DNA of 64,000 bases from Alistipes sp. GTDB lineage: Bacteria; Bacteroidota; Bacteroidia; Bacteroidales; Rikenellaceae. The notes below the pieces were generated by a model. The model was not told the DNA's origin. It ran no database searches and saw only the letters and a list, made by a program, of their open reading frames with translations. Location: positions 38,378 through 102,377 of the forward strand of contig JAZUQP010000002.1 of NCBI GenBank assembly GCA_045605785.1, in the 5' to 3' direction. Positions 1 through 64,000 of the stretch are shown here, in pieces. Position 1 is the first letter of the stretch. Every line of letters starts with the position of its first letter. Both the position numbers and the translations under genes were made by a program.

Positions 1-210
1 CTTCCAATCCATGTTGGGCTCAATCGTAAGGGTGTACTCGCCACCCGAGGTGATATAGCCCTCGACCAAAGCGGGGAAGTTGGGCTTCTCGACCACGGGT
101 TTCTTGTCATCGGGATTCTCCACATCGTCCGACGAGGAGCAGCCCACAAAACCAATCAGGCTCATTGCAGCCATCATCGTGGCAGCATAGCGCAAAAGAC
201 TCTTTTTCAT
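1..210 (-). CDS. Lipoprotein of the SusC/SusD locus, N-terminal part only (runs off window edge)
   Basis: Manual translation: MKKSLLRYAATMMAAMSLIGFVGCSSSDDVENPDDKKPVVEKPNFPALVEGYITSGGEYTLTIEPNMDWK...; lipobox VGC; alternative start at 219; co-oriented downstream of the 247-1149 gene. Confidence 0.8.
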   Translation of the reverse strand, partial: MKKSLLRYAATMMAAMSLIGFVGCSSSDDVENPDDKKPVVEKPNFPALVEGYITSGGEYTLTIEPNMDWK

Positions 211-246
211 ATTTTTCATTTTTAATTATTTCACTAGGATAACTCG

Positions 247-1149
247 TTACATTCCGTCGGCACGCAAATCGGCAGCCTCCTCGTCGGAAATCCACTCCAT
301 CACATTGTAGAAGTGGCCTACGGTACCGACCATCTCGCCCAACTTCTCGACATAGACCTGCATCCAAAGCGTAGCAAAACGCTGGCAGGAGTTGAAGTAG
401 GAGTCGTTGGCAGGGCTCTCACAGGCCAGGATATGGTCATCACCCAAAATCTGGCCAAAGACCGAATGCTCGTCGGAGATAATCTGGTCGGGCATCTCGA
501 AACGGGGATTTGCCGGATCGGAGGCATCGAACGAGAAGATCACATCGTAGCCGTCGTAGAAGGCATCGCGCATGATGATGGTATTGGGCTCCGTGGGGTG
601 CAACTCGGTCTGAACCAGGCGCTGGTAGCTCGCGTTCATACCGGGATAGCTGTAGAGGTAGAGCGAGGTGAGCACGCACCAGCCCGTAAAGTTGTTCACA
701 TCGAACGGACAGCTCTTGTACATCACCACCTTGGTCTCGTTGTGAGCGGCATAGAGCTCCCACTTCAGGGCCTCGGGCATCACCAGACGCAGGCGGAAGC
801 CGAGCGAATCGGTATCCTCGAAGTGCTCATACAGCCCCTCTACCCTCACCTCGGTGGCGAGCTCTCCGGCCGGAATCGTTACGGTATTCTCCTTCAGGCG
901 GTAGTGGTAACCCTCGATGGCATTGCTGCCGGCATCGACCACCTCGACGCCGAAGGTGCGGTCGTAGTCTCGCGCCACGGTCGAGCTCAACGGCACGCTG
1001 AAGTAGTCGGCATCGCTCAACACCATGTGTGTGGAGAGCGTATCGGTGAAGATGACATACTCGGCATCCGAGTAGGTCGTATAGTGCTCTTCGCAGGCCG
1101 TAAAGGCGACTGCAAAGAGGAGCATTATATATAAGGTAAATCGTTTCAT
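247..1149 (-). CDS. Lipoprotein, DUF4984-like, SusC/SusD-associated
   Basis: Lipobox FTAC; EEHYTTYSDAEYV..DTL N-terminus resembles DUF4984 proteins as I recall them; directly downstream of SusD. Confidence 0.7.
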   Translation of the reverse strand: MKRFTLYIMLLFAVAFTACEEHYTTYSDAEYVIFTDTLSTHMVLSDADYFSVPLSSTVARDYDRTFGVEVVDAGSNAIEGYHYRLKENTVTIPAGELATEVRVEGLYEHFEDTDSLGFRLRLVMPEALKWELYAAHNETKVVMYKSCPFDVNNFTGWCVLTSLYLYSYPGMNASYQRLVQTELHPTEPNTIIMRDAFYDGYDVIFSFDASDPANPRFEMPDQIISDEHSVFGQILGDDHILACESPANDSYFNSCQRFATLWMQVYVEKLGEMVGTVGHFYNVMEWISDEEAADLRADGM

Positions 1150-1163
1150 AGCGCTATTTTCGA

Positions 1164-2708
1164 TTAACGGTTACTCTCGTTGGGTTGTACCTGCGAGCCG
1201 GGCGACTCGATCTCGTGCTGCGGGATGGGCCACACGAAGAGCGGATTGTCGAGGCTCACCTTCAACGAACTGCCCTCGTCGAGCGAATTGGACTGCGGGG
1301 TACGGGTGAAGCCCTCGCCATGCTTGTAGCTCTTGCCCCAACGCTTGTAGTCGTGCAGACGGAAGCCCTCCATATAGAGCTCGCGCACACGCTCCTCGGC
1401 GATGCGGTCGAGCCAATTGTCGGCCGTAAGAGCAATGCCGCCACCCGACTGATAACGCGATGCACGCAAGGTCGAGAGATCACGCTGCGCAGCCGAGTAG
1501 TCGGGCGTGGGGAGGTTGCAATAGGCCTCGGCACGAATCAGGTACTGCTCGGCCAGACGGAAGAGCTTGGGCATCGAGACATGGTAGAGGTAGTTCGACT
1601 CGATGAAGTTCACATTGCCGTAGTACTTCACCAACAGGGGCCAGGCCAGGCCGTGGTCGTAGCCCGTCTGTCCGTTGTAGAAGTAGCCGCCGTAGCGCAG
1701 GTCGCCGTCGTCGTAGAGGTTGAGCACCCACTGGGCCGGCACATAGTCGGGATAGAAGTAGGTAAAGTCGTTGTTGTAGTTCAGGAAGACCTGGCCGAGC
1801 GCACCCCCGTAGGAGGTGGTCGTAAAGCCGATACGGAAGATGATCTCCGAGCCCTCGTCGTAGAGCCACATATAGTCAAAATCGCTGTATTGGCTGTAGG
1901 TGGCGTAGTTCACGCTCTGCAGAGCGAAGGCTTTGTTCGGGTGGTCGATCAGGCGCGTCGAGTAGTCGATGGCCGCCTCCCAATCCTGCATATAGAGGGC
2001 TACACGCGCATGCAGGGCACAGACGGCGGCATGGGTAAAGAAGACGGCACCGTAGTAGTCTTCGTCGGCATGGAGGCGCTCCTCGGCCTCGGCCAAATCC
2101 TCCAGCACGAAGAGGTAGCTGTCGTAGAGCGAGCTACGCGTCAGAGGCTCGGGGGTCGAGAACTTCGTACGAATCACCACACCCAGCTCATCTTTGGCCG
2201 TGGCGGGGTCGTAGGCCTTGCAATAGCACTTCAGAAGCTCCGTATAGCAGAGGGCACGGATGGCGTGAATCTCACCCGTATAGATATCGAGCGTGGCGAT
2301 GGCCTCGTCGTCGATGAGCGAGCCACGCACACGGGGCACACGCTCCAGGTAGAAGTTACAGTTCGAGATGACCGAATAGAGGGCCGCATAGACGCTCTCG
2401 ATTTCGGAGGTGGTGGGGCGAATATCCCACTGCCAAATCGAGCCGTAGGTATTGGAGTAACCATCGATGGCATAGACCAGGTCGGTCTGCAGGTCGGGCA
2501 GGATGGTGAGGGCCCCACTCCACAGTGCGCTGCTCTTGAGCTGGGCATAGATACCCACCAGGGTCTGCTCCGCATCGTTGAAGGTCTGCATCGCCTCCTG
2601 TTGCAGAATGGCCGAGCCGGGCTCCTTGTCCAGGCAGGAGGTCGTAAGCGTTGCAACGGCAAAAAGCGTTGCAATCGACATCATATAGCGATTAAAAATC
2701 TTCATCAT
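1164..2708 (-). CDS. RagB/SusD family nutrient-uptake lipoprotein
   Basis: Lipobox TSC; SusD motifs (RALCYTELLK, FRLAEQYLIRAEA, ERVRELYMEGFRLHDYKRWG, WPIPQHE); follows SusC. Confidence 0.95.
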   Translation of the reverse strand: MMKIFNRYMMSIATLFAVATLTTSCLDKEPGSAILQQEAMQTFNDAEQTLVGIYAQLKSSALWSGALTILPDLQTDLVYAIDGYSNTYGSIWQWDIRPTTSEIESVYAALYSVISNCNFYLERVPRVRGSLIDDEAIATLDIYTGEIHAIRALCYTELLKCYCKAYDPATAKDELGVVIRTKFSTPEPLTRSSLYDSYLFVLEDLAEAEERLHADEDYYGAVFFTHAAVCALHARVALYMQDWEAAIDYSTRLIDHPNKAFALQSVNYATYSQYSDFDYMWLYDEGSEIIFRIGFTTTSYGGALGQVFLNYNNDFTYFYPDYVPAQWVLNLYDDGDLRYGGYFYNGQTGYDHGLAWPLLVKYYGNVNFIESNYLYHVSMPKLFRLAEQYLIRAEAYCNLPTPDYSAAQRDLSTLRASRYQSGGGIALTADNWLDRIAEERVRELYMEGFRLHDYKRWGKSYKHGEGFTRTPQSNSLDEGSSLKVSLDNPLFVWPIPQHEIESPGSQVQPNESNR

Positions 2709-2714
2709 GGCGCA

Positions 2715-5669
2715 TTAGAAAGTTAAGTCAAGACCGAAGGTGAACTGGCGCGACATGGGATACTGTGCCGCATATACATTGGCCGTACCCTCGGGGTCGA
2801 GACCCGAGAAGTTGGTAAAGGTGAGCAGGTTCTGGGCCTGGGCATAGATGCGTAAACCGCTGAATACACGGCTGCGCTTGATCCAGTCGGAGGGCACCGT
2901 GTAGCTCAACATCACATTCTTCAGACGCAGGAACGAGGCATCCTCCAGGAGACGGTCGTCGAACTCGGTATAGACGCCGTGGCGCGGAATGTCGGTGACA
3001 TCGCCCGGCTTTCGCCAACGCTCCAACAGACGGCGCGACTGGTTATAGGAGGCGAAGCGTCCGTTCGACTCGTCGAAGTAGCGGTCGTTGTTGAGCATCC
3101 AACGGTCGGCCACCCAGCTGAATTGGGCGCTGAGCGAGAGGCCGTTCCAGGTAAGGGCCGTGCCGAAACCGCCCGACCAGGGGGCGATGTAGGTTTTGCC
3201 GACCAGCACCTTGTCGTCGTCGCGCAACTCGGTGGTCAGATTCCCCTCCTTGTCGTACCACAGGGCATCACCGTTGGCGGGATTGACACCGGCGTAGCGG
3301 TTGATGTAGAACTCACCGAGCGGGTGACCCACCACCAGCTTGGTATTGGTGCCCGAGCGCTCGTACTCCTGCACACCGTTGTAGAGCTCCGTGATTTTGT
3401 TGTGGTTGTAGCCCACATTGGCATTGACCGTCCAGAGGAACTTCTTGGTGGCGATGAGCGTAGCGTTCAGGTTGAGCTCGATACCCTTATTGACCATCGT
3501 ACCCACATTGTCCCAATAGTAGCCGTAACCGAGGTCGGAGTAGGCCTGGGGCACCTGCATCAACATGTCGGAGGTCTGCTTGTAGTAGAACTCCAAATCG
3601 AGGTTGAGGCGATTCCAGAAGCCGACATGGAGGGCGAGGTTCGAGGTCCAGGGCTTCTCCCACCCCAGCTCCTCGTTGCCGGGCTGCATCAGCCCCACAC
3701 CCGAGTTGCCGACATAGTCCAGGCCGCCGCCCACCAGGGCCAGGTGCTCGTAGTTGGGAATCGACGAGTTACCCGAGGTACCGGTCGAAATCGAGACCTG
3801 GGCATTGGTCAGCCAGCGCGAAGCCGACTCCGTAAAGCGCTCGTTGCGCAGATTCCACATGAAGCCGAGCGACCAGAAACCGGCCCAACGACGCGACGAA
3901 CCGAAGCGCGACGAGCCGTCGGCACGGGCTGCCGCCTCCACAAAGTAGCGATTCTCGTAGTTATACTCGGCACGCGCAAAGAACGAAAGGAAACCGTAGT
4001 CCGAGTCGGTGGTATCGCCCCACGAGGTGGCTCGTGTACCGGTGGAGATGTTGGTCAGAAAGTCGTTGGTCTGACCCGAGGTGCGCACCGAGAAGGCCTC
4101 GTAGTGGTACTCGACACCCTCGTGGCCCAACAGGAAGTTGAAGTTGTGCTTCAGGTTGTCGAGCGAGAAGGTGTAGTTGGCCGTATTGGTGCTGGTGAGG
4201 GTGTAGCTGTCGGTCGTGGAGCGCGACGCACTACCCTGCCCCTGGTTGGGCATGTAGCTCGGGTAGGAGAGGCCGAAACCGGTGGTGTGGGCGTAGTCGA
4301 TACCGAGCTGGGAGCGCAGCGTAAGCCCCTCGATGGGGGTTGCCTCGGCAAAGAGGGTCGAGAGGAGCTTGTACTTCTTGTAGGTGACGGGGTTATTGGC
4401 AAGCCACTCCAGGGGGTTTTGACCCGTACCCTGCCACGAGCCGTCGGAGAGCGACGCGAGCGAGCCGTCGGCCTTGTAGGGGCTCCAATAGGGCATCATG
4501 AAGCGGGCTGCCGAGATGGGGGTTACAAGCGTATAGGCACCCTCGTCGGCCTGTTCGATATTCTGGTAGTTGAGCATCGTGCTGGTACCCACCTTGAGCC
4601 ACTTTGCCGCCTTCTGCTCCACATTGGCACGCAGCGAGTAGCGCTCGAACATCGAGCCCACGGCCGTACCGTCCTGGCTGTAGAAGCCGCCCGAGAGGTA
4701 GTAGTTGGTATTCTCGTCGGCACCCGAGACCGAGATTTCGTAGTTCTGCAACAGGGCTGCGGCGTTGAACACCTCCTCCGACCAATTGACATCGGTCTTG
4801 CTCAAGAGGTTGTAGTCCTGCCCCTCGGTAAGGCCGATCTCCTTCTCGTATTGGATACGCTCGGCGGTGTTCATCAAGTCCCACTTCTCGCTGTTGGCAA
4901 TCTGCGAGAAACCGAGCTGCATGCGGTAGTCGATGCGGGGGCGCTCGGCCTTACGACCGCGCTTGGTCTGAATCACAATCACACCGTTGGCGGCACGGGC
5001 ACCATAGATCGAGGTCGAGGCGGCATCCTTGAGGACCGTCAGCGACTCGATATCGGCCGGATTGATGGTGTTGAAGTCGCTGGCCGAGATGGGCACACCG
5101 TCCAGGATGTAGAGGGGAGCCGTTCCCGAGTTGATGGAGTTGGTACCGCGGATGGTCATCGTCGCCGAGGCGCTCGGCTCGCCCGTGTTGGAGAGGACGG
5201 TAAGGCCGGCCACCTGACCCTGCAAGGCCTGGTCGAAGGCTGCCGTGGGGGTCGTCTCGATCTTTTCGGACTTCACCGAGGAGACCGAGCCCGCCACCGT
5301 ATTCTTCTTGCGGACACCGTAGGCGATTACCACCACATCCTCCACCAGCTCCGCCTCGGGCTGCATCTCAAGGTCGAATCTGACCTCTCTCTTTCCCGAG
5401 GGGATGGTCCACTCCACGGTCGAGAAGCCGAGGTATTGGAACGAAAGGGTTGAGCCGGCCGGAGCCGTAATGGTGTAGGTACCATCCCAAAGGGTGCTCA
5501 CACCATTCATCGCATCGGCAACGACAGCCACGCCGATAAGCGGTTGCTTATCTTCGGCCGAGGTTACCGTTCCGCTCACCGTAACACGCTCCTGGGCCCT
5601 CGCCACAAAGGGGAGGAGCAACACGAGCGAGAGCACGGCAAGCAATCGTAGGGTTAGTGTTCTCTGCAT
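2715..5669 (-). CDS. SusC/RagA family TonB-dependent outer-membrane transporter
   Basis: RGTNSINSGTAPLYILDG, DIESLTVLKDAASTSIYGARAANGVIVI, C-terminal YPMSRQFTFGLDLTF; start moved to MQRTLTL (5669), where the signal peptide begins. Confidence 0.95.
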   Translation of the reverse strand: MQRTLTLRLLAVLSLVLLLPFVARAQERVTVSGTVTSAEDKQPLIGVAVVADAMNGVSTLWDGTYTITAPAGSTLSFQYLGFSTVEWTIPSGKREVRFDLEMQPEAELVEDVVVIAYGVRKKNTVAGSVSSVKSEKIETTPTAAFDQALQGQVAGLTVLSNTGEPSASATMTIRGTNSINSGTAPLYILDGVPISASDFNTINPADIESLTVLKDAASTSIYGARAANGVIVIQTKRGRKAERPRIDYRMQLGFSQIANSEKWDLMNTAERIQYEKEIGLTEGQDYNLLSKTDVNWSEEVFNAAALLQNYEISVSGADENTNYYLSGGFYSQDGTAVGSMFERYSLRANVEQKAAKWLKVGTSTMLNYQNIEQADEGAYTLVTPISAARFMMPYWSPYKADGSLASLSDGSWQGTGQNPLEWLANNPVTYKKYKLLSTLFAEATPIEGLTLRSQLGIDYAHTTGFGLSYPSYMPNQGQGSASRSTTDSYTLTSTNTANYTFSLDNLKHNFNFLLGHEGVEYHYEAFSVRTSGQTNDFLTNISTGTRATSWGDTTDSDYGFLSFFARAEYNYENRYFVEAAARADGSSRFGSSRRWAGFWSLGFMWNLRNERFTESASRWLTNAQVSISTGTSGNSSIPNYEHLALVGGGLDYVGNSGVGLMQPGNEELGWEKPWTSNLALHVGFWNRLNLDLEFYYKQTSDMLMQVPQAYSDLGYGYYWDNVGTMVNKGIELNLNATLIATKKFLWTVNANVGYNHNKITELYNGVQEYERSGTNTKLVVGHPLGEFYINRYAGVNPANGDALWYDKEGNLTTELRDDDKVLVGKTYIAPWSGGFGTALTWNGLSLSAQFSWVADRWMLNNDRYFDESNGRFASYNQSRRLLERWRKPGDVTDIPRHGVYTEFDDRLLEDASFLRLKNVMLSYTVPSDWIKRSRVFSGLRIYAQAQNLLTFTNFSGLDPEGTANVYAAQYPMSRQFTFGLDLTF

Positions 5670-5828
5670 AGTTTTAAGTTTGCAACATATATTCCGCGCA
5701 AAATAAGGAAAAAAAGAGAGAAGAACAAAACTATTCGAGGATAAAAAGATTAACAATGAACTAAATTTTCGGGCCTATTGAGTCGAAAGGGCCCCACGAT
5801 GGCCCAAGTGCGCGACGAAAAGGGGGAG

Positions 5829-5912
5829 GGCGTTACCCCGTTACAGCATTACGGGGGGCGTAACGACTGTAACGAGTGTAACGGCTGTAACAAGTGTAAT
5901 GGGTGTAACGGA
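5829..5912. repeat. Left composite array: 3 x 8-bp GTTAC units then 6 x 9-bp GTAAC units
   Basis: GTTAC/ATTAC at 5832, 5840, 5848 (8-bp period); GTAAC/GTAAT at 5860, 5869, 5878, 5887, 5896, 5905 (exact 9-bp period). Confidence 0.95.
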
Positions 5913-5967
5913 AGGACGGCAGAGGAGGGGGTATTACCAAAAAAATAAATAATTTAATCGAAAAGGC

Positions 5968-5998
5968 TTGACAAAGGGCCTTTGATGTATTATATTTG
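5968..5998 (+). promoter_or_regulatory. Promoter for the ATPase gene with an internal palindrome
   Basis: TATATTTG (5991-5998) fits the Bacteroidota -7 consensus TAnnTTTG; TTGACA-N17-TATATT also present; palindrome CAAAGG-G-CCTTTG at 5972-5984. Confidence 0.65.
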
Positions 5999-6246
5999 CA
6001 CCATCAACGGGGCCGAATCATCCGGAAAGTCCCTATCCCCACCTTACGACAGAGAGCACTCCGTATAATGATATAGAGATATGTTATTATATAGGTGTAT
6101 AGCGAGTTATATATAACTATATAAAGTTATTTATAGCTATGCACAGGGCTATCCGCATCGCACGACACGCCACCCTGCAGAGGCGCTTCGGGATGGATTA
6201 CCGCAAAGAGAGAGATTTACATTAACCTAATTAAATTATTTATCTT

Positions 6247-7350
6247 ATGGATTACAAGACCTTTCGTGAGCAGCAACCTGCCAACCGTATCTTCAGTCAA
6301 GTTCTCGAGGAGCACCACACCTGGGAGGAGGAGGTGCGTCGCAGGGAGGATTTCCACACCTACTTGGTCGATATCAAGCAAGAGCTGACCCCCTCGGTTG
6401 CCATCCTCTCGTTGGAGGGGGTGGGGATTGCCACCGAGGGGAACATATCGGCCGTGGTGGGCGAGGCGAAGTCGAAGAAGACCTTTCTCTGCACGGGCCT
6501 CGTGAGCGGCCTGCTCAACCGCCACAACGAGCGCGTGTTGGGCTCCGACCCGCGCCCTGCGACCTCCGTGCTGTGGATTGATACCGAGCAGTCGATGACG
6601 CATGTCCAATTTACGGCTCGGCGTATTCACCTGCTGGCGGGCTACGACATGGAGCAGAACTGCGAGCAGTTCCGCATGTTGGCCCTACGCGAGATTGAGC
6701 CCAAGATGCGTGCCAAGATGCTCTTCGAGGCGATCGAGGAGTGGAAGCCCCGTCTGGTGGTCATCGACGGCATCAGCGACCTGCTCTACAACACGAACGA
6801 CCTGGAGGAGAGCGAGAAGCTCGTTACGATGCTCATGCGCACCTCGTCGCGCCTGAAGAACCACATCCTCGTGGTACTCCACACCAACCCCAACTCCGAC
6901 AAGGCACGCGGCCACATCGGGTCGGCTCTGCAACGCAAGGCGGAGAGCGTAATCTATGTCCGTAAGGCGGGGGATTGTTCGATTGTCGAGCCGCAGTTCT
7001 GCCGCAACGAGCCCTTCGAGCGCTTTGCCTTCCGCATCAACGCCGACGGGTTGCCCGAGAGCTGTCCCGTACCCGAGGAGGCAACGCCCGGATCCGCCTC
7101 CTACGACGATGTGCGTCAGGCGGTTATCTCGCTGGGGCAGGTGTTGGTCAATCGTTCGCTCGTGTTAAGCAAAATTGCCGAGCTGCGCGGCTGTTCGCCC
7201 GCCACAGCTCGTGTGCGCCTGCACCGCGCCCTGCAACGAGGCACGGTGTGCGAATCGGGCGAGGGGCTTATCTCCGTTACATCTGTTACACCCGTTACAC
7301 CTGTTACACCCGTTACACCCGTACACGCCTGTAACGCTGTAACGCCGTAA
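6247..7350 (+). CDS. AAA_25/RecA-DnaB-like ATPase (helicase-like) with a putative C-terminal winged HTH; no primase/toprim domain seen
   Basis: Walker A GEAKSKKT, WIDTEQS, Walker B LVVIDGISDL, VLHTNPNSDKARGHIGSALQRKAE, typical of Bacteroidota mobile-element ATPases; C-terminal LVLSKIAELRGCSPATARVRLHRAL looks HTH-like. Confidence 0.8.
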   Translation: MDYKTFREQQPANRIFSQVLEEHHTWEEEVRRREDFHTYLVDIKQELTPSVAILSLEGVGIATEGNISAVVGEAKSKKTFLCTGLVSGLLNRHNERVLGSDPRPATSVLWIDTEQSMTHVQFTARRIHLLAGYDMEQNCEQFRMLALREIEPKMRAKMLFEAIEEWKPRLVVIDGISDLLYNTNDLEESEKLVTMLMRTSSRLKNHILVVLHTNPNSDKARGHIGSALQRKAESVIYVRKAGDCSIVEPQFCRNEPFERFAFRINADGLPESCPVPEEATPGSASYDDVRQAVISLGQVLVNRSLVLSKIAELRGCSPATARVRLHRALQRGTVCESGEGLISVTSVTPVTPVTPVTPVHACNAVTP

Positions 7351-7351
7351 T
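7273..7351. repeat. Right composite array, inverted relative to the left one and overlapping the ATPase 3' end
   Basis: GTTAC at 7276, 7285, 7294, 7303, 7312 plus degenerate GTAC at 7321 (9-bp period); GTAAC/GTAAT at 7331, 7339, 7347 (8-bp period). Confidence 0.95.
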
Positions 7352-7382
7352 CAATGGGCTGGAGTCGGTAGGCGGAAATCAA

Positions 7383-8009
7383 TTAGAAACTGTGCATCCA
7401 CACCTTCACCCGATCGAATCGTCGGTTGCGCAGGTTGCCCGGACGAATCAGGAAGTGGAGCATCCCCGAGTCGAAGAAGCGGAGGTTCCAGCGATCCTCC
7501 TCGTCGAGCTGCAGGAGCGAGAGCATCCCCTCGCACTCCCACTCCACCTCGTCGAAGTAGGGGCGGCCGAGCAGCTTCTGACCGTCGGCCTTCTCCTCGA
7601 CCTCCGAGAAGGTTATCCTCTCAACAGGCAGCGTGGCGGGCGAGCCATCCTCATAATAGACCTCGTGGGTATGCAGGTCGCTGCAATCGGGGGCGTAGAG
7701 CACACGGAAGCTCTCTTTGGGCCAGGCGCCCATCCCCTCGCAGTCGCCCTCGTCGTCGCCCAGGAAGTAGTCGATGTCGGCGAAGAAGTAGAGCATCCCC
7801 TTGTGGGGCAGGAGCCCCTCGGGGTCGAGGGCAGCGATCTCCTCCAAACGAATCTGACAGATGAAGGTGAGGGTATCCTCCCTACCCTCTTCGTCGGCCT
7901 CCCCGCAGCAGGGGTAGCTCATTCCCAAAGGGAGGTCGGGGAATCCCCAAAAGTGGCTCTGACCAAAGAGGTCGTCGTGGGTGGGTTCGGTAGTAATACG
8001 GATAGCCAT
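7383..8009 (-). CDS. YwqG/DUF1963 family protein
   Basis: FWGFPDLP, FICQIRLEEI, LLPHKGMLYFF, KLLGRP, LLQLD, FFDSGMLHFLI..L..RRFD motifs. Confidence 0.85.
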   Translation of the reverse strand: MAIRITTEPTHDDLFGQSHFWGFPDLPLGMSYPCCGEADEEGREDTLTFICQIRLEEIAALDPEGLLPHKGMLYFFADIDYFLGDDEGDCEGMGAWPKESFRVLYAPDCSDLHTHEVYYEDGSPATLPVERITFSEVEEKADGQKLLGRPYFDEVEWECEGMLSLLQLDEEDRWNLRFFDSGMLHFLIRPGNLRNRRFDRVKVWMHSF

Positions 8010-8019
8010 AACTCAACAT

Positions 8020-9597
8020 TTAGACATAGGGATCGTAGCGCCCGTCATCGTCGGGCAGCTCATCATCATAAAACTCTTCACAAAGCTCCTCGTAGAAGGG
8101 GGCGTAGTAGCGCTCAATCTCGACGGCATACTCCCGAAGGCGCCCCTCGTAGAAGGCGCAGAGCGTCTCGTACATCATGCGGGCCGAGCCGAGGCGGGCA
8201 CCCTTCAGGGCCACGCGATCACGCTCCGCTTCAGATAACTCGCACAAGTCGTTCGCAGCCAGCTCGAAAAGCATCTCACAACCATACTCCGACCCCATCT
8301 TCATCGCTCGCTCGTACCACAGGGCGGCCTTTTGGGTGTCGCGCTCGAGGTCATACTCTCCACTGCACCAAATATCACCCAAGCAGTCGGCAGCATCCGG
8401 CGAGCCGCCTTGCCACGCCTCCTCGAGGGCCATGAGGTAGCGCTTGAGGGCAATCATCTGCGTATAGGGGGGCATCGAGGGCCAATCACGGACGATTTCA
8501 CGAGCCGTGAGGTAGAGGCAGAGATTGTCGCGGCGCAGCGTCCCCTCGCGCAGCAGGCGCAGGTAGGTGGGACGGTCGGTCACCTCATCGGTGTTGTTGC
8601 AGCCGTAGTGGAAGATCACGGAGCTCCAGGCCTGCGAGGCACCTAACTCGGCCGCCCTCTCAAAGTCGCCCACGGCAGCCTCGGGCCCCTCGATCTGCTC
8701 GATGGCACACCCTCGACGGAAGTACCACATGGGGTCGGGGTCGATACCCTCCGTCTCGTCACGCTCGATGAGTTGGTTGGCCATCTCTACCGCCTTTTGG
8801 GGATCTTCGCTTACCCCGTGCTTGCCGTAGATGAGGTTGAGCAGCTGAATCGAGGCAGCATAGCTGCTCCCCTTCGAGATTGCCGCCTCGAGGTAGTTGT
8901 CGGCACGCGTGCGATCCACCTCGTCGGCATCGCCATGGTACCATACCAGGTAGAGTGCGGCAGCGGCATCCGCCACCCCACCCTCGAAGGCTCGCTCCAA
9001 CCACTGCACCCCCTTTTGGGCATAGTTCTCCTCACGGCACAGCGACAGCAGCGTGCGACCATAGGCGAATTGGGCCATAGGACTCCCCGCCTCGGCACGC
9101 TCACGAATCAACTCGATACTCTCAGAATTGAGGAGGAAGGCGTTGCCAAAGTAGGAGAAGATACGCACCCACTCCACGGCGGCCCGCTTGTCGCTCTCGA
9201 TGGTGGGCAGCAGCGCACGCACCAAGCTGTTCATCGAGCCACGATTGCGCATCTCGCGCAGGGCGGGGTACTCCTTCGGTACCCCCACCTCGGAAAGCGA
9301 GAGGTGGAAGAAGATGCGATCTTCGGGCTTGGGGCCCTCCCCCGGGGGATAGGCGTCGAGCTCCAGCGCCGCATCACCGTGGCGCAATATATAGTGTTTC
9401 GCGCGGTAGTCAAACTCCAAAATCTCGCCGTCGTAGTAGCTCACCACGGGGGCTGCCCCCTCGATGGGCCACGACGGAAGGGGCTGACGGGCCACTATAT
9501 CCGTGGCGGAGAGTTCGATGGTCTGCTCCAGGCGCGTTACGCGCTCATCGCACATGCAGAACGAGCGATAGCAATTTATCTTACAGGCGTTACTCAT
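8020..9597 (-). CDS. Sel1-like/TPR repeat protein
   Basis: AQFAYG..KGVQWLERA, AADCLGDIW..ERDTQKAALWYERA repeats; acidic C-terminus. Confidence 0.8.
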   Translation of the reverse strand: MSNACKINCYRSFCMCDERVTRLEQTIELSATDIVARQPLPSWPIEGAAPVVSYYDGEILEFDYRAKHYILRHGDAALELDAYPPGEGPKPEDRIFFHLSLSEVGVPKEYPALREMRNRGSMNSLVRALLPTIESDKRAAVEWVRIFSYFGNAFLLNSESIELIRERAEAGSPMAQFAYGRTLLSLCREENYAQKGVQWLERAFEGGVADAAAALYLVWYHGDADEVDRTRADNYLEAAISKGSSYAASIQLLNLIYGKHGVSEDPQKAVEMANQLIERDETEGIDPDPMWYFRRGCAIEQIEGPEAAVGDFERAAELGASQAWSSVIFHYGCNNTDEVTDRPTYLRLLREGTLRRDNLCLYLTAREIVRDWPSMPPYTQMIALKRYLMALEEAWQGGSPDAADCLGDIWCSGEYDLERDTQKAALWYERAMKMGSEYGCEMLFELAANDLCELSEAERDRVALKGARLGSARMMYETLCAFYEGRLREYAVEIERYYAPFYEELCEEFYDDELPDDDGRYDPYV

Positions 9598-9612
9598 ATC
9601 TTGCTTACCTAT

Positions 9613-12420
9613 TCAAATAATGAAAACTTCAAATTCGTTTGATTCGATTCCATCGACCGTAACCCCCTTCTCGAGGAGCTCGTCAATCAGCCGATTCTCC
9701 TCCCTCTTGGCCTTGATGAGGTTGTTCAGTGCCTCCTCGTAGAGGCGGAAGGCCTCGGACGACTCCTTGATGTATTGGCGGTACTCACGCATGCGAGGTC
9801 CCACCTGCAAGAGGGCCGTAGTGGCCGACACACGCCCCACGGAGAGGGTGGCAAAGTGGAGCTTGAGGGTGTTAATCATCGAAATCACCTGCTCGTTGCG
9901 CCCCTTGACGCGCAGCAGGCTGTAGTTATCGCCCGTGAGCGACTGCACCCTGAAGGAGCGATAGATCGTACCGTCGGCACCCCGCACAAAGCGCGACACG
10001 GTGTGGTACTGCACCTCGTTGAGATCATCGTAGAACTCCTCGAAGGCCTCCTGGCTGTCGTCGCAGTTGTCGAAGTACTCGTTGATGGCCGAGGCCGAGC
10101 AGTTGTCGGGCTCCTCCCAACCAAATTCGGGAGCCGCCTGCCCATCCGACGAGATCAGATAGGGCTCGGCAGGAGCCATGACAGCCGCCACATCGTTGCG
10201 CTCGCCAATGGCCGGCACCGAGAGCTTGGGCATCCCCTTGTGGAGCTTGAGGTCGTAGAAGATAAACTGCCCCGAGCTCCAACCGCCACACTTCAACCAG
10301 AACATCAGCTGGTGGCAACGCTCGATGGGCACGGTATAGGAGGTGGGCTGCATATCGGCATGCACCTGCATCTCGGCCACCACCTCGCCGTCGGCACCGA
10401 TGAGCAGGGTCTCCGCCTCGTCACCCTTCAGGTCGATGGTGTCGATGGTGTTGTGGGGCACACGGCAGGCCACCTTGAAGGTCAGGTAGTCGTACTCGCC
10501 CCAGGTGTTGAAGGCGGCACACGACGACTCGTGGGCCTCACCTCCTGCCGCCAGCGCCAGGAAGGCTCCGAAGGGACAAACCGCCGAGAGCGAGGCACCA
10601 CCCACCGAGCCCAACATAATCGAGGAGCCGAACATGGGGGCCATGATGGCAGCCGAGGGGTCGGATCCGGGGCCCATCTCCATATCGAAGTGAACGCTGG
10701 TCTTCAAGAGGAAGCCCTTGTGGATGCGGCTTCCGTCGGGCATCGAGAAGTACTCGCGCTGGGTCGAACCGTCGAAGAGTATTTTGGCATCGCCGGCCGA
10801 GCTCACATAGTGGATATAGGGCTTCGAGAGGTCGATCAGGTCGATCTCGTCGGGGCACTCGGGCTGCTGGTGGTCGAAGAGGTCGTTCTCGACATACTCG
10901 CCACGATAGACCACCATATCGGCCAGGCCGAAGGCGGGATGGCTCATGCTTGTCACGCCGGCCTTCTCGAACTTGAGCGTGCGGCACTTGTGGATGGGCA
11001 GCAGGTAGCTGTGGTTGGGGGCCGTAGCCTTCAGGGGCACCTGCAAAACAAGGGTCGTATCGGCATAGACGCGCAACCAATCATCCTTCAGGACGCCGCA
11101 CTTGCCTACCCAGCCCGTGGTGAAGCTCACATAGTCGAACTCGCCCCCCAGGTTGAAGATGACATGAGCACCCGTATTGTTGTGGAAGAAGTTGGTCGAA
11201 GATTGCAAGACCACACCCTCGCTGTACTTGATACCACCCATCGAGAAGGTCACATGCTGCGACTTATCCTCAAAGAGGGCCGACTCGCGCGACATACCGC
11301 CACCGATGGCAAAGGGCGGGATGTTGGAGATGAGCTTGCAGACATCGGGCAGCGACTTCAGGTGGTCCGAGGCGAGATACTCCTGCTCCGAGCCGTTGCC
11401 AAGCGGCCTCTCCTGCTCGTCGGTATAGCCTGCCGGATAGAGCATCATCTTGGCCACGCCGATATCGAGCGAGCCCGAGGAGTTCTCCGACGAGAATCCC
11501 AACGAGCGACAACCCGTCACATCGAGCGAAATCTCGACGGGCAGCTCCCCCTCGATAATCTCCTTTTCGTAGAGAATCTTGCCGTCAGCATATACCGTAA
11601 GCCAACCCGACTCAAGGGTGCCGTCATCGGTATCAATGGCACCCGTGATGAAGCGCAGACGCTCGAATTGACCCCCGATGTTGAAGTGTGTATAGCCCAG
11701 CGCATTGCCAATCAGCGCCATGCCGGCACGGCAGTAGAGACCATCTTTGTAGGTCGAACCTCCGAGGCGCACCTCGCCCTCTTCGGCCTCGACAAAGTCC
11801 AGACCGCGATCGTAGAACTCCTCGTTGGACGAGAAGACCTTGTGGTTGGAACGGAAGGGCATCAAATCGCGGCACAACATCGTCGGCTTGGGCTCGGCAT
11901 GGGTCAGTTCACCCACCTCGTAGGGGGTCTGGTCGGCACGCCACAGCACAGGCATCGCAACGGCAAAGTCGAGATCATCGACAGCAATCTCGAAGCGCAG
12001 CTTGTGTACCCCCTCGACATCGAGTGTAATGCGTTCGTTACCATCGTTCGACGAGAAGACACGGTCGAGCAGCTTGCGGCCGTCGCCCCGAATCACCATG
12101 ATACCCTTACGATCGGGTGGCGTGCGCAGAAGCGTACCTCGGATAAACGAGAGGGTCTTATACTTGCCCCCGAGGTCGTACTCGCGCCAACCGCACTCGT
12201 CACTGCCATTCGACGAGCCCACATAAAAGGCGTGCGGATAGTTCACTCCGCCAAGCTGCATATACTTATGCCACTTGGGATCGGTTACGGAGCTCCACTT
12301 CTCGCTCACGATATCGAGGGTGTCGAGAAATACGGGCTCACTCTTCTGGGTCTGTGCCGACAGGGTACCTGCCACAGCGCAGAAGAGCAGTCCCAAAAAT
12401 AGTCTTGCGGCTCTATTCAT
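9613..12420 (-). CDS. Large secreted protein with tandem NPCBM/NEW2-like domains
   Basis: Signal peptide; repeated modules (YDLGGKYKTLSF..DGRKLL..ITLDVEGVHKLRF; FNIGGQFERLRF..ADGKIL..ISLDVTGCRSL; FNLGGEFDYVSF..YLLPIHKCRTL); helical C-terminus. Confidence 0.75.
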   Translation of the reverse strand: MNRAARLFLGLLFCAVAGTLSAQTQKSEPVFLDTLDIVSEKWSSVTDPKWHKYMQLGGVNYPHAFYVGSSNGSDECGWREYDLGGKYKTLSFIRGTLLRTPPDRKGIMVIRGDGRKLLDRVFSSNDGNERITLDVEGVHKLRFEIAVDDLDFAVAMPVLWRADQTPYEVGELTHAEPKPTMLCRDLMPFRSNHKVFSSNEEFYDRGLDFVEAEEGEVRLGGSTYKDGLYCRAGMALIGNALGYTHFNIGGQFERLRFITGAIDTDDGTLESGWLTVYADGKILYEKEIIEGELPVEISLDVTGCRSLGFSSENSSGSLDIGVAKMMLYPAGYTDEQERPLGNGSEQEYLASDHLKSLPDVCKLISNIPPFAIGGGMSRESALFEDKSQHVTFSMGGIKYSEGVVLQSSTNFFHNNTGAHVIFNLGGEFDYVSFTTGWVGKCGVLKDDWLRVYADTTLVLQVPLKATAPNHSYLLPIHKCRTLKFEKAGVTSMSHPAFGLADMVVYRGEYVENDLFDHQQPECPDEIDLIDLSKPYIHYVSSAGDAKILFDGSTQREYFSMPDGSRIHKGFLLKTSVHFDMEMGPGSDPSAAIMAPMFGSSIMLGSVGGASLSAVCPFGAFLALAAGGEAHESSCAAFNTWGEYDYLTFKVACRVPHNTIDTIDLKGDEAETLLIGADGEVVAEMQVHADMQPTSYTVPIERCHQLMFWLKCGGWSSGQFIFYDLKLHKGMPKLSVPAIGERNDVAAVMAPAEPYLISSDGQAAPEFGWEEPDNCSASAINEYFDNCDDSQEAFEEFYDDLNEVQYHTVSRFVRGADGTIYRSFRVQSLTGDNYSLLRVKGRNEQVISMINTLKLHFATLSVGRVSATTALLQVGPRMREYRQYIKESSEAFRLYEEALNNLIKAKREENRLIDELLEKGVTVDGIESNEFEVFII

Positions 12421-12460
12421 TGCTATTGGGGTTTCGTAGTTAAACTTCGCCTGACTTCGC

Positions 12461-13099
12461 CTAATCGAACATCACGCGGGGATTCATCGTGGCAGGGCTG
12501 CGCCACTCGATGCCGAACTCCTCCTCAAGGACCCGACGACGCTCATACCAGAAGGCGTGGCAGAAACCCATGCCTCGGGGTTGATCCTCCAGACGGGCAT
12601 AGGTCATGCGGTCGGCCTCGTCGATTACCTCCTCCCAACGGGCACTCCACTCCACGGGGTCGCGTTTGAGGTAGCCCGATTCGCTGATCTCGTCGTAGGC
12701 ACCACGGTCAGCCGCCTCGATGTTCTTCCTCAAAAGGGCAATCTGCTCCTCCAGGGACTCCTCCTTTTCGGTCGCATGGTGGAGGGCCATCTCCAGAAGG
12801 CGGAGCTTCAGGCGCGGATGCCCATAGAGCACCTCGGCCATACGCAGGGCTGCACGGTGCATCGAGTCGTGCGACTCCTCACTCCCCGCAAAGGGGGCCG
12901 CATAGCGCAACATCTCTTGGGCCAGGGAGCCCACCTCCCACTCGCTCTCCTGGCTGCCGACCAGCTCCTCGGCAAGGAGCACCGTGGCATAAACAGCCTC
13001 TTCAAACGAGCCCTTCATCTGCTCATCTGCGGGCATCGAAGCCTCGCCTATCTCCGCTCGAAGCTCACGAAGAGCCTCACGATAATCCATCTTTTCCAT
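12461..13099 (-). CDS. Conserved hypothetical protein
   Basis: Host-like codon usage; distinctive C-terminus DPVEWSARWEEVIDEAD..RGMGFCHAFW..IEWRSPATMNPRVMFD; first gene of the minus-strand cluster. Confidence 0.75.
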   Translation of the reverse strand: MEKMDYREALRELRAEIGEASMPADEQMKGSFEEAVYATVLLAEELVGSQESEWEVGSLAQEMLRYAAPFAGSEESHDSMHRAALRMAEVLYGHPRLKLRLLEMALHHATEKEESLEEQIALLRKNIEAADRGAYDEISESGYLKRDPVEWSARWEEVIDEADRMTYARLEDQPRGMGFCHAFWYERRRVLEEEFGIEWRSPATMNPRVMFD

Positions 13100-13251
13100 A
13101 ACCTGATTACTTCAATTATAAAACAAATATCGGCATTTTTTTTTATTTTGTGCTATCATTGGATAAATTTTATCGGATGAACGCCCCCACTCGGGGTAAT
13201 ATGTGGCAAAAAATCGCTAACTTTGACTCATTGAAAACCGACAGCTGCGCT

Positions 13252-14739
13252 ATGAAGTCAAATCTGAAAAACCTCACATTCGCGGTGGCCATCCTGCTTG
13301 CGACCGCAGGGTGCAGCTCACCCCACACGGAGTATGAGCGAATCGAGCCGAGCAACCGAATCGGAAAGTTGCTCGAACACAACAACCCCATCTCGCCCAC
13401 GGTATTCTGTGCCGACCCCACCGCCGTGGAGTACGAGGGGCGCCTCTACATCTACGGCACCAACGACCACCAACAATACCTCAACGCCCCCGAAAATGGC
13501 TATGAGAAGATCAAATCGCTGGTCTGCTTCTCGACCGACGACATGGTCAATTGGAGCTACCACGGCGTGATCGACACCGAGGAGAAGGCCCCCTGGATTG
13601 TCAATTCGTGGGCACCCTCGATTGTGAGCCGCCGAGAGGAGGATGGCCTCACCCACTTCTACCTCTACTTCTCGAACAGCGGTTGCGGCGTGGGTATCCT
13701 CACCGCCACCCATCCGCTGGGGCCCTGGCGCGATGCGAAGGGGAGCCCGCTGGTCTATCAGGGCATGCCCGAGATTGGCGACTGCCCCCACCCCTTCGAC
13801 CCGGGGGCCTGCATCGACGCAGAGGGGGTAGGCTATGTGGCCTTTGGTGCCGGCACCGCCCGACACGGCACCCCCGAGATGCCGGGCGTGTCGCGCATTG
13901 CACGCCTCGGAAGCGACATGATCAGCTGCGACACCATCATCGAGGTCAAGACCCCCTACATCTTCGAGGCCCACGAGCTCAACTACATCAACGGCACCTA
14001 CCTCTACACCTATAATAACAATTGGCTGCCGCGCAACCCCGCCACCTGGAACTACCCCGACTACGACCTCCCCGCGATATGCAGCATGGCCTACATGAGC
14101 TCCCAAACGCCGATGGATGCCGAGAGCTGGGTCTATCGTGGCGACTACTTCCCCAACCCGGGCGATGTGGGGATGCAGCACAGCAACAACCACACCCACT
14201 TCTTGAAGTACAAGGGGGTGTACTACATCCTCTACCACTCGCTTAACCTGCAAGACAACCTCGGCATACGAGGGGGATTCCGCAGCATGATGGTCGAGCG
14301 CCTGAACTTCGACGAGGAGCGTACCGAAATCCTGCCGACACGCGGCACACACCGCGGTGTGGAGGCCATCACACCCTTCAACCCCTACCGCACGACACGA
14401 GGCACCACCCACTCGCACGCTGCCGACATTGGGTATGCAGAGGAGGAGAGCCCCGAGGGCATCACCGCCTACAGCAAGTGTGCCGGAGCCTGGCTCGCCC
14501 TGAGCAATGTAGCCTTCCCGAAGGGGGCCTCGTCTTTGGTGGCAACCCTCGCAGGTGAGGGGTATGTCGAAGTGCGTGCCGACTCACCGGAGGGCCCCAC
14601 CCTCGCCTACCTGCCCTGCAACGGGGAGCCGAGCCGCGTGCGCGTCCCACTGCGCCACCCGATCCACGACACCCAAAAGCTCTTCTTCCTCTTCTCCGAG
14701 GAGAATATCCGACTTATTGATTGGCGATTTAAGCGGTAA
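13252..14739 (+). CDS. Glycoside hydrolase family 43 lipoprotein with a C-terminal CBM6-like domain
   Basis: ADPTAVEYEGRLYIYGTND, WAPS, FDP, FEA, NNHTHF motifs; lipobox AGC; start at MKSNLK, 26 nt after TAACTTTG (13218-13225). Confidence 0.92.
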   Translation: MKSNLKNLTFAVAILLATAGCSSPHTEYERIEPSNRIGKLLEHNNPISPTVFCADPTAVEYEGRLYIYGTNDHQQYLNAPENGYEKIKSLVCFSTDDMVNWSYHGVIDTEEKAPWIVNSWAPSIVSRREEDGLTHFYLYFSNSGCGVGILTATHPLGPWRDAKGSPLVYQGMPEIGDCPHPFDPGACIDAEGVGYVAFGAGTARHGTPEMPGVSRIARLGSDMISCDTIIEVKTPYIFEAHELNYINGTYLYTYNNNWLPRNPATWNYPDYDLPAICSMAYMSSQTPMDAESWVYRGDYFPNPGDVGMQHSNNHTHFLKYKGVYYILYHSLNLQDNLGIRGGFRSMMVERLNFDEERTEILPTRGTHRGVEAITPFNPYRTTRGTTHSHAADIGYAEEESPEGITAYSKCAGAWLALSNVAFPKGASSLVATLAGEGYVEVRADSPEGPTLAYLPCNGEPSRVRVPLRHPIHDTQKLFFLFSEENIRLIDWRFKR

Positions 14740-14798
14740 CGGCTCTTCGCTCCGACTTCATCGTACAAGGGATGCAAAGTGAATTTTTTGCGCTACAT

Positions 14799-14829
14799 TT
14801 TGCAGATACGATTTTTTTTTCTACTTTTG
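14799..14829 (+). promoter_or_regulatory. tRNA promoter (-33/-7)
   Basis: TTTG (14799-14802), 19-bp spacer, TACTTTTG (14822-14829). Confidence 0.75.
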
Positions 14830-14868
14830 CACCACCAAAATGGGGGAGAAATCCCAATTTTGACCGGA

Positions 14869-14944
14869 GATCTCGTAGCTCAGCCGGTAGAGCACAACAC
14901 TTTTAATGTTGGGGTCCTGGGTTCGAGCCCCAGCGGGATCACCA
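14869..14944 (+). tRNA. trnK: tRNA-Lys(UUU)
   Basis: Acceptor GATCTCG/CGGGATC, anticodon arm CAACA-CTTTTAA-TGTTG, GGTTCGAGCC T-arm, encoded CCA. Confidence 0.97.
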
Positions 14945-14983
14945 AAACAACGAGGAAACCTTCATGGTCTCCTCGTTGTTTTT
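14945..14983 (+). terminator. Intrinsic terminator after tRNA-Lys
   Basis: AAACAACGAGGA..TCCTCGTTGTTTTT hairpin with T-tract. Confidence 0.8.
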
Positions 14984-15085
14984 ATGTTTCTGTTGGGCTG
15001 CTCGAACCCGGAATACTCCTCCCTCCCAGGGAGGTTGGGAGGGTGTAAACAACATGAGCACACGATTGCCTACGCAGTAGCGCAA

Positions 15086-15151
15086 TCGAGCCCCAGCGGG
15101 ATCACGAAAACAACGAGGAAGCCCATTGGCCTCCTCGCTATTTTTATGTTT
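15086..15151 (+). repeat. Direct-repeat copy of the tRNA-Lys 3' end plus terminator
   Basis: TCGAGCCCCAGCGGGATCAC-aaaacaacgagga..ctcctcg..ttttatgttt repeats 14923-14989 at a 163-bp offset. Confidence 0.9.
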
Positions 15152-15203
15152 AGGATTTCCATCCGCGTTGCCTTCCCTGGCAATGTCGGTTTTGTCGAGT
15201 TAA

Positions 15204-15947
15204 TTATTCTCCTCTTTTTTTCAGCCTATCTTTCAGCGTCTGCCAAAAGATGGTGTACTGGCTTAACACTGCTCGCGGACCCTCGATACCGATGTTGCCA
15301 TATCGGCGAGAATCGGTTTCAATCCAAACTCCGTTGTTAATTTGAAAGGTAGTATCTGTCTGTTCTCGCAGATTATGTATCTTAAGCGTGAGAGGATTTT
15401 CCACCTCTTTATCAGCAATGGAAACTTCAACCCGTCCTGACTGTTTCCTGTAGAATATATCGTAAACGACACGCTCTATTCGGGTGTTTGGCATGGCCAC
15501 CGCGAAATCGAGGACAAGGATAGCCCCCAAAAGAAACCATTTGCTGAAAGGTTTGCTCTGCTCTGTTTCGGATGCCTTCATAAAGATTGGAAGTACAGAA
15601 CTTACCAGGACAACACACAGAGCCAACAGAGAAAGCGAGTATTCGTATAACTGCTGCTCCCAATAAGTTGAAAGTTCCAACCATTTACAAACAGCCTCTA
15701 CCTCGCCTAATTTCCAACAGGCAATCAATCCTCCCAAAAAAAGAGCGAATCCACCGTAGATTAGATATTGTACCGTTTGGGGCAGTTTGCGCAGATTAAA
15801 CCACGCAATTCCCACCGCACACAGCATCAAAAGCAGATAGTGCAGAGTCAGTCGATACACAAACCAACCCTCAAACAAGTAGTGAATAATAATGATTGCC
15901 GCAAGGCTTGCAAGAACCCTCAAGGTGCGCAGTAGAACACTTTTCAT
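15204..15947 (-). CDS. Hypothetical membrane protein in an AT-richer islet
   Basis: 247-aa ORF with several hydrophobic segments; composition differs from flanking genes. Confidence 0.6.
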   Translation of the reverse strand: MKSVLLRTLRVLASLAAIIIIHYLFEGWFVYRLTLHYLLLMLCAVGIAWFNLRKLPQTVQYLIYGGFALFLGGLIACWKLGEVEAVCKWLELSTYWEQQLYEYSLSLLALCVVLVSSVLPIFMKASETEQSKPFSKWFLLGAILVLDFAVAMPNTRIERVVYDIFYRKQSGRVEVSIADKEVENPLTLKIHNLREQTDTTFQINNGVWIETDSRRYGNIGIEGPRAVLSQYTIFWQTLKDRLKKRGE

Positions 15948-16338
15948 AGGAAATCGTATTTGAATAATGTAGGATTAAATAGTCATCTACAAAGCTACTC
16001 AAAAAAAACAATTTTACAAACACATCGACACCCTTTCTTCTTTGAGATTGCATATTTGTAATCCGACCGTGTCGTTGGCTCTCTGACTCCTTTTATTTCC
16101 AATTTCTTTTTCTTTGAACCGGCTATTTGTATAAAATGCAGTCGCTCTTCAAACTTGTCGCCCCATAAGTAGTAGTATAACAAATCCTGCCGCACAGAGA
16201 TGTACTATAAGATGATGCACTATAAGGATATAGAAATAGTTGCATAAAAACTTCCGATATAAATTTCGTTTATAAAATTTGGCAATCCGATAGTGCGGTG
16301 TTATCTTTGTAGTAGGTAAAAACAGAAAAGATAAAACG

Positions 16339-16716
16339 ATGAAGACTATTTTGTATACTCTATTTGTAGCAACGATGATGGCTGGATGTAATAATTCAAA
16401 GACAACGAAGAGTTTTGATTCGGTAGATGCAACGCGCTTTGCTGAGGTGATTGAGAACGAGCAGGTACAAATAATTGACACGCGAACACCTGCGGAGTTC
16501 AGCGAGGGGCATATCCCGGGTGCAGTGAACATCGACATCAACGGCGAGGAGTTCGCAGCAAAGATTGCCGAATTGGACAAGTCGCGCCCCGTAGCGGTAT
16601 ATTGTCGTGGTGGTCGCAGAAGCAAGGTGGCTGCCGAGCATATGGCAGGCTGCGGACTGGAGGTTACGGAGCTCTCGGACGGCATTCTATCGTGGAAAGG
16701 CGAGATAGAGAAGTAG
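16339..16716 (+). CDS. Rhodanese-like domain lipoprotein
   Basis: IDTRTPAEFSEGHIPGA, VYCRGGRRS active site; lipobox AGC. Confidence 0.92.
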   Translation: MKTILYTLFVATMMAGCNNSKTTKSFDSVDATRFAEVIENEQVQIIDTRTPAEFSEGHIPGAVNIDINGEEFAAKIAELDKSRPVAVYCRGGRRSKVAAEHMAGCGLEVTELSDGILSWKGEIEK

Positions 16717-16944
16717 TTAGCATGTATGGTCGTGCAGCGTGCGCGTAAGGCGTATTGAGTATCAGAAAATAATGAAAAGTTTGAAGCCGACCATCTCGGC
16801 GGAATCACAAAAAAAGGGCGGAAACAGACCCTGTTCATCGTTGTTTTCGTGACAATTAAACGAAAATTGCAGCACAGGGATTGGGGAATAGATATTTTTT
16901 ACTACCTTTGTTAGTTAGATACAAACTACAAAAAAATAATAGCT

Positions 16945-18135
16945 ATGTGTAGAGCCCTTATTATTGGTGCCGGAGGTGTCGGTACCGTTGTTACTCAAAA
17001 GATTGCGGCCAACCCCATCTTCAGCGATGTGATGTTGGCGAGCCGCACGAAGGCGAAGTGCGACGCTGTGGCCGAGGCGATTGGCGGTGGTCGCGTGAAG
17101 ACCGCCCAGGTGGATGCCGACTCGGTAGCCGAGCTCTGCGAGCTCTTCCGCTCGTTCCGTCCCGACATCGTGGTGAATGTGGCCCTCCCCTACCAGGACC
17201 TCACCATCATGGATGCCTGCCTGGAGTGTGGTTGCAACTACCTCGACACGGCCAACTACGAGCCCAAGGATGAGGCTCACTTCGAGTATTCGTGGCAGTG
17301 GGCCTACCAGGATCGCATCAAGGAGAAGGGGCTGACGGCCATCCTCGGCTGCGGCTTTGACCCGGGTGTAACGGCCATCTTCACGGCCTATGCTGCCAAG
17401 CACCACTTCGACGAGATTCACTACCTCGACATCGTGGATTGCAATGCCGGTAACCACGGCATGGCCTTCGCCACCAACTTCAACCCCGAGATCAACATCC
17501 GCGAGGTGACGCAGAAGGGTCGCTACTACGAGAATGGCAAGTGGATCGTTACGGAGCCCCACGAGATTCACAAGCCGCTGAACTACCCCGAGATTGGCGA
17601 GCGTGAGTCGTATGTAATCTACCACGAGGAGCTGGAGTCGCTCGTGAAGAACTACCCCACCATCAAGCGCGCACGCTTCTGGATGACCTTTGGTCAGGAG
17701 TACCTGACCCACCTGCGTGTGATTCAGAATATCGGCATGGCCCGCATCGATCCCATCATGTATAATGGTGTGGAGATTGTCCCCATTCAGTTCCTGAAGG
17801 CGGTGCTGCCCGATCCCAAGTCGCTGGGCGCCAACTACCACGGACAGACCTCGATCGGTTGCCGCATCAAGGGTATCAAGGATGGCAAGGAGCGCACCTA
17901 CTACATCTACAACAACTGCGACCACGAGACCGCCTTCAAGGAGACCGGTACGCAGGCCGTAAGCTTCACGACGGGTGTTCCCGCCGCATTGGGTGCCGCC
18001 ATGTGGGCCAAGGGGCTGTGGCGCGGTGCCGGCGTATTCAATGTCGAGGAGTTCGATCCCGATCCCTTCTTGGCCGAGCTGGGCGAGCAGGGTCTGCCCT
18101 GGAAGGAGCTGTTCGATGTAAATCTGGAGGTGTAA
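16945..18135 (+). CDS. Saccharopine-dehydrogenase-family protein, probably carboxyspermidine/carboxynorspermidine dehydrogenase
   Basis: IIGAGGVG, YLDTANYEP, GCGFDPGVT, FATNFNPEINIREV, YHEELESL, QAVSFTTGVPA. Confidence 0.88.
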   Translation: MCRALIIGAGGVGTVVTQKIAANPIFSDVMLASRTKAKCDAVAEAIGGGRVKTAQVDADSVAELCELFRSFRPDIVVNVALPYQDLTIMDACLECGCNYLDTANYEPKDEAHFEYSWQWAYQDRIKEKGLTAILGCGFDPGVTAIFTAYAAKHHFDEIHYLDIVDCNAGNHGMAFATNFNPEINIREVTQKGRYYENGKWIVTEPHEIHKPLNYPEIGERESYVIYHEELESLVKNYPTIKRARFWMTFGQEYLTHLRVIQNIGMARIDPIMYNGVEIVPIQFLKAVLPDPKSLGANYHGQTSIGCRIKGIKDGKERTYYIYNNCDHETAFKETGTQAVSFTTGVPAALGAAMWAKGLWRGAGVFNVEEFDPDPFLAELGEQGLPWKELFDVNLEV

Positions 18136-18156
18136 AACCAACAGCGCACAAAAGAT

Positions 18157-18185
18157 GAAGAGGGAGCTTTCGGGCTCCCTCTTCT
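18157..18185. terminator. Hairpin between convergent genes
   Basis: GAAGAGGGAGC-tttcgg-GCTCCCTCTTC. Confidence 0.8.
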
Positions 18186-18212
18186 ATCTGTGAGTCAGAT
18201 GGTAATGATTGA

Positions 18213-19289
18213 TTACTTCAAGCGATCATAGTGGCAGAATGCGAGCTCGCCGTTATCGTCGCGCAGGTGCATGCCGCCCCCCATGCAGTAGCGGAACATC
18301 GAGCAGCTTCCGCACTTCCCCTTGCGCATCCACTCGCGGTTGCGGAAGGGCTCAAAACGGTTTTGCCACACCTCCCAGAAGGAGTCGCGGTAGATATTGC
18401 CCTGGTGGTAGTTGGCACGAATCGAGGTACAGCCCGAGATGGAGCCATCGACACGAATCGAGGCGACCGATACACCGGCAGCACACTGATAGAACTCATC
18501 GCGCACCTGCCCCTCGAAGCGGCCGAGGAAGCCCTCGCAGGAGTAGCTCAAGTCGATGCGGCCCTCCTGACGCGTGTGCTTGATGAAGTGCATCAACTCG
18601 ACAAACTCGTCGTCGGTCACGCGCAACGAGGCGTCGTGTTTGGCACGGCCCGAGGGGAAGATAGTCGCAATGCGCCAATGAGTTACCCCCTCCTTTATCA
18701 AGAACTCCTTAAACTCCTCCAGACGAGGCATCAGGGGCGATGTTACGCAGGTAATGATGTCGTAGGTGAGCTCCTTGTGGCGAATGATGCGTCGGATGGC
18801 ATCGAGGGCACGGTCATAACTTTGGGGGTGCTGACGGATGTAGTTGTGGGTCTCGGGGAAGCCGTCGAAGCTGACCGATACGGAGCGCAGCCCTGCAGCA
18901 ATCAGGCTCTCAAGACGCTCTTCGGTCAGGGCCATGCCGTTGGTCACCATGCCCCACATATAGCCGCGACGGGTCACCTCGCGTCCTGCCTCCTCGAGGT
19001 CTTTGCGCACGAGCACCTCACCTCCCGAGAAGATGATGAGTACATCTTTGGGGTTTACATGAGGCGTAACCTCCTCGTCGAGCACCTTCAGAAAGTCGGC
19101 CAGAGGCATATCGGGCAGTTCGGGGGCTACGCGACAATCGCTACCACAGTGACGGCACGACAAATTACAACGAAGCGTACACTCCCAAAAGAGCGTACGC
19201 AACTTGTGCTCGGCCACCAGGTCCCGATAGAGATCGGAGAACAAACGGAGGCCGATGGCTGTTCTTAAACTCGGATAACGCAATCGCAT
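18213..19289 (-). CDS. Radical SAM/SPASM-type enzyme, rSAM/lipoprotein system (TIGR04133-like)
   Basis: CNLSCRHC motif, FSGGEVL, C-terminal CAAG..C..C..CSMFRYCMGG..HLR; adjacent small lipoprotein. Confidence 0.88.
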   Translation of the reverse strand: MRLRYPSLRTAIGLRLFSDLYRDLVAEHKLRTLFWECTLRCNLSCRHCGSDCRVAPELPDMPLADFLKVLDEEVTPHVNPKDVLIIFSGGEVLVRKDLEEAGREVTRRGYMWGMVTNGMALTEERLESLIAAGLRSVSVSFDGFPETHNYIRQHPQSYDRALDAIRRIIRHKELTYDIITCVTSPLMPRLEEFKEFLIKEGVTHWRIATIFPSGRAKHDASLRVTDDEFVELMHFIKHTRQEGRIDLSYSCEGFLGRFEGQVRDEFYQCAAGVSVASIRVDGSISGCTSIRANYHQGNIYRDSFWEVWQNRFEPFRNREWMRKGKCGSCSMFRYCMGGGMHLRDDNGELAFCHYDRLK

Positions 19290-19292
19290 TGC

Positions 19293-19541
19293 CTACTTCT
19301 GCTCGTCGGCATTTTCGGGTGCGGGGGTCTGCTCCACCTCCTCGAGGGGTACGGGCGGGCGCACACCATAGAGCACACGAATCTGGGGACGCTCATCAGC
19401 GGCCTCACCCACATTCTCTACGGCAGCCTCCTTATTCTCCTTATCACGCTTCTTATCGGCCTTCGAGCCGTTTTTCACCGTCGAACAGGCGGTCGAAAAA
19501 CCGAGCAGGGCCAGCAAAAACAACTTCGCCTTCTTACTCAT
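19293..19541 (-). CDS. Small lipoprotein partner of the radical SAM enzyme (TIGR04134-like)
   Basis: LLALLGFSTAC lipobox, charged linker, IRVLYGVRP motif; stop 3 bp before the rSAM start. Confidence 0.8.
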   Translation of the reverse strand: MSKKAKLFLLALLGFSTACSTVKNGSKADKKRDKENKEAAVENVGEAADERPQIRVLYGVRPPVPLEEVEQTPAPENADEQK

Positions 19542-19688
19542 GGTACGAAAAATTTGTTAGTTTTAACAAAGATATATCTTTTTTTGAAAAAAATCAAAAA
19601 ATGATCCAAAAAGTTTTGTTTCCCCTAAAAAATGACTTACCTTTGTTAGCACAATCACACAAAACACGATAACTAAATAGAAAAAGCT

Positions 19689-19895
19689 ATGACCGGAACA
19701 GTAAAATGGTTCGACAGCAAAAAGGGATTTGGCTTCCTGATTTGCGAGGATGGCAAAGAGGTCTTTGTCCACTACACGGCTATCGAGGCCGAAGGTTTTC
19801 GCTCCCTGACCGAGCACCAGCCCGTAGAGTTCGAGATTGAGCAGGTGGATCGAGGCGAGCAAGCCATCCATGTCAAAGCCATTAAACAAGAGTAA
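19689..19895 (+). CDS. Cold-shock protein
   Basis: [27 protein letters not shown]. Confidence 0.95.
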
Positions 19896-20012
19896 AGAAC
19901 AATACCTCTCGAGATTCGCTCTCGGGAGGTATTGTTTTTAATTCAAAATATAGAATAAACGCAAGAGCCGCACCCTTTTAGGATGCGGCTCTCGTTATTA
20001 CCATGCGAAGGA

Positions 20013-21830
20013 TTAGTACTTCACAGGGATCTGCCAATTGTTGTTGGCGGCGATAATCGCCTGCTGGAGCTCGTAGCCCGAGGCGGTGTTGGTCGTAGCA
20101 TTACCGCAGAAGTCGAGCAGCACCATACCTACACGACCCTTCACCGACTCAATCTTGGTCGTAGCGGCAGGGTTCAAGACTACAGCATCGTCTTCGGGGT
20201 TATCTGCGTGGCTTACATGGTTCATATACCACTCGCTTACCACCGTGCTACTGCTTGCAGCCGTGATATTGTTCTCAATCAGCTCCTGCTTCGCCTCTAC
20301 CGAGTCAGCGTTGTAGGTATCCTGGTAAGTCAGGGTCTTACCACTCTCCAAGCCCGTATTGATCAGAATCGGGTGGTTGGTACGAGTCTGATTGTCACCC
20401 CAATTGACCTTGCCGCCATGGTAGCCACCATTGTAGTCATCACGAGCAAACACCACCACCTTACCGCGGGCCTCACCCAGCGTAACATCCGAATTGAAGG
20501 CCTTAACAAACTCCAAACCGCTGGCATTGAGCTGCAGAGGAATCTGGGCTGCCCACTGGGTCTGACTCTTCTGTTTAGCCTCATCTGCACCGGAGAGCAA
20601 AAAGTCAGCTGATTGTGACCACTCATTATGCAGAAGAATGGTAATCACCTCGGTAGGATTTTCCTCAATAAGCGTTTTAAGCGTAGCCAAAGCATCTGCA
20701 AACTTGATGTCGGTAGATACCGATCCATGATAAATAACCAGGTCGGTATCGGTACAAGTAATCGTAGCTCCAAAGCCCAAAAATCCTCCGGATTTGGTAC
20801 AACGAGCCGAGGGGCGCAAGTCAAAGAAGCGCACACCGGCCGCAAATTGAGCCGCCATATCCAAATCCTGCACCTTACCGAAGGTCACATAACTAATCGT
20901 ACTCGTGCAGGCATCGTGCGAGCCGGGCATCGAGACCATCGAGAGGTACATGTTGTCGGGCAGGTAGCTCATCCAGTTGGCCGAGGCGTTGGCCTTGTAG
21001 CCCGAAGTGGGGAGCGTGCCCAGCGTAAAGGTGTGGCGGGCACCGGCCGTGAGGGCCTTCGAGCTCGTCTTACCCAACACACCCTGGTCGGTTACCACAT
21101 CCACGCGCAGCGTAGCGGCGAAGTTGGGAAGCAGGAAGAGGGTGTATTTATACTCGCCGGCAGCAGGAGTATCCACATTGATAACCAGGCGCTTCGAGAG
21201 CTGCGAGGCATCGGCCAGGGTGGTCGTACCCGAGGCGATGTCGTAGGTAAAAGTACCGGCCAGGTAGCTCTCCGACGAGAGGACAATCTTCTGCACCAGC
21301 ACACCCTCGGGGGCGGTGAAGGAGATATCGACAGCCGTCATCAGGGGCACAAAGTTGAGCACATGAGGATCCTCGGTGCTGCTCTTGGCCACCATAAAGG
21401 CGTTATCCATATTGACCTGCGTCTCGGAGGACATCAGCATCGACTTCATGTGCGAGGTAACCTTCGAGCCCAAGAAGGAGGTGACGCGCGAAGCGGGATA
21501 GAAGCCGTAGTAGGCGTCGGACTCGGCAAGCGAGCCACCCTCGAGGGCCGTCTGCTTAATGGTGGCACCACCCTCTTTGGCTTTGTAGTCGCTCGTTGCC
21601 GAGCCATTCGATACGGTTACTTCATCGCCGGCCGTCCAATAGAGAGGATAGACCGTGCCATCCGACTCACCGTAGGAGGTACGCACCTCCGAGTCGGCAA
21701 TTGTAGCGTCGAAGGAGGTTACCTGCGGCTCCTCCGGCTGAAGATTCTGGTTGCCCCAGGGCTCGACCACGGGGTCGCTACCGCAAGCTGCAAAGAGAAG
21801 CAGCGAAAGGGCATATACTAACTTTTTCAT
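20013..21830 (-). CDS. Lipoprotein with a fimbrillin-like N-terminal region and a C-terminal PI-PLC X-domain
   Basis: Lipobox AAC; VRTSYG..LYWTAGDEVTV fimbrillin-type start; WMSYLPD..SMPGSHDA, VRFFDLRP, IYHG PI-PLC motifs. Confidence 0.75.
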   Translation of the reverse strand: MKKLVYALSLLLFAACGSDPVVEPWGNQNLQPEEPQVTSFDATIADSEVRTSYGESDGTVYPLYWTAGDEVTVSNGSATSDYKAKEGGATIKQTALEGGSLAESDAYYGFYPASRVTSFLGSKVTSHMKSMLMSSETQVNMDNAFMVAKSSTEDPHVLNFVPLMTAVDISFTAPEGVLVQKIVLSSESYLAGTFTYDIASGTTTLADASQLSKRLVINVDTPAAGEYKYTLFLLPNFAATLRVDVVTDQGVLGKTSSKALTAGARHTFTLGTLPTSGYKANASANWMSYLPDNMYLSMVSMPGSHDACTSTISYVTFGKVQDLDMAAQFAAGVRFFDLRPSARCTKSGGFLGFGATITCTDTDLVIYHGSVSTDIKFADALATLKTLIEENPTEVITILLHNEWSQSADFLLSGADEAKQKSQTQWAAQIPLQLNASGLEFVKAFNSDVTLGEARGKVVVFARDDYNGGYHGGKVNWGDNQTRTNHPILINTGLESGKTLTYQDTYNADSVEAKQELIENNITAASSSTVVSEWYMNHVSHADNPEDDAVVLNPAATTKIESVKGRVGMVLLDFCGNATTNTASGYELQQAIIAANNNWQIPVKY

Positions 21831-21887
21831 CGTTTCTACTCTTTTTTGTGAATCACTCTTCTTTTTGTCGTGGAGTGCAATCGTCGA

Positions 21888-22028
21888 TTAGTTCCAACCG
21901 CCGTCGCCACCTACCTCACCGCCATCGGGCTGACCCTCCTCGGGCACCATGCCGCTTACGGTAAATCCCTGCTCGACCACCATCTCGATGACCTCCAGGG
22001 CTGGCTCGAAATAAAATTTTTTCTTCAT
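21888..22028 (-). CDS. 46-aa peptide missed by the ORF track
   Basis: MKKKFYFEPALEVIEMVVEQGFTVSGMVPEEGQPDGGEVGGDGGWN*; A-rich start context; lies between promoter TACCTTTG (22136-22143) and the fimbrillin-PLC gene. Confidence 0.75.
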   Translation of the reverse strand: MKKKFYFEPALEVIEMVVEQGFTVSGMVPEEGQPDGGEVGGDGGWN

Positions 22029-22332
22029 ACTATCGTTAAATTCAAAAATAATATCGTTTAATATAATTCTATCTTATTGTATTTCAGCGTATTATGCTCG
22101 TTTTAGGGGGGGGGAGAACACGCTATCTCGCTGTGCAAAGGTAATAATTTTATACTAAACAGACTGTTAAAATAAGAAAAAATTGCACATTTTAAGCAGA
22201 GAGCTACTTTTTAATCACAAACAGGATGTATTGAGAGATATTGTATTATAAAAAATTTTTAGTAACTTTGCACTCGATTTAGAAATCGAGTTAGAAACAA
22301 AGGTTAAATCAAATACTAAACAACTGAAAACC

Positions 22333-23565
22333 ATGAAAGAAGCTATTGCAATTCTGACGGGTGGCGGTCCGGCCCCCGGTATGAACACCGTAGTTGGCTC
22401 CGTAGCCAAGACTTTCCTGCGCAAAGGTTACCGTGTCGTAGGTCTCCACGAGGGTTACACGGGTCTGTTCAACCCCAACCCCCGCACCGTGGATATCGAC
22501 TTCCTGATGGCCGACAGCATCTTCAACCAGGGCGGTTCGTTCCTGCAGATGAGCCGTTTCAAGCCCACCGACAAGAACTTCGAGGAGGACTTCAACCTCA
22601 AGTTCTTCACCGAGAACAACATCAAGTTGCTCGTAACCGTGGGTGGCGACGACACCGCTTCGACGGCCAACCGCATTGCCAAGTTCCTGGAGGCCAAGCA
22701 GTACCCCATCGCCAACATCCATGTTCCCAAGACCATCGACAACGACCTGCCCCTGCCGAAGGGTACGCCCACTTTCGGTTATGAGTCGGCCAAGGACAAG
22801 GGTGCCGTAATCGCTCGTGCCGTCTATGTGGACGCCCGCACCAGCGGCAACTGGTTTGTACTGGCTGCCATGGGTCGCTCGGCCGGCCACCTCGCCTTCG
22901 GTATCGGTGAGGCCTGCCACTACCCCATGATCGTGATTCCCGAGATGTTCAACAAGACCGAGATCACCGTCGAGAAGATCGTAAACCTCGTTATCTCGTC
23001 GATTCTGAAGCGCAAAATCATGGGCATGAACTACGGCGCCGCCGTCATCTCGGAGGGTGTATTCCACGCCCTGTCGGATGAGGAGATTAAGAAGAGCGGT
23101 GTTCACTTCACCTACGACGACCACGGCCACCCCGAGTTGGGCAAGGTATCGAAGGCTCACATCTTCAACGAGATGATCGAGAAGCGCCTCAAGGAGCTGG
23201 GTCTCAAGGTAAAGAGCCGTCCCGTAGAGCTCGGCTACGAGATTCGTTGCCAGACCCCCACGGGTTACGACCTCACCTACTGCTCGGAGCTGGGTCTGGG
23301 TGTCTACAAGCTCTTCTCGGAGGGCAAGACCGGTTGCATGGTCTATGTAGACTCCGGGGGCAATGTATCGCCCCTCTACCTGAAGGATCTGCAGGATCCC
23401 ACCACGGGCAAGATTCCTCCCCGCTTGGTGGATATCAACTCCGACAAGTTCGCATCGGTGGTAGATACCATCATCTGCGGCCTGGAGGAGAGCGACTACG
23501 AGGAGGCCAAGAAGTATGTGGCCAACCCCGCCGAGTTCGACTTCAAGAAGATTCTCAACTGGTAA
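22333..23565 (+). CDS. 6-phosphofructokinase family, probably PPi-dependent
   Basis: GGGPAPGMN, VGGDDT, PKTIDNDL, MGRSAGHL; GGDD plus KTIDND is the PPi-type signature. Confidence 0.9.
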   Translation: MKEAIAILTGGGPAPGMNTVVGSVAKTFLRKGYRVVGLHEGYTGLFNPNPRTVDIDFLMADSIFNQGGSFLQMSRFKPTDKNFEEDFNLKFFTENNIKLLVTVGGDDTASTANRIAKFLEAKQYPIANIHVPKTIDNDLPLPKGTPTFGYESAKDKGAVIARAVYVDARTSGNWFVLAAMGRSAGHLAFGIGEACHYPMIVIPEMFNKTEITVEKIVNLVISSILKRKIMGMNYGAAVISEGVFHALSDEEIKKSGVHFTYDDHGHPELGKVSKAHIFNEMIEKRLKELGLKVKSRPVELGYEIRCQTPTGYDLTYCSELGLGVYKLFSEGKTGCMVYVDSGGNVSPLYLKDLQDPTTGKIPPRLVDINSDKFASVVDTIICGLEESDYEEAKKYVANPAEFDFKKILNW

Positions 23566-23583
23566 CAGCCAACCAACAAATAG

Positions 23584-23613
23584 TGAGGGGAGTGCAGCAA
23601 TGCACTCCCCTCC
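23584..23613. terminator. Hairpin between convergent genes
   Basis: GAGGGGAGTGCA-gcaa-TGCACTCCCCTC followed by a T-tract. Confidence 0.8.
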
Positions 23614-23635
23614 TTTTTTGGGTACTTCGGATCAA

Positions 23636-23938
23636 TTAGACAAAGTAATCGACCACCACGCGGCACTCGCGCACCCCTTCGCAGTGCTCGCTCACGGCCA
23701 CATGGGCGGGGTGTACCTTATAGGTATCCAAATCCTCCTTCGTAAGGAAGCATACCGTCAGCACGGCATCGTAGGCCGCCTCCGAGGGGAACTCATTGAC
23801 ACCTATCTCCAGGCTCTGAATCTGGGGAATGACGCCCACCAGGGCCTCCAAGTGCTCCTTCATCCACAGGGCATGCTCGCGGCGCGACTTACCCTCGGCG
23901 CCCTCTTTGAAGCGCCACATCACAATGTGTTTCAGCAT
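23636..23938 (-). CDS. Dabb (stress-responsive A/B barrel) domain; own start or C-terminal part of a fusion
   Basis: MLKHIVMWRFK, LEALVGVIPQIQSLEIG, YKVHPAH; A-rich TIR before ATG; in frame with the upstream SLOG ORF. Confidence 0.85.
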   Translation of the reverse strand: MLKHIVMWRFKEGAEGKSRREHALWMKEHLEALVGVIPQIQSLEIGVNEFPSEAAYDAVLTVCFLTKEDLDTYKVHPAHVAVSEHCEGVRECRVVVDYFV

Positions 23939-24451
23939 AGTAGTCTTTGTTTTATCGTTCGTAAACAACTCTTGTTGCAGTTGGGGATAGAGGTTCTCGA
24001 CCTTGCGGCCCAGGCGTCGGGCGCGACGCACCGTATAGCAGGTACCGCCCTGCTTCGAGCCGTCGTACCAGGCCACCACGCGCTCGGCATGCTCCACGAG
24101 GTAGTCGTTGCGGCGCTGAAAGGAGCCCGGGGTGTAGTGCGACTGCAAAACGACCACCTCGTCGGCTGCGGAGAGCAGACGCTCGTAGCGTTCTCTATTC
24201 TCCGCGCTAAAGCCCCTCGCCTGCCCCTTGTGGGGTACCACACAGCAGAGGCGCACGCCCGGAAACTCCTCTTTGAGTCGCACAACCGCCTCGCCGGCCG
24301 AGAGATCGAACCCCTCGGCCATTCCCGTAAGGAAGGTGGCGCAGCCCTCTCGAAAGAGGGCACGCAACAACTCGTCGAGTGCCGCATCGGCCCCTCCATC
24401 GTAACTACGGTGGCCGGTAAAGGCCACGACTCTGGCAGTCGGATTCTCCAT
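23636..24451 (-). CDS. DUF1273/YpsA SLOG-family protein reading in frame into Dabb (no stop codon)
   Basis: VAFTGHR, FLTGMAEGFDL, FQRRNDYLVEHA, YDGSKQGGTCYTVRRA; SLOG part ends near 23960. Confidence 0.8.
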   Translation of the reverse strand: MENPTARVVAFTGHRSYDGGADAALDELLRALFREGCATFLTGMAEGFDLSAGEAVVRLKEEFPGVRLCCVVPHKGQARGFSAENRERYERLLSAADEVVVLQSHYTPGSFQRRNDYLVEHAERVVAWYDGSKQGGTCYTVRRARRLGRKVENLYPQLQQELFTNDKTKTTMLKHIVMWRFKEGAEGKSRREHALWMKEHLEALVGVIPQIQSLEIGVNEFPSEAAYDAVLTVCFLTKEDLDTYKVHPAHVAVSEHCEGVRECRVVVDYFV

Positions 24452-24541
24452 CTGAACAAAGGTAGTGAAAAATCGTGAGCATTGAAACTTTCTGGCGCGA
24501 AGTTTGCAACTTTTCGACACGAATCTTAAAACTTTTGCCTT

Positions 24542-24760
24542 ATGAAAAACACGACAATTTGTGTAGCATCGTTGCTCGGAGGGATGGTCATCGGCTCGGC
24601 CCTGGCCATGTTGCTTACCCCGCAATCGGGTCATGAACTGCGCCACCAGATCCGTGACGCCTTCAACCGCGAAATCGACAAAGCCCGTCAGGAGATGGAG
24701 CGCGTTCGCGAGGAGCTGGAGCAGGCGCGCTGCCACTGCAACGAGAAGAGCAACGAGTAA
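24542..24760 (+). CDS. YtxH domain protein
   Basis: LLGGMVIGSALAMLLTPQSGHELR. Confidence 0.88.
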   Translation: MKNTTICVASLLGGMVIGSALAMLLTPQSGHELRHQIRDAFNREIDKARQEMERVREELEQARCHCNEKSNE

Positions 24761-24766
24761 GTGGTG

Positions 24767-25075
24767 ATGGGTCGCAGCTCAACAGAGGGCCACTTCGGGG
24801 TGGGTCTTATCCTCTTCTCCCTCTCGGCCTTGATGAGTATCCTACTCCTCGTTTCGGCCTTCACGGTGTGGCTCTCGGAGCTGACCGGCTCACTCTTCGT
24901 GGCCATGCTCCTGGTCGGGGGCTTCTTCTTCACGGTGGCGCTGCTGGTCTATCTGCTCTCGTTGCGCTACACTGTTCGACGCATCAACGACCGCCTGGAG
25001 ACCATCTACGATGTCGCCGAATCGGCCAAACGCGGCTACGAATGGGTCGTAGGATTGCTAAAAAGAGCCCTGTAG
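24767..25075 (+). CDS. Two-TM membrane protein (holin-like family, typical YtxH neighbour)
   Basis: Two hydrophobic helices; directly follows YtxH; GTG at 24761 is an alternative start. Confidence 0.6.
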   Translation: MGRSSTEGHFGVGLILFSLSALMSILLLVSAFTVWLSELTGSLFVAMLLVGGFFFTVALLVYLLSLRYTVRRINDRLETIYDVAESAKRGYEWVVGLLKRAL

Positions 25076-25139
25076 AGGCTCTTTTTGCAATTTACGATTC
25101 ACAATTATTTTCTTGACATGGTAATTGGCAGATTAGGGA

Positions 25140-25376
25140 GAGAGGAAATTCCGTGCCAACGAAGATTGCCCCGGATGGGACATACTTGGCGTATTTCCCA
25201 TTCGGGGCAAGCAAGGCGGTGCGTAGTTATCGTTTACAAATCGTAAAACCAGATTTTTGATTTTAGGCGAGGAAATTCCGTGCCGACATGAAATCGGCCC
25301 GGATGGGATATACTTGGTGTATTTCCCATTCGGGCCGATGATTGAGGTGCGGAATTTACCGCCTAAAATCAAAAAT
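25140..25376. repeat. Two tandem ~125-bp hairpin elements (family copies A1, A2)
   Basis: GAGGAAATTCCGTGCC at 25142 and 25269; A2 has a 17-bp terminal inverted repeat ATTTTTGATTTTAGGCG/CGCCTAAAATCAAAAAT (25253-25376). Confidence 0.9.
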
Positions 25377-25927
25377 TACTTGAAGTAGCGGTTAAACAAC
25401 CCCTCAAAACCCTTTCCGTGACGAGCCTCATCCTTGGCCATCTCGTGAACGGTATCGTGTACGGCATCCAGGTTCTGCTCCTTGGCGATTTTGGCCAGGT
25501 GCATCTTACCCTCGCAAGCACCGCACTCGGCATTCATACGCTTCTCGAGGTTGGTCTTGGTATCCCATACCAGCTCACCAATCAGCTCGGCAAACTTGGC
25601 AGCGTGCTCGGCCTCCTCCCATGCGTAGCGCTTGAAGGCCTCGGCAATCTCGGGATAGCCCTCGCGGTCGGCCTGACGGCTCATGGCCAGGTACATACCC
25701 ACCTCGGTGCACTCGCCCAGGAAGTGGTCCTGCAGGCCCTGCCACAGCTCGGGATTCGAGCCCTTACCATCGCCCAACTTGTGCTCGGTAACGAAGTTCA
25801 GGCCGGCGGCCTCCTCCACTACCTCGACAAACTTATCCTTACCAACCTTGCAAAGGGGGCACTTCTCGGGTGCCTCATTACCCTCGTGAATATAACCGCA
25901 TACGGTGCAACGCCATTTCTTGTTCAT
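25376..25927 (-). CDS. rbr: Rubrerythrin with an N-terminal rubredoxin domain (NADH peroxidase type)
   Basis: [39 protein letters not shown]. Confidence 0.93.
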
Positions 25928-26085
25928 AATTTTCAGTTTTTAGTTAGTTTGTTTATTTAGTGTGTTTTTGTATTCTTGTGTTTCTTCTCTTTTTCTTATG
26001 CAAAGGTAGCACTTTTTCAACCACAATCCTACACTTTTCGATTGTTTTTCTCTATTGCAGGATAAGGAGAATTTATAGACAGGGG

Positions 26086-27027
26086 TTATTGATGATCGAG
26101 GGTATACTCGACAAGGGGGAGATCGACCACATCCTTGAGCAACACCCGCTTCGAGCGATCGAGGAGGTAGAGCGACGGAATGGCGCGCAAATCATAGAGT
26201 TGCTTTTCGCGGATGGTGCACCCCTCGTCGTAGGCATTGAGCCACAGTGCGGGCACCTTGTCGAGGTGGTTGCGCCACTCGGTGAGCTCCTCGTCGGGAT
26301 AGAGCATCAGGAGCTTCAGGCGCCCCTTTTCGATGAGCTGCGAGAGCATGGGCGAGGACTCGATCTGCTGCTGAATCTCGCCACACATCGGACAACCCGG
26401 ATTGCTGATGAAGAGAAGCGTATATTCGGCCCGCAGTGTATAGAGTGACCCCCTCTCACCCGACGCAAGGCGGAAGGAGAAGTCGTTGGCCGGCTGCCCC
26501 ACCCTATTGAGGCGTGCTATGCGGAGGTCGTATTGCGGGACGGCACGCTCCACGGCATCGTAACAGGGGCTCTCAACCACCGCCTCCAAGACGGGGATAA
26601 AGAGCTCGTCACTGCGCAACGGAGAGTTGGGATCGTGCAGCCACAACTCAGCCATGCGATAGAAGCGATCGAGGAGCGGACAGTTCCCCTCGAGGCTCTG
26701 CATCAGGCGACGCATCCCTTCGGCATCGTCGGGGCCGAGTACACGGGCGACATAGAAGGTGTAGGCCTCGACCAGCGAGGTCGAGTCGAGGTGCTCCAAA
26801 AGGGTCGTATCTCTCCTATCGAGGTTATCCCAGAAGTGGTCGCGCAACCAGGCTCGTTGCGCCTCGCCCTCCAGCTCGGCAGGCGGCATCATGGGCTGAA
26901 AGCGGCTACGCACGGGGGCAGAGGCAATCAATGTTGCCCCTTCGGAGCTCTTTGACTGCGCTGGTTGGCGTCGGGAGCCACACGAGACAAGGAGCAAAAG
27001 CATCCAAATCGGAAGGAGGTATCGCAT
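26086..27027 (-). CDS. DUF5106-like lipoprotein with a C-terminal thioredoxin-like fold
   Basis: Lipobox VSC; HFWDN, LHDPNSPLRSDELF, NPGCPMC, YDLRAIPSLYLLD; start set at MRYLL. Confidence 0.8.
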   Translation of the reverse strand: MRYLLPIWMLLLLVSCGSRRQPAQSKSSEGATLIASAPVRSRFQPMMPPAELEGEAQRAWLRDHFWDNLDRRDTTLLEHLDSTSLVEAYTFYVARVLGPDDAEGMRRLMQSLEGNCPLLDRFYRMAELWLHDPNSPLRSDELFIPVLEAVVESPCYDAVERAVPQYDLRIARLNRVGQPANDFSFRLASGERGSLYTLRAEYTLLFISNPGCPMCGEIQQQIESSPMLSQLIEKGRLKLLMLYPDEELTEWRNHLDKVPALWLNAYDEGCTIREKQLYDLRAIPSLYLLDRSKRVLLKDVVDLPLVEYTLDHQ

Positions 27028-27128
27028 AGGTCGAAATATCACTACGAACAAAGGTAGGGATATTCCAACAGAAAACAAAGAAAAAGGGCAACATTTCTGT
27101 TGCCCCTTTCTTGAGTAGGATCGAATTA

Positions 27129-28859
27129 TTACTCCATCACCTCCTGCTCGACAGCCTTGAAGAGGGCTACATCCTCCACGGGCGAAGCCATCAGGTAGGC
27201 ATAGGCCTCCTCGATCTTGGCAGCAGCCATCTTGGTGTAGATCTTCGCCGACTGCACATACTCGGCCGACTCACCGGCCTGACGAGCCAGCAGGAAGGGG
27301 ATAATGATGTGGCCTGCGGTCTCCACCAGGCGACGCGCATGGAACTCCTTGTAGCCGGGGCACTCCTTGTCGAGGGTCTCGACGCGGGCCACCATCTCCT
27401 CGAACTTGGCACGCAGCTCCTTGAGCTTCTCCACAACGGGCTGCATCTCGGCCGAGAACTCCAGGGCCTCGTAGCGCTGAATCTGCTCGAGGAAGGTACC
27501 CTTCGTTACGGCATTGATGGCGGCAACCACCTGCAACTGCGAGGTACCCTCATAGATATTCATGATACGGGCATCGCGGTAGAGACGCTCGCAGGGGTAA
27601 TCCTTCATGAAGCCCGAACCACCGTGAATCTGAATGGCATCGTAGGCGAGCTGATTGGCATACTCCGACGAGAAGAGCTTCACCAGCGGCGTAAAGCCGT
27701 CGGCCAGGCGGGTGTAGAACTTCATCTCCTGACGCTCCTCACTCTCGAGCGAACGCTCGTGCGAAATGTGGGTGTACTGCTTGTAGACCTCCACAAAGCG
27801 GGTCGTTTCGTAGAGCAGCGCACGCACGCCCTGCAACTTGGCCTTCATGTTGGAGAGTATCTCCGAGATGGCAGCAAACTGGATGATGGGCTTGCCGAAC
27901 TGCTGACGCTCGTGGGCATACTTCAATGCCTCGCGGTAGGCCGCCTCGCAAAGACCCGTCGATTGAGCGCCGATACCCAGACGGGCGGCATTCATCAACG
28001 ACATCACATACTTGATAAGCCCCATCTTGCGGTCGCCTACCAGCTGGGCGGGGGCGTTGGTGAATACCAACTCACAGGTGGGCGAGCCCTTGATACCGAG
28101 CTTATTCTCGATACGGCGCACCTTCACACCGCCGTCGCGCTTGTCGTAGACCAACATCGAGAGGCCACGAGCATCGGTCGTGCCCTCCTCGGTACGGGCC
28201 AATACGAGCGACACCTCACCATCACCGTTGGTAATGAAGCGCTTCACACCGTTCAGCAGCCAGGTCTGCTTCTCCTCCGACCAGGTAGCCTTGAGCATCA
28301 CGGCACCCAGGTCGGAGCCGGCATCGGGCTCCGTGAGATCCATGGCGCAGGTAGCACCGGCCGAAACCCACGGCAGGAACTTCTGCTTGATCTCCTCCGA
28401 GGCAAACTCGTTGAGCGTCTCGGCGCAATCCTGCAGACCCCAGATGTTCTCGAAACCGGCATCGGCACGAGCCACCATCTCGTTGGCCATCACAAAGCAG
28501 ACGAGCGGGAAGTTCAGACCGTTGTACTTGCGGGGCAGGGTCATACCACTCAAACCGGCCTCGGTAATGGCCTGGAGGTTACGCTGCGTACCCTCGGCAT
28601 AGACCACATGGTCGTTCACCACCTTGGGGCCCTCGTGATCCACGCTCTCGGCATTGGCGGCAATCACCTCACCACACACCTCACCGGTAATCTCCAGCAC
28701 CTTGCGGTAGTTATCCATTGCATCCTCAAAGTTCTGGGGTGCATAGTCGTAGGTATCCTTCTCGGCGAAGTTACGCTCCTTGAGCTCCACGATTTTGCGC
28801 ATCATGGGATGCTCCAGGTGGAACTGCAAATCCTTATTATCTGAAAAGAAATTAGCCAT
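27129..28859 (-). CDS. Acyl-CoA dehydrogenase
   Basis: MDLTEPDAGSDL, LNGVKRFITNG, KLGIKGSPT, AIQIHGGSG, IYEGTSQLQ. Confidence 0.95.
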   Translation of the reverse strand: MANFFSDNKDLQFHLEHPMMRKIVELKERNFAEKDTYDYAPQNFEDAMDNYRKVLEITGEVCGEVIAANAESVDHEGPKVVNDHVVYAEGTQRNLQAITEAGLSGMTLPRKYNGLNFPLVCFVMANEMVARADAGFENIWGLQDCAETLNEFASEEIKQKFLPWVSAGATCAMDLTEPDAGSDLGAVMLKATWSEEKQTWLLNGVKRFITNGDGEVSLVLARTEEGTTDARGLSMLVYDKRDGGVKVRRIENKLGIKGSPTCELVFTNAPAQLVGDRKMGLIKYVMSLMNAARLGIGAQSTGLCEAAYREALKYAHERQQFGKPIIQFAAISEILSNMKAKLQGVRALLYETTRFVEVYKQYTHISHERSLESEERQEMKFYTRLADGFTPLVKLFSSEYANQLAYDAIQIHGGSGFMKDYPCERLYRDARIMNIYEGTSQLQVVAAINAVTKGTFLEQIQRYEALEFSAEMQPVVEKLKELRAKFEEMVARVETLDKECPGYKEFHARRLVETAGHIIIPFLLARQAGESAEYVQSAKIYTKMAAAKIEEAYAYLMASPVEDVALFKAVEQEVME

Positions 28860-29878
28860 TACTTCGAATTTTGTTTGTAGTACTTAATCATCTTGGGGAT
28901 AATCTCATTCACATCACCCGTAATTGCGTAGTCGGCGATTTTGTTGATCGGGGCGTTGGGGTCGTTGTTGATCGAGATGACCATCGACGACTGATCCATA
29001 CCGGCCGTGTGCTGAATCTGACCCGAAATACCGCAAGCGATGTAGAGCTTCGGGCGTACCGTAACTCCCGTCTGACCAATCTGACGCGCATGCTCCGTAA
29101 AGCCGGCATCGACCGCAGCACGGCTGGCACCCACCTCGGCACCCAGCACCTCGGCCAGGTCGTGTACCAGCTTGAAGTTCTCCTTCGAGCCCATACCGTA
29201 GCCACCGGCCACAATCACCGATGCACCCTTGATGTTGATCTTGCGCTCCTCGATCTGACGATCCAGAATCTTCACCACCAGGTCACTATCCTTGACAAAC
29301 TTCTGCCAATCAATCACCTTCACCTCTCCGGCACCGGGCGTTGCGGCCTCCTGCTTACGCATCACACCCTCGCGCACCGTAGCCATCTGGGGACGGCATT
29401 CGGGGTTGACAATCGTAGCGATGATGTTACCACCGAAGGCGGGGCGAATCTGATAGAGCAGTCCCTCGTACGACTTGCCCGTCTTGGCATCGGTGTGGTC
29501 ACCGATAACGAGCTGCGTACAGTCGGCCGTCAGACCGCTGTGCAGGGTCGAAGATACTCGGGGCGCAAAGTCGCGGCCCACGGGGGTGGCACCAAAGAGG
29601 GCAATCTGGGGCTTCTCCTGCTCGATCAGGCCGCACATCACAGCCGTGTGGGGCAGCGTACGGAAGGGGGCAAACTCCTTGTTATCGGCCACCCACACCG
29701 TATCGGCTCCATACTTGGCCAACTCGACCTCGATACCTGCCAAATTCTCACCCAAAGCCACCGCTTCGAGCTTTACGCCGAGCGTGTCGGCCAACTCACG
29801 ACCCTTGGTCAGGAGCTCCAGGCTGACATCGGCAATTTTGCCACCCTCAAGCTCGATATATACAAATATATTATTCAT
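28859..29878 (-). CDS. etfA: Electron transfer flavoprotein subunit alpha
   Basis: GLTADCT, RPAFGGNI, VGASRAAVDAG, QIGQTG..VRPKLYIACGISGQIQH. Confidence 0.95.
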   Translation of the reverse strand: MNNIFVYIELEGGKIADVSLELLTKGRELADTLGVKLEAVALGENLAGIEVELAKYGADTVWVADNKEFAPFRTLPHTAVMCGLIEQEKPQIALFGATPVGRDFAPRVSSTLHSGLTADCTQLVIGDHTDAKTGKSYEGLLYQIRPAFGGNIIATIVNPECRPQMATVREGVMRKQEAATPGAGEVKVIDWQKFVKDSDLVVKILDRQIEERKINIKGASVIVAGGYGMGSKENFKLVHDLAEVLGAEVGASRAAVDAGFTEHARQIGQTGVTVRPKLYIACGISGQIQHTAGMDQSSMVISINNDPNAPINKIADYAITGDVNEIIPKMIKYYKQNSK

Positions 29879-29890
29879 AGCACAATGGGA

Positions 29891-30769
29891 TTAACCGAGC
29901 GTGTGGCTCGCAATGAGTTCAACCATCAGTTCATTGATATCGGCATCGCTGCCCGTCAGGCGCTTCGACTCCTTGGCCTGGAAGACCACATTCTCGATCT
30001 TCTTCACCTTGGTGGGCGAGCCCAAGAGACCCAGCTGGTTCATATCGGGATTCACATCCTGGGCCGAGAGCTCCACGATGCGCAGATACTCCTTCTTTGC
30101 GACCATCTCTGCCTTGAGCGACTCGGGCTCGGCGGCCACCTCCGACTTGGTGAGGGCATACTTGTACTTCATCACTCGGCGGGCATCCTTCGGACGGCAC
30201 TCCTTGGCCGAGGCGTTCACCGTCATCACCATCGGGATGGGGCACTCCACCACCTCGAAGCCATTCTCCAAACGGCGCTTGATAACCAGCGACGACTCCC
30301 CAAGCTCCATAATCTGCTCGGCATAGGTAACCTGCGGCAGACCCATCTTCTCGGCCACCTGGGGGCCTACCTGGGCGGTATCACCGTCGATGGCCTGACG
30401 ACCGGCCACGATTACATCGGGCTGAATCTGCTTCAGAGCGCACGAGAGGGCATAGGAGGTGGCAAGCGTATCGGAACCGGCAAACTCTCGGCCCGAGAGC
30501 AGGTAACCACCATCGGCACCTCGATACATCGCATCACGAATGATGTCGGCAGCACGCAACGGGCCCATGGTCAGCACATGCACGGTCGAGCCCTCAGCCA
30601 TATCCTTAAGCTGCAGAGCAGCCTCCAGGGCGTTCAAATCTTCGGGGTTGAAGATGGCCGGCAGTGCTGCACGATTGACCGTACCTTCGGGGGTCATCGC
30701 ATCCTTGCCCACATTGCGGGTATCGGGCACCTGCTTGGCCAACACAACAATTTTAAGTTGCTTTGTCAT
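29891..30769 (-). CDS. etfB: Electron transfer flavoprotein subunit beta
   Basis: KQVPDT, NPEDLNALE, GSDTLATS, GRQAIDGDTAQVGP. Confidence 0.95.
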   Translation of the reverse strand: MTKQLKIVVLAKQVPDTRNVGKDAMTPEGTVNRAALPAIFNPEDLNALEAALQLKDMAEGSTVHVLTMGPLRAADIIRDAMYRGADGGYLLSGREFAGSDTLATSYALSCALKQIQPDVIVAGRQAIDGDTAQVGPQVAEKMGLPQVTYAEQIMELGESSLVIKRRLENGFEVVECPIPMVMTVNASAKECRPKDARRVMKYKYALTKSEVAAEPESLKAEMVAKKEYLRIVELSAQDVNPDMNQLGLLGSPTKVKKIENVVFQAKESKRLTGSDADINELMVELIASHTLG

Positions 30770-30841
30770 AGCGAAATATAGTTTTAGAAAAACGACTCCC
30801 GAACCCTTTGTTCGAAGGCTCGGGGTCGATTATTGATTTTC

Positions 30842-32110
30842 TTAACGGACAATGGTCTCCTCGCGGTCGGGACCTACCGAGATAATTTTCACCGGAACAC
30901 CGGTCTCCTCTTCAATGAACTCCACATAGCGACGGAACTCCTCGGGGAACTCTTCGTAGGTGCGGCAGTTGCGAATATCGCTCTTCCACCCCTTAAATTC
31001 GCGGTAGACGGGCTGAATCTCCACTCCATCGACCGTATAGGGGAACTCCGTGGTACGCTTGCCGCCCATATCGTAGGCTACGGCCACCTTTACCGAGTCG
31101 AAGTCGTTAAGCACATCCGACTTCATCATGATGAGCTGCGTTACGCCGTTGATCATGATCGAGTACTTCAGCGCCACCAGGTCGAGCCATCCGCAACGAC
31201 GCTCACGGCCCGTCACGGCACCATACTCATGGCCGATATCGCGCATACGGGCACCCGCCTCGTCGAAGAGCTCGGTGGGGAAGGGGCCGCTACCCACACG
31301 CGTGCAGTAGGCCTTGAAGATACCGAAGACCTCGCCAATGCGGTTGGGGGCCACACCCAGACCCGTGCAGGCTCCGGCGCAGACCGTATTCGAAGAGGTT
31401 ACATAGGGATAGGAGCCGAAGTCGATGTCGAGCAGCGTACCCTGTGCGCCCTCGGCCAAGACCGTCTTATCCTCGCGGAGCAGACGGTTGATTTCGTGCT
31501 CGGAGTCGATGATACGGAACTCTTTGAGGTACTCCAGTGCCTCAAACCAACGGCTCTCCAGCTCGGCCACATCGTAATCGTAAGACATCGAGTGGAGGAT
31601 ATTCTCGTGGCGGTGCTTGGCCTTAAAGTAGATGGACTGGAAGTCGGGATTGAGAATATCACCCACGCGCACACCGTTACGGCTCACCTTATCGGTGTAG
31701 GTGGGGCCAATACCCTTGCCCGTGGTACCAATCTTCGAGCTACCCTTGGCAGCCTCGTTGGCGGCATCGAGAATGCGGTGCGTAGGCATAATCAGATGGG
31801 CCTTCTTCGAGATGTAGAGACGCTTGGTGAGGTCGTGGCCGCTGGCAGCCAGCGCCATGGCCTCCTCGCGGAAGAGAATCGGATCGAGCACCACGCCGTT
31901 ACCGATGATATTCACCTTGCCGCCCTGGAAAATTCCCGAAGGAATCGAGCGCAACACATACTTCTGGCCATCAAACTCGAGGGTGTGGCCCGCATTGGGA
32001 CCGCCCTGGAAACGGGCTACAACCTGATAGTTGGGGGTCAGCACATCGACCACCTTACCTTTACCCTCATCACCCCACTGCAAGCCGAGGATGACATCGA
32101 CTTTCTTCAT
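30842..32110 (-). CDS. purA: Adenylosuccinate synthetase
   Basis: GLQWGDEGKGK, QGGPNAGHT, EGAQG, TRVGSGPFPTE, GAVTGRERRCGW. Confidence 0.98.
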   Translation of the reverse strand: MKKVDVILGLQWGDEGKGKVVDVLTPNYQVVARFQGGPNAGHTLEFDGQKYVLRSIPSGIFQGGKVNIIGNGVVLDPILFREEAMALAASGHDLTKRLYISKKAHLIMPTHRILDAANEAAKGSSKIGTTGKGIGPTYTDKVSRNGVRVGDILNPDFQSIYFKAKHRHENILHSMSYDYDVAELESRWFEALEYLKEFRIIDSEHEINRLLREDKTVLAEGAQGTLLDIDFGSYPYVTSSNTVCAGACTGLGVAPNRIGEVFGIFKAYCTRVGSGPFPTELFDEAGARMRDIGHEYGAVTGRERRCGWLDLVALKYSIMINGVTQLIMMKSDVLNDFDSVKVAVAYDMGGKRTTEFPYTVDGVEIQPVYREFKGWKSDIRNCRTYEEFPEEFRRYVEFIEEETGVPVKIISVGPDREETIVR

Positions 32111-32320
32111 CTTTAACCTTTCTTGTTAAGTGTGAACCCCGCTCAAAGGCGGAGATTAAAAACATTTTTTGCACTCAAAGGTACGAAAAATTTATGAATC
32201 GGCCCAAATTCACCCCGCGAATTATTAACATTTTATAAAAATTCGACCTTCACCGACGAAAAAAGGCCGACTTGACACAGCAAGTCGGCCTCTATGGCAT
32301 GAGCAACGCGCTCCCTGAAA

Positions 32321-32641
32321 CTACATATCTTCGTCGTCGGAGGAGATTGAGTCATCCTGAATCTCGTCAGCCCCCTTGATCTCGTCGTCATCGTCGAAGT
32401 AATCCTTATCGTCGTCATCAATGGCACGATCGTCGATCTTCACATCAATCTTGACGAGATAGGCTACCTCATCGGTCTCGAAAGGCACGGCATAGAAGAA
32501 GTCGCCGTTGGGCTTGTCGATACGCATCATCGCCTCCGAAAAGCCCATCGGATAGTAGGCCTTTACCGCCTCCTGGAGCTCCATGGGCAGATTATTGAAG
32601 CTGGTAACAAGATTACGCTTTTTTAATATAGGTGTCGTCAT
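32321..32641 (-). CDS. Conserved hypothetical protein with an acidic C-terminal tail
   Basis: Start set at MTTPIL; tail DDDDKDYFDDDDE..DDEDM. Confidence 0.75.
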   Translation of the reverse strand: MTTPILKKRNLVTSFNNLPMELQEAVKAYYPMGFSEAMMRIDKPNGDFFYAVPFETDEVAYLVKIDVKIDDRAIDDDDKDYFDDDDEIKGADEIQDDSISSDDEDM

Positions 32642-32778
32642 AAAGTTGCTGAAATTTTCTGCAAGTATAAGCAAAATTCGCAATTATGGCAAATATCACC
32701 ATTTTTTTTGCAAAAAAATTTTTTTCGGCTGAAAATCCACACAAATTGTCTATCTTTACGACAGATTATACCCATTAA

Positions 32779-34881
<2,103 letters not shown>

Positions 34882-34921
34882 GAGAGAAGTAAAAAAAGTA
34901 ACTCATAAAAACAAGAGTAAC

Positions 34922-35815
34922 ATGAAAGCGCAGAATAAATTGAGCGGCGTGGGTGTAGCCCTCGTAACCCCCTTTACACCCGAAGGAAGAATCGACTACA
35001 AAGCCCTGGAGCAGATGGTAGATTATGTCATCGAGGGTGGCGTGGACTACATCGTGGGACTGGGCACCACGGCCGAGACCCCGACCCTCTACATTCAGGA
35101 GCGTGCCGTTGTGGCCCGCTACATCATCGACCGCACGGCCGGCCGCGTACCGGTGGTGTTGGGTGTGGGCGGTAACTCCACCTCGGAGGTGTTGGATCAG
35201 CTGCGCGAGTTCGACCTGCGCGGTGCCGACGCCATCTTGAGCGTTACACCCTACTATAATAAGCCCTCGCAGGAGGGGCTCTACCAGCACTACAAGGTGG
35301 TATCGGAGCACTCGCCGCTGCCAATTATTCTCTACAACATTGCGGGTCGCACGGGCGTAAACATGACCGCCGAGACGACGCTGCGCATCACGCGTGACTT
35401 CAAGAACATCATCGGCATCAAGGAGGCCTCGGGCAACCTTACGCAGATTCAGGAGGTCATTGACCGCCGACCCGAGGGATTCCTCGTTCTGTCGGGCGAC
35501 GACGGCATTGCCGTGGATGTGATGCGACGCGGTGGCGATGGCGTGATTTCGGTGGTGGCCAACTGCTTCCCCAAGCGCTTCATGGAGGTGATGACGCTGG
35601 CCCGCGAGGGTCACTTCGACGAGGCCGACAAGGCTTTCGAGGTGCTCGACGAGGCGGTAAAGGCGCTCTTCCGTGAAGGCAATCCCACGGGTGTGAAGTG
35701 CGCACTCTCGACCATGGGATTGATCGGCAGCACGATGCGTCTGCCGTTGGTGAAGGGTACCCCCGAACTCGAAAAGTGCTTCAAGGAGCTCATCGCGAGA
35801 TACGATTTGTGCTAA
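34922..35815 (+). CDS. dapA: 4-hydroxy-tetrahydrodipicolinate synthase
   Basis: ALVTPF, GTTAE, PYYNKPSQEG, LYNIAGRTG, GIKEASG, LSGDD. Confidence 0.95.
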   Translation: MKAQNKLSGVGVALVTPFTPEGRIDYKALEQMVDYVIEGGVDYIVGLGTTAETPTLYIQERAVVARYIIDRTAGRVPVVLGVGGNSTSEVLDQLREFDLRGADAILSVTPYYNKPSQEGLYQHYKVVSEHSPLPIILYNIAGRTGVNMTAETTLRITRDFKNIIGIKEASGNLTQIQEVIDRRPEGFLVLSGDDGIAVDVMRRGGDGVISVVANCFPKRFMEVMTLAREGHFDEADKAFEVLDEAVKALFREGNPTGVKCALSTMGLIGSTMRLPLVKGTPELEKCFKELIARYDLC

Positions 35816-35845
35816 AAACGCGTTAGGGGTAGAAAACCGATTGCC

Positions 35846-36583
35846 ATGAAACGACTACTTATTGCGCTCTTGCTGTGGGCCGTACCGGCCACGGCGAAGG
35901 TTCCCGTCGAGGAGGATATCATCTCGAAGATTTCGGAGCCCTCGTCCCCCTACTACTACCCCAACCTGATGATGCGCTTCGAGCAGGGTGATCGCACCCT
36001 CAACGAGGAGGATTACCACTATCTCTACTACGGTTACGCCTACCAGGAGAACTACCGTCCGTTGGTTACCAACGAGGCCTTCGACAAGGTGATGTTGCTG
36101 GTCTCGAGCCTCGATGTAGACCACCCCGAGGTGAGCAAGTTGCAGGAGATTCTCATCGCACTTGACGAGGCACTCGACCGCGACCCCTTCAACCCGCAGC
36201 TGCTCAACTTGAAGGCCTACGCCTACGGAGCACTGGGCAACCGCGAAGCCGAGCAGAGCGCCTACGAGCAGATGCGCCATGTGATGATGACCATCGAGGA
36301 TTCGGGCGACGGGCTAACCAAAGAGAGCCCCTGCCACATCCTGATGTTCGACCATGCGTTGAGTCTGTTGGCCTCCTACGGGCTGAATACCGAGCGGGCC
36401 AAAATCATCAGCCGTGAGGTGGAGTACATTCCACTGACCGTCCCCCGCGTAGTGATGGGAAAGAAGATAAGGGGCTACTACTTCGATTACAGCCGCATCT
36501 ACCGCAACAAACCCGAAGGGTACACCTTCAAGCGCGACCGCACCTGGCAGTTCAACAACCTGCCACCCAAAGAGTATAAATAG
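35846..36583 (+). CDS. Exported protein, DUF4919-like
   Basis: Signal peptide; YYYPNLMMRF..LYYGY; DSGDGLTKESP. Confidence 0.65.
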   Translation: MKRLLIALLLWAVPATAKVPVEEDIISKISEPSSPYYYPNLMMRFEQGDRTLNEEDYHYLYYGYAYQENYRPLVTNEAFDKVMLLVSSLDVDHPEVSKLQEILIALDEALDRDPFNPQLLNLKAYAYGALGNREAEQSAYEQMRHVMMTIEDSGDGLTKESPCHILMFDHALSLLASYGLNTERAKIISREVEYIPLTVPRVVMGKKIRGYYFDYSRIYRNKPEGYTFKRDRTWQFNNLPPKEYK

Positions 36584-36595
36584 GAATATAGCATC

Positions 36596-37864
36596 ATGAA
36601 GAGCCTGCGATACCTCATCCCCATCACCCTGCTTACGCTGCTTACGCTTGTCGCCTGCCGCGAGGAGGAGGAGAGTCCGAAGTGGGTACGGCCGCCCTAT
36701 CAGGAGGTGGCCGACCAGACCGTGCTGATGTATCTTTCGGGGCAGTCGCTGCTGTCGCACTTTCGCCGCAACATCGAGGAGGTGCAGCAGGCCATCGACC
36801 GGCACATCCTCTACAACAGCCGTCTGCTGCTCTATGTACAGCCCAACAGCAACCAATCGCTGCTGATCGAGTATTCGTTCGACTACGACAAGCAGGCCTC
36901 ACGGGCCGACACGCTGCGCCGCTACGAGGGGAAGAGCTCCATTATGATTGACCATATCGTGGAGGTGCTGACCGATGTGGGTGAGTTGGCTCCCGCCGAG
37001 CGCTACGGCATGGTATTGGGCTCCCACGGCGGAGGTTGGGTCGAGAGCACCTGGACCGACCTGCGCATGAGCGAGGACGAGGAGGATATGGGCGACGAGT
37101 GGATGCAACGCCACGGCCTGAACAAGCCCTCGTTCGACTGGCTGCACAAGAGCCCGGGAGCCGAAGCGACCCGCTGGTTTGGTGAGCACAAGGGGATGAC
37201 GACCAACATCGAGAATTGGGCCACAGCCTTTGAGCGGGCCCCCATTCGGATGGAGTACCTGATATTCGATGCCTGCTTCATGTCGAACATCGAGGCGCTC
37301 TACGAGTTGCGCCACGCGGCCGACTACATCGTCGCCTCGCCCTGCGAGATTATGGGGCGCGGCATCAACTACAGCATGGCATTGCCGACCCTCTTTACCG
37401 AGAAGGGCGAGAGCCACGACCTTTTGGGCTTCTGCCAAAGCTTCTATGACTTCTACTCCACGACTACCACGACACGCCAATCGGGATGTATCGCCATGAC
37501 GGTCTGCGCAGAGCTGGAGGCGATGGCCGAGGCGACACGCCGCGTACTTGCGGGCCCGACACGAACCGTGGATGCCTCTACGCTGCAAAGTTACGAGGGG
37601 CTCTATCGTCACCTCTTCTTCGACTTCAAGGAGTATATCGAGGCGGTGGGCAACGACGAGGAGCTGTTTGCCGACTTTGAGGAGCAGTTCGAGCGTACCT
37701 TCCCCAAGGAGTACCGCCTCCACACCCCCGAATTTTATTCGGGCTACAACGGAACCATGAACCCCATTGACTACTACTCGGGGGTAACAACCTCGATGCC
37801 CAGCACGAAGTACCCCACCGACTACGCCACCACGCCGTGGTATAGAGCGATGTATGAGCAGTAG
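36596..37864 (+). CDS. Clostripain-family (C11) cysteine peptidase lipoprotein
   Basis: Lipobox VAC; LGSHGGGW, IFDACFM, YIVASPCE. Confidence 0.88.
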   Translation: MKSLRYLIPITLLTLLTLVACREEEESPKWVRPPYQEVADQTVLMYLSGQSLLSHFRRNIEEVQQAIDRHILYNSRLLLYVQPNSNQSLLIEYSFDYDKQASRADTLRRYEGKSSIMIDHIVEVLTDVGELAPAERYGMVLGSHGGGWVESTWTDLRMSEDEEDMGDEWMQRHGLNKPSFDWLHKSPGAEATRWFGEHKGMTTNIENWATAFERAPIRMEYLIFDACFMSNIEALYELRHAADYIVASPCEIMGRGINYSMALPTLFTEKGESHDLLGFCQSFYDFYSTTTTTRQSGCIAMTVCAELEAMAEATRRVLAGPTRTVDASTLQSYEGLYRHLFFDFKEYIEAVGNDEELFADFEEQFERTFPKEYRLHTPEFYSGYNGTMNPIDYYSGVTTSMPSTKYPTDYATTPWYRAMYEQ

Positions 37865-37878
37865 CCGACACCTACACC

Positions 37879-40704
37879 ATGAAAGAGGATAAAATCGAGA
37901 TACAGGGTGCCCGTGTGCACAACCTCAAGAATGTGGATCTGACCATTCCGCGCGACAAGCTGGTGGTCATCACCGGACTCTCGGGCTCGGGCAAGTCGTC
38001 GCTTGCCTTCGATACGCTCTACGCCGAGGGACAGCGCCGTTATATGGAGACCCTCTCGACCTATGCTCGTCAATTTGTGGGCACGATGGAGCGACCCGAG
38101 GTGGACAAAATTACGGGATTGAGCCCCGTGGTGGCCATCGAGCAGAAGCCCACCAACAAGAATCCCCGCTCGACCGTAGGTACCGTAACCGAGATCAACG
38201 ACTTCCTCCGACTGCTCTATGCACGCGCATCGAGGGCCTACTCCCCCATCACGGGCGAGGAGATGGTTCACTACAGCGACGAGCAGATTTGCGAATTGAT
38301 ATTGGAGGGCTTTGCCGGTCGCCGCATCGCCCTGCTGGCCCCCATCGTTCAGGGGCGCAAGGGTCACTACCGCGAGCTCTTCGAGAGTTTGATGAAGCGC
38401 GGTTTTCTCTATGCACGCATAGATGGAGAGATTCGAGAGTTCTCGTCGGGCATGCGACTCGATCGCTACAAGATACACACCATCGACCTGGTGGTAGACC
38501 GCCTGGTGGTAAATGCCGAGGGGCGCGACCGACTGATGTCGTCGCTCAAGGAGGCCCTGCGCCAGGGCAAGGGGACCATGTCGGTCTATGACTACGGTAC
38601 CGAGGCGGCACGCTTCTACTCGCGCCACCTGATGTGTCCCTCGACGGGTGTCGCCTTCGAGGAGCCGGCCCCCCACACCTTCTCGTTCAACTCCCCCAAG
38701 GGGGCCTGCCCCCACTGCAACGGATTGGGCGAGGAGGCGGTATTCGACATGGAGAAGCTGATTCCCGACCCGCGGCTCTCGCTTGCGGAAGGGGCCATTG
38801 AGCCGCTGGGCAAGGGGCGCCAAAACCTTCTCTTTGCCATCCTCGAACAGCTGGGCCGTCGCTACGACTTTACGCTCGACGACCCCGTGGAGAGCCTCTC
38901 GGAGGCGGCGATGAATGCTATCCTGTATGGTGACTCGGAGCCCGTGGCCGTAAACTTCTCCGACTTCAGCTACTCCACCTCGGGCGTACAGCTCGTCTCG
39001 TGGGAGGGAGTGGCCGAGTATATCAATCGTGGCGACGAGGAGGATTCGAAGCGCGGACAGAAGTGGCGCGGACAGTTCCTCTCGTACCGTCCCTGCTCGC
39101 TCTGTGGCGGCTCACGCCTGAAGAAGGAGTCGTTGCAGTTCCGCGTGGACGGAAAGAACATCGCCGAAGTATCGGCCCTCTCGATTCTCGACTTCGCCGC
39201 CTGGATTGCAGGGGTCGAGGAGCAGATGAGCGAAAAGGAGCGCACGATTGCCGCCGAGATTTTGAAGGAGATTCGCGAGCGACTGGGCTTCCTGGTCGAT
39301 GTGGGGTTGGGATACCTCTCCCTAAACCGTGCCTCACGCACCCTCTCGGGTGGTGAGAGCCAGCGCATCCGTCTGGCGACACAGATTGGTTCGAAGTTGG
39401 TCAATGTACTCTACATCTTGGACGAGCCCTCCATCGGACTGCACCAGCGCGACAACCTGCGACTGATATCGAGCTTGAGAAGTCTGCGCGACGCAGGCAA
39501 CTCGGTCATCGTGGTTGAGCACGACGAGGATATGATGCGTGCAGCCGACTTTGTGGTCGATGTGGGCCCGTTGGCCGGTCGAAAAGGGGGTAAAATCGTG
39601 GCGGCAGGCACCTTCGACGAGATTTTGAAGGCCAACACCATCACGGCCGACTACCTCACGGGGCGTCGCCAAATAGAGCGTCCGAAGAGCTACCGCAAAG
39701 GGAGCGGCGAAGTGCTGCGTCTGGCAGGTGCCACGGGCAACAACCTGCAAGGGGTGGATGTCGAGTTCCCGTTGGGCAAGTTTATCTGCGTTACGGGCGT
39801 GAGTGGCTCGGGCAAGTCGTCGCTCGTGAATGGGACGCTGCGTCCCATCCTGAGCCGTATGCTCTACCATTCGCTCGACCAACCGCTCCCCTACGAGCGC
39901 ATCGAGGGGGCCGAACATATCGACAAGTTGGTGGTGGTGGACCAATCGCCCATCGGACGCACCCCGCGCAGCAATCCCGCCACCTACACCAACCTCTTTG
40001 CCGACATTCGCAAACTCTTTGAGCAGACGCCCGACGCCCAGGTGCGCGGTTTCAAGGCGGGACGCTTCTCCTTCAATGTGAAGGGGGGCCGCTGCGAGGA
40101 GTGTCGTGGCGCAGGTGTGCAGACCATCGAGATGAACTTCCTGCCCGATGTCTATGTGCGCTGCAAGGCGTGTGGTGGCAACCGCTACAACCGCGAGACG
40201 CTCGAAGTGAGGTACAAGGGCAAGACGATTAACGATGTGCTGAACATGACCATCAACCTGGCGGTCGAGTTCTTCGAGCACATCCCCTCCATCTACCTCA
40301 AGCTGAAGGCTATTCAGGATGTGGGTCTGGGGTATCTGACCCTCGGGCAGCCCTGCACTACCCTCTCGGGTGGCGAGAGTCAGCGCATCAAGCTCTCGAC
40401 CGAGCTCTCGAAGCGCGACACGGGACGCACGCTCTACATCCTCGACGAGCCCACCACAGGACTCCACTTCGAGGATATTCGCCAGCTGCTGATTGTGCTC
40501 GGCAAGTTGGTCGACAGGGGAAATACGGTCATTGTCATCGAGCACAACCTCGATGTGATTAAGATGGCCGACCACCTGATAGACATTGGCCCCGAAGGGG
40601 GGCGTGAAGGGGGACGCATCGTCGCCACAGGTACCCCCGAGGAGGTTGCCGCCGTCGAGGAGAGTTACACGGGGCAGTTCCTCAAAAAGATACTCAACGC
40701 ATAA
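37879..40704 (+). CDS. uvrA: Excinuclease ABC subunit A
   Basis: Two ABC cassettes ([27 protein letters not shown]) and Zn fingers. Confidence 0.98.
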
Positions 40705-40741
40705 AAAAGGGATGGCTAAAAAATCAGCCATCCCCTTTTTA
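40705..40741 (+). terminator. Terminator after uvrA
   Basis: AAAAAGGGATGGCT..AGCCATCCCCTTTTT. Confidence 0.75.
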
Positions 40742-40835
40742 TAGGAGGTTGAATAAAAAGAGGTAGTTTTAGGCTTGCGGCCATAACGACAAAAAGACTT
40801 TTTATTCAGCCTATATTTTTGCCTTATGACCTCGT

Positions 40836-41630
40836 TTAACTCATCGCGGCAAGCAGCCAATTGACCCCTTCAGCCATCGAGACCCACCCTACGAGGTCCA
40901 ACAGACAGACGATGACAATGGCGATGGTGAAGTAGCGGACAAACTTCACCCCCCAACCAATGGCGTAGTGCGAAGCGAGGAAGGCTCCGATGATATTACC
41001 CAGGCCGTGTAACAGACCGTAGGCGTAGTCCACCTGGCCGTTATACATGAAGACCAACATCGAGAAGGGGCTCGACACGAATATCACAAAGCCCTTGAGG
41101 ATATTCGCCGTAACGATATCGAGGTGGAGGGTCCAAATCGTGATCGCCAACACCACATAGCCCAGGCCGATGTAGATATAACCGCCATAGAAGCCGATCA
41201 GGAAGAACCAAAGGTAGTGCCAGGGGTTGAGTTTGAGGGCATGACCCGCCGGCAGGTGGCTCTTGTGGCGGTCGAATATCATATAGATGAGGATGATGGC
41301 CAACACCACCCCGAGGCAAATCTTAAAGATTTTCTCGTCGAGCTGGGTTGCCAACATCGAGCCTGCGATGTTACCGATGATGGTAGGTATGGAGAGCAAG
41401 AGCCCCGCCTTCACATCGAGCATCCGTTTGCGGATGAAGGTGAGCGACGAGGTGAGGTTTTGCAACACCACCGCGATGCGATTCGTACCATTGGCCATCG
41501 TGATGGGGAGGCCCATGGCCGTAAAGATCGAGATGGTGAGCACCGTACCTCCTCCGGCAAGCGTGTTGATGACGCCGACCAAGATGCCGGATGCAATCAA
41601 CAAGGTTATCACTTGCCAGGTAAGCTCCAT
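40836..41630 (-). CDS. TauE/SafE (TSUP) family transporter
   Basis: INTLAGGG, ANGTNR, GFYGG multi-TM pattern. Confidence 0.88.
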   Translation of the reverse strand: MELTWQVITLLIASGILVGVINTLAGGGTVLTISIFTAMGLPITMANGTNRIAVVLQNLTSSLTFIRKRMLDVKAGLLLSIPTIIGNIAGSMLATQLDEKIFKICLGVVLAIILIYMIFDRHKSHLPAGHALKLNPWHYLWFFLIGFYGGYIYIGLGYVVLAITIWTLHLDIVTANILKGFVIFVSSPFSMLVFMYNGQVDYAYGLLHGLGNIIGAFLASHYAIGWGVKFVRYFTIAIVIVCLLDLVGWVSMAEGVNWLLAAMS

Positions 41631-41662
41631 ATTACAAATTTAAGTTTAATTCAAACGCGGGA

Positions 41663-42421
41663 TTAGAGAATCTGAAACTCGTCGCGGTCTTTCCATGCGG
41701 GGAAGGCGTCGCGGAAGCGCTCCTGGGCCTTCAGGTCAATCTCGGCCACCAGAATAGCCTCCTCGTCGGCAGCCTCCTTGAGGATGCGGCCGCGGAAGTC
41801 GATAATCTGCGAGTCGCCGGCATAGTGCGAAGCGGGATCATCGCCCACACGGTTTACGCCAAAGACATAGGCCTGGTTCTCGACGGCGCGGGCACGCAGC
41901 AGAATCTTCCAGGGCTCGCGGCGGTCGGCAGCCCACGAGGCGCAATAGAGGATGGCGTCGTAATCACCACAATTGCGGCTCCATACGGGGAAGCGGAGGT
42001 CGTAGCAGATCAGCAGCAGGAAGCGCACACCCATATACTCCACCACCACGCGCTCCTGACCGGGGGTGTAGTCACGGCCCTCACCGCCCGGGCGGAAGAG
42101 GTGGCGTTTGTCGTACCAGGTCATCTCGCCCGAGGGCTTCACAAAGAACATACGGTTGCGGAACTTACCCTCCTCATCGACGATGACAATACTGCCGACC
42201 ACCGCCTTCTGGTACTTCTGCGCCCAACCGCGCATGGCGGCAATCGTGGGGCCATCCATCGGCTCGGCCACAGCCGAAGCGCGAAGTTTGAAACCCGTGG
42301 AGAACATCTCGGGCAAAAGAACCAGGTCGGCATCGGCACGAGCAATCAACTCTTCGGCTACGGGGAGGTTGCTTGCCGCATTCTCCCACTGCATATCATA
42401 CTGACAAACAGCTACTTTCAT
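41663..42421 (-). CDS. Nitrilase-family amidohydrolase (omega-amidase-like)
   Basis: LPEMFSTGF, YDKRHLF, ICYDLRFP, RAVENQ, GVNRVG; start set at MKVAV. Confidence 0.92.
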   Translation of the reverse strand: MKVAVCQYDMQWENAASNLPVAEELIARADADLVLLPEMFSTGFKLRASAVAEPMDGPTIAAMRGWAQKYQKAVVGSIVIVDEEGKFRNRMFFVKPSGEMTWYDKRHLFRPGGEGRDYTPGQERVVVEYMGVRFLLLICYDLRFPVWSRNCGDYDAILYCASWAADRREPWKILLRARAVENQAYVFGVNRVGDDPASHYAGDSQIIDFRGRILKEAADEEAILVAEIDLKAQERFRDAFPAWKDRDEFQIL

Positions 42422-42585
42422 CTTTTTAACAATTAAATTGGAGTCTTTTTTGCTATTACAACTCCGGGTTGGTTTTAGGTTTTCGTTTTTTAGGTAATTA
42501 CAAATATAACAAAAAATTCGCAAACTCTTCAACATTTCACTCCTTTTCGCTACCTTTGTCGAAAATTTCACTACAACAGAAGCCT

Positions 42586-43428
42586 ATGTTACGCGCCGGT
42601 CGCACCTATACCCTTACCGTCAGCCGCATTTCGGACTACGGTCTCTACCTCGCCGATGAGGAGCAGCAGGAGGTTCTCCTGCCCAACCGATTTATCTCGC
42701 TGCAAGATAAGGTGGGCGATCAAAAGGAGGTCTTCATATACCACGATTCGGAGGACAGATTGGTAGCCTCGACCGAGACGCCTCTTCTGAAGGTGGGCGA
42801 GGCCGGCTTCCTGAAGGTGGTCGACAAGAGCGTACACGGTGCCTTCCTCGAGTGGGGTCTCTTTGGCAAGGATCTCTTCCTTCCCAACCGCAACCAGCAG
42901 GGGGGTGTAACCTCTTCGCGCCCCGTATTGGTCTACCTCTACGAAGACAACATCACGGGGCGTTGCGTGGCGACCCAAAAGCTCAAGCAGTATATCCACA
43001 ACGAGGGCGACATCACGGTAAAGCCCCGCGAGGAGGTGCAGATATTGGTAGCCTCCGAGAGTCCCATCGGCTGGCGCGTGATTATCAACAACCGCCACTG
43101 GGGTATGCTCTACCGCAACCAACTCTTCCGTCCCGTCGCGCTCGGCGACCGCTTTACGGCCTATGTGAGCCGCATCACGGAGGATAACCGCATTGATGTC
43201 AGTCTCCAGCAGCAGGGCTACCGCGAGGTGCAGAACAGTGCCGAGCGTCTGCGCGAAATCATCCTCAACAACGGCGGATTCCTCCCTCTGGATGACAACT
43301 CATCGCCCGAGGAGGTGCAGAAGATGACGCAAATGAGCAAAAAGCTTTTCAAGCGCTCGTTGGGCGTACTGCTCAAGGGGGGCGAGGTGGAGTTCCTGCA
43401 CGGGGGCGTAAAGCTCATCAAAAAGTAA
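42586..43428 (+). CDS. cvfB: CvfB-family S1 RNA-binding protein
   Basis: VLLPNR, FIYHDSEDRLVAST, GAFLEWG..KDLF, MSKKLFKRSLG; promoter TACCTTTG at 42551. Confidence 0.85.
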   Translation: MLRAGRTYTLTVSRISDYGLYLADEEQQEVLLPNRFISLQDKVGDQKEVFIYHDSEDRLVASTETPLLKVGEAGFLKVVDKSVHGAFLEWGLFGKDLFLPNRNQQGGVTSSRPVLVYLYEDNITGRCVATQKLKQYIHNEGDITVKPREEVQILVASESPIGWRVIINNRHWGMLYRNQLFRPVALGDRFTAYVSRITEDNRIDVSLQQQGYREVQNSAERLREIILNNGGFLPLDDNSSPEEVQKMTQMSKKLFKRSLGVLLKGGEVEFLHGGVKLIKK

Positions 43429-43431
43429 TCC

Positions 43432-44190
43432 ATGAAGAAGATTGTTACGGCCGAGCGCGTATCGCGCGACCCTTCGGACAACTTCGTCTTTCAGCGCTCG
43501 CTGCTGGCCTACCACGAAGCCGCCAAGCGCATCCGCGGACGGGTGCTGGAGATTGGCACCGGCTCGGGCTACGGCGTGGAGGTGATTGCCCCCCATGCCG
43601 AGGAGTTCGTCACGCTCGACAAGTTCCGCTGCGAGGTGGAGCTGCCACCCCAGGTGAAGCAGCTCACCGCCACGGTACCTCCCCTGCCCTTTGCCAACGA
43701 GGAGTTCGACTGCGTCATCTCGTTTCAGGTCATCGAACACATCAAAAAGGACGATGTACTCATTCGGGAGATTGCCCGCGTCTTGAAGCCCGGCGGAGTG
43801 ATGATTCTCTCGACCCCCAACCGCCTCATGTCGCTCACGCGCAACCCCTGGCACATCCGCGAATACAGTGCCGAGGAGTTCTATCGTCTGATGGTCCCCC
43901 ACTTTGCACAGGTGGAGCAGTTGGGCGTCGAGGGCAACGAGCAGGTGATGGCCTACTACGAGAAGAACCGCGAGGGGGTGCGCCGCATCACCCGCTTCGA
44001 TCCGCTGAAGTTGCAGTACCGCCTGCCGCGTTGGATGCTGCAAATCCCCTACGACATCCTAAACCGCCTCAACCGCCGCCGACTGCTTAGCGAGAACAGC
44101 GCGCTGACCTCCTCGATTCGCATGGAGGACTACCGCCTCTGCGAGGTACACGACCGCTGCTTCGACCTCTTCTACATAGCCCACAAGTAG
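43432..44190 (+). CDS. Class I SAM-dependent methyltransferase
   Basis: VLEIGTGSGYG, FQVIEH, RVLKPGG..STPN. Confidence 0.9.
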   Translation: MKKIVTAERVSRDPSDNFVFQRSLLAYHEAAKRIRGRVLEIGTGSGYGVEVIAPHAEEFVTLDKFRCEVELPPQVKQLTATVPPLPFANEEFDCVISFQVIEHIKKDDVLIREIARVLKPGGVMILSTPNRLMSLTRNPWHIREYSAEEFYRLMVPHFAQVEQLGVEGNEQVMAYYEKNREGVRRITRFDPLKLQYRLPRWMLQIPYDILNRLNRRRLLSENSALTSSIRMEDYRLCEVHDRCFDLFYIAHK

Positions 44191-44212
44191 TCGTTCGGTT
44201 GTATTGCTGACG

Positions 44213-44254
44213 AAACAGAGAGGGAGCCATGCGATTGCATGGCTCCCTCTGTTT
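44213..44254. terminator. Hairpin between convergent genes
   Basis: AAACAGAGAGGGAGCCATGC-gatt-GCATGGCTCCCTCTGTTT. Confidence 0.8.
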
Positions 44255-44268
44255 GCAGGACTGCTTGA

Positions 44269-45489
44269 TTAGTCGCCCCAGCCCGTGCTATCCTCGAAGC
44301 TATCCTCCGACGAGGGGGTGTAGTAGGCGTCGAACTCGACATTGTACTCCCCATTCTCGTTATAGCCGTTCAGATAGTAGCCGTTGCGAGCGTAGGCGTC
44401 GGCATTCATCTCCTCCTCGGTGATGAAGTCCTCGGCATCGAACATCAGATCCTCGAAACGGTTGATCGAGAGCTGGTAGGTGGCGTAGTTGGCCCAATAC
44501 TTGGCGTAGATGGCCAAATTGCCCAGGATATCGCCCGTAGCGCCATTGCGCACGATGGGTTTGCCGGCAAAGCGGGCATAACCGCTCGAGCGTACCACAT
44601 AGATACCGGCATTACCGGTCTGGGTGGGCAGACCCGAGAAGGAGAAGAGCACCGAACCGTAGAGGTTGGCCGCATTGGGATAGACCTTCTCGTTGAAGCC
44701 CCACTGGTACCAATACTTGCTCACTACGGGGCGCACATTGGTATCCATCCACGAGGGATAGATGTTGCCATCCACCTCGCCATACTCGCAGGTAACGCCC
44801 TGAATCCATACCAGACGACCCAACTTATCGACATTGTTCTGTCCGAAGAAGTCGTTCATGTTGGCAGCCGTGATGACGAGGATGTCGCCCTCGGCCACCG
44901 AAAGCTCGGTAGGCTCACCCACCTTGACATGCTTGGCAATGGTGGTGGGGTTCTCAATGTTGGAGTTGGCGTAGAACTTGTGCTCGCCCACCTTGTTGTA
45001 GGAGCTCGAGGGGGCGCCACCAATCGAGAGCATCATGCGGTAGTTACCCAGGTAGAGGCCCTTGAGCTTCACATAGACCCAGGTCGAGGGCATCGTACCG
45101 GTCTCGCGGTCGAAGTGGCCCACGGGGTACTTCAGGTAGTTACCGGTGCCGAGCTTGATCTCGATGGCACCCGTAGCGTCGCAGATGTAGAGCGACTTAT
45201 AGACATTACCCTCCTCGTCGCTCGACTGCACCTTGCCCTTGATGTAGATGTCATCCTCGATTTGGAGATACTTCGTATCACCCCACGAGGTGTTGTCGCC
45301 CGTATGCTCCAGCGTATCGAACTCATCCAGGAAGAGCTGCTTCACCTGGGCAATGGTACGATACTCCATACCGGCAAAGTCCTCGTCGGTATATACCTTG
45401 GCAGGCGCAGGGGTATCGAAGTCGTTGTAGCAGCCAACCGCAGCAACCGCCACGGCAAGCATCAAACATACTTTATAGATATTTTTCAT
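44269..45489 (-). CDS. DUF5689-like (OB-fold) lipoprotein
   Basis: Lipobox VGC; IKGKVQSSDEEGNVYKSLYICD.TGAIEI; VRSSGYARFA. Confidence 0.75.
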   Translation of the reverse strand: MKNIYKVCLMLAVAVAAVGCYNDFDTPAPAKVYTDEDFAGMEYRTIAQVKQLFLDEFDTLEHTGDNTSWGDTKYLQIEDDIYIKGKVQSSDEEGNVYKSLYICDATGAIEIKLGTGNYLKYPVGHFDRETGTMPSTWVYVKLKGLYLGNYRMMLSIGGAPSSSYNKVGEHKFYANSNIENPTTIAKHVKVGEPTELSVAEGDILVITAANMNDFFGQNNVDKLGRLVWIQGVTCEYGEVDGNIYPSWMDTNVRPVVSKYWYQWGFNEKVYPNAANLYGSVLFSFSGLPTQTGNAGIYVVRSSGYARFAGKPIVRNGATGDILGNLAIYAKYWANYATYQLSINRFEDLMFDAEDFITEEEMNADAYARNGYYLNGYNENGEYNVEFDAYYTPSSEDSFEDSTGWGD

Positions 45490-45511
45490 AGTCGTCATAA
45501 CGGTTTAGCGA

Positions 45512-48349
45512 TTAGAAACGGAAGTAGACATTCAGGTAGTAGGTCGTACCCAACAGGTAGAAGTACTTCGAGTCGAAAGGAGCGTAGTAGCGAATCGACT
45601 GCTTGTCCTGATTTACATAGGTACGCTGCGAGAGTCGCATCTGCTCATAACCACCCGTGCGGATATCCTGATTGTTCAGCAGATTCTTGATCTCGAGGCT
45701 GAAGCCGAGCTGGTAGCTGTAGCGGATATACCAGGTCTTACCGATGCTGGCGTTGAGCGTGAAGGCGGCATCGAGCTTCTCCTCTTGGCTCAAGGCCGTC
45801 AGGGCCTCATACTTCAGCGCACCGGGGAGGCTGGGCTCCTGACCACCGCGAATCACCGTCTGGTAGGCCGAAACGGTACGACGCGCGGGGTTCATCGAGA
45901 GGTAGTTGTGGGCGTAGTAGTTCCAGTCGAGCGAAGCGAACCAGTTGTTGTCGCTGCGGAACGAGAGACCGATATTCAGGGCCGTCTGGGGCGTGGACTC
46001 TACGCGGTAGCCATCCCAGAGCACCTTATCGCGGGCAACCACTACCGTGCTGTTATCCACCGTCTGCACGAAGTCGGCATCCGAGGTGTAGCGGTAGTCA
46101 CCCAACGAGAGGGCTCCATTGAGCGAGAGACCCTTGTAGAGGGGAGCCGAGAAGGCGAACTCGATACCCATATAGCGCTGGTCGATGCCACTCATCGCAA
46201 AGTTCGTAAACGACGACTGCGTATCATCGTAGAAGGAGATGACGCGGGCCTGGTCGTTGATGGTGGTGTAGTAACCCGACAGGCGGGCCTTCAGCCAACG
46301 CAGATTGAGGTTGTAGGTAAGGTCGGCACCAAAGATCTTCTCGGTCGTGAGGCCCGGGGTTACATCGTTACGCGTACGCGACGATACGAAGGCATCGCGG
46401 AAGGTGGGGGCGTTCTCCATGTAGGCAACATTGGCCGAGAGCGAGTGGGCACCCGAGAAGCGGTAAGCGAACTCACCCTTGAGCTTGTAGGTCAAAAAGT
46501 CAAGCTTCTCGGAGTTGCCGAGCGACGAATCCATGAAGAGACCCTTCTGCCAGAGACCCTCACGCCACATATCGACATAGCCGACCTCACCACCGAGGCT
46601 CATCTCAAAGCCACCGAACTTGGCGTCGTACATCGCCCACAGCGAGGCGTTGCGCACATGAGCGTAGTAGTCGTAGCTCACCTTGTCGCCCTCCTTGGCG
46701 TGGCGAGCCTCGCCATGCTCACGGTAGTAGGCCACATCGTTCTGATAGAGCAGCGGATCGTCACCCATATCACGACGGGCGAACTTGTCGATATCGAGCC
46801 AATACTCACCACCGAGCAGATCCTTCACCTCGTTGTAGTACTCCGTGCGGTTGATGCGGGCAGCCAGACCGCCACGAATCTTCATCGTATTGCGGAACGA
46901 GTGCGAGAAGTTGACCACGAAGTTGAAGTCGCGCTGATCGGTGTGGCGCTCCTCGATCATGTAGTTGGCGCTCTCACCCTGCTTGTTGCGGTTGTAGTTC
47001 TCGCGATACATCTCGTCGAACTTGATGCGGCTCTTGGCAGGATCGGTCTGCCACTCCTGGGCCGTGAGAAGGGCGAGCTGGTTGTAGGTCATCTGCGTCG
47101 TGGGATCGACCTCCAACGAGGGGTCGGTGCGGTACGAACGATTCAGATAGAAACTCGGCAGGTAGCGGTAGTAGTCGGGGCGGGGATCCTGACCATCCAT
47201 CCAGGTGAGGGCCGAGTAGCCGTTCTGACCAAAGCGGAACGAGGCGGCAGCCGAGAGCTTCGTGCGATCCGAGATATCGAAGTTGTAGTTGAGCATGGCA
47301 ATCGGCTCGTGGTACTCGCGTACACGGGTATTGCGCTCCTCACCACACTGAAGACCCACATTGGGATTGTAGTAGTTGTTGCCCAACAGGTCGTAGGCCT
47401 CCTGGGTCGATGCCTGCTGTGCACCACGCTGCGTGGGGGTGCCGAGCACCGTGAGAGCCAGGGCGTGGCGGTCGTGGCCAAAGCGCTTCTCCACCGAGGC
47501 GAAGTAACCGAAGGCGTTGTAGAAGATACCGTCCACATAGCCGTTACCACCCTGACGGGTCGATACCGAGAGGGCATACGACCAACCGTTGTCCAGCAGA
47601 CCCGAGCCGTAGCTGACCATCACACGGAAGCGATACATCGAGTTACCATTCACAACGCTGGCACGGAAGCCCTTTCTCACCTGCGAGGCGCGGGCATTGA
47701 CATTGGTCGTACCGCCCACACCGTCGATACCGAAGCCCGACGACTCCAGACCGGCCGTATTCTCCTGGTTACGCGTAGCGTCGTTCAGACCGCTCCACAG
47801 CGACCAGGGGCCAAAGCCCGTCAGGGCGTCGTTGAAACGGATGCCATTGAGGTAGATCGACGAGTACTGCGAGTCGTAACCGCGCACATTGAAGCGCATC
47901 TCCGAAAATTTGTAGGAGGCGATATTGTTGAACAGGTCACGCGACGAGGAGAGCGACGAGGGGACAGCCTGCGCATCGCCCGAGGTCTCGGTGTCGAACT
48001 CGGCGAAGACCGAGTCGTCGATAATGGTCTGCATATCGGGCACGAGCGATACATAACCCGTATCCTTGACCATCTTCTCTACGCGTACAGCCACCTGGGA
48101 GGGCTCAAACTCGGGGGTCTCAAACTTCAAGTTGTAGATACCCGAAGGGAGCCCCTCGAAGAGGAAGTTACCCTCCGAATCGGTCAGCACCTCCAGGTCC
48201 AACCCCTCGATGCTCACCTTCACATTGCTCAACGCCGTACGGTCATCACGCGATACGACGCGTCCCTTCACGCCACCACTCTCTTGGGCCGAAACCACAA
48301 GCGACGAGAGCGCAAAGGCGACAATCAGAAGTAAATTTTTAATCTTCAT
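45512..48349 (-). CDS. TonB-dependent receptor with an N-terminal carboxypeptidase-regulatory-like domain (not SusC-type, no SusD partner)
   Basis: FNVRGYDS..YLNGI, GVGGTTN plug; C-terminal YFYLLGTTYYLNVYFRF. Confidence 0.88.
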   Translation of the reverse strand: MKIKNLLLIVAFALSSLVVSAQESGGVKGRVVSRDDRTALSNVKVSIEGLDLEVLTDSEGNFLFEGLPSGIYNLKFETPEFEPSQVAVRVEKMVKDTGYVSLVPDMQTIIDDSVFAEFDTETSGDAQAVPSSLSSSRDLFNNIASYKFSEMRFNVRGYDSQYSSIYLNGIRFNDALTGFGPWSLWSGLNDATRNQENTAGLESSGFGIDGVGGTTNVNARASQVRKGFRASVVNGNSMYRFRVMVSYGSGLLDNGWSYALSVSTRQGGNGYVDGIFYNAFGYFASVEKRFGHDRHALALTVLGTPTQRGAQQASTQEAYDLLGNNYYNPNVGLQCGEERNTRVREYHEPIAMLNYNFDISDRTKLSAAASFRFGQNGYSALTWMDGQDPRPDYYRYLPSFYLNRSYRTDPSLEVDPTTQMTYNQLALLTAQEWQTDPAKSRIKFDEMYRENYNRNKQGESANYMIEERHTDQRDFNFVVNFSHSFRNTMKIRGGLAARINRTEYYNEVKDLLGGEYWLDIDKFARRDMGDDPLLYQNDVAYYREHGEARHAKEGDKVSYDYYAHVRNASLWAMYDAKFGGFEMSLGGEVGYVDMWREGLWQKGLFMDSSLGNSEKLDFLTYKLKGEFAYRFSGAHSLSANVAYMENAPTFRDAFVSSRTRNDVTPGLTTEKIFGADLTYNLNLRWLKARLSGYYTTINDQARVISFYDDTQSSFTNFAMSGIDQRYMGIEFAFSAPLYKGLSLNGALSLGDYRYTSDADFVQTVDNSTVVVARDKVLWDGYRVESTPQTALNIGLSFRSDNNWFASLDWNYYAHNYLSMNPARRTVSAYQTVIRGGQEPSLPGALKYEALTALSQEEKLDAAFTLNASIGKTWYIRYSYQLGFSLEIKNLLNNQDIRTGGYEQMRLSQRTYVNQDKQSIRYYAPFDSKYFYLLGTTYYLNVYFRF

Positions 48350-48366
48350 ATATACGTTGGTTTTTG

Positions 48367-49416
48367 TTAGTCGATAAAGATCATCACGGGGAAGTGGTCG
48401 CTGAAACCACCCTGGAAGTTGTTACCCACATAGGTACGCAGGGGGTAGTTCTTGTACTGACCCTCCTTCTGACGCAGATAGGGACGGTCGAAGATATAGC
48501 CGTAGAATCGGCGATCGGCCTTCTGGAGCTTCAGCTTGCCGGTCGAGCCCGTAGCCAGGTTCTCCGACACCACGATGTTGTCGAACAGATTCCAGGCATC
48601 GCGGTAGGCCAGCGTACCGTGACCCGCCTTCAACAGATTGACAAAGGGGTTATAGTAGCCATTCTCGGGAATCTCGTCGATGTCGCCACAGCCACCTAAG
48701 GTCTCCATCACGCTGTCGTCGGTGGCGTCGTCATTGAAGTCACCCATCATCACCACCTTCGTGGCGGGGTTGGCGGCACGTACCGAGTCGGCAGCCTCGC
48801 GCATCAGCGTAGCAGCACGCTCACGCAGGTAGGCCGAGGCAAACTGTCCACCACGGCGCGAGGGCCAGTGGGCCACCATGAAGTAGAAGGGCTCACCTTC
48901 GATGGTACCCCACATCGTCACGATGTCGCGCGTATAGAAGTCGGGGCGACCCTCGAGCGTATAGGGGATGGCGGCACTACCCTCCAACTTGAAGGCGTCG
49001 GCACGGTAGATGAAGCCCACATCGACACCACGGCGGTCGGGCGAGTCGTAGTGGCAGATGCGGTAGCGGGCCGGAGCCAGCATGCGCTGCGAAACGAGCT
49101 CCTCCAGCACGGCGCGGTTCTCGATCTCCGAGACTCCGATGACCACGGGATAGTCGGCCAGGGTAACCTTCTCACCCTTATTCACCATCGTAATGTCGGC
49201 AAAGACCTTTTCGAGGTTCTGCATCTTCTTTGCGAACTTCGTCTCGTTCCACTTCTTGGGCCCGTCGGGCAGGAACTCGTCATCGTTCTTCTCGGGGTCA
49301 TCCACCAGGTCGAAGAGGTTTTCGAGGTTGTAGAAGACCACCTTGTGAGGTTTCTGGGCCCAAGCGCCGAGCGTCAGCGTCAAGAGAAGGGCCGAAAGTG
49401 TCAATTTCTTTATCAT
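48367..49416 (-). CDS. Exported endonuclease/exonuclease/phosphatase (EEP) family protein
   Basis: FYNLENLFD, GVSEIEN, DSPDRRGVDV, HWPSR, MGDFND, WNLFD, GFSDHFPV. Confidence 0.92.
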   Translation of the reverse strand: MIKKLTLSALLLTLTLGAWAQKPHKVVFYNLENLFDLVDDPEKNDDEFLPDGPKKWNETKFAKKMQNLEKVFADITMVNKGEKVTLADYPVVIGVSEIENRAVLEELVSQRMLAPARYRICHYDSPDRRGVDVGFIYRADAFKLEGSAAIPYTLEGRPDFYTRDIVTMWGTIEGEPFYFMVAHWPSRRGGQFASAYLRERAATLMREAADSVRAANPATKVVMMGDFNDDATDDSVMETLGGCGDIDEIPENGYYNPFVNLLKAGHGTLAYRDAWNLFDNIVVSENLATGSTGKLKLQKADRRFYGYIFDRPYLRQKEGQYKNYPLRTYVGNNFQGGFSDHFPVMIFID

Positions 49417-49439
49417 AGTTGTTGAGTTTGTTTTCATCC

Positions 49440-50678
49440 TTAACGAATACCCCATTCGGCGGCATTACACTGCGACTTGACAGCTTGCTCGACCGAGCTG
49501 TCGAGCATCGGGAAGAGGCGGATACCGATCTTCTGCTCCAACTCGGCCACCGAAATCATATACTCGGAGGCGTTACCCTTGTTTCCATCCGCCGAGTTGG
49601 GGGCCCAATAGGCGATCGCCTTCAACTGCGAGGGGTCGGTAATCTGGTCAATCGACTTGCCCGTCGAGCCACTGCGTGTGCGTAACATCGCCTTGTAGCA
49701 GTGCGAGGGGATGGTGATGCACTTGCCGGCCTTGTCGGTGGTGGTACCCTGACTACCCCACGCTCCCGTGACACAGTAGAGCGTATCGGCGCAGGCCTGC
49801 TTCGTACAGGCACCCTCGACATCGTTCCACAGCCCCCCGTTGAAGTCGTAGTGCTGGGGCATGATGTTGGTCGAGTAGAAGGTTTGGGCGTTCAGCTCGT
49901 CGGAGTAGCTCACATAGCGGTGGTTCGACATCACCTGGTGGCCTCTCACCCACGAGCCACGATAGGAGCCTATCGAGAGGTCGGTCTGATACTCGATGGG
50001 GATTTTGGGGTCGTACTGCCAATCGTCGGTGCGGCGGTAGGTGCCCGACATATAGCACTTATGGATCGGATAGGCACACCAAACAGCATAGCCAAGCTCG
50101 GTATCGAAGCAGAGCGAGTAGTTGCGCACACGCTTGCCCGAAGCGATATCGGCATAGTGGGTAACGGTTATGCGGTTCTCGCTCGGCGCGTAGTCGGGCA
50201 GCTCGGCCCAGGGCTTGTAGAAGAGCGAAGGGCGATCGAAGACCCCCTGCGTAAGGGTGAGCACGACGGGGGGCATCTCATCGATCGTAACGCGGATGGT
50301 TGCCACGCGCGGCTCCACGGTCATGTTCGAGGCGAGGTAGATCTTCTCCACACGCCTGTTGAGCGCCAAGACACCCGACTTCTCGGTTGCCTTCGTCTGG
50401 CGCGAAGTCCAACACCACGAGGGCTCCTGCTGCTCAATCTCGATCAGGTAGCCGCAACCGGCTCCGGCTACGAGTTCGATATCGTACTCGGCCTCATAGC
50501 CGCCGACCCTCAGTTCGCTCACGCCACCGCCATAGGGGAAGCAGACACTGACATGATCGCCCTTGGGAGGGGTATCCTCCACGGTCGAACAGCTGGTGCA
50601 CATCAGCATACTCAAGCTGAAGATCATCACCGAGTATTGCAGGATGCGCCGATAGATATGAATGGTACTATTCATCAA
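49440..50678 (-). CDS. DNA/RNA non-specific endonuclease lipoprotein with an N-terminal BACON-like region
   Basis: RTDDWQYDP, RGHQ, TFYSTNIMPQ..FNGGLW, IPSHCYKA. Confidence 0.9.
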   Translation of the reverse strand: MMNSTIHIYRRILQYSVMIFSLSMLMCTSCSTVEDTPPKGDHVSVCFPYGGGVSELRVGGYEAEYDIELVAGAGCGYLIEIEQQEPSWCWTSRQTKATEKSGVLALNRRVEKIYLASNMTVEPRVATIRVTIDEMPPVVLTLTQGVFDRPSLFYKPWAELPDYAPSENRITVTHYADIASGKRVRNYSLCFDTELGYAVWCAYPIHKCYMSGTYRRTDDWQYDPKIPIEYQTDLSIGSYRGSWVRGHQVMSNHRYVSYSDELNAQTFYSTNIMPQHYDFNGGLWNDVEGACTKQACADTLYCVTGAWGSQGTTTDKAGKCITIPSHCYKAMLRTRSGSTGKSIDQITDPSQLKAIAYWAPNSADGNKGNASEYMISVAELEQKIGIRLFPMLDSSVEQAVKSQCNAAEWGIR

Positions 50679-50785
50679 TTATAAATAGGTATGAGTCGTT
50701 TGTTTCGTCTTCATTAGGGAGTGCCCGGGCGATCAAGCCCGAGCACCCAAAGCGACAAACTCACAAGGGGATTTGTCGTAAAAAA

Positions 50786-53728
50786 TTACTCGGCAAAAAT
50801 CGTCACCTTCGACATGCGCATCTGCTTGGTGGCCGTAAAGGTTACCGTCTCTGCGCTACCCTCCCAGGTAGTCGTGGCGGCGTCGAAGGTACCCGTATCG
50901 GGTGCCAACGGACCGGGCTTGCTACCATAAGTCGTGAAGATGATCTTGGTAATGGTCTTGCCCTTACCGTCAATCTTCAAGATATCGCTTTGGTAGTAAC
51001 GGATACCGCCATCGCTGGCGTTGTAGTTCGTTACACTGCTACTCACCTGCGTAAAGGTGAAGTCGAAGTCGCCAAAGGTGGTCGTCTGCCCCTCGGCCGT
51101 AGCCAAGTTGGTAGCCTCGGAGAAGTAGTCCGAGAACTTAATCTCAACCGAACCGGCCTCGGGAACTACAGCCTCACCTACCTCGTGCGATACATAGATG
51201 GCATTCTTACCCTGGGGCGTTTCGTAGTAGGAGGTACGAATGGTCTGGAGCGTGATGATATCGCCATCCTTCAAACCGGCAGCCTCATACTGCACCTTTG
51301 CTTCGCCATCAGGCGAGAGCAGACCATAGATATAAACCGAACCCGTCTCGTCTACCAGGTCAAAATTACCATACAGCGTATTGGCGGTATTCATAATCTT
51401 ACCCGTCAGCTCATAGAGCTGGGTGTCGCTCTCGGGAGCGGCCAGGAACTCGGCCACCGTAGCCTTGATCACCTCGGGCTGCTCGGGATCCTCAGGCTGC
51501 TCGGGATCCTCGGGCTGCTCGGGATCCTCGGGATCGGGCGTAACGGCGGTGCCGTTCAGCTCGTAGAGAACTACGCCATAGTAGCCATTGCCCAAGTTCG
51601 AGGTCTTGTAGGCACCGAAGCGCTTGTACTCGGCATCGTAGCGGCAGAGGATAGCACGATCGGTAACCGAAGCATCGGCGATAAGATAGACACCATTATC
51701 GGCCGTGGCGGTCCAAGTCGTAGCGGTCTCGGCCGAGATAATCTTGGTACCCGAACCCGGGTAGGTCAGATAACCCTTCGAGCCCTTCAGCGTGTAGCCA
51801 CCTGCGGTCTCCTCGATGGTCACAGCGGCCGTCATAGGCATCTCAATCACACCATCTACGGGAGTTACCTCTACCACATCGGGCGTGCTACCCGAGCCGG
51901 TATTGATATACGAAGCGTTAAGAGCAGCATATACCGAACCGGTCTCGCCTACCAGCACATACTGCTTGCCGGGGGTGAGGGTCGTCACGCGGGCAAACTG
52001 GCCCTTCTCCACCTCGGGATCGGGCGCGGGCTCGGCGTTCTCGTCGGTAAAGTCGGCTACATCGGCAGCCGTACGGGGCATAATCTGGGCAGCACCCTGG
52101 TAGAGGGTAACATAACCTCTCATCGTACCCGTCTTGCTTGCAGCATAGGCCTTGCCTACGAAGTCGGCAGCACCCTTCTGCACATAGACCGTCAGATTCT
52201 TACCATCTGCGGTGAAGGTATGAGTCTTGTAGTTGTCGGCGGTGGTCCAGGTCTGCGAGGTGGCAGGCGAGGTTACATTCTCCAGCTCAACAACCATCGA
52301 CTGGTAGCTGGCCAGATCATCTACCGAAACCTTGATGGGGGTAATCTCGGCGGTACCCACCTTCTCGATCGTGCACCACTGCTCGGCAGCCGAACCGGTA
52401 ACCTCATATACACCGTTGTAGGTTACGACACGGGCCATACCGGCAGCGAGGGTAACCTTCACCTTATCGCCGGCCTCGAAGGTGTACTTCTCGTCGGCGG
52501 GGTCGGTAACACCGCTACCATAGAGCAGAATACCGTTGCCGGCCTCGGTGGCACCCTCGGTCATGATGGGCAGGTTCTTCGATACGGTGTTACCGGCAGC
52601 CTTGTTGGGAACTACCACACCGTATACCACTACATTGGCAGCGCTGTTGAGCACCGTCTGCGTAGCACCGGCATCCGTACACTTGGCCACAATCTCGGGA
52701 ATGGTCATCTCGACCGACTCACCCGTGGGAGGCGTTACGGGACCCGACGAACTGCCATCGAAGGTGATAGCCTCGCCGGCGCTCTGGGCAGCCGACAGCA
52801 GCACATCGTCCAGACGATAGGAGCTGGCTACCGAAGCGGCAAACTTGATCCACAGCGTCGTGGTACCCTCGGGCAGCGTGAAGTGAGCCGTAGCCACATT
52901 CCACTTCGCCTCGGCAATGTTGTGCGAGAGGGTGATGGGGGCCGACCAATTCTGACCGTCGGCAGAGAGGATCACGGTAAACTCGTTGGTCGAGAAGATG
53001 CTGCCATTATCCTGCGAATACTTCTCGGCACCAAAGCTCAGCTCGTAGTTCAGCGTAGCGGGCAGCGTGATGTTCTCGATCTGGAAGTAGGCACTGCTAC
53101 CGAAGAAGAGGTTGTTCTTACCCGAGCCGGCATAGTCCGAATAGCCACCGTTCGAGTTCGAGTTGTTGCGAGCCGACATACCGCTGAAGGAGTAGTTTAC
53201 CGTCTCGGCACCCGTACCCTCCTGGTTCTTCCAACCCTCGAACTGATCGAGGTAGGGCCAGCTCGTGCCATTGGTACCATAGGTCTTGGTGGCCTCCTCC
53301 TTGTCGAAGTTGTTCGAGTAGACATCCTCGGTGATGGGGGCCTCGCCGCCTACGGTCTGCACGATTGAGATCTTCTCGTCGGCATTACCCCAAGGGCCAT
53401 AGGTGGGGTGAATCAGGGTAAAGGTAATCTCGCCCGAACGAGCTGCGGTGGCCTCGCCAACCGAAACCTCGATGGTGCCGTTACCATCACCCTTGGTGGG
53501 GGTTACCGTCACCCAATCGGGCTTGGCAGCAACCTTCCACTGGCAGTTGGCCGTGATCTGCACAGCCTCGTAGCCACCCTGCTCATCGAAAGTCAGACTC
53601 TGGGCCGAAACCGAGAGAGCAGGAGCCTGGACCGTGTCGCTGTTGTCCTCCTCACAGCCCGTGAAGGCCATGGAGACAATACCCAACATAGCGACAAACA
53701 TCCACTTAAAGAAAATGTTTTTGCTCAT
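50786..53728 (-). CDS. Large multidomain surface lipoprotein (BACON plus OB-fold/DUF5689-like domains)
   Basis: Lipobox TGC; BACON ITANCQWKVAAKPDWVTV; TVAEFLAA..YELTGKI..YGNFDLVDETGSVYIYG OB-fold. Confidence 0.8.
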   Translation of the reverse strand: MSKNIFFKWMFVAMLGIVSMAFTGCEEDNSDTVQAPALSVSAQSLTFDEQGGYEAVQITANCQWKVAAKPDWVTVTPTKGDGNGTIEVSVGEATAARSGEITFTLIHPTYGPWGNADEKISIVQTVGGEAPITEDVYSNNFDKEEATKTYGTNGTSWPYLDQFEGWKNQEGTGAETVNYSFSGMSARNNSNSNGGYSDYAGSGKNNLFFGSSAYFQIENITLPATLNYELSFGAEKYSQDNGSIFSTNEFTVILSADGQNWSAPITLSHNIAEAKWNVATAHFTLPEGTTTLWIKFAASVASSYRLDDVLLSAAQSAGEAITFDGSSSGPVTPPTGESVEMTIPEIVAKCTDAGATQTVLNSAANVVVYGVVVPNKAAGNTVSKNLPIMTEGATEAGNGILLYGSGVTDPADEKYTFEAGDKVKVTLAAGMARVVTYNGVYEVTGSAAEQWCTIEKVGTAEITPIKVSVDDLASYQSMVVELENVTSPATSQTWTTADNYKTHTFTADGKNLTVYVQKGAADFVGKAYAASKTGTMRGYVTLYQGAAQIMPRTAADVADFTDENAEPAPDPEVEKGQFARVTTLTPGKQYVLVGETGSVYAALNASYINTGSGSTPDVVEVTPVDGVIEMPMTAAVTIEETAGGYTLKGSKGYLTYPGSGTKIISAETATTWTATADNGVYLIADASVTDRAILCRYDAEYKRFGAYKTSNLGNGYYGVVLYELNGTAVTPDPEDPEQPEDPEQPEDPEQPEVIKATVAEFLAAPESDTQLYELTGKIMNTANTLYGNFDLVDETGSVYIYGLLSPDGEAKVQYEAAGLKDGDIITLQTIRTSYYETPQGKNAIYVSHEVGEAVVPEAGSVEIKFSDYFSEATNLATAEGQTTTFGDFDFTFTQVSSSVTNYNASDGGIRYYQSDILKIDGKGKTITKIIFTTYGSKPGPLAPDTGTFDAATTTWEGSAETVTFTATKQMRMSKVTIFAE
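51473..51538. repeat. 18-bp coding tandem repeat (PEDPEQ linker)
   Basis: CTCGGGCTGCTCGGGATC x3 with one substitution, plus a partial unit. Confidence 0.9.
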
Positions 53729-53812
53729 AACTGTTTGAATTATTGGTGAATAAAATTGTTAATTACTCATTGCTTTCCCAACGCATGTACGCGCACGCGA
53801 GGGAAATGGCTA

Positions 53813-53844
53813 CAAATTTAGAAATTATTGGAGAAAAAAGCAAA
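53813..53844 (-). promoter_or_regulatory. Promoter of the nuclease/TBDR operon
   Basis: Minus strand TTTG-N20-TAAATTTG. Confidence 0.8.
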
Positions 53845-53847
53845 AAT

Positions 53848-53878
53848 AATTCACGATTCACAATTCAAAATTCAACAT
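53848..53878. repeat. Heptamer tandem repeat (AATTCAC-like)
   Basis: aattcac gattcac aattcaa aattcaa catt. Confidence 0.8.
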
Positions 53879-53919
53879 TGGCCCCTTTGATGATTGGGAT
53901 TTGGGAAATTTAAGGTGTT

Positions 53920-54032
53920 TAGAGGAGCCTATTTGTGCCGACATAAAATTCCCCCGAAAGGGCTGTACTAAAGCGTACTACCCTTTCGGGGGAGTGATTG
54001 AAGGGCAAAATTTGCCCTATAAAATCAACAAA
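53920..54032. repeat. Hairpin element, family copy B
   Basis: Shares GTGCCGACAT.AAAT, TGATTGA.G and AATTT.CC..TAAAATCAA with A2; perfect stem CCCCCGAAAGGG/CCCTTTCGGGGG. Confidence 0.88.
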
Positions 54033-54482
54033 TTATCGGATGCGGTCGAGCGAACGCACCAACAGCTCATCGCGGAGAATCGCTCTCGCAGCCAGCCAAA
54101 CAAAGAGAAGGCAAGCGAGAGGGAGGATGGCGGCAGGCATCAGGGAGCCCTTGTCAAGGGTGTTCTGCGGACCCCAATAGAGCATCGCCTCCATGGCAGC
54201 AACACCAACCAAGAGAACGGCCTCGGCAGCGCAGAGGCGAATCTGAAGCATGCGGCGCTTGTAGAGGAAGAGGGTGATTAAGGGGAGCAGAGTTGCGGCA
54301 CCCATCAGCAGGGAGAAGTAGATGGGGGTATTCCCGATGACCACCCCGTCCACGCGCAGGTTGAGCGCATGAAGCATGACCTGGTTGCCCTCGTGCGAAA
54401 ACCACATGAGCGGCAGGAAGAAACAGAGGGCCATCAGGGCCGTAATAAGGAGGAGCCAAAGGCTCTGAATGCGTTGAATCAT
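54033..54482 (-). CDS. DUF4293 family membrane protein
   Basis: MIQRIQSLWLL, IFLYKRRMLQIRL-like segment, AILRDELLVRSLDRIR. Confidence 0.88.
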   Translation of the reverse strand: MIQRIQSLWLLLITALMALCFFLPLMWFSHEGNQVMLHALNLRVDGVVIGNTPIYFSLLMGAATLLPLITLFLYKRRMLQIRLCAAEAVLLVGVAAMEAMLYWGPQNTLDKGSLMPAAILPLACLLFVWLAARAILRDELLVRSLDRIR

Positions 54483-54494
54483 CAGTTTAGGTAA

Positions 54495-55457
54495 TTATTC
54501 TATGCGTTTGTCAATCAAATAGTTGTTTCGGTTGGATGCTCCACGGTTAATCAGCTCGCCGAGGAAGCCTGCCAGGAAGAGCTGCACACCGAGAATGACA
54601 GCCAAAATCGCCAAATAGAAGAGCGGCTGGTCGGTCACGGGGCGCAGGGGCAGGGCGTTGAACTGCTTATAGAGTTTCTCGGCGATGACCCAGATGGTCG
54701 TACCACCTCCGAGCAGGAACATCAGCGTACCAAGCGAGCCGAAGAAGTACATCGGCGAGCGGCCGAAGTGGGACAGGAAGGTAACCGTAATCAGGTCGAG
54801 GTAGCCCTTCACCATACGCTCCAGGCCAAACTTCGAGTGGCCGTACTTGCGGGCGCGGTGCTCCACCACCTTCTCCCCTATTCGGCGGAAACCGGCCTGT
54901 TTGGCCAGGATGGGGATATAGCGGTGCATCTCGCCATAGAGTTCGATGGACTTAATCACCTTCTTGCGGTAGGCCTTCAGGCCGCAGTTGAAGTCGTGGA
55001 GCTTGATTCCCGACACTACGCGGGCCGTGAGGTTGAAGAACTTGCTGGGCCAGCGCTTGCCGATGGGGTCGTAACGCCGTTTTTTCCACCCCGATACAAG
55101 GTCGTAGCCCTCGTCGAGAATCATGCGACGCATGGCGGGAATCTCGTCGGGCGAGTCCTGCAGGTCGGCATCCATCGTAAAGACCACCTCGCCACGGGCC
55201 GCCTCGAAGCCACAGTAGAGGGCTCCCGACTTGCCGTAGTTGCGCGAGAAGCGGATGGCACGGATGGCAGGATAGCGCTCCTTGAGCTCCTCGATCACAC
55301 TCCACGAGTCGTCCGACGAGCCGTCGTCCACCATCACCACCTCGTAGGAGAGGTGATTTTTGAGGGCCACGCGGTCGATCCAAGCCACCAACTCGGGCAG
55401 CGACTCCTCTTCGTTATAGAGGGGTACGACGACCGAGATATCGAGTTTTTCCGCCAT
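54495..55457 (-). CDS. Glycosyltransferase family 2 (polyprenol-phosphate glycosyltransferase type)
   Basis: VVPLYNEEE, VDDGSSD, RNYGKS, MDADLQD, DFNCGLKAY, two C-terminal TMs. Confidence 0.92.
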   Translation of the reverse strand: MAEKLDISVVVPLYNEEESLPELVAWIDRVALKNHLSYEVVMVDDGSSDDSWSVIEELKERYPAIRAIRFSRNYGKSGALYCGFEAARGEVVFTMDADLQDSPDEIPAMRRMILDEGYDLVSGWKKRRYDPIGKRWPSKFFNLTARVVSGIKLHDFNCGLKAYRKKVIKSIELYGEMHRYIPILAKQAGFRRIGEKVVEHRARKYGHSKFGLERMVKGYLDLITVTFLSHFGRSPMYFFGSLGTLMFLLGGGTTIWVIAEKLYKQFNALPLRPVTDQPLFYLAILAVILGVQLFLAGFLGELINRGASNRNNYLIDKRIE

Positions 55458-55999
55458 TACTCTTCGCTGTTAGTGGTAAAGATGTCGGCACGACGACGGG
55501 TGAAGGCTGCAATAAAGAGGCCATAGAAGAGGCCGCGCAGCAACAGCCCGAGGGTGTGCGAGAGGAGCACCCACAGAGGCGAGAAGAGCATCGTCTGGTA
55601 GAGCTCCTTCATCTCGACCAGCTGATCGGTGGAGTAGAGCTTGGTCTGGGCCAAAGTAGCCACCATCGTCGAGCCCATCTCGCGGTAGAGCTCGGGGAAG
55701 AGGAGGTTGTGGGCGAAGATCTCGTAGGCACCCGAGACGATGCCGGCAAAGAGCGAGACGGCCAACACATACTTCAAGCCCTTGCCATAGGAGAAGTTGC
55801 CATCGGCAGCGAGCAGAGCGCGACGCTGCGTAAAGATGTAGAGCAGCGTAACGAATACGGCGATATGGAAGAGGTTAATCGCCGTGGCGAAGAGGCCCGA
55901 GCCGTGCAACAGGGCGGCCAGCAACAGAAAGACAATCTCAACAGCACCATAGATGGCACCATGGCGACTTGCGTCGCTCCAAAACTTGTTGTTATTCAT
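55457..55999 (-). CDS. DUF4199-like membrane protein
   Basis: Four TMs; FSYGKGLKY..SLFAGI; overlaps the GT2 start. Confidence 0.75.
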   Translation of the reverse strand: MNNNKFWSDASRHGAIYGAVEIVFLLLAALLHGSGLFATAINLFHIAVFVTLLYIFTQRRALLAADGNFSYGKGLKYVLAVSLFAGIVSGAYEIFAHNLLFPELYREMGSTMVATLAQTKLYSTDQLVEMKELYQTMLFSPLWVLLSHTLGLLLRGLFYGLFIAAFTRRRADIFTTNSEE

Positions 56000-56030
56000 T
56001 TTCGTAAGTTAATTTATATGCAGTTAAACT

Positions 56031-56633
56031 TTATTCCAATTCACCCAATCCTTCGCGGATGATTTCCACCTCGTCGCCACACAAATCGACGACCGTCGTG
56101 CGCTCGGTGGTACCGTAGCCGCCATCGACCACAAGGGCCACCTCACTGCCGAAGCGCTCGTCGAGAAGCTCGGGGTCGGTGGCGTACTCCTCCTCTCCCT
56201 CGACAATATCGACCGAGGTGGTGAGCATGGGGCATCCCAGGCGCTCGACCAGCGCACGGGCGATGGCGTTGTCGGGGATGCGGACACCGATGGTCTTTCG
56301 CTTCGAGAGGGCCTTGTCGGGCATACGCGACGAGGCGTTGAGCAGGAAGACGAAGGGGCCGGGCAGGTTGCGTTTGAGCAACTTGAAGGCCTCGTTATCC
56401 ACGCGACAGAACTCGGCCACCTGCGAGAGGTTCTCGAAGAGCACGGCAAACTCCTCGGCCACCTTGCCCTTCAGACGGCGCATCGCCTCGATCGCCTTGG
56501 GTGCGTGCAACGAGCATCCGAAGGCATAGACCGAGTCGGTGGGATAGATGACCACCCCACCCCTTTCAAGCACCTCAACCACCTGGGCCAAGGCACGCTC
56601 CGAAGGATTTTTATCGTAAATTTTGACTATCAT
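56031..56633 (-). CDS. Sua5/YciO/YrdC family protein
   Basis: IYPTDSVYAFGC, LPGPFVFLL, IGVRIPD, VVDGG; start set at MIVKIY. Confidence 0.92.
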   Translation of the reverse strand: MIVKIYDKNPSERALAQVVEVLERGGVVIYPTDSVYAFGCSLHAPKAIEAMRRLKGKVAEEFAVLFENLSQVAEFCRVDNEAFKLLKRNLPGPFVFLLNASSRMPDKALSKRKTIGVRIPDNAIARALVERLGCPMLTTSVDIVEGEEEYATDPELLDERFGSEVALVVDGGYGTTERTTVVDLCGDEVEIIREGLGELE

Positions 56634-57112
56634 TCCGACAAAGATAGGAAAAAGTTGGGAGATTCGCTCACTTTCGAGTGAGTTTTTCGCCGAGACCTCC
56701 CTGCAAACAGATGAGGCGTTGCGCCTCCGGGGGTACAAAATTATTGCTCTTACCACTTTTTTCGACAAAAGAGTGGGCCGGTTTTATGTATTTGAGGAAA
56801 AATTCCTATCTTTGTCTTGCCATGGCGCCCGATGTGCTTTGGCCATATACGAAAGTGTTTTCGTAGTCCGCACAAGAGAATGTGGAAGTTTTCAAGACAG
56901 CAGGACCAACGAACAGCACTCATTTCTTGTATAGCTATGCGGCTGCACACTCTTTGTGTACCCCATACTATTCAGGTGTGGGGCATTGTATCGTTTATAG
57001 CTGTCAGGTCATTCCACAACCTTCTTGTAGATAAACGAACCCAACTCCACACTTTCTTTTTATAGTAACCGACCCGCGGAGTTGGGGCCGAAAGCTAAAT
57101 CAAACTACAACA

Positions 57113-57604
57113 ATGAAGCGATTACTCTCCCTTCTTGTCTTGCTGATGGTTTCATCGGCCGCCTTTGCTCAACGATACGACATCGAGTATCAAGAGTCAT
57201 CGGCTCGCACCCTCGAATCGGAGCAACAGATGTTCCTGGCACCGCTAATTGCCGACCTCAAGGTCTCCCCCACGCGAATCACCCACACCGAGCGCGAGGC
57301 CTTTTCCGACATTGTGATTACGCCCGAGGTGATTGATGCCATCGCCACCTTTAAGAGCATCGCCCTCAGCCAGGCTGCACACGCCTTTAAGGCCGATGTG
57401 ATTGTGGGTGCCACCATCGATGTGAGGACCAACAGTTCGGGTCGCCTCGAAATCACCGTCACCGGCTACCCCGCCTCCTACTGCAACTTCCGCATTGCGC
57501 AGCGCACCGAACTCGAACTTATCGAGTTAGCCAATCGTGTAGATACCGGCGCCGATGGCACCCTGCTCGACAAGCCTCAATCACAACTTGAAATCGTAAA
57601 ATAA
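57113..57604 (+). CDS. Exported hypothetical protein
   Basis: Signal peptide (..SSAAFAQ), host-like codon usage. Confidence 0.75.
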   Translation: MKRLLSLLVLLMVSSAAFAQRYDIEYQESSARTLESEQQMFLAPLIADLKVSPTRITHTEREAFSDIVITPEVIDAIATFKSIALSQAAHAFKADVIVGATIDVRTNSSGRLEITVTGYPASYCNFRIAQRTELELIELANRVDTGADGTLLDKPQSQLEIVK

Positions 57605-57625
57605 CCCGCATAAAGAGTTGGAAAG

Positions 57626-58279
57626 ATGAAAAAACTACTTCTCGTTCTTCTCCTCGCCGTAGGAGTGAGCACCATTGCCGAAGCGCAACAGAAACACGAT
57701 TACAGCAAAACCACCTACATTAAGAAGAGACGACAACCCAAAAACCTCAACCCCGTAGAGCCCGGATTCCAGAGTATATTCGACTTCTCGGTAACACTTC
57801 CGAAAAGGGATATGGACGACCCTGCAATACTTGCTGATTATGTGGGTGGTTATCGTTTCAACAACATGTTCTTTTTAGGTGTAGGCGTAGGACTGGGAGC
57901 CGCCTTTGATTCAGATGTTAATGAGGAGGCGCATCGATATGATAATAGCGACTACCTCTGCTATACAAAGGCTGAAGCCTACGGGTTTACCTATCGCCTC
58001 TATATTCAAGGTCGAGTCTATCTGAGTAAAAAACGATTACAACCCTTTATGAGCGTTTCAATCGGCTATGAAGATTGCAGAGTAGAAAAGAAGCATAGTA
58101 GTTGCAGTCTCATCGGCGGCTCATGGTACGAAAGTTATCACGACTATTTCCTGTATGCCATGCCCGAGGTGGGTCTCAACTACCGCATAACGGACCGCGT
58201 AGGTGCCTTTCTCAGTGTCGGCTATGGCGCAACGATAAAAAACGGAGGTCTGCAGATCAAGCTCGGTGCCACCTTCTAA
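57626..58279 (+). CDS. Small outer-membrane beta-barrel protein, AT-richer than host genes
   Basis: Signal peptide; GGYRFNNMFFLGVGVG; terminal QIKLGATF. Confidence 0.8.
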   Translation: MKKLLLVLLLAVGVSTIAEAQQKHDYSKTTYIKKRRQPKNLNPVEPGFQSIFDFSVTLPKRDMDDPAILADYVGGYRFNNMFFLGVGVGLGAAFDSDVNEEAHRYDNSDYLCYTKAEAYGFTYRLYIQGRVYLSKKRLQPFMSVSIGYEDCRVEKKHSSCSLIGGSWYESYHDYFLYAMPEVGLNYRITDRVGAFLSVGYGATIKNGGLQIKLGATF

Positions 58280-58433
58280 TCCTGCTCGTCAAAAGAAGAG
58301 CCGCTATCGAACAAAGAGGTTACATTATCAGATTGTCCCCTTTTTACAAGGGCTTCACAATGACGATTCAACAAGAAAAATCAAGCACGGTGTGCTTGAT
58401 TTTTCTTAATGAAAGGCATCATATCCTACTGCG

Positions 58434-59444
58434 CTACTTGATTTTGCGGCGGTTCAGCTCGGCCGAGTAGGCGCGGGCATTCTTCAGGTGCTGCGAGTAG
58501 CTCGTGGCGAAGTTGTGGTAGCCGTCGAAGGTGGGACGGGCGCAGAAGTAGAGGTAACTGTGCTCCTCGAAGTGGAGCACCGCCTCGATCGCCTCACGCC
58601 CCGGCATACAGATGGGTGACGGGGGGAGCCCCTTGTTAATATAAGTATTATAGGGCGACTTATACTTCAGGTGCTTGTGCAGGATGCGGCGCAGCTCGAA
58701 GTTCTGCATGGCGTACTTCACCGTCGGGTCGGCCTGCAGAGGCATCCCCTTACGCAGGCGGTTGATATAGACACCGGCCACGCGGGGCATCTCGTCGGCC
58801 TTGCGCGTCTCCTCATAGACAATCGAGGCGAGGGTCATCACCTCCAGGCGGCTCAAGCCGCTGCGCTTGCGGGCGGCATCGCGCTCCTCGCTCCAGAAGC
58901 GGTCGTACTCGCGCTTCATGCGCTGCACGAAATCCTCGGGCGAGGTGGTCCACCACACCTCGTAGGTGTCGGGCAGGAACATCGAAAAGAGGGTCAGCGA
59001 GTCGAAGCCCACCTTGCGGGCCAGCTCCTTCGAGGTGAGGGCCGCCATCCACTCCGTGGAGTCGGCATCGAGCTGACGGGCGAGCTTTGCGGCGAGGTGG
59101 GCCGGGATTTTCACATTGTTCATCGTCACACGCACGGGGGTTTGCAGCCCCAACTTCACCATGCGCACCACCTCGATGACATCCATCCCCTCCTTCAGGG
59201 TGTAGTGGCCGGGCTTGAAGCTCCGCTCCAGGTCGAGGCGCTCGGCATAGAGGTCGAAGGCGGCATGGTGCTTGATTTTGGGCATCAGCGTATCGAGCAG
59301 CGCGGAGTAGTCGGCACGCTTCGAGAGGTAGAACTCCGCAGGCTCCACCACCGCATTTCCCTTGAACGAAACGACACCCCAGCAGGCCACGGCAGCCCCC
59401 ACAAGGAGCCCGACCGCAAAGGTGCGTAGGAGTAATTTTTTCAT
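58434..59444 (-). CDS. mltG: Endolytic transglycosylase MltG
   Basis: FLPDTY, TLASIVYEET, VAGVYINRL..GMPLQADPT, SPYNTY..GLPPSPI. Confidence 0.95.
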   Translation of the reverse strand: MKKLLLRTFAVGLLVGAAVACWGVVSFKGNAVVEPAEFYLSKRADYSALLDTLMPKIKHHAAFDLYAERLDLERSFKPGHYTLKEGMDVIEVVRMVKLGLQTPVRVTMNNVKIPAHLAAKLARQLDADSTEWMAALTSKELARKVGFDSLTLFSMFLPDTYEVWWTTSPEDFVQRMKREYDRFWSEERDAARKRSGLSRLEVMTLASIVYEETRKADEMPRVAGVYINRLRKGMPLQADPTVKYAMQNFELRRILHKHLKYKSPYNTYINKGLPPSPICMPGREAIEAVLHFEEHSYLYFCARPTFDGYHNFATSYSQHLKNARAYSAELNRRKIK

Positions 59445-59496
59445 TTCTCGACTGAAAATTTTTGCAAAGATAATAATTTTTTCTACTTTTGTGCCC

Positions 59497-59840
59497 GGGT
59501 AAGTCTTATACGACCAGCTCCTACAGACTCCCCCAGGTGCGGAAGCAAGCAAGGGTATGTGGTTGTAGCGGTGCGATATAAGTAGCTTACCCTTTTTTAT
59601 TTTTGAGTGATAAGGTGGCATTTGCGGCCGCTAACATAAAATCCAACAATGGGCAGTACCAAAAGTACAGCCCATCGTCGTTTTTACGGCCGAGCGTTGC
59701 AACTACCACCTTCTAACTCAAAAATTATTTGCGAGGATTGACGGCATTTGCGGCCGCTAACAATAAATATCGCGAATGGAACATACGCTTAGTATGCTCC
59801 GTCCGCGATTATTTTTGCCGAGCGTAGTGCCAATTCAAAA
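59497..59840. repeat. Tandem hairpin elements (copies C1 59600-59724, C2 ~59735-59840, and a divergent hairpin at 59497-59592)
   Basis: GGCATTTGCGGCCGCTAACA at 59617 and 59743; C1 termini TTTTTGAG/CTCAAAAA flanked by TTA on both sides. Confidence 0.85.
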
Positions 59841-59981
59841 TTTAGAATTTAGAATTCAAAATTGATTCCTTGACGCAAAGGTGTGGGAGGTATGGGAGTT
59901 GCGGGATATTTGCTCCTTGTCTTCCTAATTTCATAAGGTCAAAGAGAATAATTGTGAATCGTGAATTGTGAATTGTGAATT
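59832..59981. repeat. Two heptamer tandem-repeat tracts in opposite orientations
   Basis: aattcaa aatttag aatttag aattcaa (59832-59863); aattgtg aatcgtg aattgtg aattgtg (59950-59981), abutting glgB promoter TATCTTTG (59989-59996). Confidence 0.8.
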
Positions 59982-60022
59982 ATTTTTGTATCTTTGTAGG
60001 AATTGAAAACAACAAACAGACC

Positions 60023-62047
60023 ATGGCAAAACATCTTCCCATCGTAGAACAAGACGAGTGGTTACAGCCCGTGGAGGGTGAATTGGAGTATCGCCACCGA
60101 CTCTATACCGAGAAATTGGCCGCCATCGAGGCCGCATCGGGCTCGATTATCGACTATGCCAACGGCTACAACTACTTCGGATGGCAGTATGACAACGACC
60201 TGAAGGGGTGGTGGTTCCGCGAGTGGTTGCCCGAGGCCCACGATGTCTACCTCTTTGGCGACTTCAACGGCTGGCAGCGCACGCAACTGCGTCTGAACAA
60301 GGATCGCAACGGAGTGTGGTCGATCTTCCTGCCCGAGGCGATGTATGGCGCCTACCTTACCCACGGCTCACTCTACAAGATTCATGTGCACGGCCAGAAC
60401 GGATGGCGCGACCGCATCCCTGCCTATGCCAAGCGCGTAGTGCAGGACGACAACACCAAGGACTTCACAGCCCAATTCTGGATTCCGCAGCCCTTCGATT
60501 GGGGCGACGACCACCAATTCAGGCGCAAGGAGGAGGGACTGCTCATCTACGAGGCCCACATCGGCATGGCGCAGGAGAAGGAGGGGGTAGGCACCTATGC
60601 CGAGTTCACCAAAAAGATTCTCCCCACCATCAAGCGCGCGGGCTACAATGCCGTGCAGCTGATGGCCATCGCCGAGCACCCCTACTACGGCTCGTTTGGC
60701 TACCATGTATCGTCGTTCTTCGCCCCCTCGTCGCGCTTCGGCACCCCCGAGGAGCTGAAGGCGCTGGTCAAGCGGGCCCACGAGCTGGGTATCGCCGTCA
60801 TCATGGATATCGTACACGCCCACTATGTGAAGAATATCAACGAGGGCATCAACGAGCTCGACGGCTCACCCCACCACTACTCGAAGGAGGGGGCGGCGGG
60901 CAACCAGCCCTATTGGGACTCGAAGGTCTTCGACTACGGCAAGAACGAGGTGCAGCACTTCCTGCTCTCGAATGTGAAGTATTGGCTCGACGAGTACCAC
61001 TTCGACGGCTACCGCTTCGACGGCGTCACCTCGATGCTCTACTACCACTTCGGCTACACCGATTTCGACTGCCGCGAGAAGTTCTTCGACGGCGGGGTCA
61101 ATCGTGACGCCATCACCTATCTGACGCTGGCCAACAAGCTCGTACACAGCTACAAGCCCGAGGCGGTAACCATCGCCGAGGATGTGAGCGGCATGCCCGG
61201 CATCTGCATCCCCTCGGAGGATGGAGGCATCGGCTTCGACTACCGCCTGGGTATGGCAATTCCCGACTTCTGGATCAAGTACCTGAAGGAGATTCCCGAC
61301 GAGGATTGGAACATCTGGGAGATGTGGTCGCAGATGACCAACCGCCTGCCGGCCGTCAAGACGGTGGCCTATGCCGAGTCGCACGACCAGGCCCTGGTGG
61401 GCGACAAGACCATCGCCTTCCGTCTGATGGACAAGGAGATGTACTTCTCGATGAACCGCGCCTCCGAAAACCTCATCGTGGAGCGTGGCATAGCCCTGCA
61501 CAAGATGATTCGCCTCTTCACCATTGCCACGGGCGGCCAGGCCTACCTCAACTTCATGGGCAACGAGTTCGGACATCCCGAGTGGATCGACTTCCCCCGA
61601 GAGGGCAACGGCTGGAGCTACAAGCACGCGCAGCGCCTGTGGTCGCTCTCGAAGAACGGCTTCTTGCGCTACTCGTGGCTCGGCGAGTTCGACAAGGCGA
61701 TGATAAAGCTGATTCGCAAGTACAACATCCTGAACAGCGGCTACCCCTACAACCTGCAGATGGACGAGCAGAACAAGACGATGGTCTTCTCGCACGGCAA
61801 GCTGCTCTTCGTCTTCAATTGGCACCCCACCGCCTCGATTCCCGACTACGAGCTGCCGGTCCCCTATCCGGGCAAGTACAAGCTGCTGCTCTCGTCGGAC
61901 GAGGCCCGCTTCGGCGGTCAGGAGCGCAACGACACCACGGTCGAGCACTTCAGCTTCCCGCGCCTCTGCGACGACGGCATCACGCGCCACTACATGCGCA
62001 TCTACAACACCTCGCGCACGGCGATGGTCTTCAAGCGGATGCGCTAA
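60023..62047 (+). CDS. glgB: 1,4-alpha-glucan branching enzyme (GH13)
   Basis: IYEAHIG, EHPYYGSFGY, FDGYRFDGVTSM, AEDVSG, YAESHDQ, NFMGNEFGHPEW. Confidence 0.95.
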   Translation: MAKHLPIVEQDEWLQPVEGELEYRHRLYTEKLAAIEAASGSIIDYANGYNYFGWQYDNDLKGWWFREWLPEAHDVYLFGDFNGWQRTQLRLNKDRNGVWSIFLPEAMYGAYLTHGSLYKIHVHGQNGWRDRIPAYAKRVVQDDNTKDFTAQFWIPQPFDWGDDHQFRRKEEGLLIYEAHIGMAQEKEGVGTYAEFTKKILPTIKRAGYNAVQLMAIAEHPYYGSFGYHVSSFFAPSSRFGTPEELKALVKRAHELGIAVIMDIVHAHYVKNINEGINELDGSPHHYSKEGAAGNQPYWDSKVFDYGKNEVQHFLLSNVKYWLDEYHFDGYRFDGVTSMLYYHFGYTDFDCREKFFDGGVNRDAITYLTLANKLVHSYKPEAVTIAEDVSGMPGICIPSEDGGIGFDYRLGMAIPDFWIKYLKEIPDEDWNIWEMWSQMTNRLPAVKTVAYAESHDQALVGDKTIAFRLMDKEMYFSMNRASENLIVERGIALHKMIRLFTIATGGQAYLNFMGNEFGHPEWIDFPREGNGWSYKHAQRLWSLSKNGFLRYSWLGEFDKAMIKLIRKYNILNSGYPYNLQMDEQNKTMVFSHGKLLFVFNWHPTASIPDYELPVPYPGKYKLLLSSDEARFGGQERNDTTVEHFSFPRLCDDGITRHYMRIYNTSRTAMVFKRMR

Positions 62048-62150
62048 AGGGTCTTAATAAGAGAATCGGCGGTTGATACTTGCTAATTATGAATAAATGA
62101 TTACCTTTGTGCAAAATTTTTGTAAAAACAAAACCTAAAAACTAAAAATT

Positions 62151-63716
62151 ATGTTCAAATCACACCCCAAAGGTCTTTTGGCGGCGGCTTTGAGTAATAT
62201 GGGCGAGCGTTTCGGCTACTATATTATGAATGCCGTGCTGGTACTGTTCCTCTGTTCGAAGTTCGGCTTGAGCGAGGAGAAGAGTACGCTCATCTACTCG
62301 TTCTTCTATGCCGGTATCTACCTGCTGGCCCTCGTGGGCGGTTGGATTGCCGACAAGACGCAGAACTACAAGGGCACCATCATGACCGGTCTGATGGTGA
62401 TGGCTACGGGTTATGTCATCCTCTCCATCCCCATCCTCTCGACCTCGCAGAACATCAGCTGGCTGCTGCCACTGACCTGCTTGGCCCTCTTCATCATCGC
62501 CTTCGGTAACGGTCTGTTCAAGGGTAACCTGCAGGCATTGGTAGGTCAGATGTACGACAACTTCGAGGCCGAGGCTGCCCTCAAGGGCGAGGAGGCTTTG
62601 AAGATTGCCAAGTCGAAGCGCGACTCGGGCTTCCAGATCTTCTATGTATTCATCAACATCGGTGGTGTAATCGCCCCCTTCGTTGCTCCGCTCGTACGCG
62701 AGTGGTGGCTCGAGAACCACGGCTTCCTCTACAACGCCCAGCTCCCCGCACTCTGCCACCAGTTCCTGGCCGAGGGTGAGGCGATGGTTGCCGGTCAGCT
62801 GGAGAACCTCCAGACCCTGGCTGTTACCGTAACGGGCAATGCCGAGACCGTAGTAAACGCCGCCTTCTGCAACAACTACCTCGAGATCTTCAACGAGGGT
62901 GTACACTTCTCGTTCATCGCTTCGGTTGCTGCCATGCTCATCTCGCTGACGATCTTCATCTGCACGCGCAAGATCTACCCCACCCCCACCAAGAAGGAGG
63001 CTGCCCAGTCGGTAGACTACACGCCCGAGGAGAGAGCTGCCGCTGCTACCGAGATCAAGCAGCGCCTCTACGCCCTCTTCGCTGTGCTCTTCATCGCCAT
63101 CTTCTTCTGGTTTGCATTCCACCAGAACGGTACTTCGCTCTCGCTCTTTGCACGCGACTTCGTGAAGTCGGAGAGCATCGCTCCCGAGATTTGGCAGGCC
63201 CTCAACCCCGCCTTCGTGATTCTGCTCACGCCCGTGATTATCTGGATCTTCGGTACGCTGGCCTCGAAGGGTAAGGTGATTTCGACCCCCCGCAAGATTG
63301 CCATCGGTATGGCTATCGCCGGTACCGCCTACCTCTTCCTGATGGTCTACTCGATGTTGCAGGGCTACCCCTCGGCCGAGGAGTTCCGCGCACTGCCCGT
63401 AGGTGAGCGCACCGCCTGGTTGTCGGGTCCGTGGGTACTGATTGTCCTCTACTTCTTCCTCACGGTGGCCGAGCTCTTCATCTCGCCCCTGGGTCTGTCG
63501 TTCGTATCGAAGGTGGCTCCCAAGCACCTCCAGGGTCTGTGCCAGGGTCTGTGGCTCGGTGCTACGGCCGTAGGTAACCTGATGCTGTGGGTAGGCCCGC
63601 TGATGTACAACGCATGGCCTATCTGGCAGGCTTGGACCGTATTCTTCGCCGTCTGCATCATCTCGATGTCGATTATGCTCGGCATGGTGAAGTGGCTGGA
63701 GCGCGTTACGAAGTAA
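62151..63716 (+). CDS. POT/PTR family peptide:H+ symporter
   Basis: ERFGYY motif, GNGLFKGN, FQIFYVFINIG, AELFISPLGLS. Confidence 0.93.
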   Translation: MFKSHPKGLLAAALSNMGERFGYYIMNAVLVLFLCSKFGLSEEKSTLIYSFFYAGIYLLALVGGWIADKTQNYKGTIMTGLMVMATGYVILSIPILSTSQNISWLLPLTCLALFIIAFGNGLFKGNLQALVGQMYDNFEAEAALKGEEALKIAKSKRDSGFQIFYVFINIGGVIAPFVAPLVREWWLENHGFLYNAQLPALCHQFLAEGEAMVAGQLENLQTLAVTVTGNAETVVNAAFCNNYLEIFNEGVHFSFIASVAAMLISLTIFICTRKIYPTPTKKEAAQSVDYTPEERAAAATEIKQRLYALFAVLFIAIFFWFAFHQNGTSLSLFARDFVKSESIAPEIWQALNPAFVILLTPVIIWIFGTLASKGKVISTPRKIAIGMAIAGTAYLFLMVYSMLQGYPSAEEFRALPVGERTAWLSGPWVLIVLYFFLTVAELFISPLGLSFVSKVAPKHLQGLCQGLWLGATAVGNLMLWVGPLMYNAWPIWQAWTVFFAVCIISMSIMLGMVKWLERVTK

Positions 63717-63737
63717 CGAACAGAATACCATCCCCTT

Positions 63738-63770
63738 ACAAGGGCTGCCTTCTCCAAAGGCAGCCCTTGT
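63738..63770 (+). terminator. Terminator after the POT transporter
   Basis: ACAAGGGCTGCCTT-ctcc-AAAGGCAGCCCTTGT. Confidence 0.8.
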
Positions 63771-63893
63771 TGCTTTCGTGCCTCGTTGGTCAGTTGGTAC
63801 AAACAAGTTATCCGAAGCGGAAAACCGGAAAACTTTTTTTGTTTTTTGAGTTTTCATTACTATATTTGCCCTCGCAAACTACATAAGAAGAGC

Positions 63894-64000
63894 ATGACCC
63901 AAACACAAAAACTGAGAGTAATCGAACAAGCTGCCATGATGTTTGCACAACAGGGCATCAAATCGGTACGCATGGACGACATCGCAACGGAGTTGAGCGT
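63894..64000 (+). CDS. TetR/AcrR family regulator, N-terminus only
   Basis: MTQTQKLRVIEQAAMMFAQQGIKSVRMDDIATELS; promoter TATATTTG near 63861. Confidence 0.85.
   Translation, partial: MTQTQKLRVIEQAAMMFAQQGIKSVRMDDIATELS

Follow-up and report, generated by a model that had tools for sequence, protein, structure and literature searches.

The segment at positions 5829–7351 of the window, the 64,000-nt stretch of Alistipes DNA analysed here, is by sequence comparison one member of a large, undescribed cassette family. We identified about 190 homologous loci (GTDB) in Alistipes/Rikenellaceae, with the layout array, promoter, gene, array. We favour reading the cassette as a reduced initiator-helicase/iteron module, functionally like the Rep-ori unit of SaPI elements and belonging to a family with flips and gains, and we put the probability of this reading at roughly 0.55.

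An earlier note on this DNA had described a two-ended GTTAC/GTAAC architecture, which we confirmed by reading the pentamers directly at 5832–5909 and 7276–7351. The two arrays are composed as follows (no strand is assigned to these elements).

5832–5852: outer half of the left array, with GTTAC at 5832 and 5840 and ATTAC at 5848, in 8-bp steps; within inverted repeats I8 and I10.
5853–5859: G-run pivot between the left-array halves, GGGGGGC.
5860–5909: inner half of the left array, six (T)GTAAC units in 9-bp steps; direct repeat D2.
7276–7325: inner half of the right array, in 9-bp steps within the 3′ end of the coding sequence; direct repeat D1.
7331–7351: outer half of the right array, with GTAAC at 7331 and 7339 and GTAAT at 7347, in 8-bp steps.

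In the left inner half, GTAAC stands at 5860, 5869, 5878, 5887 and 5905, and the fifth unit, at 5896, is GTAAT. The right inner half has GTTAC at 7276, 7285, 7294, 7303 and 7312 and a degenerate GTACA at 7321. Over both arrays, one-off variants account for 4 of the 18 pentamers, and the inner ends of both, read inward, give TGTAACGGA. With at most one mismatch, TGTAACNNNTGTAAC matched nine times in the 64-kb window, always within the two arrays (0.09 matches expected from shuffling; none of 100 shuffles reached nine). The three-unit array pattern had no further copy anywhere in the 1.95-Mb genome.

The array arms form inverted repeats of 50–52 nt with 80–81% complementarity and mismatches confined to the inter-core bases, so that the cores and their spacing are conserved and the bases between the pentamers are not, as noted before. 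A single array is a dyad by itself, GTTAC units followed by GTAAC units, and part of the mirror image between the ends therefore follows from this dyad; the true mirroring lies in the 3+6 versus 6+3 asymmetry. Because the steps differ (8 versus 9 bp), the two halves of an array do not pair in register, and the hairpins open to them are imperfect (−17.4 and −12.7 kcal/mol; z about −3.2). A pure hairpin or cruciform function as the primary constraint was rejected, since the halves are out of register, the spacers differ and the hairpins have no more than moderate stability. The array centres are short G-rich runs, not AT-rich; that of the right array is CACGCC (about 7326–7330), related loci have a G/C-run or a GC-clamped hairpin centre at the position matching the left-array G-run, and the AT-rich tract lies 150 bp inward, in the leader. 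The arrays had been said to bracket the gene. They do lie on both sides of it, but the right array is within the end of the coding sequence and not beyond it: it is not intergenic but makes up the last 75 nt of the ORF 6247–7350, encodes the tail VTSVTPVTPVTPVTPVHACNAVTP and holds the stop codon TAA (7348–7350) inside its last unit.

Between the arrays we delineated these features, all on the plus strand.

5938–5998: conserved A-rich block and promoter (promoter scan 11 of 12; similarity to the upstream region of the paralogue).
6060–6146: AT-rich leader (65–67% A+T, by composition), containing the 14-bp palindrome AGTTATATATAACT (6105–6118).
6247–7350: coding sequence of 367 amino acids, with N-terminal helices, a RecA-fold AAA_25 core, a winged helix-turn-helix and a disordered array-encoded tail.
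6400–7065: ATPase core, residues 52–273, with Walker A GEAKSKKT, DTEQ, Walker B VVIDG and LHTNPNSDKARGH, invariant in the family alignment.
7105–7278: winged helix-turn-helix, residues 287–344, from AlphaFold2 secondary structure and pLDDT and a weak Sigma70_r4_2 match.

The promoter consists of TTGACA (5968–5973), a 17-nt spacer and TATATT (5991–5996) inside TATTATATTTGCA (TAnnTTTG type); some 60 bp separate its −35 box from the upstream array. Its region is 88.5% identical over 61 nt to the paralogue upstream region, and the A-rich/promoter block is also present at three further loci (L087, L112 and L126). The AT-rich leader is a candidate unwinding or second binding element; its positions 6104–6140 match, at 97% over 37 nt, an AT-rich tract between two orphan arrays on contig C37.

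The gene product is a RepA/DnaB-type (SF4-type) RecA-fold AAA_25 ATPase with a C-terminal winged helix-turn-helix. The Pfam family AAA_25 (PF13481) matched residues 60–214 with 40.6 bits against a curated cutoff of 27 (2.8e-10), phage primase/helicase PHROGs matched as well, and 2802 homologues were found at E ≤ 1e-20. In 35 aligned sequences the residues K77/K78/T79, D112-T113-E114-Q115, D174, H212-T213-N214 and K219-A220-R221-G222-H223 are invariant, their assignment to named motifs (catalytic Glu, H3 His, Arg finger) being by analogy only. The Walker A motif is atypical, with Lys in place of the usual second Gly. In the AlphaFold2 model (whole-model mean pLDDT 86, the array-encoded tail scored disordered), the winged helix comprises helices 287–296, 303–314 and 318–330 and a beta wing 334–344 at pLDDT 85–96, and residues 318–330 (ATARVRLHRALQR) form the predicted recognition helix. 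Foldseek matched the ATPase to the hexameric helicase RepA of RSF1010, RadA, RAD51, KaiC and T7 gp4, the fold agreeing with 1g8y and 1cr2; RSF1010 RepA (1g8y, 1nlf) was the best target-normalised structural match to the core (TM 0.67–0.70; 1g8y 0.70). Together the Pfam, AlphaFold2 and Foldseek results bear out the initial description of an ATPase gene with an HTH-like tail.

We call the protein helicase-like, with unwinding and hexamer formation as predicted activities; the term helicase is based on the Pfam family and on the gene neighbourhoods of relatives more than on the fold, because in Foldseek the helicases score no higher than RAD51, RadA and KaiC. Domain searches of the protein returned AAA_25 and a weak HTH, with no nuclease, HUH or recombinase domain, and Pfam gave no Rep_3-type domain. 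A profile search of PDB sequences with the protein gave no match. A role as a defence system was considered and dropped, with 0 PADLOC matches.

The layout recurs throughout the family, as a search of the homologues for arrays at both ends, including the left one, established. Of 36 further genomes in the genus, 13 carry a close homologue, and the copy number per genome ranges from 0 to 2. The window genome has a paralogue on contig C26 (64%) with the same layout, GGTAAC/GTTACC cores and opposite polarity. A strict scan, an exact 5-mer test that undercounts as it misses loci with other periods, found composite arrays on both sides in 32 of 62 loci and upstream only in 10 more, and in 0 of 282 control windows of 700 bp. 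The same detector misses the left array of the window itself because one unit there is ATTAC, and four of four scan-negative loci checked by eye had arrays, with other periods or cores. The downstream arrays of homologues are likewise opposed sets of iteron-like units at or overlapping the stop codon. Within one locus the upstream and downstream arrays share their core, which differs between loci (GTAAC, GTAAT, GTTAAA, GGTAAA, GTGAAAA, TGTCACA, CGTATCA, CGAAC, CGTGATTC and others).

This comparison refutes the idea that the pattern arose by chance or from coding, with the right array as the coding tail of a VTP repeat and the left one as an unrelated low-complexity tract. The right array is indeed translated in frame as (VTP)n, but the closest homologues lack the VTP tail, the tail is predicted to be disordered, and the ORF of the paralogue ends at the first in-frame TAA of its own array. 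Two-sided arrays with unrelated cores occur in dozens of loci and in none of the control windows, and we regard this explanation as virtually eliminated.

To relate the arrays to the protein, we compared motif distances with distances in a 16-residue segment of the recognition helix. With ATPase distance controlled, the partial r was 0.218 (p = 2e-4), a modest coefficient from phylogenetically related sequences, and motif distance versus ATPase distance gave r 0.034 (partial r −0.12, p 0.99). Single substitutions illustrate the trend. At 82–87% ATPase identity, NRAHARVK goes with CGTAACA and NRAYARVK with CGTATCA, and in the Y[GA]xAQVK group (82–87% ATPase identity) x = S/C goes with GTTAAA, T with GGTAAA, A with TGTAAAT and V with GTGAAAA. 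The core co-varies with the recognition helix and not with the ATPase domain, which is good, though indirect, evidence for binding of the arrays by their own protein. Binding of the arrays had been proposed before; with a layout kept while the cores differ, and cores that track the recognition helix, the arrays are very probably the protein's own binding sites.

At the window locus the gene sits in a 114-kb chromosomal contig, and the cassette has susC/susD, DUF1963, Sel1-like, NPCBM and GH43 genes as neighbours. Inspection of the neighbouring genes upheld the statement that no integrase, transposase or primase is nearby, and the cassette itself contains no primase or other replication gene. 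Among 61 genomes of the genus, just 3 contain the DUF1963 (YwqG-like) neighbour; G027 has the DUF1963 gene with a different left neighbour than in the window, and three contigs with the exact DUF1963 protein end inside the ATPase gene, at a stretch common to the paralogue. Exact-protein look-ups for P0001 and for the YicC protein returned no record. Most metagenome contigs with the gene are only 1.2–1.7 kb long; the arrays break short-read assemblies, and the family is therefore systematically under-assembled. A circular mini-replicon was rejected, as the homologue contigs of 1.2–2.4 kb are collinear pieces of long chromosomal contigs without permuted ends. Neither plasmids nor phages were found to carry the close clade: PLSDB, INPHARED and IMG/VR contain only relatives of ≤40% identity.

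Neighbour genes vary among cassettes, often including PUL or TonB-receptor genes, and many cassettes keep the same chromosomal site across species. The gene is, however, not syntenically fixed in relatives. In two comparisons of orthologous sites (L097 versus L109, L103 versus L105), the flanks align reversed with the gene forward, and the junctions lie inside the arrays. The genes yicC and serC are adjacent in 17 relatives, with spacers of 175–615 bp and no arrays; in the window genome 2.2 kb separate them and contain the paralogue cassette, whose flanks include a 148-nt inverted repeat of 97% identity. The search for empty sites thus succeeded for the paralogue, while for the window copy its DUF1963 neighbour is confined to the few genomes mentioned above. 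The proposal of a mobile unit or invertible segment is supported for the family as a whole and over evolutionary time: cassettes have flipped with breakpoints in the arrays, one site is empty in relatives, and pairs of arrays occur without a gene. Within a species all contigs have one orientation (13 contigs of one species and 3 of the window species), and opposite orientations are seen only between species. None of the outcomes that the earlier note had named as refuting its proposal was observed.

These flips bear on the suggestion that the cassette is a programmed inverton, with the arrays as recombination sites for a recombinase encoded elsewhere. Inverted repeats flank a promoter-bearing segment, orthologous sites occur in both orientations with junctions in the arrays, and the long inverted repeat of the paralogue suggests ongoing homogenisation. 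Yet no recombinase adjoins the cassette at any locus examined, the orientation is uniform in all contigs of a given species, the flanking repeats of L089 are direct and not inverted, and multi-unit arrays with 8–9-bp steps are unlike known inverton repeats. Inversion would also be no switch for the gene in the cassette, whose promoter turns with it. We consider an inverton very improbable.

Arrays are also found away from any cassette gene. Paralogue-type (GGTAAC) arrays occupy 12 places in the window genome, of which the following seven are orphans far from the gene, some of them sharing spacer sequence.

Contig C3, 27521: orphan GGTAAC-type array.
Contig C26, 58212 and 69275: orphan GGTAAC-type arrays.
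Contig C37, 11143, 13330, 13553 and 13727: orphan GGTAAC-type arrays.

The C37 locus has the order array, 148-bp AT-rich tract, array, and its orphan arrays bracket a three-gene block containing yajC. In another genome (G015), a pair of cognate CGTGATTC arrays lies without a gene on a different contig. For the array type of the window itself, the genome contains no orphans.

A known comparable single-gene unit is the RAYT gene with inverted REP sequences on either side, likewise single-copy and vertically inherited. RAYTs are HUH/Y1 transposases acting on single hairpins. The cassettes resemble them in the single-copy gene, the inverted cognate repeats at its flanks, the dispersed copies of some array types, the lack of other mobile genes and the co-diversification; they differ in the protein, a winged-helix ATPase, in their multi-unit arrays, and in that the array type of the window is not dispersed. 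Dispersal varies by array type (seven orphans for the paralogue type, present for the G015 type, none for that of the window). One could therefore see the family as a REPIN-RAYT-like system in which the arrays spread and persist and the cognate ATPase maintains, disperses or tames them instead of initiating replication. The orphan arrays with shared spacers, the gene-less G015 pair and the joint diversification of protein and repeat speak for it. The protein, however, has no nuclease, HUH or recombinase domain and hence no evident dispersal chemistry, the window's array type lacks orphans, and relatives in mobile elements point to a replication module; we judge this view unlikely.

Orphan arrays around ordinary operons such as the yajC block also suit a domesticated, autoregulated DNA-binding ATPase, a regulator or local chromosome organiser for which helicase ancestry would no longer matter. 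Such a protein would bind the arrays next to its gene and at a few further loci and thereby control DNA topology or the genes nearby. The array just upstream of a conserved promoter, the frequent proximity to PUL and TonB-receptor genes and the site shared by many cassettes across species agree with this. Against it stand the patchy distribution among the other genomes of the genus, the varying neighbours, the orientation that flips relative to them, and the strict conservation of ATPase catalytic residues that a plain repressor would not need. We hold domestication to be quite unlikely.

The ancestry of the cassette is suggested by distant relatives (29–40% identity, some also across the winged helix) in Bacteroidales integrative and mobilizable elements, which carry integrase, excisionase, RusA, primase-like or relaxase genes near the AAA_25-HTH gene, in line with the expectation that such ATPases usually sit in Bacteroidota integrative elements. 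In two IMG/VR loci (L177 and L169), a single composite array comes directly behind the stop codon and precedes a primase-like gene of Zn-ribbon/DUF6371 type, and a second AAA_25-HTH gene, in a cfxA mobilizable element (NZ_OY725959.1), ends in TGTCCCA x3 / TGGGACA x3. These modules share with the cassette the AAA_25 and HTH domains and a composite inverted array at or overlapping the stop codon. In contrast to the cassette, their array is one-sided and followed by the Zn-ribbon/DUF6371 (toprim-type) primase-like gene. To our knowledge, the arrays in Bacteroidales integrative and mobilizable elements have been neither annotated nor described.

A close functional parallel is found in the SaPI Reps, helicases with AAA+ SF3 or SF6 helicase domains that use a C-terminal winged helix to bind iterons of five or six nucleotides; 6–12 such iterons lie immediately 3′ of rep in two opposed sets (PMC9371898). 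The cassette likewise combines a putatively ring-type ATPase and a predicted C-terminal winged helix with short iterons at the 3′ end of the ORF, and its right array has six GTTAC-type and three GTAAC-type units in opposed sets (7276–7351). In both, each element has a specificity of its own that corresponds to its protein, as read from co-variation in the cassettes. The cassette differs in its RecA-fold AAA_25 domain in place of AAA+ SF3/SF6, in a short G-run where SaPIs have an AT-rich centre between the iteron sets, in the second array upstream of the promoter, and in being a fixed chromosomal resident without primase, integrase or inducible island.

Iterons on both sides of a rep gene are known from P1 (incC/incA) and F (oriS/incC), where the upstream iterons overlap the promoter (autoregulation) and the downstream set acts in control. 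These Reps are WH1-WH2 initiators without ATPase, their iterons are 19–22 bp long and mostly direct, and the replicons are extrachromosomal, with partition and further genes. The cassette shares the bracketing of the gene by arrays of its own, here putative, binding sites, but has 5–7-bp cores, 8–9-bp steps, inverted sets, a chromosomal location and an ATPase. The two-ended layout had been called undescribed; our literature search found no paper on the cassette family, but the P1/F replicons and RAYT-REP are comparable. RSF1010 RepA resembles the cassette protein in its AAA_25 family and ATPase core structure. It lacks a DNA-binding tail, and its loading at oriV depends on RepC, a separate initiator that binds the iterons, whereas the initiator and helicase roles appear fused in the one cassette protein.

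Under our preferred reading, the reduced initiator-helicase/iteron module, the winged helix would read the 5–7-bp cores. If it reads each core, six to nine protomers would dock per array, in two opposed sets. Docked side by side and opposed in this way, they would match the arrangement in which self-loading initiator-helicases come together at an origin, and the upstream array near the −35 box would also confer autoregulation. The cassette would descend from, or be sister to, the helicase, iteron array and primase module of Bacteroidales integrative elements, having lost the primase, the integrase and the remaining element genes; the mini-replicon nature proposed earlier is plausible from this ancestry. 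As inverted repeats, the two arrays could allow the promoter-gene segment to flip through recombination or template switching, and a restricted number of intergenic sites may have gained cassettes or gene-less array pairs. We infer binding, hexamer loading, DNA melting or replication and the route of relocation for the cassettes as parts of this scheme. It may be taken further to a recombinase-free selfish unit, for which a winged-helix-guided helicase and its arrays would suffice for local replication or strand opening, inversion and the seeding of copies, including trans-dependent gene-less pairs, and in which rapid co-evolution of helix and iteron would prevent cross-talk between paralogues in one genome; we offer this extension tentatively, as a rather doubtful possibility.

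If our reading is correct, Alistipes, a widespread gut genus, carries hundreds of variants of a minimal module that recognises its own sites and perhaps opens DNA. The family would provide a natural series of matched pairs of winged helices and 5–7-bp sites for studying how a DNA-recognition code evolves, with single-residue specificity switches readable from alignments (NRAH to NRAY with GTAAC to GTATC), and possibly orthogonal DNA-binding parts for use in Bacteroidota. AAA+ helicases of self-loading initiator design include the large T antigen of SV40 and E1 of papillomavirus. The cassettes would suggest that RecA-fold (SF4-like) helicases also evolved this design, so far known from AAA+ helicases such as SaPI Rep, and that clinically relevant Bacteroides mobilizable elements, including one carrying cfxA, contain unannotated origin-like arrays.

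Rereading both ends in the sequence bore out the earlier note's description of the arrays, in their cores and their steps, and the presence of two composite arrays around a single gene (5829–7351) is confirmed. The segment is arranged as follows.

5832, 5840 and 5848: outer half of the left array (GTTAC, GTTAC, ATTAC), then a G-run
5860–5909: inner half of the left array, six (T)GTAAC units at 9-bp steps, the fifth being GTAAT
5968–5996: conserved promoter between left array and gene (TTGACA, 17 nt, TATATT), followed by an AT-rich leader
6247–7350: ATPase gene, 367 aa
7276–7325: inner half of the right array, five GTTAC and a degenerate GTACA at 9-bp steps
7331–7351: outer half of the right array, GTAAC, GTAAC and GTAAT at 8-bp steps

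With at most one mismatch, TGTAACNNNTGTAAC has nine matches in the window, every one inside the two arrays (shuffle expectation 0.09), and the three-unit pattern does not recur in the 1.95-Mb assembly outside them. The array arms show 80–81% complementarity across ~50 nt, with the mismatches confined to the stretches between cores; the hairpins are imperfect because the 8-bp half of an array does not keep register with its 9-bp half. What is genuinely mirrored in the previously proposed mirror-image layout is the 3+6 versus 6+3 asymmetry, while the rest follows from each single array already being a dyad. The last 75 nt of the ORF are the right array and encode a (VTP)n tail.

The protein has a Pfam AAA_25 domain (2.8e-10) and, in the domain search, a weak match to a sigma-70 region-4-type HTH. 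Its PHROG matches are phage primase/helicases and UvsX-like proteins; a defence-system search gave zero matches and a search by sequence of solved structures gave none. An AlphaFold2 model built from a 35-sequence alignment (pLDDT 86, pTM 0.73) consists of N-terminal helices, a RecA-type core (residues 52–273), a winged HTH (287–344, recognition helix 318–330) and a disordered tail encoded by the array. Foldseek neighbours of the core are RAD51/RadA, KaiC, T7 gp4 and RepA of RSF1010 (TM 0.67–0.70 on target). The whole family conserves the Walker A Lys/Thr, DTEQ, Walker B Asp, HTN and KARGH without exception, so purifying selection acts on the ATPase. Its P-loop has an unusual sequence (GEAKSKKT, residues 72–79). 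Across the family alignment, Walker A is invariantly G-[EA]-A-K-S-K-K-T, with Lys replacing the canonical second Gly, and the same motif occurs in the homologue from the Bacteroides mobilizable element.

The segment belongs to a family of cassettes. A 64% identical paralogue on another contig of the same genome (C26) likewise lies between composite arrays, with GGTAAC/GTTACC cores of opposite polarity to those of the window. Its arrays, three 3′ and two 5′, lie within long inverted repeats including 148 nt at 97% identity, and the window promoter sits within a block 88.5% identical to its counterpart there. Of 36 other genomes of the genus, 13 have close homologues (43–71% identity), frequently at contig ends. 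A large protein collection yielded 2802 matches (E ≤ 1e-20), the named ones being ‘AAA family ATPase [Alistipes sp.]’, on contigs of which the majority are only 1.2–1.7 kb long. These are short because assemblies break at the arrays, so that short-read metagenomes systematically fragment the family. GTDB species representatives contained 187 loci with a homologue; the 80 kept have titles that are nearly all Alistipes or Rikenellaceae (one ‘Bacteroidetes bacterium’) and come mostly from gut MAGs of ruminants and other animals.

We scanned for arrays strictly, demanding an identical exact 5-mer, phasing of 7–11 bp and at least three units per orientation within 60 bp. Of the 62 loci that offered enough DNA, 32 have composite arrays on both sides and 10 only upstream; the 282 control windows taken from these loci have none. 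Four scan-negative loci, read by eye, all proved to have arrays whose core or period is different. Within one locus the arrays have the same core upstream and downstream, and cores differ between loci (xGTAACA, TGTAAT, GTTAAA, GGTAAA, TGTAAAT, GTGAAAA, TGTCACA, CGTATCA, TTTATCA, CGAAC, CGTGATTC, GGGACTAT and others). A literature search found no papers on this cassette family. In the flanks of six loci (L011, L014, L020, L021, L126, L167), a second, outer layer of phased arrays lies outside the inner ones, with telomere-like cores (CCCTAA(A)/TTAGGG, TTAAGGGT) at 9–10-bp steps, forming inverted pairs around many cassettes. Locus L044 has three copies of a ~90-bp unit (…TACCTACGYCCTCGCTTTTTAGAGGCGTAAGGG…) between its upstream GTGCG-type array and the gene (7100–7560), possibly a structured RNA or a further repeat, and a 102-aa ORF overlapping the ATPase gene at its annotated start.

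Motif distance, compared across 58 unique cassettes, correlated with distance in a 16-residue helix segment (r 0.186). The correlation persisted when ATPase distance was partialled out (r 0.218, permutation p = 2e-4) and when the remainder of the C-terminal domain was (r 0.123, p 0.004); motif distance had no relation to ATPase distance itself (r 0.034; partial r −0.12, p 0.99). Between near relatives with ATPase cores 82–87% identical, the motif changes along with one or two helix residues: NRAHARVK pairs with CGTAACA and NRAYARVK with CGTATCA, and in the Y[GA]xAQVK group x is S or C with GTTAAA, T with GGTAAA, A with TGTAAAT and V with GTGAAAA. GTCAC cores accompany [ST]TA.M[RQ] helices. This specific co-variation strongly suggests, as the earlier note had supposed, array binding by the protein, and we consider it very probable that the protein binds its own arrays. 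In the window's genome the two paralogues have different core flanks, spacing and array polarity, as would be expected if selection opposes cross-binding.

At the loci examined, no integrase or transposase lies near the cassettes, in agreement with what had been noted for the cassette at 5829–7351; each stands alone, with housekeeping and polysaccharide-utilisation genes around it. The paralogue occupies a 2.2-kb divergent yicC–serC spacer, which is free of arrays in 17 other genomes of the genus, where the two genes are adjacent with spacers of 175–615 bp. In two further species (L103, L105) the cassette adjoins a serC homologue at ~62% identity. Comparing the flanks of 99 loci revealed several orthologous sites with cassettes in opposite orientations. 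In nucleotide alignments of L097 with L109 and of L103 with L105, both flanks align reversed and the promoter-gene segment forward, with the flip junctions falling inside the arrays. In a maximum-likelihood tree of the ATPase core, cassettes of one site are not monophyletic, well-supported branches requiring at least four changes for site XY and at least five for site T, and near-identical ATPase proteins are found at different sites; a limited number of sites have therefore exchanged cassettes or their genes. The flips fit either in-place inversion or re-insertion. For the family and on an evolutionary scale, inversion and gain support the earlier reading of an invertible or mobile segment; within species there is a single orientation (13 contigs of one species, 3 of the window's species). 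At L089 (MSHJ01000010.1), the CGAAC/GTTCG array modules that flank the gene with their surroundings, ~250 bp per side, are direct repeats and not inverted ones; recombination between them would remove the gene and leave a solo array.

Arrays also occur apart from the gene. Genome-wide, we counted 14 clusters with at least five GTAAC/GTTAC units: the two window arrays, five flanking the paralogue and seven orphans of the paralogue's type (C3:27521; C26:58212, 69275; C37:11143, 13330, 13553, 13727). The orphans at C26:58212–58271 and 69275–69480 lie 5 kb either side of the C26 cassette, those at ~69.3 kb sharing a ~100-bp spacer sequence with the cassette flanks, as if they were copies of one small repeat module; C3:27521–27585 is on a separate contig. 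C37:11143–13795 holds four GGTAAC-type arrays. One pair surrounds a 148-bp AT-rich tract, the core of which has 37 nt in common with the window leader (6104–6140) at 97% identity, including the palindrome AGTTATATATAACT, and this succession of array, AT-rich tract and array looks like an origin layout without a gene. Further arrays there enclose a YajC-like gene, a lipoprotein gene and a 338-aa ORF. In another genome, G015, two cognate CGTGATTC arrays form a pair without a gene on another contig. Its locus L167 (C21:43500–44350), an 800-bp region between convergent genes, has three CGTGATTC/GAATCACG composite arrays and outer TTAGGGA/TCCCTAA arrays and lacks the ATPase gene, being either an emptied or a non-autonomous cassette. 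Orphan arrays fit binding in trans or non-autonomous derivatives, and they are the chief support for the alternative of a REPIN-RAYT-like repeat-and-guardian system. Separately, AT-rich 7-bp tandem repeat blocks in the window (59830–59875, AATTCAAAATTTAGAATTTAGAATTCAAAATT; 59940–59980, GAATTGTGAATCGTGAATTGTGAATTGTGAATT) reappear at 91–100% identity beside the C26 and C37 arrays and seem to be a repeat found generally between genes in this genome.

Ancestry suggests a role in replication. Distant homologues (29–40% identity) are phage primase-helicases and ‘AAA family ATPase’ genes of integrative or mobilizable elements in Bacteroides, Phocaeicola, Parabacteroides and Prevotella. One element carrying cfxA (NZ_OY725959.1, L034) has HTH genes on one side of the homologue and a toprim gene on the other; MobC, a relaxase and an integrase are near. 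A second AAA_25-HTH gene of this record terminates in TGTCCCA ×3/TGGGACA ×3, at 13100–13300. An unannotated ORF follows this array, its start resembling Zn-ribbon/DUF6371 primase-like proteins, and the site is likely an unrecognised origin-like site of the mobilizable element. The IMG/VR locus L177 reads integrase, two unknown ORFs, AAA_25-winged helix gene, array, Zn-ribbon/DUF6371 primase-like gene and RusA, the array (ACCGTA ×n, GC-clamped hairpin, TACGGT ×6) beginning at the stop codon; L169, also from IMG/VR, has GGCTAC/GTAGCC around CCCCCCTATATATAGGGGGG. These elements have the array downstream only. In SaPI Rep-ori, a helicase with a C-terminal winged helix binds penta- or hexanucleotide iterons, 6–12 of which lie directly 3′ of rep in two opposed sets (PMC9371898). 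The mobile-element relatives similarly place an array directly downstream of a winged-helix ATPase gene; the ATPase of the Bacteroidales elements and cassettes has a RecA fold, in contrast to the AAA+ ATPase of SaPI.

Taken as a whole, the interpretation in the earlier note is partly supported. We favour, with a probability of roughly 0.55, reading the window segment as a reduced initiator-helicase/iteron module. This value combines the very probable binding with the tentative proposal, drawn solely from ancestry, that the protein still fires replication. The Alistipes cassettes look like the module of the mobile elements stripped to helicase and arrays, to which the upstream array would be an addition.

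What the first reader, a model, noticed from the sequence alone, without database searches (positions are those of the whole stretch)
25140..25376. Dispersed ~125-bp hairpin element family with a conserved RTAC-N5/6-GTAY apex (locus A, tandem pair; MITE/REPIN-like)
Seen: five copies share GGR-NN-RTAC-loop-GTAY-NN-YCC: 25177 GGG AC ATAC ttggc GTAT TT CCC; 25305 GGG AT ATAC ttggt GTAT TT CCC; 53960 GGG CT GTAC taaagc GTAC TA CCC; 59651 GGG CA GTAC caaaa GTAC AG CCC; 59778 GGA AC ATAC gctta GTAT GC TCC. Each has 1-2 mismatches in the NN step. Stems covary (TTGCCCCG/CGGGGCAA vs ATCGGCCCG/CGGGCCGAT vs TCCCCCG/CGGGGGA). A2, B and C1 all end ..CAA(A/C)AA(A) directly before TTA; in A2 and B that TTA is the stop codon of the neighbouring gene. 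The loci are convergent, tandem and divergent intergenic regions, which argues against a terminator or riboswitch role. Inference: a non-autonomous element selected for single-strand structure, targeting TAA/TTA and mobilised by an enzyme encoded elsewhere.
Basis: partly seen in the sequence, partly recalled or inferred. Interest (0 to 1): 0.72.

Follow-up and report, generated by a model that had tools for sequence, protein, structure and literature searches.

The report
Stop-codon-docked hairpin repeats of Alistipes
The five hairpins are copies of an abundant, apparently undescribed ~125-base DNA repeat of uncultured gut Alistipes bacteria that sits, always in one direction, directly behind the stop codon of ordinary (often highly expressed) genes and has spread by a still unknown, strand-specific mechanism.

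Summary
All five copies are real. They belong to a family of 93 full and 26 partial copies at 66 loci in this 1.95-Mb Alistipes genome assembled from a metagenome. There are three arm types, Ia, Ib and II. All share one apex: GATGGG-NN-RTAC-loop-GTAY-NN-CCCATT, with an invariant G.T wobble and a Y.Y mismatch.

The family occurs only in some Alistipes/Rikenellaceae species. It matches no Rfam family, and I found no paper on it.

New points:
- In 55 of 66 loci the first unit abuts a gene's stop codon in one fixed polarity (chance expectation 1.5). The stop is TAA in 89% of cases. C1/C2 follow the SRP RNA gene instead.
- Orthologous sites in relatives are empty and carry ordinary terminators, or hold other arm types.
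- There is no target duplication.
- Folding is selected on the strand antisense to the gene: G.U cells 151 against 11-14, and strong covariation.
- Polarity is uniform over contigs of 100-400 kb, which suggests a link to replication.
- Y1/RAYT, reverse transcriptase, IS110, integron integrase and Ssn-like GIY-YIG genes do not co-occur with the element.

Best reading: a non-autonomous mobile hairpin element inserted strand-specifically as single-stranded DNA, by an unknown enzyme.

The parts
25140..25249 (-). Unit A1, type Ib inner part with a mismatched outer arm (chimera). It is the second, distal unit of the array behind rubrerythrin. The sense (gene-parallel) strand is '-' and the better-folding strand is '+'.
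   Evidence: nhmmer hit C2:63517-63626; fold -47.7 (+) against -40.8 (-) kcal/mol; arm mismatch seen.
25252..25375 (-). Unit A2, type Ia. It is the proximal unit and starts directly after the rubrerythrin stop codon. In gene sense it reads TAA-TTTTTGATTTTAGGCGG...
   Evidence: fold -67.9 (+) against -53.9 (-) kcal/mol, z -11.2; 98.2% identical to the copy at C18:112714.
25376..25927 (-). Rubrerythrin gene. Its TAA stop (25376-25378) forms the outermost base pairs of the A2 palindrome.
   Evidence: Pfam RUBY_RBDX and Rubrerythrin. The C-terminus ..RYFK* is the same in relatives with and without the element.
25061..25088 (.). Terminator-like bidirectional hairpin (AAAAAGAGCC-CTGTAGA-GGCTCTTTTT) distal to A1. 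It is the likely native end of the rubrerythrin transcript and of the convergent 104-aa gene.
   Evidence: Read from the sequence. The consensus scan did not list it because the T-run is one T short of its threshold.
53909..54032 (-). Unit B, a solo copy with type Ia loop motifs and a GAAAGGG..CCCTTTC apex variant. It starts right after the stop of the DUF4293 gene (TTA at 54033-54035).
   Evidence: fold z -6.7.
59490..59596 (+). Small SRP RNA gene. Its 3' T-run is followed by TA and then unit C1.
   Evidence: Rfam RF04183, 108 bits.
59600..59723 (+). Unit C1, type II. The sense strand is '+' and the better-folding strand is '-'.
   Evidence: fold -44.6 (+) against -56.1 (-) kcal/mol.
59726..59846 (+). 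Unit C2, type II. Its 3' arm is replaced by an AATTCAAAATTTAGAATT repeat array.

Best explanation
The hairpins are copies of a lineage-specific, non-autonomous mobile DNA repeat of about 125 bp. The arm families (Ia, Ib, II and others) share one apex hairpin. The repeat has multiplied in some uncultured Alistipes genomes.

Shown:
- A new unit lies immediately 3' of a gene's stop codon (TAA far more often than TAG or TGA), or after the SRP RNA gene.
- It has one fixed polarity and no target duplication.
- It lies upstream of the native terminator, so it is co-transcribed as 3' untranslated region.
- Units also stack head to tail.
- Polarity is uniform over hundreds of kilobases.
- Base pairing, including G.T and G.A pairs, is conserved on one DNA strand only, the strand antisense to the gene.

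Inferred:
- The unit is handled as a folded single DNA strand.
- A trans-acting protein recognises the conserved, asymmetric apex (G.T wobble plus Y.Y mismatch).
- Insertion is coupled to replication. A TAA exposed on one template strand would be the docking point, which would explain both the gene polarity and the chromosome-scale polarity.
- Selection then keeps only insertions at gene ends.
- This works like IS200/IS605 or attC-type single-strand recombination. The enzyme is unknown and is none of the classes tested.
For: - Copy number and recent spread: 93 full copies at 66 loci. Forty-five copy pairs are >=95% identical behind unrelated genes.
- Patchy distribution: 11 of 25 congeners carry the apex, against 0 of 16 other families of the order. 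A scan of GTDB species genomes hit only Alistipes/Rikenellaceae-type records.
- Independent gains at one site: downstream of rubrerythrin, many species have an ordinary terminator, while G071, G054, G014 and G010 carry different arm types. The protein C-terminus is unchanged.
- Occupancy: of 60 occupied sites in other species that have a clear orthologue in this genome, 43 are empty here.
- Docking: 55 of 66 arrays abut a stop codon in the standard polarity, against 1.5 expected; 41 of the 93 copies lie within -2 to +4 nt, against 0.3 expected. The same rule holds for 93 of 123 copies in other species.
- No flanking duplication.
- Strand asymmetry: the antisense strand folds better in 181 of 198 copies. 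In the sense strand, A.C oppositions number 464 against 39 G.T. G.U cells number 151 on the antisense strand against 11-14 on the sense strand.
- Covariation.
- Chromosome-scale polarity: contigs with 14/14, 10/10, 10/11, 7/7 and 9/10 copies on one strand, although genes are split about 45:55. The sense strand is the G-enriched strand in 35 of 45 arrays.
- No promoter motif reads into the folding strand.
- A terminator-like hairpin lies distal to 26 of 62 arrays, and the unit itself qualifies as one in only 9 of 62.
Against: - No enzyme was found. Y1 transposase occurs in 1 of 61 congeners, and that genome has no elements. RVT_1, IS110 DEDD and Ssn-sized GIY-YIG genes do not co-occur with the element. 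No integron integrase scores above its cut-off. No recurrent nuclease or recombinase gene lies next to or between units.
- These are metagenome-assembled genomes, which often lose insertion sequences, so absence is weaker evidence than it looks.
- By the skew analysis the better-folding strand is the leading-strand template. That is not the strand the IS608 model uses.
- A TAA alone cannot explain the roughly 15-fold or greater preference for stop codons over other intergenic TAAs. Selection, or a longer target, has to be assumed.
- No strain-level insertion polymorphism was seen here. No same-species contigs were available.
Confidence: 0.5

Rival explanations
1. A functional 3'-UTR RNA module. 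On this view the hairpin is kept because, in the mRNA, it blocks 3' exonucleases, serves as an RNase III site or helps end transcripts of highly expressed genes. This is what REP, ERIC, Correia or SPRITE elements do. Copies would spread mainly by recombination and be retained by selection. This rival does not exclude mobility.
For: - Units lie between the stop codon and the native terminator, so they are transcribed with the gene.
- Neighbouring genes are often central or highly expressed: rubrerythrin, MDH, PGK, PEPCK, PFOR, EF-P, S21, L17, RpoC and SRP RNA.
- Occupancy of orthologous sites is shared far more often than chance (17 of 60 against about 5%).
- The sense-strand RNA hairpin is still very stable, about -53 kcal/mol on average.
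Against: - Wobble and G.A pairs are conserved on the strand complementary to the mRNA. In the mRNA they become A.C and Y.Y mismatches.
- There is no U-tract. Only 9 of 62 units score as hairpin plus T-run, and close relatives manage with plain terminators.
- An RNA function does not explain polarity uniform over hundreds of kilobases.
Confidence: 0.2
2. attC-like or CTX-phage-like recombination sites. On this view the folded bottom strand is a substrate of a tyrosine recombinase, either host Xer-type or a diverged one. That enzyme would insert or excise gene-less hairpin cassettes at gene ends.
For: - The units share several features with integron attC sites: imperfect palindromes of about 60-140 bp directly after an ORF, a fixed polarity, structure conserved more than sequence, the folding strand antisense to the ORF, and no duplication.
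- Chimeric copies switch arm type at the apex.
- Every genome encodes Xer-like recombinases.
- From memory: the arrangement of attC bottom strands on the leading-strand template in sedentary integrons.
Against: - No integron integrase scores above its cut-off in 61 genomes.
- There are no RYYYAAC/GTTRRRY core sites.
- The flanking genes are core genes in conserved synteny, not cassettes.
- Loop length varies from 4 to 7 nt.
- The number of Xer-like genes does not track the element.
Confidence: 0.1
3. An ordinary DDE-transposase MITE (IS5, IS630 or Correia/ERIC type) that targets TA, TAA or TTA.
For: - Size about 125 bp, palindromic ends AATTT...AAATT, intergenic location and tandem copies.
- The genome does hold another, classical-looking ~400-bp MITE with 21-bp terminal inverted repeats.
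Against: - There is no target-site duplication at any young copy.
- The termini covary instead of being conserved.
- Polarity towards the gene and the chromosome is strict.
- The part shared between arm families is the apex, not the ends.
Confidence: 0.05
4. A multicopy antisense small-RNA or structured-RNA gene family, transcribed from the better-folding strand.
For: - Invariant G.U pairs, frequent G.A oppositions and rich covariation on that strand.
- Conserved internal-loop motifs such as GACATGAAA//GATTGAG and ACGCTCGGC//GTTAGCGG.
Against: - No Bacteroidetes promoter motif points into the units: 0 full motifs toward the unit against 5 away.
- About 100 copies per genome with patchy presence among species.
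- No terminator follows on that strand.
- No Rfam match.
Confidence: 0.07

Closest known systems
IS200/IS605-family single-strand transposition and its miniature derivatives (PATEs); REP/REPIN elements mobilised by RAYT (Y1 HUH) transposases
   Same: Hairpin-dependent and strand-specific. No target duplication. Docking next to a short fixed sequence in one orientation. Orientation tied to the chromosome arm. High copy number in intergenic DNA. Head-to-tail clusters.
   Different: No Y1 transposase in any of about 20 element-bearing genomes. One long ~55-bp-stem palindrome instead of separate left and right end hairpins, or of 20-40-bp REPs with a GTAG tag. Docking on stop codons. By the skew analysis, the better-folding strand is on the putative leading-strand template.
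Integron attC sites (and CTX-phage attP hairpins used by XerCD)
   Same: Imperfect palindromes of about 60-140 bp directly behind an ORF, in fixed polarity. Structure conserved more than sequence. The folding strand is antisense to the ORF. Mismatches could set the strand choice.
   Different: No integron integrase and no attI. No R''/R' core sites. Units are dispersed behind core housekeeping genes rather than arrayed cassettes. The unit comes and goes while the gene stays.
ERIC/IRU (127 bp), Correia/NEMIS, RUP, BOX and SPRITE small repeats of Enterobacteria, Neisseria and pneumococci
   Same: About 100-150-bp palindromic intergenic repeats that are co-transcribed with neighbouring genes and can affect mRNA ends and stability (from memory and reviews PMC2229807, PMC3184786).
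   Different: Those have conserved terminal inverted repeats and TA duplications, or a terminator-like U-tract (SPRITE), and no strict gene or chromosome polarity. Here the apex is the conserved part, there is no duplication, and placement on the stop codon is exact.
NTS/dRS3 (SRM) hairpin repeats bound and cut by Ssn GIY-YIG single-strand nucleases (PMC11893778)
   Same: Hundreds of strand-specific hairpin repeats around genes, recognised only as single-stranded DNA by a small trans-acting protein.
   Different: The motif is different. The ~95-aa GIY-YIG gene of this genus occurs in many element-free genomes and is missing from several element-rich ones. In this genome it is not flanked by units.

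Membership tests
REP/REPIN with RAYT | A Y1 (IS200-like) RAYT gene is present in genomes that carry the repeats, usually flanked by them. | tested here: not met
   PF01797: 0 hits in the own genome. It occurs in 1 of 61 congeners, and that genome has no elements.
REP/REPIN with RAYT | A 20-40-bp imperfect palindrome carrying a conserved GTAG or CGTC tag at its foot. A REPIN is two inverted REPs. | tested here: not met
   The units are single palindromes of ~125 bp. The conserved block is the apex RTAC-loop-GTAY, and no GTAG/CGTC tag sits at the stem foot.
IS200/IS605-derived miniature elements | No target duplication, and insertion 3' of a short fixed sequence in one orientation. | tested here: met
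   The junction reads stop codon (TAA in 49 of 55) followed directly by the unit. The distal flank is variable and there is no repeat.
IS200/IS605-derived miniature elements | Orientation tied to the direction of replication. | tested here: inconclusive
   Strand use is uniform over contigs of 100-400 kb, and 35 of 45 arrays lie on the G-enriched strand. Origin and terminus were not mapped because the assemblies are fragmented.
IS200/IS605-derived miniature elements | Distinct subterminal left and right hairpins, and a TnpA(Y1) in the lineage. | tested here: not met
   One continuous hairpin. No Y1.
DDE-type MITE (IS5/IS630/Correia/ERIC-like) | Conserved terminal inverted repeats flanked by a direct target duplication (TA, TTA or similar). 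| tested here: not met
   No duplication in the near-identical young copies. The outer 7-bp arms covary, for example TTTCTTG/CAAGAAA, TTTGTCG/CGACAAA and TTTTGAG/CTCAAAA.
Integron attC | An integron integrase (IntI) and attI adjacent to arrays of cassettes. | tested here: not met
   TIGR02249: no hit over the 265-bit cut-off in 61 genomes. The best hits, about 85-118 bits, are Xer-like.
Integron attC | An imperfect palindrome directly 3' of an ORF in fixed polarity, with the bottom strand as the folding strand. | tested here: met
Integron attC | Conserved core sites R'' (RYYYAAC) and R' (GTTRRRY). | tested here: not met
   The termini read (T)AATTTNTTG...CAANAAATT(R), with no AAC/GTT cores.
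Ssn/SRM (NTS) repeats | Co-occurrence with a ~94-aa single-domain GIY-YIG Ssn gene, often flanked by the repeats. | tested here: not met
   A small GIY-YIG gene is present in G000, G008 and G042. It is absent from the element-rich G010, G012, G013 and G014, and present in the element-free G002, G016, G017, G018, G020 and G023.
Intrinsic terminator / SPRITE-like | A G+C-rich hairpin followed by a U-tract on the gene strand. | tested here: not met
   Only 9 of 62 arrays score as hairpin plus T-run. The unit ends in an A-rich ...CAAAAAT(T). Separate terminators lie distal to 26 of 62 arrays.
Retron or other reverse-transcriptase-dependent element | A reverse transcriptase in the genome. | tested here: not met
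   PF00078 is absent from G000, G008, G010, G012, G013, G042, G052, G053 and G071.
Any Rfam RNA family | A covariance-model match at or near the gathering score. | tested here: not met
   At the gathering threshold only SRP RNA and a tRNA are found. At E<=10 only generic hairpin hits of 12-19 bits appear, against cut-offs of 50-200 bits.

The most novel reading that the evidence does not exclude
The units would be a new kind of mobile element that homes to the 3' side of stop codons by a replication-coupled, hairpin-guided single-strand reaction. The enzyme would lie outside the known HUH, reverse transcriptase, DEDD, IntI and Ssn classes. Alternatively, host Xer-type recombinases would act on the folded bottom strand, as with CTX phage and attC. 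The shared asymmetric apex would be the recognition site. The covarying outer arm together with the TAA would form the docking helix.
Probability: 0.25. Interest if true: 0.85.

Novelty: new variant of a known kind. Interest (0 to 1): 0.62.

Why it matters
If the reading holds, Alistipes, a common gut genus, carries a family of selfish or domesticated DNA hairpins with an unusually exact address: the base after the stop codon, in one polarity, on one chromosome strand. No described bacterial repeat family that I could find shows this.

The family offers three things:
- A natural system for studying how single-stranded DNA structures are recognised and inserted without a known transposase.
- A possible source of a new site- and strand-specific DNA enzyme.
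- A practical point for annotation: about 0.6% of such genomes, and the 3' untranslated regions of many highly expressed genes, consist of these units. They break assemblies and may influence mRNA fate.

The mechanism is directly testable, because a cultured isolate (MGBC000073) carries at least 18 copies.

Tried and rejected
- **Rfam:** searched at the gathering threshold and at E<=10. Nothing matched.
- **Enzyme hunts by co-occurrence over 61 congeners:** Y1_Tnp, RVT_1, GIY-YIG/Ssn, IS110 DEDD and integron integrase. None tracks the element.
- **Neighbouring ORFs:** clustering the ORFs around 119 element-bearing loci gave no recurrent enzyme; the largest cluster is a lipoprotein. Genes bracketed by two units showed no nuclease or recombinase.
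- **Same-species strains for an exact empty site:** exact-protein look-up found nothing. The metagenome scan gave at most 87% identical rubrerythrins, so no strain-level comparison was possible.
- **Antisense promoter:** a custom Bacteroidetes -33/-7 scan found none pointing into the units.
- **CCACNACC motif after stops:** tested as a general target context. It is rare, 3 of 1428 gene ends.
- **Raw GC skew as a replication marker:** rejected because coding strands are C-rich at third codon positions. It was replaced by a strand-effect estimate that separates the two.
- **tRNA and tmRNA genes:** only one partial unit lies behind a tRNA-Leu gene.
- **Literature:** three searches found no description of this family.
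- **Not done:** I built no covariance model, because the nhmmer and pattern censuses were already saturating.

Full report
**Observation**

Each caps a long nested hairpin. RNA-fold energies run from -38 to -68 kcal/mol, with z-scores from -2.6 to -11.2 against dinucleotide shuffles.

The window lies in contig C2 of a 1.95-Mb, 40-contig, 94%-complete genome. The genome belongs to uncultured Alistipes: a Bacteroidales-type SRP RNA sits in the window, and every named genome that shares the apex is an Alistipes or Rikenellaceae genome assembled from a metagenome.

- The stricter strand-specific apex GATGGG-NN-RTAC-N4-7-GTAY-NN-CCCATT finds 69, against 0 for the reversed control.
- nhmmer profiles find 93 full and 26 partial copies. 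They lie at 66 loci: 41 solo, 23 doublets and 2 triplets.

Unit limits in the window are A1 25140-25249, A2 25252-25375, B 53909-54032, C1 59600-59723 and C2 59726-59846.

**Anatomy**

Copies fall into arm families that differ in everything except the apex and the A/T-rich termini.

- Type Ia (A2, B) has the loop motifs GACATGAAA//GATTGAG.
- Type Ib (the inner part of A1) has AACGAAG//GCAAGG.
- Type II (C1, C2) has ACGCTCGGC//GTTAGCGG.

The shared apex carries an invariant G.T wobble (GATGGG/CCCATT) and a pyrimidine-pyrimidine mismatch in the NN step, always on the same strand. A1 is a chimera whose two outer arms belong to different subtypes. Other chimeras also switch arm type at the apex.

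Covariation is extensive.

| Alignment | Sequences | Pairs | Pairs with compensatory changes | Cells paired | Shuffled | Slid partners |
|---|---|---|---|---|---|---|
| Type Ia | 32 | 41 | 27 | 96.5% | 76.4% (0/500 as high) | <=48% |
| Type II | 37 | 47 | 30 | 95.2% | 79.4% (0/500 as high) | <=49% |

In one type II subfamily of other species, each arm also pairs with itself (GCCGAGTG..CACTCGGC and GGGGCCG..CGACCCC). A four-way junction is therefore possible there. I read this from the sequences and did not test it statistically.

**Placement**

I oriented every copy by its asymmetric apex and compared it with my own codon-usage-based gene calls. One end of the element faces a gene 3' end in 85 of 93 copies.

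- In 55 of 66 loci the proximal unit lies within -13 to +20 nt of a stop codon in this polarity. Random placement in intergenic DNA gives a mean of 1.5 and a maximum of 6 in 300 trials.
- Forty-one of the 93 copies lie within -2 to +4 nt of a stop, against 0.3 of 66 random placements.
- In gene sense the junction reads ...codon-TAA-TTTTTGATTTTA... for type I and ...TAA-TTTTTGAGTGATAAGG... for type II. The TAA pairs with the distal ...AAATTA/G.
- Adjacent stops are TAA 49, TAG 3 and TGA 3, against 853, 445 and 130 genome-wide.
- The rule holds in other species. In 93 of 123 copies an ORF of at least 80 codons ends 50-100 nt (mostly 61-70 nt) 5' of the apex centre.

In some cases the ORF runs a few codons into the unit and uses its TGA or TAA. 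C1 follows the T-run of the SRP RNA gene, where there is no translation. Docking therefore does not require a ribosome.

No direct repeat flanks any copy, including near-identical young ones.

A terminator-like hairpin plus T-run lies distal to 26 of 62 arrays. The unit itself qualifies as one in only 9 of 62. At locus A the order is rubrerythrin stop, A2, A1, about 50 nt, then a bidirectional terminator-like hairpin at 25061-25088. The units are thus part of the 3' untranslated region.

Neighbouring genes are often central or highly expressed: rubrerythrin, malate dehydrogenase, PGK, PEPCK, PFOR, 2-oxoacid oxidoreductase, EF-P, S21, L17, RpoC and SRP RNA.

**Evidence of gain and loss**

- Forty-five pairs of copies are at least 95% identical over at least 110 nt, while their gene-side flanks are unrelated.
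- The apex occurs in 11 of 25 congeners sampled and in 0 of 16 other families of the order.
- Downstream of rubrerythrin, many Alistipes (G008, G042, G016, G045, G004, G023, G024 and others) have the stop followed by an ordinary GC hairpin and T-run. G071 and G054 carry other type I copies, G014 a type II and G010 another family. In all of them the protein ends ..RYFK*.
- In a wider metagenome sample, 74 rubrerythrin loci mostly show plain terminators. A few further lineages (for example L183/L185, L194 and L202) carry related units with altered apexes.
- Of 60 occupied sites in other species that have a clear orthologue here, 17 are occupied and 43 empty in this genome. Shared occupancy is well above the roughly 5% expected by chance. 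Some gene ends are therefore hot spots, or old insertions persist.

**Which strand matters**

The strand antisense to the adjacent gene folds better in 181 of 198 distinct copies, with means of -64.8 against -53.3 kcal/mol.

On a strand-neutral Watson-Crick skeleton, the sense strand shows 464 A.C/C.A oppositions against 39 G.T/T.G. It also shows many Y.Y oppositions, which are G.A on the other strand. On the two alignments, G.U cells number 151 on the antisense strand against 11 and 14 on the sense strand.

A deamination bias on the exposed non-template strand would produce the opposite pattern. This is my inference. I therefore read the asymmetry as selection for pairing of the antisense strand.

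No Bacteroidetes -33/-7 promoter motif points into that strand from the distal flank: 0 full motifs toward the unit against 5 away. An antisense RNA is therefore unlikely, and a folded single DNA strand is the simplest reading.

**Chromosome-scale polarity**

The strand-specific apex is almost uniform in strand along long contigs.

- G014: 14/14 and 10/10.
- A Rikenellaceae genome assembled from a metagenome: 10/11 and 4/4.
- The cultured isolate MGBC000073: 4/4, plus two contigs with a single switch.
- This genome: 6/6, 9/10, 7/7, 7/7 and 8/9, although genes are split about 45:55 between the strands.

Raw GC skew is confounded here, because coding strands are C-rich at third codon positions. 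After separating that effect, the sense strand of the arrays is the G-enriched strand in 35 of 45 arrays. If the usual rule holds that the leading strand is G-rich, the adjacent genes run with replication and the better-folding strand is the leading-strand template. I tested it here independently.

**Mechanism**

The anatomy combines several features:
- hairpin-dependent and strand-specific;
- no duplication;
- docking 3' of a short fixed sequence;
- polarity tied to the chromosome arm;
- a conserved, asymmetric apex shared by otherwise unrelated arm families, which changes in step across the families within a genome.

This is what single-strand DNA recombination systems look like, namely IS200/IS605, REP/RAYT, attC/IntI, CTX/XerCD and NTS/Ssn. 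A model in which a unit is joined 3' of a TAA exposed on one template strand explains two things with one rule: why only genes of one orientation per chromosome arm are used, and why the unit has a fixed polarity towards the gene. Selection against insertions inside genes and promoters would then enrich for stop codons.

The steps that are shown and those that are inferred are separated in the Best explanation section.

**Weak points**

- No enzyme was found.
- The strong stop-codon preference is not explained by TAA alone.
- The better-folding strand is not the one expected on the lagging-strand template. Sedentary integrons show the same arrangement (from memory).

Tests for known partners were all negative by co-occurrence in 61 congeners: Y1 transposase, reverse transcriptase, Ssn-sized GIY-YIG (paper PMC11893778 read), IS110 and integron integrase. 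No recurrent enzyme gene lies near the units. These are metagenome-assembled genomes, which often lack insertion sequences. Even so, nine or more element-rich genomes agree in each test.

**Comparison and novelty**

The family works most like IS200/IS605-REP or attC-type single-strand elements. In size and co-transcription it resembles ERIC, Correia or SPRITE repeats. It fails the defining tests of each (see the membership table).

Rfam has no model for it, and three full-text searches found no description. Other agents of this scan have met the same family in at least six other Alistipes genomes and reached similar conclusions. I treated these as leads, not as support.

I rate it a new variant of a known kind, the small palindromic intergenic repeats. 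There is a real chance, about one in four, that its mobilisation mechanism is new.

**Limits**

- Gene calls are my own heuristic.
- There are no transcript data.
- No same-species strains were available.
- Replication direction is inferred from skew on fragmented assemblies.

Noticed in passing
window 59826-59870, 53845-53880, 59950-59985, 25095-25115: A/T-rich arrays of 8-9-bp units (AATTCAAAATTTAGAATT..., GTGAATTGTGAATCGTGAATT...) recur next to the hairpin units and in front of genes. In several type II copies, including C2, they replace the 3' arm.
   Followed up: partly
G000 C18:169543-169940 and at least 11 other places (C22, C33, C7, C38, C27, C21, C40, C32, C6, C8); none in the window: A second, classical-looking ~400-bp non-coding repeat with 21-bp terminal inverted repeats (TAATTACTACCGGTGCGATAAA ... 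TTTATTGCATCAATAGTAATT), 84-93% identical between copies. It often lies directly behind a hairpin unit.
   Followed up: partly
G000 C18:112840-113000, C31:16000-16140, C2:108890-109060 (just outside the window): A further module follows many units: GGTGGGGCTGACGACCGAAGTATTT, then inverted arrays of 8-9-mers (GGGAATTAT)n ... (ATATCTCCC)n that would form another long hairpin. The intergenic DNA of this genome is a mosaic of such modules.
   Followed up: no
G000 C18:197113 compared with locus L007: The 'empty' orthologue of a filled site reads TAA-TCT-ACCCCACTACACAAGAAA. This is the exact reverse complement of the filled site's first 8 unit bases joined to its distal flank. It looks like the relic of an inverted or deleted copy.
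   Followed up: partly
G000 C10:24054, C16:191967, C20:72955, C4:36185, C26:4219: Variant units keep the 5' arm and half of the apex but carry a different 3' part (..GGTAAGAGGGGAGGAGCAACGAGACCAAAAAATAGAAGGGTCGTTACGACCCC..) containing a small GGGTCG-TTAC-CGACCC hairpin. They always follow a full unit.
   Followed up: no
G000 C15:46809-47030: A ~95-aa single-domain GIY-YIG gene, the size of an Ssn nuclease. It has no hairpin units nearby, and its distribution in the genus does not follow the element.
   Followed up: yes
window 14869-14941: A tRNA gene (Rfam, 68.8 bits).
   Followed up: no
G000 C33:67829-67993: The only tRNA-linked copy: a partial type II 5' arm lies 34 nt behind a tRNA-Leu gene, co-oriented with it.
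   Followed up: no
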